Source: a virus | UHGV virus genome: UHGV-2190786 | Strand: one strand, 5' to 3' | Length of the DNA: 11,954 nucleotides | Shown here: one piece after another, positions 1-11,954 of the stretch | How positions within the stretch are numbered: the stretch's first letter is position 1 | Layout: each line of letters starts with the position of its first letter | Notes under the pieces: generated by a model | What the model saw: the letters and a program-made list of their open reading frames with translations, nothing else | The model's database searches: none | What the model was told of the DNA's origin: nothing | Made by a program: the position numbers and the translations under genes

Positions 1-984
1 CGCTTACGTGGGCGTTATGCGTGGTCAAAAGACGGAACTGATTCATGGTTTATCACTGACCTTGAAGACGAATCGCACCCTGACCGATACAGTGCACAAT
101 ATCGCGCAGAATCGCAGCCGGACGGCATCATCGGTATCGGGACATGGCGAGACTTCATCGTCTGCTTTGGTTCATCGACGATTGAGTATTTTTCCCTGAC
201 TGGTGCAACCACCGTTGGTGCTGCTTTGTATGTCGCCCAGCCATCGCTGATGGTGCAGAAAGGCATTGCCGGAACCTACTGCAAAACGCCGTTTGCTGAC
301 TCGTATGCGTTCATCAGCAATCCGGCAACAGGTGCGCCGTCTGTGTATATCATCGGCTCCGGTCAGGTATCACCAATCGCCAGCGCGAGCATTGAGAAAA
401 TACTACGCTCCTACACTGCTGATGAACTGGCTGATGGTGTGATGGAATCGCTGCGATTTGATGCGCATGAACTGCTGATTATCCATCTTCCGCGCCATGT
501 TCTGGTGTACGACGCATCTTCAAGCGCCAATGGTCCGCAATGGTGTGTGCTGAAAACAGGACTGTATGATGATGTGTACCGCGCTATCGACTTCATTTAC
601 GAAGGCAATCAGATAACGTGCGGCGATAAGCTGGAGTCCGTGACCGGGAAATTGCAGTTCGATATCAGCAGCCAGTACAACAAGCAACAGGAACACCTGC
701 TGTTTACTCCACTGTTCAAAGCGGATAACGCCAGAGTGTTCGACCTTGAGGTTGAATCGTCAACTGGCGTTGCGCAGTACGCCGACCGCCTGTTCCTCTC
801 TGCAACTACTGACGGAATCAATTACGGGAGTGAGCAGATGATTGAGCAGAATGAACCGTTCGTTTACGACAAGCGTGTTTTGTGGAAGCGTGTCGGGCGC
901 ATCAGGAAAAACATTGGCTTCAAATTGCGCGTTATCACGAAGTCACCTGTCACTCTTTCTGGCTGCCAGATAAGGATTGAGTAA
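1..984 (+). CDS. Tail hub / tail accessory factor, gp10-like; 3' portion only, 5' end lies upstream of the window
   Basis: Frame 1 is open from base 1 to the TAA at 982-984 with no stop. The six-frame track only begins at an internal TTG (226). The stop overlaps the ATG of the next gene (TAATG). Identity is assigned from position immediately upstream of the tail needle gene and from a size consistent with a roughly 470-aa gp10; I do not recall the gp10 sequence itself. Confidence 0.6.
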
Positions 985-1832
985 TGGCTGATTCGAATCT
1001 CAATGTGCCGGTAATCATCCAAGCTACGCGGCTCGATACATCAGTCCTTCCACGCAATATCTTCTCGCAGTCGTATCTGCTTTACGTTATTGCACAGGGC
1101 GCTGATGTTGGTAATGTGGCTAACAAGGCCAACGAGGCCGGACAGGGCGCTTATGATGCACAAGTCAGGAACAATGAGCAGGATGTGATTCTGGTCGATC
1201 ACGAAATTCGACTGGCATCGGCTGAAGCGAAGATACAGGACCACGAAACAAGGATCACTAACGCAGAAGCGGCGATAGTCGGCCTTGATTCACGATTAAC
1301 GACAGCAGAAAACGATATTGAGTATCTGACTGATGAAGTTGTCGCCATTCAAAACACGCTTTCAGACCATGAAACGCGCATTGATGCTCTGGAGTATGCA
1401 ACCACGCGCAAGAAGTCAGAGGTTGTTTACTCTGGCGTATCTGTAACCATCCCGACAGCGCCGACCAACCTTGTTAGCCTGCTGAAAACGCTCACGCCGT
1501 CATCCGGATCGTTGGCACCATTCTTCGACACCGTTAACAACAAGATGGTTGTGTTCAACGAGAACAAAACCCTGTTCTTCAAGCTGTCGATCGTCGGGAC
1601 GTGGCCCAGCGGAACCTCCAACAGGTCAATGCAGCTAACCTTTTCCGGCTCTGTTCCTGACACTCTGGTAAGCAGTCGCAACTCGGCGACAACAACCGAT
1701 AACCTCTTGTTAGCTACGTTCTTCAGCGTGGATAAAGACGGCTTTCTTGCCACAAATGGCAGCACGTTAACCATTCAGTCAAATGGTGCGGCGTTTACTG
1801 CCACAACCATCAAAATCATTGCGGAGCAGTGA
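984..1832 (+). CDS. Tail needle (P22 gp26-like) with C-terminal knob domain (Sf6-type), 282 aa
   Basis: The N-terminus [39 protein letters not shown]...[12 protein letters not shown] closely matches my recollection of the P22 gp26 N-terminal hub-binding region. A heptad-like coiled-coil stretch follows (DHETRIT...DHETRID). The C-terminal ~140 aa are Ser/Thr-rich and non-coiled, as in the knobbed 282-aa Sf6-type needle rather than the 233-aa P22 needle. Confidence 0.85.
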
Positions 1833-2311
1833 TGGAAATAAAGCTCATCGATAATCCGGTGAAGCTTGCAGAATTCCTCAACAACCCGGCAAACACGGGA
1901 AATATCGTAGACAGTGGAGACAAATACTACATCAAGCCTGATGCGGTATACCTCGGCATCTACGAAGGACTGATGCTGGTCGGAGTGCATGAAGTGCGTA
2001 ACTTCTGGCATAGCGTTGTTGAATGCCATGCGGTGTACGACCCCGGATTCCGTGGCGAATATGCACTGCAAGGGCATCGATTATTCTGCAAATGGCTTCT
2101 CGAAAACTCACCATTCCTTAACAGCATCACTATGGTTCCTGACACCACGAAATACGGACGGGCAATTATCCGTTTGCTTGGCGCTACCCGTGTTGGTCAC
2201 CTTGATGATGCTTATACCAGCAATGGAAAGCCTGTGGGCATCACGATTTATCAGTTACCGCGCTCAAAATACGAGGAGCTAACGAATGTTAATTTTCCAG
2301 ATTGCCAATAA
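1832..2311 (+). CDS. gp14-like protein (by position in the P22 late operon), about 159 aa
   Basis: The ORF starts at an ATG that overlaps the tail needle stop (TGATG at 1830-1834); the track begins one codon earlier at a GTG (1829). Size and position match P22 gene 14. Product is assigned by synteny only. Confidence 0.65.
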   Translation: MEIKLIDNPVKLAEFLNNPANTGNIVDSGDKYYIKPDAVYLGIYEGLMLVGVHEVRNFWHSVVECHAVYDPGFRGEYALQGHRLFCKWLLENSPFLNSITMVPDTTKYGRAIIRLLGATRVGHLDDAYTSNGKPVGITIYQLPRSKYEELTNVNFPDCQ

Positions 2312-2939
2312 GCACCTCAGCAAAGCTGTTTACTGCAAAGGTGGCAGTGATGGCGGTTCAAAGGCACAGGCACGCGCAACTGAAAAGGGCATCGAATTGC
2401 AGCGTGAAATGTGGCAGACGAACATGCAAAACCTTGCACCGTTCACGCCACTCGCTCAGCAGTACGTATCACAGTTGCAAAATCTTTCCTCTCTTCAGGG
2501 GCAAGGTCAGGCGCTTAACCAGTATTACAACTCCCAGCAGTACAAAGACCTTGCAGGTCAGGCGCGTTACCAGAGTCTGGCAGCAGCAGAGGCAACGGGT
2601 GGATTAGGCTCTACAGCAACAGGAAACCAGTTAGCAGCAATCGCACCTACACTCGGTCAAAACTGGCTGTCAGGTCAGATGAACAACTACAACAATCTGG
2701 CAAATATCGGCCTTGGCGCTCTTACAGGTCAGGCAAACGCCGGGCAGAACTATGCCAACAACGTCAGCCAATTGTATCAACAGCAGGCGGCAGCATCTGC
2801 GGCTAATGCGAATAAACCATCAGGATTTCAGAGCGCCCTGGGTGGAGCGGCAGCAGGTGCAGCTGCAGGTACTGCAATCATGCCTGGTTGGGGTACAGCA
2901 ATTGGTGCTGGCGTCGGTCTTCTTGGTTCACTTTTTTAA
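2286..2939 (+). CDS. Ejection (DNA-injection) protein, gp7-like, 217 aa
   Basis: ATG at 2286 is preceded by GAGGAG about 7 nt upstream and overlaps the end of the previous gene by 26 nt. The protein is Gln/Asn/Gly/Ala-rich low complexity with a hydrophobic glycine-zipper C-terminus (GGAAAGAAAGTAIMPGWGTAIGAGVGLLGSLF). Position and size match P22 gene 7. Confidence 0.75.
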   Translation: MLIFQIANKHLSKAVYCKGGSDGGSKAQARATEKGIELQREMWQTNMQNLAPFTPLAQQYVSQLQNLSSLQGQGQALNQYYNSQQYKDLAGQARYQSLAAAEATGGLGSTATGNQLAAIAPTLGQNWLSGQMNNYNNLANIGLGALTGQANAGQNYANNVSQLYQQQAAASAANANKPSGFQSALGGAAAGAAAGTAIMPGWGTAIGAGVGLLGSLF

Positions 2940-2951
2940 TGGAGGTGTCTC

Positions 2952-4364
2952 TTGGCTACATGGCAACAGGCTGGTAATTCAGGCGCGCTTCTTGCCGGGT
3001 TAGGCGGCATGAACTCCAACGCTCCAAGAGCAAGTGATGCAGACGCCACGCTTGCATACATTCGACAGAATAACGAGATGGAGCGTTCAGGACGTAATAA
3101 CGTTGGCTTGCAGGCTTTGCAGGGCATTTCATCTGTCATGGATATGTATAAGCAGATGGATCAGCAGAAGCGACAGCAAGAGTTTCAGCAGGCTTATGCT
3201 GATGCATATACATCTGGTGACCGCGATGCAATGCGAAAACTGGCATCACAGTATCCTGAGCAGTTTGACGCCGTAAGAAACGGCATGAAATTTGTCGATG
3301 AAGACCAGCGTTCCACTGTCGGTACACTGGCAGCAAGTGCCAGACTCGCAGCTTCATCTCCAGAAGCCATGATGTCATGGTTGCAGAACAACTCATCTGA
3401 GCTTACTCGTGCCGGAGTAGACCCTCTGGATGTGGCGAAAATGTATCAGCAAAATCCACAAGGTTTCACAGAGTTTGTTGATCACCTTGGGATGGCTGCG
3501 CTTGGTCCGATTGATTACTTCAATGTTCAGGACAAGATGGCTGGTCGGGATATTGAGCGTGGCGAGTTGGCAGAGACAATCCGCAGCAATCAGGCTGGAG
3601 AAGTACTTCAGGCGAGAGGGCAAAATCTTTCCTATCAGTCAGCAATGACTGGGCACAACATCGCAGCGCAACGCTTGGCTCTGGATCAGCAAGAGTTCGG
3701 GTTTAAGATGCAGCAAGCGCAGGAAAAGGCTCAGCAGTTGATTAGCGAAGCACCTAAGCTGTCAGTAAACATGGAAAAAGGCATCGAGACGGCTGTAAAC
3801 AATGCTACAGCATCATCAAACTCAGCCAATTCTATGAGTGCGCTTGCTCAACAGTTCAGAGCAGAAAAACCAACGACAGGTTTGTTCGGTAACGCACAGA
3901 ACATGTTCGCAAAACTTACCGGAAGCGATACGACATTGCGTGATTTGCGCATTCGCCAAAATGCCCTTGTTAACAGTCAGGTTCTTAAATTCCTACCTCC
4001 CGGACCAGCAACGGATAAAGACGTTGAGATCGTTCGACAGGGTGCGCCAACTGACATGGATAACCCTGAGACGGTCGCAAGATGGCTTGATGCAATGGCA
4101 AACCTTGAGCGACGAAACGCGCAGTTTAATGAGTTTAAAGCCGAGTGGATGAGCGCGAATGGCAACCCTGGACAATCGCGTAATGGCGGTCAGATATTGG
4201 GGTTGGATGTTAAAAAAGGTGAATCATTGGGGAGTGCCGTTAAGCGGTATATGTCAATGAATACTGACGCAGCGCCAGCACAAGATTCGACACCTTCAGG
4301 TGAACCACGGAATCAGGTTGGATCATATACCTCAAAATCAGGCATTCAATTTACGGTGGAATGA
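2952..4364 (+). CDS. Ejection (DNA-injection) protein, gp20-like, 470 aa
   Basis: A long ORF whose first in-frame start is TTG at 2952, 6 nt after a GGAGG Shine-Dalgarno (2941-2945). The next in-frame ATG is 19 codons downstream. Size (470 aa) and position match P22 gp20 (471 aa). Confidence 0.8.
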
Positions 4365-6208
4365 TGAAAGTAACTGCAAACGGTAAGACATTTACCTTTC
4401 CTGATGGTACGAGCACCGAAGATATTGGCACCGCCATTGATGAGTATTTTGCTGGTCAGGTTGTTCAGCAACAAACAGTTAATCAGGCCAATAATGCACC
4501 AACACGGGAAGAACCATCATTGATGCAACAAGCTGGCGATTGGCTCACTGGTGGTCAAAGTGCAGGGCAAATTGCAGAACAGGCTGGTCGTGGTCTGGTA
4601 AACATACCATTTGACGTATTGCAGGGTGGCGCAAGTCTGATTAATGCAATCAGCCAGGGGCTTGGTGGCCCCAAGGTTTTGGATGATGTTTATCGTCCAG
4701 TAGACAGACCGACAGACCCCTATGCTCAAGCTGGAGAAACAATTGGCGGGTATTTAGTTCCAGGAGTTGGAACGGCAGGAAGCATGGCTATTGGATCACT
4801 GGCAGAGGCCGCAAATCAGAAAGGTGATTTCGCGCAAAATGCAGCCATAAATGCCGGAGTTAACCTTGCCGCTCAGGGTGTTCTTTCCGCAGCAGCAAAG
4901 GGAATAGGGCGTGGAATAACGGCTATAAAAGGCGATATCGCGCCAGAAGTAGCGAAAAAAATTGCCACCTCAGAATCAATGGGGGTGACACCAATGACAT
5001 CTGATGTCATCCCACCGAAAAATGCTTTCACTCGTGGCCTTACTCAGGATGCCGAGGGGGCTTTGCTCGGGACAGGCTCAAAGCGAGCTGAGCAATATGC
5101 AACGCGTAGTAAGCTGGTAAGTAATTATTTTGACCGTTTTGGTGAGTACAACCCTGATGATGTGGTGAAATCTCTGACCACCACGTTAAGGGGGCGGAAG
5201 GATGCTGCTGGCGCTGTTATCAATGACGTCACCAATAAAATGGGTAATGCCGCAGTTGATACCACAAACACTATGAATGCTCTGAATACAGCGATCGCAA
5301 GACAGGAACGGCTTGGGACGTCTGCCAATCAAAGCCTGCTTACATCCTTGCGTAACCTACGTGAAGAATTAGCAAACCCTGCAACTGATTTGGATGTTAC
5401 GTTTGATCTCTTGCGTCAGCACAGAACAGCATTTAGATCTAATGTTCAGGGAGATGCTATGGTCTTCCCCAACCAGGCAAAAGCAGCTACCAATATGGTA
5501 GAGAATGCAATGTCAAAAGACCTTCGTAACGCAGTTGCAAAAAACCTCGGTGCGTCAGACGCAGCAAAATACCTTAAAGCAAATTCCGATTATGCAAACG
5601 TTTATAATAAGGTGCTTAATAAAAACATTGCTAACAAGCTCAACAAGGCAAGCAGTGAAGCCAGTCCTGAACTTATAAATACTGTTGTATTAAGCAGAAA
5701 ACCATCTGACGTGAAACGAATCTGGAGCGCATTGGATGATAAAGGGAAAGATGCTATGCGTGCAGCTTACGTCAGCAAAATAGCGGAAAAGGCCGGTGAC
5801 TCTCCAGCCAAGTTCATCACTGAAGTTAATAAGCTGAAATCTCAGTCAGGTGGTGAAATTTACAACACTATTTTTTCTGGAAAGCACATGAAAGAGCTTG
5901 ATTCTCTTCATGAAGTTCTACAGAAAACAGCAAGGTCAGACACCGCAAATGTAGTAACTCAGACGGGGCAATCGCAAGCCAACAGGATAAGGACGATTGG
6001 CGCAACTGCGACTCTTGGCGTATCAATGGGGCTTGAGGCTGGTTTCGGTGCAATCATGCGCTTGTATGAGTCCAAAGCAGCAAGGAATGCTCTCTTACGT
6101 TTGGCAAACACCAAAGCAGGAACACCTGCCTATGAAAGAGCGCTAAATAATGCTGCAAATGCGATACGCCCTATACTTTCAAGCCAAATTACAGCAGAAC
6201 AGCAATAA
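4361..6208 (+). CDS. Ejection (DNA-injection) protein, gp16-like, about 615 aa
   Basis: Tandem ATGs at 4361 and 4364 overlap the gp20 stop (TGA 4362-4364). The N-terminus [15 protein letters not shown] matches what I recall of P22 gp16, which argues for the second ATG (4364) as the true start. Size matches P22 gp16 (609 aa). Confidence 0.85.
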
Positions 6209-6222
6209 AAGATAAGATATAA

Positions 6223-6708
6223 CTACCTGATATTATTGCTACTGTTGCATGTTACCGTGTTTCCAAATCCTGAATTGCAGTTTGTATATGTGTCAACGCG
6301 TGTTGGGTAAGGTTGAGTTATAACAGGCTGGCGCGCTTTTTGCTCGATCGCTTGCATTGTGTTTACAGCCTGATAATTCAATAAAGCCTGCTGGAATGCT
6401 TGGCTTTGTGCTATTTGTTGGGCTTGTTCTTGGCTTTGTAATTGAACATAAAGATTATGAAGCTCAAGTCTTGCTTGTGCGTCACTTATCTTGCCTTCAT
6501 CGACACCTTGCCCGAGCATCTTTGCAGCAAGGACATACAGCTTAGGTGTTGGTGCTGATGCCATGCGTGAGTCGTTCTTCACACTGGCATCAAGGCAATT
6601 AGCCATATCGCTAAGCTTTTGATAGCGTTGTTCGCAACTTGCTTGATAGTCACTTACTTTTGCGCATCCAACCAGCAGAATCGGGATAATTAACAGTGAT
6701 TTTTTCAT
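6223..6708 (-). CDS. Predicted lipoprotein of unknown function (moron in the sieA slot), about 161 aa
   Basis: The start is taken at the ATG at 6708-6706, which has a strong Shine-Dalgarno (AAGGAGAG) about 8 nt upstream on the minus strand. The N-terminus MKKSLLIIPILLVGC is a type II signal peptide with lipobox LVGC; the +2 residue is Ala. It is followed by a Gln-rich predicted coiled-coil and a Cys-containing C-terminus. The track's longer ORF (to 6744) adds 12 residues with no ribosome-binding site. Confidence 0.7.
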   Translation of the reverse strand: MKKSLLIIPILLVGCAKVSDYQASCEQRYQKLSDMANCLDASVKNDSRMASAPTPKLYVLAAKMLGQGVDEGKISDAQARLELHNLYVQLQSQEQAQQIAQSQAFQQALLNYQAVNTMQAIEQKARQPVITQPYPTRVDTYTNCNSGFGNTVTCNSSNNIR

Positions 6709-6778
6709 ATGGTTAACTCTCCTTAGTTTTTCACAGGATATCATGAAGGCAATGCCATTTTAGCCGGAAACTAGATTT

Positions 6779-7045
6779 CTATGTTTCCTTTTTATTATTG
6801 CTATACATGGTCTTAAGCGTTTCAAAAACCATTTTCTTAACCATATCAGATTGTTGTTCTGCCATACGCTCTGCATCGTCAATGTAAACTGGTGCAGAGC
6901 TTTGTTTAGCCAATGATTCTTCAATCGCTGCAATTATCTCTGAGTTCAGCGACCTGTTATTCATCTTCGCACGCTGCTTAATTTTCGCGTGGAGTTCATG
7001 CGAAAGTCTCAAGTGAAACTGCGCCTCGTCGTATTTGCTGTACAT
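6779..7045 (-). CDS. mnt: Mnt-like ribbon-helix-helix repressor (Arc/MetJ superfamily), about 88 aa
   Basis: The stretch RAKMNNRSLNSEIIAAIEESLAK...DDAERMAEQQSDMVKKMVFETLKTMY aligns with my recollection of P22 Mnt (RAEANGRSMNSELLQIVQDALSK...NDAERLADEQSELVKKMVFDTLKDLY). The start at ATG 7045-7043 (MYSKYDEAQFHL...) matches the P22 Mnt N-terminus; the upstream ATG at 7078 would give 99 aa and cannot be excluded. Confidence 0.85.
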   Translation of the reverse strand: MYSKYDEAQFHLRLSHELHAKIKQRAKMNNRSLNSEIIAAIEESLAKQSSAPVYIDDAERMAEQQSDMVKKMVFETLKTMYSNNKKET

Positions 7046-7118
7046 CCTTGATGCCTCACCAGTTGGGTGGAATGGCATCGTAACCTACTGGATAAATACT
7101 CAATAGTACCATTTCGGT

Positions 7119-7141
7119 ATGCAATCACATCATGGTTGCAT
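7119..7141. promoter_or_regulatory. Candidate operator: inverted repeat ATGCAA-N11-TTGCAT in the mnt/tailspike divergent intergenic region
   Basis: A perfect 6-bp inverted repeat separated by 11 bp sits in the short gap between the mnt start and the tailspike start. Calling it an Mnt operator is inference; it does not resemble the P22 O_mnt sequence as I recall it. Confidence 0.25.
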
Positions 7142-7166
7142 CATATCATTCGTCTGGAGTAATGAA

Positions 7167-8987
7167 ATGTCAGATATCACCGCAAATGTTGTGGTAAGCA
7201 TGCCTTCGCAACTCTTCACTATGGCTCGTTCTTTTAAAGCCGTAGCTAATGGAAAGATTTATATCGGAAAAATTGACACTGATCCGGTAAATACTGAAAA
7301 CCAGATCCAGGTTTATGTGGAGAACGAAGACGGCTCTCATGTTCCTGTATCGCAACCAATCATCATTAACGCTGCTGGTTACCCGGTATATAACGGACAG
7401 ATTGCCAAGTTCGTAACTGTGCAAGGCCATTCTATGGCTGTTTATGATGCATATGGGGCGCAGCAGTTCTATTTTCCTAATGTGTTGAAGTACGACCCTG
7501 ACCAGGGAATTATCAGGTTAAAAGAAGAAATTGCGAAAGATGATGGAGAGAAATATATCGGAATATGCCCTGACGTTTCTACGCTCAGAACAATTGAGCC
7601 ATCATTCGTCGGGCAAAATATAACTGTTCGTGGATACTACTCTGACACACCCGGGCTTGGGGGAGGAACGTTTATAGCCTTTTCCAGTTCTGAAGCTGAC
7701 GATGGTGTGAATATTTTTGTTACCCCCGGCGGTAAGCGATGGAAGAGAGCAGGAAGCCACATCGATATTCCGGTAGAGAACGGTGGCATGATGACATCAT
7801 GTACGGCTGAGCAAAACAGTGAAGCCTTTGAACGCCTGACTGCATGCCTTCCATATGAAGGAGGTACGCTCAGACTCAATGGATTTTACGATATTAAGTA
7901 TGGCGCTATCGTGCCTCCACGTGTCACGCTGGAGGGGTGCGGTATGGATTCCTGTGGATTAATTAAAACAGGTAACGATATTAAAACCGTTCCGGATCGC
8001 ATGTGGCAGGGTGTACCACACAGCTTCTCCAAAGACTTTATTGTTGCGGTAGATATGGATAGCGATACGTCTGGTAGTCCAAATGGTCCAGTAGGTAATC
8101 AAGTCAGAAGCACCAGAATAATTGGATTGAGCTTAATATGCTCATCCATCACTCCATGCGCATTCGGGATCTATTCCAGTATCAGTTATGACGTCAGGCT
8201 ACAAGATTTATACGTAAAAAACGTAGGTATTGGATATCGTACCAGCGATAGTTGGCTGCAGTCATGGTCAACTATAACAGTTGAGAATGTTAATAAGGGA
8301 TTTTTTGTTGAAAATGGAGGTACATCATTCAATATATCAAATACTTATGTTAAAAATGCGTCATCAATTGCTTATCATTTTGTTAATATAACATACAGTA
8401 CGCTGACATGTACGGCAGCAGATTATATTAATGGCTCTGCTTATGCCTTTTTGGGCTGCACAAGTATAGTTATGAATGGGTGTGGGGCAGAGAATATAAC
8501 TGGTAGTGCTTTTGAGTGCAACCAGTCAAGAGTTACCATTAACTCTTTTAGAGGAGTGAAGTTTTTTGATGCTGGTAATATAGCTTGCATATTTACACAG
8601 TGTGCAATAGTAATGAGCGCTTGTTTTCTCCCTGAATTTGATGGTTCTTTTTCAAGTAAGTATTTTGAGCTTAATGATTCAACGATCAATCTGAACAATA
8701 CCGTTTGCCCGGATGCATCGAGAGTAAAATGGGGCGAGACAGCAGTGTCATGGATAAATTTCTCAAACTATGGCGGAAACTATACAATCTGGGGCGTTAC
8801 TGCTTGGACCGCAACAGGGTTCCTCGTAAATGGAATTGCTCATGTCTATGCGGAATTACCTCCTGATTCCTCTGTCACACAGTTTAGCCAAGGTGCTAGA
8901 TGGGAGCTGATAAGACCCACAGCTGGGAATAACTATAAATGGATTCATACCGGCGGAGGAGTCTGGAGAGCGGCAGGTAGTATATAA
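7167..8987 (+). CDS. Tailspike protein: P22 gp9-like N-terminal head-binding domain fused to a divergent beta-helix receptor-binding domain, 606 aa
   Basis: The start is ATG 7167, preceded by GGAG at 7156-7159. The N-terminus [42 protein letters not shown]...[13 protein letters not shown]...NVLKYDPDQ matches the P22 tailspike head-binding domain as I recall it. The remainder has a repetitive, Cys-rich N-x-S/T pattern typical of a parallel beta-helix and is not P22-like. The track's extension back to 7119 has no ribosome-binding site and no homology. Confidence 0.9.
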
Positions 8988-8990
8988 AAA

Positions 8991-9012
8991 AGAGGGCGGC
9001 TAGCCGCCCTCT
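8991..9012. terminator. Bidirectional intrinsic terminator between the convergent tailspike and gtrC genes
   Basis: A perfect GC-rich inverted repeat AGAGGGCGGC/GCCGCCCTCT is flanked by an A-run on the 5' side (which is a T-run on the minus strand, directly after the hairpin) and by AATAATTATT on the 3' side. It is the stronger terminator for the minus-strand gtr transcript. Confidence 0.7.

Positions 9013-11954: not shown

Follow-up and report, generated by a model that had tools for sequence, protein, structure and literature searches.

The tail needles of P22-like phages have been characterized for Salmonella phage P22, for Sf6 and for the E. coli prophage HS1. The N-terminus of the needle has the role of a plug in the tail hub (Leavitt 2013, PMC3741392; Li 2022), and P22 gene 26 mutants lose their DNA. 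The shafts of Sf6 and P22 comprise 11 heptads each, while the shaft of HS1 is five heptads longer and 67% identical to that of Sf6 and its knob is 99% identical (Leavitt 2013, PMC3741392). The crystal structure of the Sf6 gp9 knob, 3RWN, is credited in PMC3741392 and in Li 2022 to Bhardwaj et al. 2011. The same paper describes the knob fold as a TNF-like jellyroll and gives 4.9% as the maximum divergence within the clade of knobs from P22-like phages (Leavitt 2013, PMC3741392).

Exchanging the P22 tip for the Sf6 or the HS1 knob left the host specificity unchanged, several alterations of the needle tip slowed K+ release and DNA delivery, and no effect was evident for mutations that should prevent the binding of glutamate (Leavitt et al. 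2013, PMC3741392). OmpA and OmpC are named as secondary receptors of Sf6, and the host-range mutations map to the tailspike and not to the knob (Li 2022; PMC9400499). According to the summary given in PMC9400499, in cryo-ET of P22 the needle touches the cell surface and is lost before the ejection proteins build the channel.

In this work we analyzed a needle gene in the UHGV virus genome UHGV-2190786. The window, by which we mean the whole stretch of DNA that was analyzed, is 11,954 nucleotides long. Judged by its sequence, the gene is an ordinary Sf6-type knobbed tail needle gene of the P22-family phages, and we place at about 97% the probability that its product is the tail needle of a P22-like (Lederbergvirus) E. 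coli prophage, of the Sf6/HS1 knobbed type already characterized. The knobbed needle is a known feature that is already named correctly in the public annotation, and the gene is a textbook case of it. Nothing in the comparisons of sequence, domains, fold or context contradicts this explanation. The coordinates of the needle gene, of its parts and of its neighbors are collected in Table 1.

Table 1. Features of the needle gene and of the surrounding window (positions are those of the window)
Feature	Position	Strand	Basis
Tail hub gene, 3' part (P22 gp10 / Sf6 gp8 homolog), putative docking partner of the needle	226-984	+	PF11134 Phage_stabilise, E 3.7e-156
Complete tail needle gene (Sf6 gene 9 / P22 gene 26 homolog)	984-1832	+	ORF; 85% identity to Sf6 gp9
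N-terminal domain, aa 1-60, putative plug of the gp10 hub	984-1163	+	98% identity to Sf6 gp9; P22 gp26 structure matches
Predicted trimeric coiled-coil shaft, aa ~61-140, ~11 heptads	1164-1403	+	Heptad periodicity, predicted helix
Divergent central shaft cassette, aa 73-126, between the DHE motifs of aa 72 and aa 128	1200-1361	+	Comparison with Sf6
Sf6-type C-terminal knob, aa 141-282, TNF-like jellyroll	1404-1829	+	3RWN, 4K6B, PF16532, Foldseek
P22 gp14-like gene, DUF2824	1832-2311	+	PF11039, E 2e-65
gp7	2286-2939	+	Pfam/PHROG
gp20	2952-4364	+	Pfam/PHROG
gp16-like DNA transfer protein, 615 aa	4361-6208	+	Full-length PHROG 770 match
Small lipoprotein-like ORF, 162-173 aa	6223-6744, probable start 6711	-	PHROG 6067 (function unknown), E 4e-109
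Arc/Mnt-type repressor (Arc fold, Mnt C-terminal)	6779-7078	-	Pfam/PHROG; immediately before the tailspike gene, in the opposite direction
Tailspike, P22-type head-binding domain	7119/7167-8987	+	Sf6 gp14 structure 7SG7
O-antigen modification cluster gtrC, gtrB, gtrA	9032-11954	-	Pfam/PHROG
DUF6056 gtrC-type serotype-specific transferase	9032 to ~10668	-	O-antigen modification cluster
gtrB / GT2	10663-11595	-	O-antigen modification cluster
gtrA	11592-11954	-	O-antigen modification cluster

The needle gene and its product

The needle gene runs from an ATG to a TGA and encodes 282 amino acids followed by the stop codon; frame and sequences agree with what had been quoted in an earlier reading of this DNA made from its letters and reading frames (the sequence-only reading). 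Its ATG shares bases with the stop codon of the upstream gp10-homolog gene (TAATG), and its TGA shares bases with the ATG at 1832 that is likely the start of the next gene (TGATG); in Sf6 the needle gene is coupled just as tightly to its neighbors. The product matches PHROG 1030 (tail needle knob) over its full length (E 1.3e-132); its membership in the needle family is observed directly. It is found in NCBI as the exact protein, under several accessions, with the name "tail needle knob protein [Escherichia coli]". NCBIfam had no match to the needle, nor to three further proteins of the window. Of 5426 complete E. coli genomes, 315 contain matches that span at least 80% of the gene; the matches listed bear the annotation "tail needle knob protein", and the best chromosomal match to the whole gene has 97.4% nucleotide identity.

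The first part of the protein shows the architecture of the P22 gp26 family, that is, a hub-binding N-terminal domain of ~60 residues followed by a heptad coiled-coil shaft. A search of all PDB sequences matched aa 3-64 to the N-terminal fragment of P22 gp26 in the P22 tail structure (8EAP_B, E 2.6e-26) and aa 1-144 to needle structures of P22 gp26 (2POH, 3C9I, 4ZKP; E ~1e-43). The heptad periodicity is clear over residues 58-141, where the two core positions (4/3 spacing) are hydrophobic in 10/12 and 8/12 cases, and the shaft has the same length as that of Sf6, with which it aligns free of gaps.

The sequence-only reading had pointed to an internal near-repeat in the coiled coil, DHETRIT (aa 86) and DHETRID (aa 128). 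Both are present, but they are not peculiar to this protein. The distance between the two, 42 aa, corresponds to exactly 6 heptads, and their coding DNA differs at 7/21 nt; a DNA repeat search at the two sites detected none. Because Sf6 gp9 contains four DHE/NHE-x-RI motifs (aa 72, 86, 100 and 128), and the P22 and HK620 needles contain related DHE-type motifs in the multiple alignment, the DHETRI near-repeat is an ordinary heptad motif of the whole needle family and no special duplication. An origin of the pair by duplication of DNA was accordingly rejected, the heptad-multiple spacing of the four Sf6 motifs being a further ground.

The center of the shaft, the cassette in Table 1, is the only mildly individual feature of this needle. 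Compared with Sf6 it has 33% amino acid and 49% nucleotide identity, versus 96-97% nucleotide identity on both flanks, and its breakpoints, at ~aa 72 and at aa 126/127, are sharp and adjoin the DHE motifs. A donor was sought among the needles of Sf6, Gally, P22 and HK620 and none was close: the best local alignments with these four cover the cassette partially, reach at most ~58% identity and in several cases are shifted in register. When aa 73-99 are aligned locally to Sf6, for example, the best alignment is displaced by two heptads, which shows how repetitive the shaft is. Among phage records the cassette was found only in OR844601, an unannotated E. coli O26 prophage fragment. Needles that combine a conserved plug and knob with a divergent shaft have been documented before, and we treat the cassette as ordinary mosaicism.

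After the shaft the protein departs from P22 gp26. The PDB matches to P22 gp26 chains stop at ~aa 144-153, and homology to the tip of P22 and HK620 gp26 (~90 C-terminal residues, P22 aa 141-233) was not found in the multiple alignment, which after ~aa 140 has scattered identities only. In the search of all PDB sequences, aa 131-282 matched the knobs of Sf6 (3RWN, E 2.9e-89) and HS1 (4K6B, E 8.4e-89) with 97.4% identity, and the profile PF16532 (Phage_tail_NK, Sf6-type phage tail needle knob) was matched with a score of 358.9 bits (cutoff 27), the match spanning aa 109-282 of the protein and positions 2-175 of the 175 in the profile. These matches, along with PHROG 1030, bear out the proposal of the sequence-only reading that an Sf6-type knob takes the place of the P22 tip on a P22-like N-terminus and coiled coil, and they make the domain boundaries directly visible. 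The C-terminal domain of ~140 aa had also been described as rich in Ser and Thr and non-heptad; Ser and Thr together indeed make up 28.9% of the last 142 aa versus 13.8% of the coil, and beta strands are predicted in it by a model of low confidence.

The knob differs from that of Sf6 by four conservative substitutions only (T176S, A212S, I241L and S270A), which is 4/143 residues (2.8%) and within the limit of the P22-like-phage knob clade. The Ala270 that results from the last of these is the state found in HS1, and S270A is without structural effect (PMC3741392). All residues reported to contact the buried L-glutamate (E146, K200, S248 and D250 in Sf6 numbering) can be seen to be kept, as is the distal triad S231-R232-N233, for a total of 7/7 residues identical to Sf6; the list of contacts is that of PMC3741392, and we subtracted 35 from its HS1 numbering to obtain the Sf6 numbering.

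A structure prediction of the knob had been put forward in the sequence-only reading as a check. The single-sequence AF2 model of the full protein has one long helix (aa 42-140) and then changes to beta strands (aa 146-281), with no continued coiled coil; it is a monomer model of low confidence (mean pLDDT 56, with 70-89 over aa 71-130 and ~45-65 in the knob) that serves as a check of secondary structure and fold class only. The only strong matches of this model in a Foldseek search of the PDB were 3RWN and 4K6B (E ~4e-18, TM 0.68 on the target); the Foldseek score is partly based on sequence. The weaker ones include TNF (Eiger) and C1q-family structures, so the Foldseek matches agree with the published TNF-like jellyroll. 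The fold is settled by the 97% identity to two crystal structures, to which AF2 and Foldseek add little.

Genomic neighborhood of the needle gene

The order of the genes in the window, which is observed directly, is that of a standard P22-like late operon: gp10 C-terminus, needle, gp14, gp7, gp20, gp16-like, Mnt, tailspike and gtrCBA. The needle gene thus has the position typical of the P22 gp26 family, right after a hub gene of the gp10 type and ahead of the genes for gp14, gp7, gp20 and gp16. The hub gene runs past the left end of the window, and its PF11134 match covers profile positions 218-469 of 469. The gp16-like protein was assigned by its PHROG match and had no Pfam or NCBIfam match. 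In the 3' third of its gene (from ~5200) the GC content drops from ~49% to ~44%, a hint of a further mosaic junction.

A small reading frame with a signal peptide and a lipobox (LLVGC) follows the gp16-like gene, on the other strand, and lies before the Mnt-type repressor gene. It had no Pfam or NCBIfam match, and in a syntenic E. coli prophage it is annotated as "hypothetical protein". Its product could be an envelope or exclusion factor encoded by the prophage; P22 has sieA at roughly the equivalent position. Between the repressor gene and the tailspike gene no ORFs for an arc or ant partner were found, so the locus looks like a reduced immI region.

The start listed for the tailspike frame, 7119, probably lies 16 codons upstream of the true one; we prefer the ATG at 7167 (MSDITANVV, the usual P22-family start). 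Counted from this ATG, the first ~124 residues are the head-binding domain, with a match to Sf6 gp14 (7SG7) of E 2e-63. For the receptor-binding body no close solved relative was found (best match 6EU4, E 2.6e-6; best PHROG 8280), so its O-antigen specificity is not evident. In the cluster for O-antigen modification, a gtrC start at MKINTN, directly after the gtrB stop, is more likely than the listed start at 10912, since the latter overlaps gtrB. Over gtrC the GC content falls to ~35%, compared with ~50% for the virion genes; this points to a moron that was acquired separately.

Alternative explanations

The gene might be a remnant in a defective prophage, no longer used for making virions. 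The part that is visible is the right-hand 12 kb of the prophage only, and some E. coli genomes contain P22-like prophage fragments that include the needle gene (Leavitt 2013, PMC3741392). However, the needle frame is intact and of full length, the neighboring late genes in the window are all intact ORFs with strong family matches, and its start and stop codons share bases with those of the adjacent genes as in Sf6, all of which makes a remnant quite unlikely. A functionally distinct needle, in which the cassette, the four knob substitutions or both would give an ejection trigger, a stability or a surface partner different from that of Sf6, we regard as very improbable. The low identity of aa 73-126 to Sf6 (33%), the lack of a close counterpart among the shafts of P22, HK620 and Gally, and the altered kinetics of K+ release that follow changes of the needle tip (Leavitt 2013, PMC3741392) speak for it; against it, the shaft keeps its length and its heptad register (282 aa, gap-free versus Sf6), all known ligand-contacting residues are kept, the S270A substitution is the HS1 state and has no structural effect, knob swaps left the host specificity unchanged, and a divergent shaft joined to a near-invariant knob is the documented norm of the family (67% and 99% in HS1; PMC3741392).

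We therefore keep to an Sf6/HS1-type needle, within which the cassette may be an uncharacterized allele. The position of its breakpoints at the DHE(x)RI motifs of aa 72 and aa 128 suggests that these motifs could act as short homology 'joints' for the exchange of shafts while plug and knob stay constant, and the allele might tune stability or release. We consider this picture unlikely, though conceivable.

Proposed mode of action

By homology with Sf6, HS1 and P22, three chains would assemble into one fiber; the near-identity to trimeric crystal structures and the heptad pattern likewise point to a homotrimer. The N-terminal ~60 residues would enter the gp10 tail hub and, as a plug, close the channel through which the DNA exits, residues ~61-140 would form a trimeric coiled-coil shaft projecting past the tailspikes, and residues 141-282 would fold into a trimeric knob of the TNF-like jellyroll type, which would be the distal tip and would bury one L-glutamate per subunit interface. 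On infection the needle would contact the outer membrane and then be lost, which would open the channel for the ejection proteins and the DNA; the ejection proteins would be the homologs of gp7, gp20 and gp16, whose genes lie directly downstream of the needle region. The tip would affect the rate of DNA delivery and not the choice of host. The published work with Sf6, HS1 and P22 is our basis for the trimer, for the role as a plug, for the binding of glutamate and for the influence on the delivery rate.

The importance of the gene is small, as it is one more copy of a phage part known both structurally and genetically. Its use is that the domains can be mapped cleanly and that the window can be recognized as the late-operon end of a P22-like E. 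coli prophage. As the knob hardly varies within the clade, the sequence does not help with the field's question of what the knob contacts and why it binds glutamate. The sequence-only reading had called the cell-surface feature contacted by the knob unknown, and this still stands, since the secondary receptors of Sf6 named in Li 2022 and PMC9400499 are OmpA and OmpC and the host-range mutations map to the tailspike. The knob swap that was proposed there had already been published in 2013 (Leavitt et al., PMC3741392).

Comparison with known needles

Homologs of the knob domain occur in proteins of T4-like, Vi01-like and Vibrio/Aeromonas phages (for example RB43, Vi01, Margaery), whose C-terminal knob domain is 40-54% identical to aa ~139-268. 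These proteins are without the P22-type N-terminal plug and shaft and belong to unrelated virion types; similar 'outside' knob matches, of unknown function, were described by Leavitt 2013 (PMC3741392). The gp26 needles of Salmonella phage P22 and coliphage HK620 (2POH, 3C9I, 4ZKP) are homologous in plug and shaft, with 59-63% identity over the first 137-148 aa, but at 233 aa they end in a P22-type tip, in whose place the needle described here has a jellyroll knob of 142 aa.

HS1, an E. coli prophage, shares its host with the prophage described here, and its knob (4K6B; Leavitt et al. 2013, PMC3741392) is essentially identical. Its needle, however, has 16 heptads and 317 aa (PMC3741392) versus 11 heptads and 282 aa here, and in the alignment the needle of phage Gally, also of 317 aa, has a similarly longer shaft. 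Another close counterpart is gp9 of Sf6, which has the same length of 282 aa and the same three-part architecture and aligns without gaps at 85% identity over 282 aa (98% over aa 1-60, 33% over aa 73-126 and 97% over aa 127-282). The two differ in host, which is Shigella flexneri for Sf6 and E. coli here, and in the surrounding prophage, in which the body of the tailspike is a different one here and a gtrABC cluster is present. In Sf6 the needle gene likewise lies between a gp10-type hub gene and a gp14-type gene, and the gene order of the window is that of Sf6 and of the E. coli P22-like argW prophages, which are integrated at a tRNA-Arg gene beside yfdC.

Follow-up and report, generated by a model that had tools for sequence, protein, structure and literature searches.

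The internal protein gp7 of phage P22 is one of the three ejection proteins (E-proteins) of the virion, which contains about 12 copies of it. Incorporation of gp20 needs gp7. Residues 21–154, representing the N-terminal two-thirds of the protein, suffice for incorporation of gp7 itself into procapsids. The host OpdA protease removes the first 20 amino acids of P22 gp7, giving a mature N-terminus of KGGKG. This leader is dispensable, as its deletion leaves about 60% of the burst. gp7 exits the virion ahead of the DNA, and both K+ release and DNA injection require all three E-proteins (gp7, gp20 and gp16). Sf6 gp7 can replace P22 gp7. The protein has been proposed to extend gp10 as a virion-proximal part of the conduit, and the literature treats it as the counterpart of T7 gp14 and DEV gp73, which are assigned to outer-membrane channels (PMC8954989; DEV paper). 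The phrases counted in a 2026 preprint (‘gp7 dodecamer’ 6, ‘gp7 channel’ 3, ‘gp10 and gp7’ 3, ‘gp7 and gp20’ 11) are, as far as such counts go, consistent with a 12-mer gp7 channel between the tail hub and gp20.

The DNA analysed here (the window) is a stretch of 11,954 nucleotides from the virus genome UHGV-2190786. In profile searches it proved to cover the late operon and the right arm of a P22-like phage or prophage. Its genes follow the canonical P22 order 10-26-14-7-20-16 (Table 1); in the late operon the gene 7 homolog is flanked by the homologs of genes 14 and 20, with gene 16 following. The same order is annotated in P22, Sf6, HK620, L and epsilon34. Homologs of gene 20 begin MATWQQ, and the equivalent of the gene 16 homolog is annotated with PF26808 (Phage_P22_gp16) in related contigs. 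Beyond gp16 are a lipoprotein-like ORF and a Mnt/Arc-type repressor (minus strand), and the right arm further contains a tailspike with a P22 head-binding domain and a gtrCBA-like cluster. A scan for promoters and terminators around the gene 7 homolog gave nothing above chance.

The product of the gene 7 homolog scored 300.1 bits (cut-off 28; E=1.6e-89) with the Pfam family PF25688 (P22_gp7), residues 18–217 being covered, and it also matched phrog_598 ‘DNA ejection’ (E=7e-85). Searches of NCBIfam and PADLOC gave no match for gp7. Identity was 66% to P22 gp7, 69% to both Sf6 gp11 and HK620 gp7, and 93% to Kapi1_056 of vB_EcoP_Kapi1. Homology to the P22, Sf6 and HK620 proteins is full-length; all three are of similar size, share a common core, occupy the same slot (between genes 14 and 20) and have a two-segment Gly-zipper C-terminus ending GLLGSLF. 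In public assemblies, 975 index blocks list exactly this 217-aa protein, and all five genome or metagenome contigs that were read have it in an unchanged gene order. An earlier note on this DNA had proposed a gp7-type ejection protein, and these matches bear that out. Judged by sequence comparison, we conclude that the reading frame at 2286–2939 is a true gene and encodes a clear gp7 ortholog, carried by a phage or prophage of the P22-like (Lederbergvirus) type. It is an already known, ordinary member of a curated family from a very well-studied phage, widespread in sequenced enterobacterial prophages. There is nothing new in the gene as such and little discovery value, and the main use of its analysis is correct annotation.

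Table 1. Features of the gene 7 homolog and its neighbours in the window
Feature	Coordinates	Strand	Basis or remark
gp10 homolog, C-terminal part	226–984		PF11134
gp26 tail needle with Sf6-type knob	984–1832		profile searches
Gene 14 homolog (DUF2824), upstream of gene 7 homolog	1829–2311	+	PF11039, E=2e-65
Shine-Dalgarno-like GAGGAG	2273–2278	+	7 nt 5' of gene 7 ATG; read from sequence
Gene 7 homolog, 217-aa gp7 DNA-ejection protein	2286–2939 including stop	+	ATG 2286, TAA 2937–2939
Residues 1–17 (MLIFQIANKHLSKAVYC), putative N-terminal propeptide	2286–2336	+	KGG junction follows; first 26 nt overlap gene 14 end
+1-frame ORF, 101 aa, 15 Arg, TTG start	2302–2607	+	non-coding by-product
Residues 18–60, moderately conserved N-terminal part of mature protein	2337–2465	+	29–47% identity to P22-type proteins
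Residues 61–165, conserved Q/N/G/A-rich helical core	2466–2780	+	conservation and AlphaFold2
Residues 92–131 (QARYQSLAAAEATGGLGSTATGNQLAAIAPTLGQNWLSGQ), peak conservation	2559–2678	+	90–92% identity to P22-type, APSE-1 and phiSG1 proteins
Charge-free stretch, 74 residues (103–176)	2592–2813	+	sequence
Mosaic (recombination) boundary versus Kapi1, at tail start	2830–2850	.	nucleotide identity drop
Residues 183–217, glycine-zipper tail (GGAAAGAAAGTAIMPGWGTAIGAGVGLLGSLF), ends SLF	2832–2936	+	sequence and comparison
Zipper 1, G187xxxG191xxxG195	2844–2870	+	sequence
Pro-Gly-Trp turn, M199–W202 (M-P-G-W)	2880–2891	+	sequence
Zipper 2, G203xxxG207xxxG211..G214	2892–2927	+	sequence
Gene 20 homolog (ejection protein), TTG start	2952–4364	+	PF16928 Inj_translocase, E=1.5e-70; phrog_917
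Gene 16 homolog (ejection protein)	4361–6208	+	phrog_770 ‘DNA transfer protein’, E=2.5e-279

The leader of window gp7 is three residues shorter than the 20-aa leader of P22 and belongs to a different sequence class (17–28% identity). A KGG junction follows the leader in window gp7, as it does in other leader types, and P32 of APSE-1 begins directly with MGG. By analogy with P22, we infer that the leader of window gp7 is cleaved. Most of the charges of the protein are carried by residues 18–60. Residues 61–165 are the best-conserved part, with 73–88% identity to the P22-type, APSE-1 and phiSG1 proteins, and within them the segment of peak conservation retains 70–80% identity even in Lumpael and an Aeromonas phage. 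The core is joined to the tail by a variable linker (residues 166–182). In vB_EcoP_Kapi1 the leader and body are 98–100% identical to those of window gp7, and in Escherichia phage Louie (CDS0012; 90% identity overall) they are nearly identical. The tails of the Kapi1 and Louie proteins are of a different variant, seven residues longer (GGAMSGAASGAMIGSVVPGIGTAVGAIGGGIIGGLGSLF), and the change occurs at the mosaic boundary listed in Table 1.

Reading these features against the P22 literature, we consider it probable that window gp7 is a P22-type ejection protein with an oligomeric core channel and a membrane-proximal zipper tail. The conserved, almost uncharged helical core would oligomerise, probably as a 12-mer, and the channel wall would consist of its helices, which lack charge and are mildly amphipathic (z about 2.6). 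The core would then be the virion-proximal part of the channel, adjoining the gp10 tail hub and gp20. Two zippers and the Pro-Gly-Trp turn make up the C-terminal hairpin, which would pack tightly and contact or enter the outer membrane. The oligomeric state and the contacts in this model are taken from P22 papers, including the phrase counts of the preprint. Several results count against the model: sequence and fold searches matched no solved structure; the tail received no transmembrane call on the Kyte-Doolittle and Hessa-type scales, nor did the different tail variant of the Kapi1 protein in its depositors' DeepTMHMM note; the Gly spacing is within the expectation from composition; and a long C-terminal zipper is missing from some viable distant homologs.

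That the tail matters to the phage is suggested by an amber mutant of P22. Its gp7 fragment stops at codon 154 (residue 148 of window gp7) and still enters particles, yet the allele is conditional-lethal. From this lethality we infer that function depends on the C-terminal third of the protein, tail included.

The plan of the tail, a two-segment GxxxGxxxG hairpin, is kept in P22, Sf6, HK620, L, epsilon34, APSE-1 and phiSG1, with varying sequence and length. Neither G191 nor G195 varied among the 12 sequences aligned, which come from several phage genera. Relative to P22, the window tail is six residues shorter, the polar turn KLIGSSTPW being cut down to IMPGW. Of the final 15 residues, 12 agree with P22 and 11 with Sf6, and the Gly-rich C-terminal tail of the Lederbergvirus subgroup, ending GLLGSLF, is present. 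Tail variants (those of the window, of Kapi1 and Louie, of P22, and a fourth type) differ by indels and substitutions, and the plan is common to all of them. When window gp7 was taken as a single sequence and compared with composition-matched expectation, the tail contained four GxxxG pairs versus 2.3 expected (P=0.16) and two GxxxGxxxG motifs versus 0.5 expected (P=0.10). As the Gly spacing in one sequence is thus within chance, the support for the zipper motif is its conservation. The C-terminal zipper proposed in the earlier note is retained in the homologs that work in P22 hybrids (P22, Sf6, HK620 and L), and from the comparison we conclude that it is genuine and under constraint. Distant viable homologs from Lumpael, Aeromonas and Vibrio phages are without a long C-terminal zipper.

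The second half of the same proposal, that the zipper forms a hydrophobic tail, fared less well. The best 19-aa Kyte-Doolittle window in the tail reached 1.25, below the usual threshold of 1.6, so the hydrophobicity of the tail is weak. On the Hessa-type scale the tail summed to +5.3 kcal/mol, and on the Wimley-White octanol scale to only −1.05. Classical hydropathy (Kyte-Doolittle and Hessa-type) therefore gave no transmembrane call for the tail. However, these scales are not decisive. Published work places T7 gp14 (internal virion protein B) in the outer-membrane channel, and yet its N-terminus also fails on the Hessa-type scale (+6.1) and is marginal on the Wimley-White scale (−0.13).

The T7 protein and DEV gp73 resemble window gp7 in being small helical ejection proteins whose genes lie just 5' of those for the periplasmic tube and the large inner-membrane protein. 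T7 gp14, like window gp7, is encoded by the small first gene of a three-gene ejection cassette (7-20-16 in the window) and has a Gly/Ala-rich, weakly hydrophobic terminal segment, which is N-terminal in T7 gp14 and C-terminal in window gp7. The likeness does not extend to detectable homology: hhalign gave a probability of 0.8% for T7 gp14 and gp7, there was no significant fold match between them, and entries named ‘internal virion protein’ in BFVD appeared only at E above 2.

The tail also resembles the Pfam glycine-zipper families PF13441 (Gly-zipper_YMGG), PF13436 (Gly-zipper_OmpA), PF13488 (Gly-zipper_Omp) and PF05433 (‘Glycine zipper 2TM’), which likewise consist of a two-segment, GxxxG-rich hairpin of about 35 residues with Ala, Ile and Leu. 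The (G/A/S)xxxGxxxG motif is present in both tail segments (G187xxxG191xxxG195 and G203xxxG207xxxG211). When the tail was scanned alone, all four families scored below their cut-offs (PF13441, 22.6 bits versus 28.9; PF13436, 19.9 versus 27; PF13488, 17.5 versus 25; PF05433, 11.3 versus 24.2), with consistent alignments that spanned both tail segments. Members of these families are mostly bacterial outer-membrane lipoproteins, whereas gp7 is a phage protein, and the similarity may reflect shared composition alone. Contact of the tail with a membrane, or its insertion into one, is thus no more than plausible.

A serious rival to the membrane reading, although one that we consider rather unlikely, is that the tail serves protein–protein packing, either between helices within the gp7 12-mer or in docking to gp20 or gp10. 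GxxxG motifs generally favour helix–helix packing. The weak hydrophobicity of the tail fits this role, as does the DeepTMHMM note of the Kapi1 depositors, which records no transmembrane segment in a protein that is 93% identical overall and carries a different tail variant. Low gp7 diversity led Casjens and colleagues to propose that gp7 binds the conserved gp10, which would also suit a packing role. On the other hand, P22 gp7 is reported to partition into lipid nanodiscs (Iglesias et al. 2023, as cited in the DEV paper), and the tail is more variable than the core (43–62% versus 73–88% identity to window gp7), a better fit to a lipid-facing segment.

The position of the mosaic boundary, exactly at the start of the tail, bears on the same question. 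Nucleotide identity to Kapi1 falls from about 97% on the 5' side of the joint to 55–65% on the 3' side, and the megablast match to Kapi1 stops at window position 2845. In all five contigs with exactly the window gp7, residues 1–80 of gp20 are identical and residues 81–220 are at least 91% identical. Beyond this part gp20 diverges widely in four of the five, and so do the gp16 variants. The joint and the shared part of gp20 would suit the packing role. However, physical adjacency alone could produce this linkage, and co-evolution with the gp7 tail and mere adjacency may explain the shared part of gp20 equally well. Moreover, P22-type tails co-occur with gp20 proteins that are only 21–50% identical among themselves.

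Window gp7 consists of 18% A, 13.4% G, 12.4% Q and 8.8% N. Together Q, N, G and A make up 53% of the protein compared with 22–37% in six neighbouring proteins, and K, R, D and E make up 7% compared with 15–21%. Of the 16 charged residues, 11 are within residues 1–41. The charge-free stretch is mildly amphipathic, with a mean helical hydrophobic moment of z=2.6 versus shuffles (residues 110–176). The earlier note had described a composition dominated by these four residues, which is correct, and the peptides that it quoted are present in the protein. What it called repeats is instead compositional bias, as Tandem Repeats Finder detected no tandem repeats and a direct-match scan found only four short two-copy matches. 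A prion-like Q/N domain was considered and rejected; Q and N amount to 21%, and conservation and a helical prediction both speak against it in this region.

An AlphaFold2 monomer model of window gp7 was built with a 60-sequence alignment. Its mean pLDDT was 65, and it contained helices at residues 24–68, 70–81, 84–104 and 110–175. Confidence was highest over approximately residues 70–130 (pLDDT 85–93), lower for helix 24–68 (63–70), and below 50 in the leader, in residues 144–154 and in the tail (residues 178–217) of this monomer model. A search of PDB sequences with phmmer and a 60-sequence profile gave no real match, the FepB hit (E=0.14) being judged spurious, and Foldseek with the model against the PDB found nothing below E=6. 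The BFVD fold search yielded a single match past E=0.001, a 208-residue viral protein that is 32% identical to the query and is probably a member of the gp7 family.

The earlier note had interpreted the Q/N-rich body as an intrinsically unfolded, low-complexity region that is kept unfolded in the capsid. The strong compositional bias and the low pLDDT of residues 144–154 and 178–217 would suit such a chain, as would the need of the E-proteins to traverse the narrow portal and tail channel. Virion reconstructions show the E-proteins without ordered density, but this means that their position in the virion varies and not necessarily that the chain is unfolded. Moreover, the body is free of repeats, conservation peaks in residues 61–165, where many positions do not change between genera, and the most confident AlphaFold2 helices fall within it. 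We consider an unfolded body quite improbable; the conserved body of window gp7 is predicted from the model to be folded and helical. The case is a reminder that compositional bias differs from disorder.

The earlier note was right to take the +1-frame ORF within gene 7 as a by-product, and a real overlapping gene is extremely improbable there: the ORF has 101 codons with a TTG start and is intact in Kapi1 too, which carries little weight because Kapi1 DNA is about 97% identical in this region, whereas 24% of synonymous-codon shuffles gave an open stretch no shorter than its 104 codons and the frame is broken by stops in P22, Sf6, HK620, L, epsilon34, APSE-1 and others.

The placement of the Gly-rich segment was also compared across the gp7 superfamily, using 60 full-length representatives of 50%-identity clusters. 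A hydrophobic Gly/Ala-rich N-terminus was present in 35 of them, only two of which also had a hydrophobic C-tail, compared with 10 of the 25 representatives without a hydrophobic N-terminus (Fisher P=0.002; Spearman rho=−0.34; both statistics ignore phylogeny). The Gly-rich hydrophobic segment thus tends to be at one terminus or the other, the P22 lineage being of the C-terminal type. A tentative and somewhat doubtful explanation is that the anchor can be at either end, and that the Lederbergvirus/APSE/phiSG1 lineage swapped an N-terminal anchor for a cleavable hydrophilic leader and a longer C-terminal two-segment zipper. If so, one channel core would be anchored in the membrane by its N-terminal end in some phage lineages and by its C-terminal end in others, with the chain running in opposite directions, and the tail would be an exchangeable module, with the recombination joint in this window exactly at its start. 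Anchor placement and the 74-residue charge-free helix could guide mutagenesis alongside the in situ structure of the P22 channel. In most of the distant members of the gp7 superfamily the anchor is N-terminal, as it is in the non-homologous T7 gp14.

Comparison with Escherichia phage Kapi1, whose gp7 DNA-ejection protein is 93% identical overall and carries a different tail variant, revealed a sharp mosaic boundary at approximately 2830–2850 of the window, which is exactly where the glycine-zipper tail of gp7 starts. Upstream of this boundary the needle knob, gp14 and the gp7 body are about 97% identical to Kapi1 at the nucleotide level; downstream, identity across the tail and gp20 is 55–65%. 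All five contigs examined that carry the exact window gp7 (L015–L019; gp20 at 3667 onward) follow this identical gp7 with a gp20 in which residues 1–80 are identical and residues 81–220 are at least 91% identical. The C-terminal part of gp20 is only 26–31% identical in four of the five, and their gp16 variants differ, ranging from 609 to 722 aa. The constant pairing of gp7 with the gp20 N-terminal part could mean that the gp7 tail and the gp20 N-domain have adapted to each other, or it could be due to linkage alone.

Residues 103–176 of gp7 (window 2592–2813) comprise 74 consecutive residues without a charged side chain, and this stretch falls inside a long predicted helix. Such a charge-free stretch is unusual for a soluble helical protein. 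Across the gp7 family, the Gly/Ala-rich hydrophobic segment tends to occupy one terminus or the other, N or C (representatives P0241–P0390). The N-terminal type was found in 35 of 60 full-length representatives of 50%-identity clusters, and segments at both ends in only 2 (Fisher P=0.002, phylogeny uncorrected). Lumpael-type proteins have the N-terminus MGGAISGIGGAVSGVIGGIG and merely a short GMFGGMMGG at the C-terminus.

Gene 7 begins inside gene 14, with 26 nt shared (window 2286–2311). The same overlap is present in Kapi1, Louie and APSE-1, whereas 2 nt separate the two genes in P22, Sf6 and HK620. The overlap accompanies a different class of gp7 leader and 9 additional residues in gp14. 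The TTG at 2952, preceded by a GGAGG site, appears to be the start codon of the gene 20 homolog; gp20 homologs of Kapi1, Louie and P22 begin with MATWQQ.

Two database homologs of gp7 were aberrant or misnamed. P0044, a 239-aa protein from one Logan contig, is gp7 shifted to the +1 frame across the tail, the frameshifted part giving the same peptide as the window +1 ORF 2713–3003. An assembly error or a pseudogene is the probable explanation. P0066 bears the JGI name 'ABC-type Fe2+-enterobactin transport system substrate-binding protein'. FepB (PDB 2m6k and 3tlk) matched the gp7 profile weakly (E=0.14) over ATGG...LxxIAPTL. This similarity is probably spurious, and it may lie behind the misnaming.

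Minus-strand features beyond gene 16
Feature	Window	Strand	Remark
Lipoprotein-like ORF	6223–6744	−	LVGC lipobox; phrog_6067 match
gtrC-like ORF	9032–10912	−	mechanical ORF listing
gtrB-like gene	10663–11595	−	overlapped by gtrC-like ORF

The lipobox of the lipoprotein-like ORF lies within MKKSLLIIPILLVGC of the product read from M13, the likely start. Its sole match was phrog_6067 (unknown function); Pfam and PADLOC gave no matches, and an NCBIfam match fell far below threshold. The ORF is flanked by gene 16 and a Mnt/Arc-type repressor. P22 carries sieA at this position, and the ORF could therefore be a moron or a gene for superinfection exclusion. As listed, the gtrC-like ORF and the gtrB-like gene share about 250 nt. 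Its true start is probably an internal site, which would abolish the overlap.

Follow-up and report, generated by a model that had tools for sequence, protein, structure and literature searches.

A predicted outer-membrane lipoprotein gene in the sieA slot of P22-like prophages, a tentative candidate for envelope-level phage exclusion

Introduction

What is the role of a small lipoprotein gene that stands, in a P22-like late region, where phage P22 carries sieA? SieA is so far alone among studied proteins in being credited with blocking the DNA delivery of short-tailed phages, it is an inner-membrane protein with three transmembrane (TM) helices and no signal sequence, and its gene is present in only 22 of 66 P22-like phages (PMC10883804). 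Lipoproteins have precedents as exclusion factors in T5 Llp and phi80/N15 Cor (PMC11436027), and the ‘ant moron’ or immI region of P22-like phages is variable, carrying mnt together with differing genes of unknown function (Villafane et al., 2008, PMC2629481; PMC8022706). The lipoprotein studied here is neither singled out nor characterised in PMC2629481 or PMC8022706, and our literature search found no paper on it. A preliminary description of this DNA had read the interval 6223-6778 as a gene for an undescribed lipoprotein, had placed it in the sieA slot, and had regarded an exclusion role as plausible.

Results

A lipoprotein gene lies between gene 16 and mnt

The window, by which we mean the whole 11,954-nucleotide stretch of virus genome UHGV-2190786 that was analysed, is a P22-like (Lederbergvirus) late region comprising the gp10 C-terminus, an Sf6-type needle, DUF2824 (gp14), gp7, gp20 and a gene in the gp16 position, to the right of which stand the lipoprotein gene (−), mnt (−), the tailspike gene (+) and gtrC-like, gtrB and gtrA (−). 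For comparison, the P22 order is 16 (+), sieA (−), the sieA promoter, orf59a, mnt, arc, ant, 9 and gtrCBA, so that sieA occupies the same slot in the same orientation. The gp16 of the window has neither an SLT nor any other Pfam domain (Pfam search), and no RNA family was found in the window (Rfam). The features around the gene are:

2286-6208, plus strand: ejection genes of the P22 gp7, gp20 and gp16 types.
4361-6208, plus strand: gene 16-type ejection protein gene, converging with the lipoprotein gene across a gap of 14 nt; it bounds the slot on the left.
6114-6131, minus strand: weak terminator-like hairpin, about 90 nt beyond the lipoprotein stop, inside the 3′ end of gene 16.
6223-6708, minus strand: lipoprotein gene of the phrog_6067 family, supported by its ORF, a full-length phrog_6067 match, dN/dS and a RefSeq CDS.
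6709-6746, minus strand: conserved leader TCATGATATCCTGTGAAAAACTAAGGAGAGTTAACCAT, from alignment, common to P22 sieA and other cargo genes.
6747-6778, minus strand: rest of the 70-nt mnt-lipoprotein spacer, with a 6-bp hairpin over the mnt stop codon and no U-tract.
6779-7045, minus strand: mnt-like repressor gene, 88 aa, with Pfam Arc and Repressor_Mnt; upstream same-strand neighbour.
7046-7166: divergent mnt/tailspike control region, counterpart of P22 Pmnt/Pant without arc or ant.
From 7167, plus strand: tailspike gene with a P22 head-binding domain.

The gene in the slot between ejection-protein gene 16 and mnt encodes 161 aa plus a stop (6223-6708, −). The longest mechanical ORF at this place, 6223-6744 (−), would give 173 aa from an upstream ATG at 6744; however, it is ATG 6708, and not ATG 6744, that is preceded at 10 nt by AAGGAG (6719-6724). 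From ATG 6708 the product begins MKKSLLIIPILLVGCAK... (also given as MKKSLLIIPILLVGCAKVSDYQASCEQ...), and the RefSeq start in E. coli O26:H11 str. 11368 is the same (WP_000749290.1, a 486-nt CDS, 98% identical). Relative to homologues at a dS of 0.16-0.62, the gene has a dN/dS of 0.03-0.10 (Nei-Gojobori), with a dN of 0.031 and a dS of 0.60 against the copy in Salmonella phage VSe13, and the protein matches phrog_6067, a family labelled ‘unknown function’, over its full length (residues 1-161 on profile 1-161, E=3.9e-109). Given this strong purifying selection and the full-length family match, the ORF is real, beyond chance. The minus-strand gene of about 161 aa first described between the last ejection gene and mnt was thus confirmed by its ORF and neighbours; of the interval then taken as the gene, 6223-6708 is coding, whereas 6709-6778 is a 70-nt non-coding spacer that runs from the lipoprotein start to the mnt stop codon.

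The protein has the marks of an outer-membrane-sorted lipoprotein

The N-terminus reads as a signal peptide followed by a lipobox (MKKSLLIIPILLVGC; LLVGC, with Ala at +2 and Lys at +3) that matches the SPase II pattern [LVI][ASTVI][GAS]C. L-V-G-C is invariant across 28 close homologues, and the lipobox is kept in 87 of 90 aligned relatives, none of which (0/87) has Asp at +2. In the Enterobacterales, Asp at +2 confers Lol avoidance, and its absence leads to outer-membrane sorting. Because the +2 residue is Ala and there is no Lol-avoidance signal, sorting to the outer membrane is predicted, and by the +2 rule the product is probably an outer-membrane-sorted lipoprotein; the lipobox of the relatives (87/90) and their lack of Asp at +2 bear out the lipoprotein signal with Ala at +2 from which the preliminary description had started.

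The cleavable signal peptide is the only hydrophobic stretch, and the remainder consists of polar helices (sequence and predicted model). AlphaFold was run twice, the second time with a 90-sequence alignment (mean pLDDT 77), and the protein can be divided into the following parts:

6664-6708, minus strand: signal peptide, aa 1-14, and the codon of lipobox Cys15 (6664-6666), read from the sequence.
6484-6663, minus strand: N-terminal helical head domain, aa 16-75, conserved, with invariant Cys25 and Cys38 (alignments and AlphaFold).
6334-6483, minus strand: long Gln-rich helix, aa 76-125 (AlphaFold; confidence drops past about residue 110).
6232-6294, minus strand: C-terminal beta-hairpin, aa 139-159, with Cys144 and Cys154 in the motif TNCxxxGNxVxC (AlphaFold, pLDDT 50-67).

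In the model the head domain is compact and helical over residues 18-70 or so, and the pLDDT is about 90 over residues 21-100. The mature protein contains Cys25, Cys38, Cys144 and Cys154, of which C25 and C38 are invariant; exactly four Cys are present in 76 of 87 relatives, and this number fits two periplasmic disulfides. Residues 84-127 include 14 Gln in 44, and together with the predicted helix 76-125 and the four mature Cys this bears out the Gln-rich helical stretch and several Cys that had been noted at the outset. The C-terminus of the phrog_6067 family occurs as two alternative alleles.

The family matches no characterised protein

Pfam returned nothing above noise for the window protein; a DUF2802 match is weak, far under the cut-off, and sits on the Gln-rich helix. 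NCBIfam assigned no family to it, and identity with the GspK pseudopilin was rejected, as NF037980 scores 18.5 bits against a cut-off of 130 on the Gln-rich helix only; the name ‘GspK’ carried by one Cronobacter homologue is a spurious annotation. None of the PADLOC-DB anti-phage defence models matched (0 families), the PDB searched by sequence gave nothing meaningful, Llp included, and a comparison of the AlphaFold model with solved and viral predicted folds gave no similarity among the matches listed, again Llp included. For lambda Bor/Iss, TraT, spanins and Lpp there was no Pfam, NCBIfam or annotated PHROG match, and an o-spanin or lysis role was ruled out by position, length and the lack of a PHROG match. 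Homology to Cor was likewise rejected (the phrog_1119 profile aligns with residues 1-31, the signal peptide, and with nothing beyond, at E=0.039), as was homology to SieA (BLASTP against P22 SieA gave no alignment at E≤100, and the two belong to separate PHROGs, 6067 and 7745). Profile and structure searches of the kind proposed in the preliminary description therefore found neither a housekeeping lipoprotein nor SieA, and its view that the protein is distinct from SieA, a three-TM inner-membrane protein (PMC10883804), is upheld. The label ‘undescribed’ holds for the function but not for the family, which is already phrog_6067 and appears as ‘hypothetical protein’ in hundreds of genomes and in three to five phage records.

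The gene is widespread in P22-like prophages and has distant chromosomal relatives

Close homologues, with 95-98% amino-acid identity, are carried by phages Gally, vB_EcoP-720R6 and VSe13, and 54%-identical ones by Proteus phage Brookers and Salmonella phage MS2 LVA. Among 5426 complete E. coli genomes, the lipoprotein gene was found in 204 (~4%), always on the chromosome and with pathogenic O26:H11 (EHEC) among the carriers; in the same set, type-A sieA was found in 35 genomes, making the lipoprotein about six times commoner, and a P22-type tailspike head-binding domain in 1111. Members of phrog_6067 are also carried by P22-like prophages in seven or more further genera of the Enterobacterales, and homologues were found in Citrobacter, Serratia, Klebsiella aerogenes, Cronobacter, Yersinia, Pectobacterium, Morganella, Tatumella and Pantoea. 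At the Morganella, Yersinia, Tatumella and E. coli loci examined, the gene lies in a P22-like prophage and converges on the 3′ end of gene 16, and in Pantoea it persists beside the tailspike gene in a degraded prophage remnant.

A profile search of 1.84 billion representatives recovered 216 clusters of relatives at E<0.001, none of the distant ones bearing a Pfam or NCBIfam name. Many distant relatives are lipoproteins of 125-140 aa that have the same head and C-terminal Cys hairpin and lack most of the Gln-rich helix; the phage-borne subfamily has a Gln-rich helix extension of ~30 residues, which the chromosomal relatives are without. Their contexts were sampled at three sites, most relatives being on short metagenomic contigs: one relative lies between dsbB and minCDE in a Pectobacterium chromosome and another on a contig of housekeeping genes, uvrC and bio genes among them, both as stand-alone lipoprotein genes, and the third is in an integrase-bearing element.

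The lipoprotein replaces sieA behind a shared leader

We surveyed the slot in 80 further P22-like prophages picked via the tailspike head-binding domain, a set skewed to E. coli-type prophages and including redundant isolates, so that the counts are rough. Directly after gene 16, the 80 loci had the lipoprotein in 17 cases, SieA (types A/B) in 10, nothing in about 20, and other cargo in the rest, namely at least eight unrelated small proteins (phrog_2651, 5962, 8100, 7294, 19844, 10450, 21338 and one 140-aa protein). Most of the cargo types (at least 10 in total) are preceded by a common leader, ...TGGTATCCTGCnnAAAACTAAGGAGGTTGGTGTG; a signal peptide or a TM segment is present in nine of 10 types and a Pfam domain in none, and SieA is the only one of the at least 10 types that is characterised. 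The lipoprotein and SieA were found together at 0 loci (116 lipoprotein-bearing, 11 SieA-bearing).

In four prophages (L030, L058, L080 and L093), ~150 nt of upstream sequence are near-identical to the P22 sieA upstream region and end at AAGGAG; this shared sequence includes the annotated sieA promoter (BK000583), and the lipoprotein ORF then stands in place of sieA. The arrangement of the window (41 of 94 lipoprotein loci) retains only the last ~38 nt of the leader, with the end of mnt immediately upstream, and the annotated P22 sieA promoter region is absent from the window. Within the leader lie AAGGAG (6719-6724) and an invariant extended −10-like TGnTATCCT (6735-6743). The assignment to the sieA slot made in the preliminary description therefore extends beyond position, as several prophages have the lipoprotein behind the P22 sieA promoter and leader. 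What the shared slot and leader signify is a common expression logic, not a common function.

Lipoproteins that are 95-98% identical adjoin gp16 proteins of four or more unrelated types, as well as many kinds of tailspike and needle, and we looked for co-variation of the lipoprotein with gp16, gp20, needle or tailspike type and found none, which rules out a simple ‘matched pair’ of the lipoprotein and a neighbouring virion protein. The lipoprotein gene is an independent module, variably present among syntenic phages, that is, a moron.

Expression from the prophage is likely

The gene lies 70 nt downstream of mnt on the same strand, opposite to the late operon. No convincing terminator was found in this spacer, where a hairpin lacks a U-tract, and a sigma-70 scan found no promoter there, the TGnTATCCT leader included, although this motif looks like an extended −10 element; the scan did find a promoter-like site upstream of mnt (minus strand, 7173-7145). 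Across four independent arrangements (the window type, mnt-104aa-lipo with a stop/start overlap, mnt-81aa TM-lipo and mnt-Rap1a-lipo) the lipoprotein gene is the last of an mnt operon, and mnt is the probable operon partner of the window gene, which may rely on the mnt promoter. Since it follows mnt by 70 nt with no terminator between, the lipoprotein is likely to be made in the lysogen, as its position suggests. In P22, both mnt and sieA are expressed from the prophage (PMC10883804). Prophage expression, as first proposed, is thus plausible, but the Shine-Dalgarno sequence that had been cited in its favour is a weaker argument than the position at the end of an mnt operon and the sieA leader. 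Downstream, the hairpin at 6114-6131 folds no better than shuffled sequence, and its reading as a terminator is tentative. Read-through from the late operon cannot give a sense transcript of the lipoprotein gene.

Discussion

Our preferred reading, to which we give a probability of roughly 40%, is that the gene is a prophage moron encoding an envelope-level exclusion factor against incoming phages, a functional alternative to SieA. Its slot, orientation and leader, all those of sieA, the lack of co-occurrence with SieA, and the mostly envelope-directed cargo of the slot count in favour of exclusion. So do its place at the end of mnt operons, the conserved lipobox, the strong purifying selection, its independence of the neighbouring virion genes, its survival in the Pantoea remnant and the precedents of Llp and Cor. 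Against it count the housekeeping chromosomal contexts of distant relatives, which keep a non-phage function possible, and strong purifying selection without diversification, which is unlike the usual phage arms-race proteins; the failure of the sigma-70 scan to find a promoter in the spacer and the loss of the annotated P22 sieA promoter region from the window weigh on the same side. The PADLOC, Pfam, NCBIfam, PDB and fold searches gave no homology link between the phrog_6067 family and phage exclusion.

The window protein shares with P22 SieA (phrog_7745) its slot, its convergence with gene 16, its orientation, its leader and Shine-Dalgarno sequence and, in some prophages, the annotated promoter; both are envelope proteins of similar length (164 aa in SieA, 161 here). 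SieA, however, is polytopic, whereas the window protein is predicted to be secreted as a lipoprotein, to bear sorting signals of the outer-membrane type and to have a helical, soluble body. With Llp (T5) and Cor (phi80, N15, HK022; phrog_1119) it has in common that all are small phage lipoproteins with outer-membrane signals and conserved Cys that plausibly change the envelope as met by incoming phages, but it is not homologous to them, is about twice as long and is predicted to be mostly helical. The target of Llp and Cor is FhuA, which long-tailed siphophages (T5, phi80) use as their receptor; P22-like phages use the O-antigen, and at least Sf6 also uses OmpA/OmpC.

An exclusion factor of this kind might work as follows. 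The gene would be transcribed leftward, in opposition to the late operon, with transcripts that start at the mnt promoter and read through, or that start at a short sieA-type leader; if a leader promoter is used, the candidate 5′ end lies ~7 nt downstream of TGATATCCT, the alternative being the mnt promoter. By sequence rules, the precursor would be exported by Sec, lipidated at Cys15 and delivered by Lol to the inner leaflet of the outer membrane. In the periplasm, two Cys pairs may form disulfides, and in the predicted model the helical head would stay near the membrane while the Gln-rich helix of ~50 residues holds the small C-terminal hairpin out into the periplasm. Infection could then be hindered at the envelope stage, with a conserved host envelope component on which phages depend being occupied or altered, as Llp and Cor do; alternatively, the outer-membrane or periplasmic passage of the P22-like ejection-protein conduit (gp7/gp20) might be obstructed. 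We favour a host envelope partner over a phage-protein partner because the lipoprotein is strongly conserved whatever ejection-protein type adjoins it.

The same conservation suits the main rival as well, which in our estimate is somewhat unlikely: a lysogenic-conversion lipoprotein captured from a chromosomal family and benefiting the host in a way unrelated to phages, for example through resistance to serum or stress, envelope integrity, adhesion or competition between bacteria. The model would be lambda Bor/Iss and TraT, outer-membrane lipoproteins of mobile elements that are expressed in the carrier state and act in serum resistance or surface exclusion; yet the window protein, with no Pfam match, another size and another predicted fold, resembles neither these nor any named envelope family. 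Host benefit draws support from distant relatives with the same head and Cys hairpin at ordinary chromosomal sites, from purifying selection and near-identical sequence across very different prophage backbones, from retention in the decayed Pantoea remnant and from the frequency of the gene in pathogenic E. coli such as O26:H11. On the other hand, SieA, the one occupant of this slot and leader to have been characterised, is an exclusion protein, and the ~30-residue Gln-rich extension is confined to the phage-borne subfamily, which suggests adaptation to a new role. That the ORF arose by chance or is a decaying remnant we consider extremely improbable: the copy in one sampled prophage (L175) is shortened to 74 aa, but the idea is refuted by the dN/dS of 0.03-0.10 and by a lipobox and four Cys kept across genera, and the 216 relative clusters at E<0.001 and the confidently predicted head domain also stand against it.

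The product might also be a periplasmic immunity-type protein against an envelope-acting enzyme or toxin, such as a T6SS or bacteriocin peptidoglycan hydrolase or the lytic transglycosylase domain found in some gp16 proteins; T4 Spackle, which inhibits the gp5 lysozyme, is the closest analogy. We find this quite improbable. A gene of the Rap1a family (T6SS immunity) precedes it within one mnt operon in Tatumella, some adjoining gp16 proteins have an SLT domain (VSe13 and Tatumella), and a small disulfide-containing helical periplasmic domain, as predicted, would be in keeping; the Rap1a adjacency, however, was seen once, neither an SLT nor any other Pfam domain is present in the window gp16, the lipoprotein occurs irrespective of gp16 type, and no Spackle, Rap1a, Ivy, MliC/PliC or other immunity fold was among the PDB matches listed. 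A lytic-cycle role is, in our view, likewise quite improbable, whether in envelope disruption or in masking a receptor on lysing cells and debris to save progeny virions, which is the second role of T5 Llp. The gene does lie within the late region, the leftward promoter may be active in the lytic phase, and phages isolated as free virions (Gally, 720R6, VSe13, Brookers) keep it, but it is oriented against the late operon and goes with the lysogeny gene mnt, the lysis cassette is elsewhere, the protein is unlike spanins, and the primary receptor is the O-antigen, which the tailspike destroys.

Returning to exclusion, a bolder form of it, which we hold to be unlikely, is that the protein excludes short-tailed phages in a new way: from its outer-membrane anchor it would extend into the periplasm and block the ejection-protein conduit, in its assembly or its passage, or mask the outer-membrane docking partner of the conduit, complementing the inner-membrane block by SieA, and it would be one of at least 10 unrelated envelope proteins swapped behind a universal promoter-proximal, ribosome-binding ‘adaptor’. 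If so, the slot would be a hot spot that gathers, in little space, anti-phage proteins of the envelope still to be discovered. More broadly, the window protein as an exclusion factor would show lysogen self-protection at the outer-membrane/periplasm stage and bear on phage-therapy host range, and as a host-benefit factor it would be a widespread lysogenic-conversion gene in pathogens.

Part of this is already known, phrog_6067 being catalogued and the variability of the slot region published (PMC2629481; PMC8022706). In the literature that was searchable, we found neither the shared leader before many alternative cargos nor the exact sieA-to-lipoprotein swap. The window gene is a non-homologous addition to the envelope proteins of prophage morons, a kind whose characterised members include SieA, Llp, Cor and Bor. 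A moron at the P22 sieA position will not surprise specialists; the appeal lies in the swap, the shared adaptor and the frequency in pathogenic E. coli. The shared leader also provides an easy guide to more candidate envelope proteins in this slot, at least nine slot families being of no known function, and in the sampled E. coli-type prophages the lipoprotein is the most frequent occupant of the sieA slot.

Possible cargo exchange behind a conserved leader

In P22-like prophages, the position directly 3' of gene 16 is occupied by at least 10 unrelated cargo ORFs preceded by a conserved leader, found as follows:

Window 6709-6746; phage P22 (L095, BK000583) 4832-4870; slots in the sampled P22-like prophages L097-L176: conserved leader TGGTATCCTGCnnAAAACTAAGGAG(GTTGGTGTG)

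The cargos comprise SieA, the 161-aa lipoprotein, a protein of 140 aa, and phrog_2651, 5962, 8100, 7294, 19844, 10450 and 21338. In most cases, the GTG start codon is itself part of the shared leader sequence. The leader looks like a recombination 'adaptor' for swapping cargos.

In other prophages (L062 5413-5975; L041 2305-2795; L008 5359-5942), the lipoprotein gene comes third in an mnt operon. The middle gene of these operons varies among prophages, and its variants include a 104-aa secreted protein that is a relative of the 99-aa cargo phrog_19844, an 81-aa TM protein and, in Tatumella, a Rap1a-family protein (T6SS immunity-like).

Variation within the lipoprotein family

Two C-terminal alleles (…CNSSNNIR vs. 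…CQSY) were found across genera in the alignment of lipoprotein homologues, while the N-terminal parts were otherwise similar between carriers of both; these alternative C-termini on similar N-terminal parts suggest recombination within the lipoprotein gene. One prophage copy (L175) is truncated to 74 aa. The public record for the Cronobacter dublinensis homologue (P0023) bears the name 'general secretion pathway protein GspK'; we rejected this identity (NCBIfam match of 18.5 bits vs. a 130-bit cut-off) and attribute the mis-annotation to the Gln-rich helix.

Small theta-like genes occur in some of the compared loci:

L009/L010 6439-6696; L004 1295-1597; L005 1772-1996: DNA polymerase III theta-like (HolE/Hot-like) small genes

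Such a gene lies near the paralogue of the lipoprotein on the Pectobacterium chromosome and also near the end of a Morganella P22-like prophage, so what appears to be a 'chromosomal' site in Pectobacterium may be an old prophage remnant.

Neighbouring genes in other loci

Two further ORFs were located in the compared loci:

L095 (P22, BK000583) 4862-5215, + strand of locus: opposite-strand ORF (MKKVNIGNVP..., ~118 aa) carrying an HExxH motif
L036 5460-5891, - strand: second predicted lipoprotein, 143 aa (…MMLSGCATIVGD…), adjoining the slot

The P22 ORF is unannotated and flanked by the sieA promoter and the mnt terminator; it may be hkcC (gene name from PMC2629481). In phage Gally, an opposite-strand gene (gp14) follows the lipoprotein, in a placement similar to that of the P22 ORF. 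The 143-aa predicted lipoprotein is unrelated to the 161-aa lipoprotein and was found in one prophage type.

Mnt, tailspike and the gtrC position

An mnt-like repressor gene and the ~120-nt divergent region that separates it from the tailspike gene occupy window 6779-7166. Unlike in P22, which has arc and ant, both genes are absent from this element, which leaves Mnt without an antirepressor gene to control; it may instead regulate tailspike read-through, or its own operon only.

Window 7167-8987, + strand: tailspike gene with a P22-type head-binding domain
Window 9032-10912, - strand: gtrC-position gene, DUF6056-type membrane protein

The receptor-binding part of the tailspike had no Pfam match and was matched in only a few sampled loci. 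In a comparison with 5426 complete E. coli genomes, coverage of the window never exceeded 67%, and for the head-binding-domain DNA the best hit reached only 95% identity; the window therefore does not come from any of these genomes.

The gtrC-position gene has a low GC content (0.34-0.36), and its product differs in type from P22 GtrC. As called mechanically, its ORF shares 250 nt with gtrB, but the true start is likely the ATG at 10666, which overlaps the gtrB stop codon and gives a product of 544 aa.

Follow-up and report, generated by a model that had tools for sequence, protein, structure and literature searches.

The mnt gene that stands alone beside the tailspike gene in the window (by which we mean the whole stretch of DNA analysed, 11,954 nucleotides) is, judged by its alleles in related loci, under purifying selection rather than a relic. 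We regard it as an evenly balanced proposition that it belongs to a working 'orphan' Mnt module, of the known mnt-only 'ant moron' form, in which Mnt acts at its own promoter region. The lone-mnt arrangement is published and common, and the module is already present in sequenced phages; the window represents it, by sequence comparison, with a member that has a different candidate operator specificity.

Villafane et al. (2008, PMC2629481) gave the name 'ant moron' to the region from gene 16 to the tailspike gene. In ST64T, ST104 and Para1, according to the same paper, it holds only mnt and one gene without known function, and for the mnt-only form found in ST64T, ST104 and L the question of 'new function or remnant' has already been posed (PMC2629481; 10.1101/2020.10.05.325894). 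Since it had already been described for phages L and ST64T, the lone-mnt layout is ordinary. The window covers the end of the late region of a P22-like (Lederbergvirus) prophage, with the following features:

Left of the gene 16 homologue: tail-needle and ejection genes.
4361-6208, plus strand: gene 16 homologue.
6223-6708, minus strand: lipoprotein-like gene, 161 aa, signal peptide with an LLVGC lipobox.
6779-7045, minus strand: mnt homologue, 88 aa, stop codon at 6779-6781, with Pfam and PDB matches.
7046-7078, minus strand: probable mnt 5′ leader, as read from the sequence.
7050-7079: inverted repeat GATGCC...GGCATC, inner stem CACC/GGTG, in the mnt leader and −10 region.
7077-7103, minus strand: predicted Pmnt, −35 TTGAGT (7103-7098), 15-nt spacer, −10 TACGAT (7082-7077).
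7105-7121: candidate Mnt operator AGTACCATTTCGGTATG, core TACC-N5-GGTA at 7107-7119.
7119-7141, plus strand: inverted repeat ATGCAA-N11-TTGCAT, with extended arms ATGCAATCA-N5-TGGTTGCAT, a possible hairpin in rightward RNA.
7167-8987, plus strand: tailspike gene, 606 aa, with a Head_binding domain and an independent gene call.
3′ of the tailspike gene: a gtrC-like gene, then gtrB and gtrA.

The module thus occupies the position between the gene 16 and tailspike homologues that is expected of a mnt-only ant moron, and in moron-less phages homology to the window starts only at about 7151. An identical Mnt protein in the same gene order is encoded on an NCBI E. coli-type contig, on which the gtrA end adjoins host ybhB/bioA. 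As in the Salmonella phages L, ST64T, ST104 and ST160, mnt is placed between gene 16 and the tailspike gene, which it directly abuts in divergent orientation, and arc, ant and sar are missing; orientation and genome slot are those of P22 mnt.

The open reading frame at 6779-7078 matches Pfam PF03869 (Arc, 1e-12) and PF11423 (Repressor_Mnt, 3.9e-12), while among solved Mnt structures 1MNT was matched at 1.6e-17 (residues 6-78 of the homologue) and 1QEY, the peptide for C-terminal tetramerisation, at 1.1e-6 (residues 56-83). By these matches the protein has a ribbon-helix-helix domain at its N-terminus and the tetramerisation region of Mnt at its C-terminus, and it would share fold and C-terminal domain with P22 Mnt at 46% identity, in good agreement with the sequence-only reading, which had called the homologue conserved up to and including its C-terminal oligomerisation region. 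Database labels for the gene are 'partition protein ATPase', 'Arc family DNA-binding protein' or none; labels of the 'partition protein ATPase' type are corrected by the identification as Mnt. We place the start at the ATG at 7045 from alignment with Mnt of P22, L, Gally, CUS-3, VSe13 and JEP4. The same start was chosen by PGAP, by the VSe13 annotators and by an independent gene call, and on these grounds the 99-aa frame that starts at 7078 was dropped for the 88-aa one. The in-frame upstream ATG (7076-7078) coincides with the predicted −10 region, or lies inside it, and probably does not serve as a start codon, and GAGG at 7054-7057 is the likely mnt ribosome-binding site. The inverted repeat at 7050-7079 is also found in L-type modules, with an inner stem CACTT/AAGTG; the minus-strand RNA of 7040-7082 folds with −12.7 kcal/mol (z −2.0).

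The base-contacting positions of P22 Mnt, which we take from Sauer-lab work to be Arg2, His6, Asn8 and Arg10, align with Tyr5, Gln9, His11 and Arg13 of the window protein, so that three of the four are changed, just as had been noted earlier for the specificity residues; with the DNA-binding strand changed, a different operator is to be expected. The window protein also differs from that of L, in its recognition strand (YSKYDEAQFHLRL versus GRDDPQFNLRLP) and in an N-terminal arm that is two residues longer.

Because the mnt N-terminus aligns at 7045, the mnt and tailspike starts are 121 bp apart (7046-7166), close to the earlier estimate of about 120 bp. The tailspike start is at 7167 (MSDITANVV...), from where the N-terminus matches P22 gp9; the ribosome-binding site GGAG is at 7156-7159 and the Head_binding domain covers residues 1-113. 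A 622-aa tailspike frame from the ATG at 7119 was rejected, as it has no ribosome-binding site and is broken by a 1-nt deletion in one relative (L017). P22 Arc and Ant have no tblastn match anywhere in the window, and tblastn with the P22 and Kapi1 Arc and Ant proteins found nothing between mnt and the tailspike gene in the window and about 160 related loci, with the exception of one locus (L162). Likewise, neither sar nor any other Rfam family was found in 6000-7400 at E up to 1; a sar RNA would find no ant 5′ end to overlap in the window. The set that makes up a complete P22-type immI (arc and ant, sar, overlapping divergent Pant and Pmnt) is thus missing, as are the prerequisites for Pant repression by Mnt: the window has neither arc nor ant, and no rightward promoter rises above background. 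What is found is a mnt homologue without arc or ant, and the description of immI as cut down to a lone mnt beside the tailspike gene holds. Compared with P22, the window is without arc, ant, sar and Oarc, and its Pant counterpart has degenerated.

A perfect inverted repeat, ATGCAA-N11-TTGCAT, had been reported in the gap and put forward as the operator. The repeat is there, precisely at 7119-7141, and its arms can be lengthened to 9 nt around a 5-nt loop. That Mnt uses it as operator, with a tailspike-side promoter in the gap under its control, is nevertheless very improbable in our judgement: its location, an RNA fold better than that of shuffled sequences (−9.4 kcal/mol, z −3.5) and an overlapping, very weak rightward promoter-like match (ATGCAA-19-TATCAT, score 4.9) speak for it, but such repeats are common by chance and the promoter score is far below background. 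With a loop of 3-20 nt allowed, a perfect 6-bp inverted repeat occurs in 34% of shuffled 121-mers and in 44% of real 121-bp tiles of the window, and a 9-bp one in 13% of shuffled and 21% of real 121-bp stretches. Moreover, the repeat is missing in the 132- and 135-bp junction classes (L033/L078, L054/L082/L083, VSe13, JEP4), in which the N-terminal DNA-binding segment of Mnt is near-identical to that of the window, and within the 121-bp class some variants keep the stem and others break it. To the right of ...GGTATG(C/T)AA the sequence differs between junction classes that have the same Mnt DNA-binding domain. Finally, the arm spacing is unlike that of the P22 and L operators. Chance-level frequency, absence from relatives with the same DNA-binding domain and wrong geometry together make 7119-7141 probably wrong as the Mnt operator.

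On comparison of the control regions, the site at 7105-7121 is probably the better operator candidate. The P22 mnt operator, AGGTCCACGGTGGACCT, is taken here as marked in the GenBank record; the Pmnt −35 (TTGAGA, on the other strand) is 1 nt from it. Where P22 reads ...TCTCAAT-AGGTCCACGGTGGACCT, the window reads ...ACTCAAT-AGTACCATTTCGGTATG; in the mnt-only L and ST160 the corresponding stretch is ...CCACAAT-AAGACCACCGTGGTCTT, a 17-bp palindrome without mismatches. The candidate can therefore be aligned in every column with the annotated P22 operator and the phage L palindrome, and it sits 1 nt from the predicted Pmnt −35, which reproduces the P22 geometry of −35, 1-nt gap and 17-bp operator. 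The columns CAAT, CC and GG are invariant in all six aligned control regions. Across 172 loci the site has the form (A/C)GTACC(A/G)TTTNGGTA(T/C)G, and it is kept in all junction classes (121, 132 and 135 bp) and also in Escherichia sp., Serratia and Salmonella-phage relatives. Its symmetry in the window is limited to TACC/GGTA and reaches 5-6 bp in some relatives, which have perfect arms (GTACC-N5-GGTAC, CGTACC-N5-GGTACG); the right half-site is imperfect (GGTATG) and variable in about 10% of loci, e.g. TGTA in 13. The core TACC-N5-GGTA is accordingly less symmetric than its L counterpart, AAGACCAC-C-GTGGTCTT.

The half-site differs by recognition-strand class: AGGTCCAC with the P22-type H/N/R, AAGACCAC with the L-type Q/N/R and (A/C)GTACC with the window-type Q/H/R. 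For a formal test of co-variation, the 8 loci given by the species-level genome scan are too few. Together with three of the four base-contacting residues, the operator sequence has thus changed relative to P22. With a likely operator named, and a half-site that shifts with the recognition strand, P22, L and the window type form a natural series for the study of ribbon-helix-helix specificity. The 17-mer AGTACCATTTCGGTATG, with up to 3 mismatches, is present as a single copy in the whole Sf101 genome and as a single copy in the prophage of E. coli O26:H11 11368. In neither of these two elements is there an annotated ant gene elsewhere that would be under Mnt control, and Rha-family regulators near the lysis genes of both were rejected as such, having no operator beside them. 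A second TACC-N5-GGTA in the window, at 5488-5500 inside gene 16, is confined to one gene 16 allele, with which it travels, and is therefore probably due to chance.

For promoters we used a simple sigma-70 weight-matrix scan and a consensus scanner. The matrix recovers P22 Pant (TTGACA-17-TATATT, 16.7) and Pmnt (TTGAGA-17-TATCAT, 14.3). The predicted Pmnt of the window scores 8.5, by itself no better than shuffled sequence, and its assignment is supported by its position as the counterpart of P22 Pmnt rather than by the score. Counterparts elsewhere score 10.5 in L (TTGTGG-17-TATGAT), 11.7 in Gally and 9.2 in VSe13 and Serratia (TTGTTG-17-TACGAT), and in every mnt-only module the Pmnt counterpart is the best or near-best leftward match. 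The spacer is 15 nt in 101 loci, as in the window, and 17 nt in 66, as it is in L; the homologous mnt leader, the Pmnt counterpart and a dyad operator 1 nt from the −35 are shared with L and ST160. Rightward, no weight-matrix match in mnt-only modules exceeds 6.9, the shuffle median being 8.6, and the Pant position in the window reads TGGAAT...ATAAAT, which is below background. We therefore consider Pant to have degenerated, which leaves the mnt-side promoter as the only recognisable one; a tailspike-side promoter, one of the Mnt targets suggested by the sequence-only reading, is not detectable in the weight-matrix scan. The consensus scan of the gap gave no promoter pair common to the other junction classes. 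It did give a leftward candidate, CTGACA-17-AATGAT at 7173-7145 (weight-matrix score 8.7), which we take to be chance because the score is at background level and the sequence is absent from the other junction classes.

The lipoprotein-like gene begins 70 nt downstream of mnt. It belongs to PHROG 6067, a family without assigned function, and has no Pfam match. Since there is neither a promoter above background nor a terminator between them, mnt and the lipoprotein gene probably form one transcript, so that the latter would be co-transcribed with mnt. Phage L has a terminator at this place, and Sf101- and IME10-type modules are, like L, without this cargo gene.

We propose, then, that of immI the window would retain mnt, the Pmnt counterpart (7103-7077) and a candidate operator of changed specificity (7105-7121) abutting the −35, whereas the strong rightward promoter Pant, arc, ant and sar are gone. 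Mnt, presumably a tetramer by analogy with P22, would bind the single site at 7105-7121 in the prophage and act on its own transcription unit, that is, on mnt and the lipoprotein gene, which would be expressed from the prophage. The tailspike gene would be read from the late operon that crosses the module and not from a promoter in the 121-bp gap. Homology, intactness, purifying selection, the position and conservation of the site, its single occurrence in two whole prophages and the absence of arc, ant and Pant are seen in the sequences; that Mnt binds, which promoters are used, that the two genes share a transcript and in which direction Pmnt is affected are points that we infer. In the P22 system, the site upstream of the −35 reportedly does not repress Pmnt (Sauer-lab in vitro work), and 'autoregulation' by Mnt may therefore amount to activation or to nothing at all. 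Also against action at the own promoter are the poor 15-nt spacer of Pmnt and its score, which is not above that of shuffled sequence. Furthermore, self-regulation alone does not account well for selection and operator co-variation in the cargo-less modules of Sf101, IME10 and L, and for this reason tailspike dosage or insulation, immunity in trans and the remnant option are kept as alternatives.

The wider distribution of the module bears on all of these. In mnt, the spacer and the tailspike 5′ end, Sf101 (NC_027398) and IME10 (NC_019501) are 93-95% identical to the window at the DNA level, and the P22-like prophage of E. coli O26:H11 11368 is 97.5% identical in the module; the 93-97.5% likeness of these three covers the mnt 5′ half, the control region and the tailspike 5′ end, and all share the 121-bp spacer. 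The module is found in 106 of 5,426 complete E. coli genomes. Among the 80 IMG/VR loci fetched with the window Mnt, the tailspike gene adjoins mnt in 79, the remaining one (L081) ending 43 bp upstream of mnt, and most of the loci with both starts mapped have the 121-bp spacer. Longer spacers were considered as possible hidden arc/ant and rejected, since they are explained by an HNH endonuclease gene after the first five tailspike codons or by a 1.3-kb insertion element. Further relatives were fetched with Mnt of the VSe13 type, whose DNA-binding domain is the same. VSe13 (MT932212) and JEP4 (MT740315) resemble the window in this domain and in the candidate operator; unlike the window, they have a different Mnt C-terminus, overlapping a terminator, and a 135-bp P22-type junction.

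It is improbable that mnt is a decaying immI remnant without present function, as the phage L genome paper allowed for lone mnt genes (10.1101/2020.10.05.325894). The normal Mnt targets are missing, one Citrobacter copy is a pseudogene and the window allele carries two rare substitutions, S15 and P52, all of which would fit decay. Against this, an intact mnt frame of 80-92 aa is present in 171 of 172 locus records (a handful of which come from the same contig fetched twice), in 66 or more distinct nucleotide alleles, and pN/pS is 0.07-0.29 for 66 distinct alleles compared with the window. The operator and the promoter counterpart are kept in elements of E. coli, Shigella, Salmonella and Serratia, and repressor and candidate operator appear to have changed together between classes; the sole pseudogene (L092) also has its left half-site mutated, from TACC to TACT. 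Of the two outcomes offered by the sequence-only reading, a new target or a remnant, the second is thereby largely set aside; as to the first, a tailspike promoter as the new target is not supported, none being detectable.

Immunity in trans is another way to explain selection on a repressor without a target of its own, and this is the established role of Mnt in P22 lysogens, where it represses the ant promoter of incoming phage. A resident Mnt would then repress the ant promoters of incoming related phages and prevent antirepressor-driven induction, and ant-type genes are indeed common among relatives in the same phage group. The layout of these relatives makes us doubt it strongly. Typically, gene 16 and sieA are followed by a second, leftward Mnt-like gene and a strong TTGACA promoter that carries a palindrome of its own, ATGACATCA-N3-TGATGTCAT; next come, rightward, Arc-like, Rha/Ant-like and KilA-like genes and a small ORF, then a bidirectional terminator, and after it the window-lineage mnt (leftward), its operator and the tailspike gene. 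The second immI-like cassette of JEP4-type relatives, which the window does not have, thus lies on the 3′ side of the window-lineage mnt and carries its own Mnt-like repressor and operator, and in all loci examined the window-type site was confined to the neighbourhood of window-type mnt and was not seen at any ant promoter. Many relatives thus do have arc/ant-like genes, but under regulators of their own.

The constant neighbour is the tailspike gene. In about 170 loci the Mnt lineage is always directly upstream of it, and it keeps this position even where the other side is taken by a second, complete immI cassette that has a Mnt-like repressor of its own. A fixed position together with purifying selection in cargo-less modules calls for a function that is tied to the place. 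One such function, which we hold to be unlikely, is that Mnt at 7105-7121, or collision of leftward transcription from Pmnt with rightward polymerases, tunes late-operon or read-through transcription into the tailspike gene, so that Mnt would regulate tailspike dosage and not an antirepressor. The distance from operator to tailspike start does not speak for this: it varies, with gaps of 121, 132 and 135 bp or, given an inserted HNH endonuclease gene, of hundreds of bp, and late transcription, being antiterminated, may run past a bound repressor. The more far-reaching possibility that Mnt of the L and window types is a dedicated regulator at the tailspike entrance, setting tailspike expression or insulating the gene from upstream transcription, we consider decidedly unlikely. 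In its favour, position, promoter and a co-evolving operator appear to have been kept through at least two changes of DNA specificity, even beside a complete second immI cassette; if true, it would mean a Mnt-family function independent of the antirepressor. Since Mnt stays next to the tailspike gene irrespective of what borders it on the far side, the question of new function or remnant becomes answerable by experiment, through tailspike expression and autoregulation.

How the lone mnt came about can be read in part from the junctions. The tailspike start follows the operator by 46 bp in the window and by about 1.4 kb in P22, and the sequence between the two sites differs between the window and L. 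Beyond the operator, L- and JEP4-type junctions continue as CACCGTAGCC, the sequence that lies 3′ of the ant terminator in P22, and in one relative (L162) a 3′ fragment of a P22-type ant is still found, together with the ant terminator, between operator and tailspike gene. It is therefore reasonable to suppose that the lone mnt arose by deletion of arc and ant from the stretch before the tailspike gene, and the comparison across relatives that had been called for makes this origin plausible. The lone-mnt state is old enough for specificity to have diversified. On the other side of the gene, VSe13 carries a truncated ant-like ORF 3′ of mnt.

Homology of the window to phages that lack the mnt-only 'ant moron' between gene 16 and the tailspike gene starts at around position 7151, just upstream of the tailspike gene (7167-8987). 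In other contigs, an identical Mnt protein is found beside quite different tailspikes, including one of the endosialidase type (seen when the tailspike of the window is set against locus L104, 1-1226); the mnt module and the receptor-binding part of the tailspike therefore recombine freely. In some relatives, HNH homing-endonuclease genes (166-179 aa) on the opposite strand separate the mnt module from the tailspike gene as insertions. In Kapi1, an HNH endonuclease is annotated at the same spot as in the other relatives.

HNH homing-endonuclease genes between mnt and the tailspike gene
L028 and L050: approximately 1950-3000, opposite strand
L037, L044, L051 and L061: approximately 1900-3000, opposite strand
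Kapi1 (L101): 743-1243, opposite strand

The inserted genes follow directly on codon five of the old tailspike start, with ATGTCAGATATCACC retained, and a new tailspike start is found downstream of the inserted genes. A different insertion, of approximately 1.3 kb, expands the mnt-tailspike spacer to 1457 bp in locus L046. Its insertion point is precisely the right-hand border of the candidate Mnt operator (7105-7121 in the window, core TACC-N5-GGTA), and a GTATG direct repeat flanks it. The terminal sequences, TGGA... and ...CCAGTCTA, point to an insertion sequence.

On the other side, 3' of this mnt, many of the relatives have another immI-like cassette, which comprises a second Mnt-like gene, Arc-like, Rha/Ant-like and KilA-like genes and a 73-aa ORF.

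Second immI-like cassettes in relatives
L119: 683-2980, reverse complement
JEP4 (L086): 2270-4189
L114 and L128: cassette also present

The cassette contains a TTGACA promoter with the palindrome ATGACATCA-N3-TGATGTCAT, and its end is formed by a bidirectional terminator sharing sequence with the final codons of this mnt. In the window, the gene next to mnt encodes a predicted lipoprotein:

6223-6708, minus strand: predicted lipoprotein, 161 aa (MKKSLLIIPILLVGC...), matching PHROG 6067 (unknown function)

The protein, which is Gln-rich in its middle region, has no Pfam match. Since its gene fills the slot held by sieA in P22, the product is a candidate for a surface or exclusion factor expressed by the prophage. 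In phages Gally and vB_EcoP-720R6 the gene also occurs, separately from mnt.

The window Mnt allele has Ser15 and Pro52 (codons 7003-7001 and 6892-6890), whereas most of the 84 Mnt copies of the first set have Pro15 (78 of 84) and Ser52. Position 15 corresponds in the alignment to Pro12 of P22 Mnt and comes directly after the recognition strand; it is likewise Thr or Ser in the Mnt proteins of VSe13, JEP4 and Serratia. The sole disrupted copy of this mnt (L092 from Citrobacter sp., 2501-2734) has a stop at codon 5, and upstream the left half-site of its candidate operator reads TACT instead of TACC, as though gene and site were decaying together.

A second TACC-N5-GGTA match (TACCAATATGGTA) lies within gene 16 at 5488-5500; a count of two such matches, as in the window, was reached in none of 200 shuffles. 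The site, however, goes with a single gene 16 allele; modules that have a different allele lack it. An inverted repeat, GATGCC...GGCATC (7050-7079), lies in the leader and -10 region of mnt; it has a CACC/GGTG inner stem and encloses the likely mnt ribosome-binding site. Modules of the phage L type share its outer arms but differ in the inner stem, with compensating changes (CACTT/AAGTG). The repeat might form a hairpin in the leader or serve as a binding site.

Beyond the tailspike gene, a 626-aa ORF (9032-10912, minus strand) shares 250 nt with gtrB. Translation of the GtrC-like protein probably starts at an internal Met at around 10666 (MKINTNV...), overlapping the gtrB stop, which yields a 544-aa product, as in an independent call (Pfam GT_STM0557_N).

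Follow-up and report, generated by a model that had tools for sequence, protein, structure and literature searches.

The window analysed here, an 11,954-nt stretch of the virus genome UHGV-2190786, contains a gene that starts like the tailspike of phage P22 and continues as something else. Tailspike receptor modules decide the serogroup a phage infects, and are used for serotyping, as decolonisation enzymes and for engineered host ranges. Where does the receptor-binding part of this protein come from? At which points was it joined to the rest? Is the AT-rich stretch inside it a trace of recent transfer? And which glycan is it likely to recognise? The reading favoured here, to which we give a probability of about 70%, is that this is the tailspike gene of a temperate, P22-like podovirus of the Sf6/HK620 type, present in E. 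coli as a prophage, that the gene became a mosaic by recombination, that its product binds and likely cleaves O-antigen, and that the receptor is the O107/O117 O-antigen.

The tailspike gene and its surroundings

The features of the window around the gene are the following.

226 to 6208, plus strand: gp10 (Phage_stabilise), the gp26 needle with an Sf6-type knob, gp14, gp7, gp20 and gp16 (Pfam, PHROGs)
Between gp16 and the Mnt/Arc gene, minus strand: a 161/173-aa protein of unknown function
6779 to 7078, minus strand: Mnt/Arc-type repressor gene, divergent from the tailspike; reduced immI region (Pfam Arc and Repressor_Mnt)
7167 to 8987, plus strand: tailspike gene
8991 to 9012, unstranded: GC-rich hairpin with a 9-bp stem, between the convergent tailspike and gtrC
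9032 to 10666, minus strand: gtrC (DUF6056/GT_STM0557_N; Pfam)
10663 to 11595, minus strand: gtrB (GT2; Pfam)
11592 to 11954, minus strand: gtrA (Pfam)
9032 to 11954, minus strand: serotype-conversion cassette formed by gtrC, gtrB and gtrA (Pfam; annotation of the APEC-O117H42 locus)

The tailspike gene occupies its P22-type position in the late operon, where it follows the genes for the ejection proteins and the immI region. It comprises 606 codons and a stop. The list of open reading frames gives 7119-8987, but translation truly begins with the ATG at position 7167, which is preceded by a GGAG at 7156-7159 and corresponds to the residue at which the homologues start; the start at 7119 was discarded, as it has neither a ribosome-binding site nor the agreement of the homologues. 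The 606-aa tailspike called in the initial annotation is therefore borne out. A pseudogene or remnant reading for the window was also discarded, given an intact gene inside a complete late operon. The product is 100% identical to the cluster representative P0001, and exactly this protein is found on one long contig only (L016, 15.7 kb). It is already public: many draft genomes of E. coli have it annotated as 'phage tailspike protein'. Downstream, the hairpin looks like a terminator, with its T-run on the minus strand. From 7165/7175 to 11954 the window aligns as one block to a prophage remnant of strain APEC-O117H42 (L001, 99.0%) and to a viral contig (L003, 88.4%), and on the strength of these single-block matches the tailspike and gtrCBA are taken to be co-inherited. 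The GC content of gtrC is 0.339.

The N-terminal part of the protein is familiar. Pfam PF09008 (Head_binding) spans aa 1-113 with its full profile (E 8.9e-67), and this domain is 75% identical to P22 gp9 (over aa 2-113) and 91% identical to Sf6 gp14, in agreement with the P22-type head-binding domain that had been assigned to the first ~110 residues. HK620 matches the head-binding DNA with 92.6% nucleotide identity over gene nt 16-339. The DNA of this domain alone is matched by ~1100 complete E. coli genomes. Similarity to the PDB chains of the P22 and Sf6 tailspikes is confined to the N-terminal part.

Fold, junctions and composition of the receptor domain

What kind of domain follows? By sequence, no similarity to P22 was found past aa ~149 with Pfam, PDB chains or a profile search; the full-length P22 chains 2xc1 and 8tvr match query aa 1-149 only, and P22 is not among the top fold neighbours of the receptor-domain model. 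The protein thus lacks the homology over the C-terminal ~550 aa that an endorhamnosidase receptor domain of the P22 gp9 type would show, and the earlier statement that the remainder is unrelated to the P22 receptor domain holds. Pfam (local copy), NCBIfam and PADLOC gave no match beyond aa 113. The precomputed Pfam annotation of the collection labels the proximal receptor part PF27114 Phage_tail_beta, a model missing from the local Pfam copy. An AlphaFold2 monomer model of aa 110-606, built on an alignment of 32 homologues (mean pLDDT 89.2, pTM 0.84), predicts a neck helix, a small beta domain, a capping helix (aa 214-226), a right-handed parallel beta-helix (~aa 233-522) and a C-terminal beta-sandwich (~aa 528-602). 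The best Foldseek neighbour in the PDB is Acinetobacter phage AS12 gp42 (E 1.6e-16, TM 0.68, 16% identity), followed at lower rank by Belisarius gp86, CBA120 TSP2, K2 capsule depolymerases and WceF. The nearest folds of the predicted beta-helix are therefore those of phage tailspike depolymerases, as the initial annotation had anticipated, and the search of the C-terminal part by sequence and by predicted structure returned no near-identical characterised tailspike. The repetitive, Cys-rich peptide that had drawn attention to a beta-helix is located at aa 388-452; all 15 Cys of the product lie within aa 114-606 (3.0%), seven of them in aa 368-505.

The small beta domain has relatives of its own. 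In a family profile search, aa ~123-197 align with CBA120 TSP2 residues 257-331 and aa ~114-197 with the TSP2dN chain 5w6p (E 1e-11 and 3e-10), and the region also matches Depo32/DpK2 and WceF. In CBA120 TSP2, the D3' domain comprises residues 270-328, a fold said to occur only in tailspikes (PMC7506556). The tailspike of the window has such a D3'-type domain directly before the capping helix and the beta-helix.

Is the gene simply a P22-type anchor joined to a foreign receptor domain? The initial annotation had described a two-part mosaic of this kind, and the union of a P22-type head-binding domain with a non-P22 beta-helix stands; the number of parts does not. Because junctions lie both after aa 113 and at nt 8052-8062 (aa 296-299), the alignments make the gene a three-part mosaic.

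7167 to 7505, plus strand: module 1, P22-type head-binding (particle-attachment) domain, aa 1-113
7506 to 8062, plus strand: module 2, proximal receptor module, aa 114-299
8052 to 8062, plus strand: crossover interval within the invariant D-M-D-S codons, aa 296-299
8063 to 8984, plus strand: module 3, distal receptor module, aa 300-606
8268 to 8681, plus strand: AT-rich, most divergent beta-helix core, aa 368-505

Module 2 consists of the neck helix, the D3'-type domain (~aa 132-196, nt 7560-7754), the capping helix and roughly the three first beta-helix rungs. Module 3 begins with a variable loop (aa 303-313), continues with the beta-helix rungs to ~aa 522 and closes with the beta-sandwich; its pLDDT exceeds 90 over most of its length and falls below 50 only in that loop, the sole disordered internal loop of the model. 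The first junction, the classical one behind the head-binding domain, is marked by matches from the phage database, which end at gene nt 339-340, and by many E. coli prophages that match the window only up to 7505. The second was located by sliding nucleotide identity and an alignment (A3) of the window with contigs carrying related tailspikes. Against another P22-like tailspike type (L008, L002 and L006), nucleotide identity over aa 1-300 is 98-100% for L008, while L002 and L006 diverge within aa 1-90; all three match module 2 at 98-100%. From aa 301 onward identity to this type falls abruptly to 64% and goes down to 39% at the 3' end, so that module 3 is 39-64% identical to L008 and L002. 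The viral contig L003 shows the reverse: 66-87% over aa 1-300, module 2 included, against 94-98% from aa 301 onward and 90-92% over the last ~65 codons. The APEC-O117H42 remnant L001 is 91-93% identical over aa 1-90 and 98-100% beyond, aa 301 onward included. In the alignment, the window is the same as L008 as far as nt 8062 and the same as L003 from nt 8052 on. Three aspartates near the crossover (D290, D296 and D298) are invariant in 32 homologues, and the protein identity of module 2 across the family is 76-100%. Homologous recombination among related tailspikes would explain this pattern, with module 2, conserved family-wide, joined at the invariant DMDS motif to a module 3 that contains the divergent AT-rich core and presumably determines the fine specificity. 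The crossover in the middle of the helix, at a conserved motif, places recombination inside, and not merely beside, the receptor domain.

The receptor module also travels as a whole. Relatives with 60-69% identity over aa 115-606 sit on at least four different N-terminal anchors.

P22-type head-binding anchors
Tail_spike_N (PF18668) anchors, on 44-46 kb contigs
An epsilon15-like N-terminus, in 699-700 aa proteins of prophages adjoining yfgI
The Kuttervirus spike of the Salmonella phages STML-13-1, BRM 13313 and pSC20 (65.5%)

By these matches the receptor module is horizontally exchanged, and the proposal that it was acquired horizontally gains its support from the same domain recurring on so many anchors. 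The GenBank set of isolated phages contains no relative closer than the Kuttervirus spikes. Among the GTDB species representatives there is a single remote relative (26% identity), in a Limisphaerales MAG, a result that is silent on taxonomic spread.

The initial annotation had reached horizontal acquisition by another route, the AT-richness of the DNA. Does composition tell the same story? Windowed GC content and codon usage computed along the gene show that its composition is not uniform. The low-GC segment is best delimited as aa 368-505/511 (nt 8268-8681/8699), and the core has a GC content of 0.343 versus 0.456 in the rest of the gene and a GC3 of 0.23 versus 0.42. Since codon permutations reached the observed contrast in 7 of 200 cases for GC and 4 of 200 for GC3, the low-GC signal is real but moderately significant for one gene. 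Comparators are aa 114-302 (GC 0.464), aa 506-606 (0.469) and the upstream structural genes (0.46-0.52). The AT-rich core is thus confirmed, but the contrast that had been drawn with the 5' end of the gene is not: the GC content there is 0.437, little above the gene mean of 0.428. From its amino acids the core would be expected to have a GC content of 0.41-0.43, or 0.41 if codons were used as elsewhere in the gene. Roughly 40% of the drop reflects amino-acid composition (Asn, Phe, Ser, Thr and Ile), and the remainder AT-ending synonymous codons.

One could read the core as a receptor-binding segment recently imported into this gene from a low-GC donor. The drop of GC3 to 0.23 would fit such an origin, as would the fact that amino-acid composition accounts for only part of the GC drop, and the nearest detectable non-family relatives are Acinetobacter phage tailspikes. 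Acinetobacter phages have low-GC genomes. However, the aligned core is AT-rich in all family members examined (GC 0.34-0.42, GC3 0.21-0.36), on four N-terminal anchors (P22-like, epsilon15-like, Tail_spike_N and Kuttervirus) and even where the core proteins of other family types are only 39-57% identical; identities of 92-99% occur only in the same-type copies of L001 and L003. Moreover, the junctions of the gene lie at aa 113 and aa 296-299, and no pairwise comparison has one at ~aa 368 or ~aa 505. Given a core that is AT-rich throughout the family and edges without a junction, composition does not mark recent import, to which we give very little credence. Neither close relatives of module 3 with a normal-GC core nor a low-GC-phage member with an identical core and foreign flanks was found. 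AT-richness is a family-wide trait and not the marker of a module boundary or of an acquired module for which it had been taken; a low-GC origin, if any, would predate the diversification of the family. This is a caution against taking local GC dips for recent transfer.

Host association and the candidate receptor

If the distal module sets the specificity of the spike, in which hosts is it found? Among 5426 complete E. coli genomes, the gene occurs at 98.4-98.6% identity in three (PSS-08-1, GZ2408P and APEC-O117H42), and these three near-identical copies lie in a decayed argW prophage and are without the first 8 nt. A sensitive DNA search with the distal module recovered the same three genomes and VE-T9 only, so the distal-module family is present in four of the 5426 genomes, in six copies of 3-4 types. 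One P22-like distal type was found in VE-T9 only, and an epsilon15-like type in VE-T9 and APEC-O117H42 only, whose versions are 82% identical to each other. The O107/O117 wzx-wzy genes, queried with those of APEC-O117H42, are present in 20 of the 5426 genomes, and all four family carriers are among these 20 (Fisher p 1.3e-10, with genomes treated as independent); the other 16 are without the family. The GC content of these wzx-wzy genes is 0.278.

How many independent events does this represent? Three carriers share one prophage remnant, the H42 flagellin and the same deletion, and were counted as a single event; a shared epsilon15-like prophage occupies one and the same site in APEC-O117H42 and VE-T9, which leaves ~3-4 independent events. 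Among complete genomes the family is thus limited to prophages of O107/O117 hosts, on few independent events. Hitch-hiking with the H42 lineage was considered and discarded, as VE-T9 is not H42 and 32 other H42 genomes are without the family. The prophage of the window is ~99.8% identical to L016 and represents a separate integration, since it ends beside ybhB-bioA and not at argW. Members of two clusters are also present in draft isolates that bear the label O117:H42. Behind every copy lies a gene for O-antigen modification, gtrABC in some cases and an acyltransferase in others.

This host association points to the O107/O117 O-antigen as the likely receptor, and so offers a candidate for a specificity that the initial annotation had listed as unknown. 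O107 and O117 differ by one sugar (PMC7685785) and for that reason are inseparable here. Within the O107/O117 cluster there are genes for rhamnose synthesis, four glycosyltransferases and an epimerase, and none for a uronic-acid pathway. To our knowledge, no O107/O117-specific spike has been described in the literature searched. Queries combining O117 with tailspike, depolymerase or receptor-binding protein, and queries for pSC20, found no characterised relative in that literature; the one O117 phage paper found concerns a T4-like phage and is irrelevant to the tailspike. O117 includes avian-pathogenic strains.

Might the spike instead recognise a different glycan of the cell surface (a capsule, some other O type or a gtr-modified form, for example), the association being due to the common descent or ecology of a few strains? 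In favour of this, only four genomes carry the family, through few independent events, the window comes from an untyped host, and a prophage gtr or acyltransferase gene alters the O-antigen after lysogeny, so the present surface may differ from the one infected. Against this, the carriers span at least two H types, while the family is absent from 32 H42 genomes of different O types; 3-4 distal types, in two kinds of prophage at three sites (argW, near yfgI and beside ybhB-bioA), all have O107/O117 as their typed hosts; and the O-antigen-modifying genes linked to the spike speak for O-antigen as the class of receptor. Another receptor therefore appears unlikely, and the O107/O117 O-antigen is kept as the candidate. 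Family members differ by 40-60% in the core and need not all share one receptor.

A further idea is speculative, and we think it probably wrong as a whole. The diverged distal-module versions (39-57% identical in the core) may circulate only among O107/O117 phages, P22-like and epsilon15-like, each paired with a different O-antigen-modifying gene, and may be adapted to differently decorated forms of one O-antigen, with the variants arising via the DMDS crossover. If true, this would be a cycle of conversion and counter-adaptation within one serogroup, like that of epsilon15 and epsilon34 in Salmonella.

Proposed mechanism and comparison with known systems

How might the spike act on its receptor? 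By analogy with solved tailspikes, the protein would be expected to form a homotrimer, with aa 1-113 docking the spike to the tail hub and aa 114-606 forming the neck, the D3'-type domain, the right-handed parallel beta-helix and the C-terminal beta-sandwich. The beta-helix would bind the host O-antigen and, again by analogy, most likely cleave it as an endoglycosidase by means of a carboxylate pair. Cleavage would allow the virion to advance to the outer membrane, and there the gp26 needle would trigger DNA ejection. In the lysogen, the adjacent gtrABC would glucosylate the O-antigen, which would block re-adsorption.

Tailspike glycosidase sites are always in the beta-helix and contain two nearby carboxylates (PMC7506556). 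Which acids could play this role here? In the 32 homologues D290, D296, D298 and D347 are 100% conserved, D361 and E442 97%, and position 419 is acidic in 97%; the distance from D419 to E442 is 23 residues, roughly one rung. These patterns suggest D419/E442, D347/D361 and D290/D296/D298 as candidate catalytic acids. In alignments to CBA120 TSP2 or AS12 gp42, the helix regions align too weakly for residue mapping. Because the O107/O117 cluster is without a uronic-acid pathway, which a lyase would need, we infer hydrolase rather than lyase chemistry. The same absence bears on the alternative that the spike only binds its glycan and leaves it uncut, or acts as a deacetylase or lyase and not as an endoglycosidase. 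This seems quite improbable: the best structural neighbours are phage tailspike depolymerases, of which only CBA120 TSP2 was checked as a hydrolase (PMC7506556), several helix acids are invariant, and Pfam detected no SGNH-type esterase domain. An endoglycosidase remains the preferred reading.

How does this spike compare with those already described? With P22 gp9, the endorhamnosidase of a Salmonella phage, it shares the PF09008 domain, the general plan of a beta-helix spike and the place of the gene, between gp16 with the immI region on one side and gtrABC on the other. The closest head-binding domains are those of Sf6 gp14 and HK620, phages of the same type with an Sf6-type needle knob and gtr-type conversion genes. 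Over the receptor domain, D3' included, the closest spike of an isolated phage is the Kuttervirus (Ackermannviridae) one, of the same family, of STML-13-1, BRM 13313 and vB_SenAc-pSC20 (65.5-67% identity). The core of the Kuttervirus copy is AT-poorer yet still low in GC, and this spike differs in its PF18668 Tail_spike_N anchor and in belonging to a virulent myovirus. A survey of Ackermannviridae subtypes assigns no receptor to it and places the threshold for a shared receptor at 75% identity, above the identity seen here (PMC8432352). CBA120 TSP2, a glycosidase specific for E. coli O157, is 14-15% identical in the helix and has another anchor and another serogroup. AS12 gp42 (6EU4) and Belisarius gp86, annotated as Acinetobacter capsule depolymerases, are 16-18% identical and also have another anchor.

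The swapping of tailspike receptor modules and the reading of specificity from host serogroup were both established already (PMC10408124, PMC8432352), and the current understanding of tailspike biology is unchanged by this gene. What it adds is a precise mid-helix crossover, an AT-rich core shared by a whole family and a candidate O107/O117 assignment, in a spike whose clear module borders make it usable for expression and anchor-swapping. The nearest precedent is the work of Pas et al. (2023), who describe the movement of receptor modules among Lederberg-, Uetake-, Kutter- and other viruses and infer specificity from host serogroup; the phenomenon and the method of inference are the same as here, and O107/O117 is not among their 14 assigned serogroups (PMC10408124).

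Low GC and probable exchange around the tailspike gene

The low-GC tract of the prophage starts well upstream of the tailspike, as the drop is already present in the 3′ half of the ejection protein gene gp16 (window 5250-6208), where a GC of about 0.50 gives way to values of 0.40-0.46, and from there low values persist across the immI-like region and the tailspike. Compared with the argW prophage remnant of APEC-O117H42 (locus L001), the head-binding domain is just 91-93% identical over its first ~90 codons (window 7167-7440), whereas the gene beyond them is 98-100% identical. This difference points to a further small exchange within the head-binding domain.

The region preceding the tailspike is simplified:

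Window 6779-7166: reduced immI region, with a single Mnt/Arc-type repressor gene divergent from the tailspike

With arc and ant absent from this region, the 88-bp intergenic gap separating the repressor gene from the tailspike may hold a Mnt-controlled promoter reading directly into the latter.

Prophage ends and remnant copies

Of the argW prophage of APEC-O117H42 only the tailspike, gtrCBA and intS are left, and likewise in PSS-08-1 and GZ2408P; the tailspike copy in all three is a remnant.

L001 8617-9026 (APEC-O117H42, with PSS-08-1 and GZ2408P alike): remnant prophage, with a deletion fusing a truncated LysR-family gene (by position, dsdC) to the tailspike

The deletion joint lies 8 nt inside the tailspike coding sequence, which is why the annotated gene uses a later start. 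These argW copies carry intS directly after gtrA, unlike L016, a window-like contig from Logan SRR26714007 (stretch examined, 12604-15666). There, gtrA ends the prophage with no integrase adjoining it, and ~450 bp further on lie genes with PBP (YbhB-like), Aminotran_3 (BioA-like) and radical-SAM (BioB-like) domains, which we read as ybhB-bioA-bioB, i.e. the lambda attachment region.

The same receptor family in epsilon15-like prophages

L019 5692-9171 (VE-T9): epsilon15-like prophage locus adjoining yfgI
L020 2843-6193 (APEC-O117H42): epsilon15-like prophage locus adjoining yfgI

Both loci encode a 699-700-aa tail protein bearing the tailspike receptor family, followed by an acyltransferase. 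Their flanking genes are identical but the distal receptor part is just 82% identical, a sequence pattern that suggests replacement of the receptor module within a single prophage lineage.

The gene between gp16 and mnt

Window 6223-6744 (-): ORF of 161/173 aa, PHROG 6067, between gp16 and mnt

This ORF (GC 0.425), possibly a superinfection-exclusion gene or a moron, had no match in Pfam or PADLOC and nothing meaningful in NCBIfam. The equivalent position is occupied by an HNH endonuclease gene in VE-T9 and, presumably, by sieA in P22.
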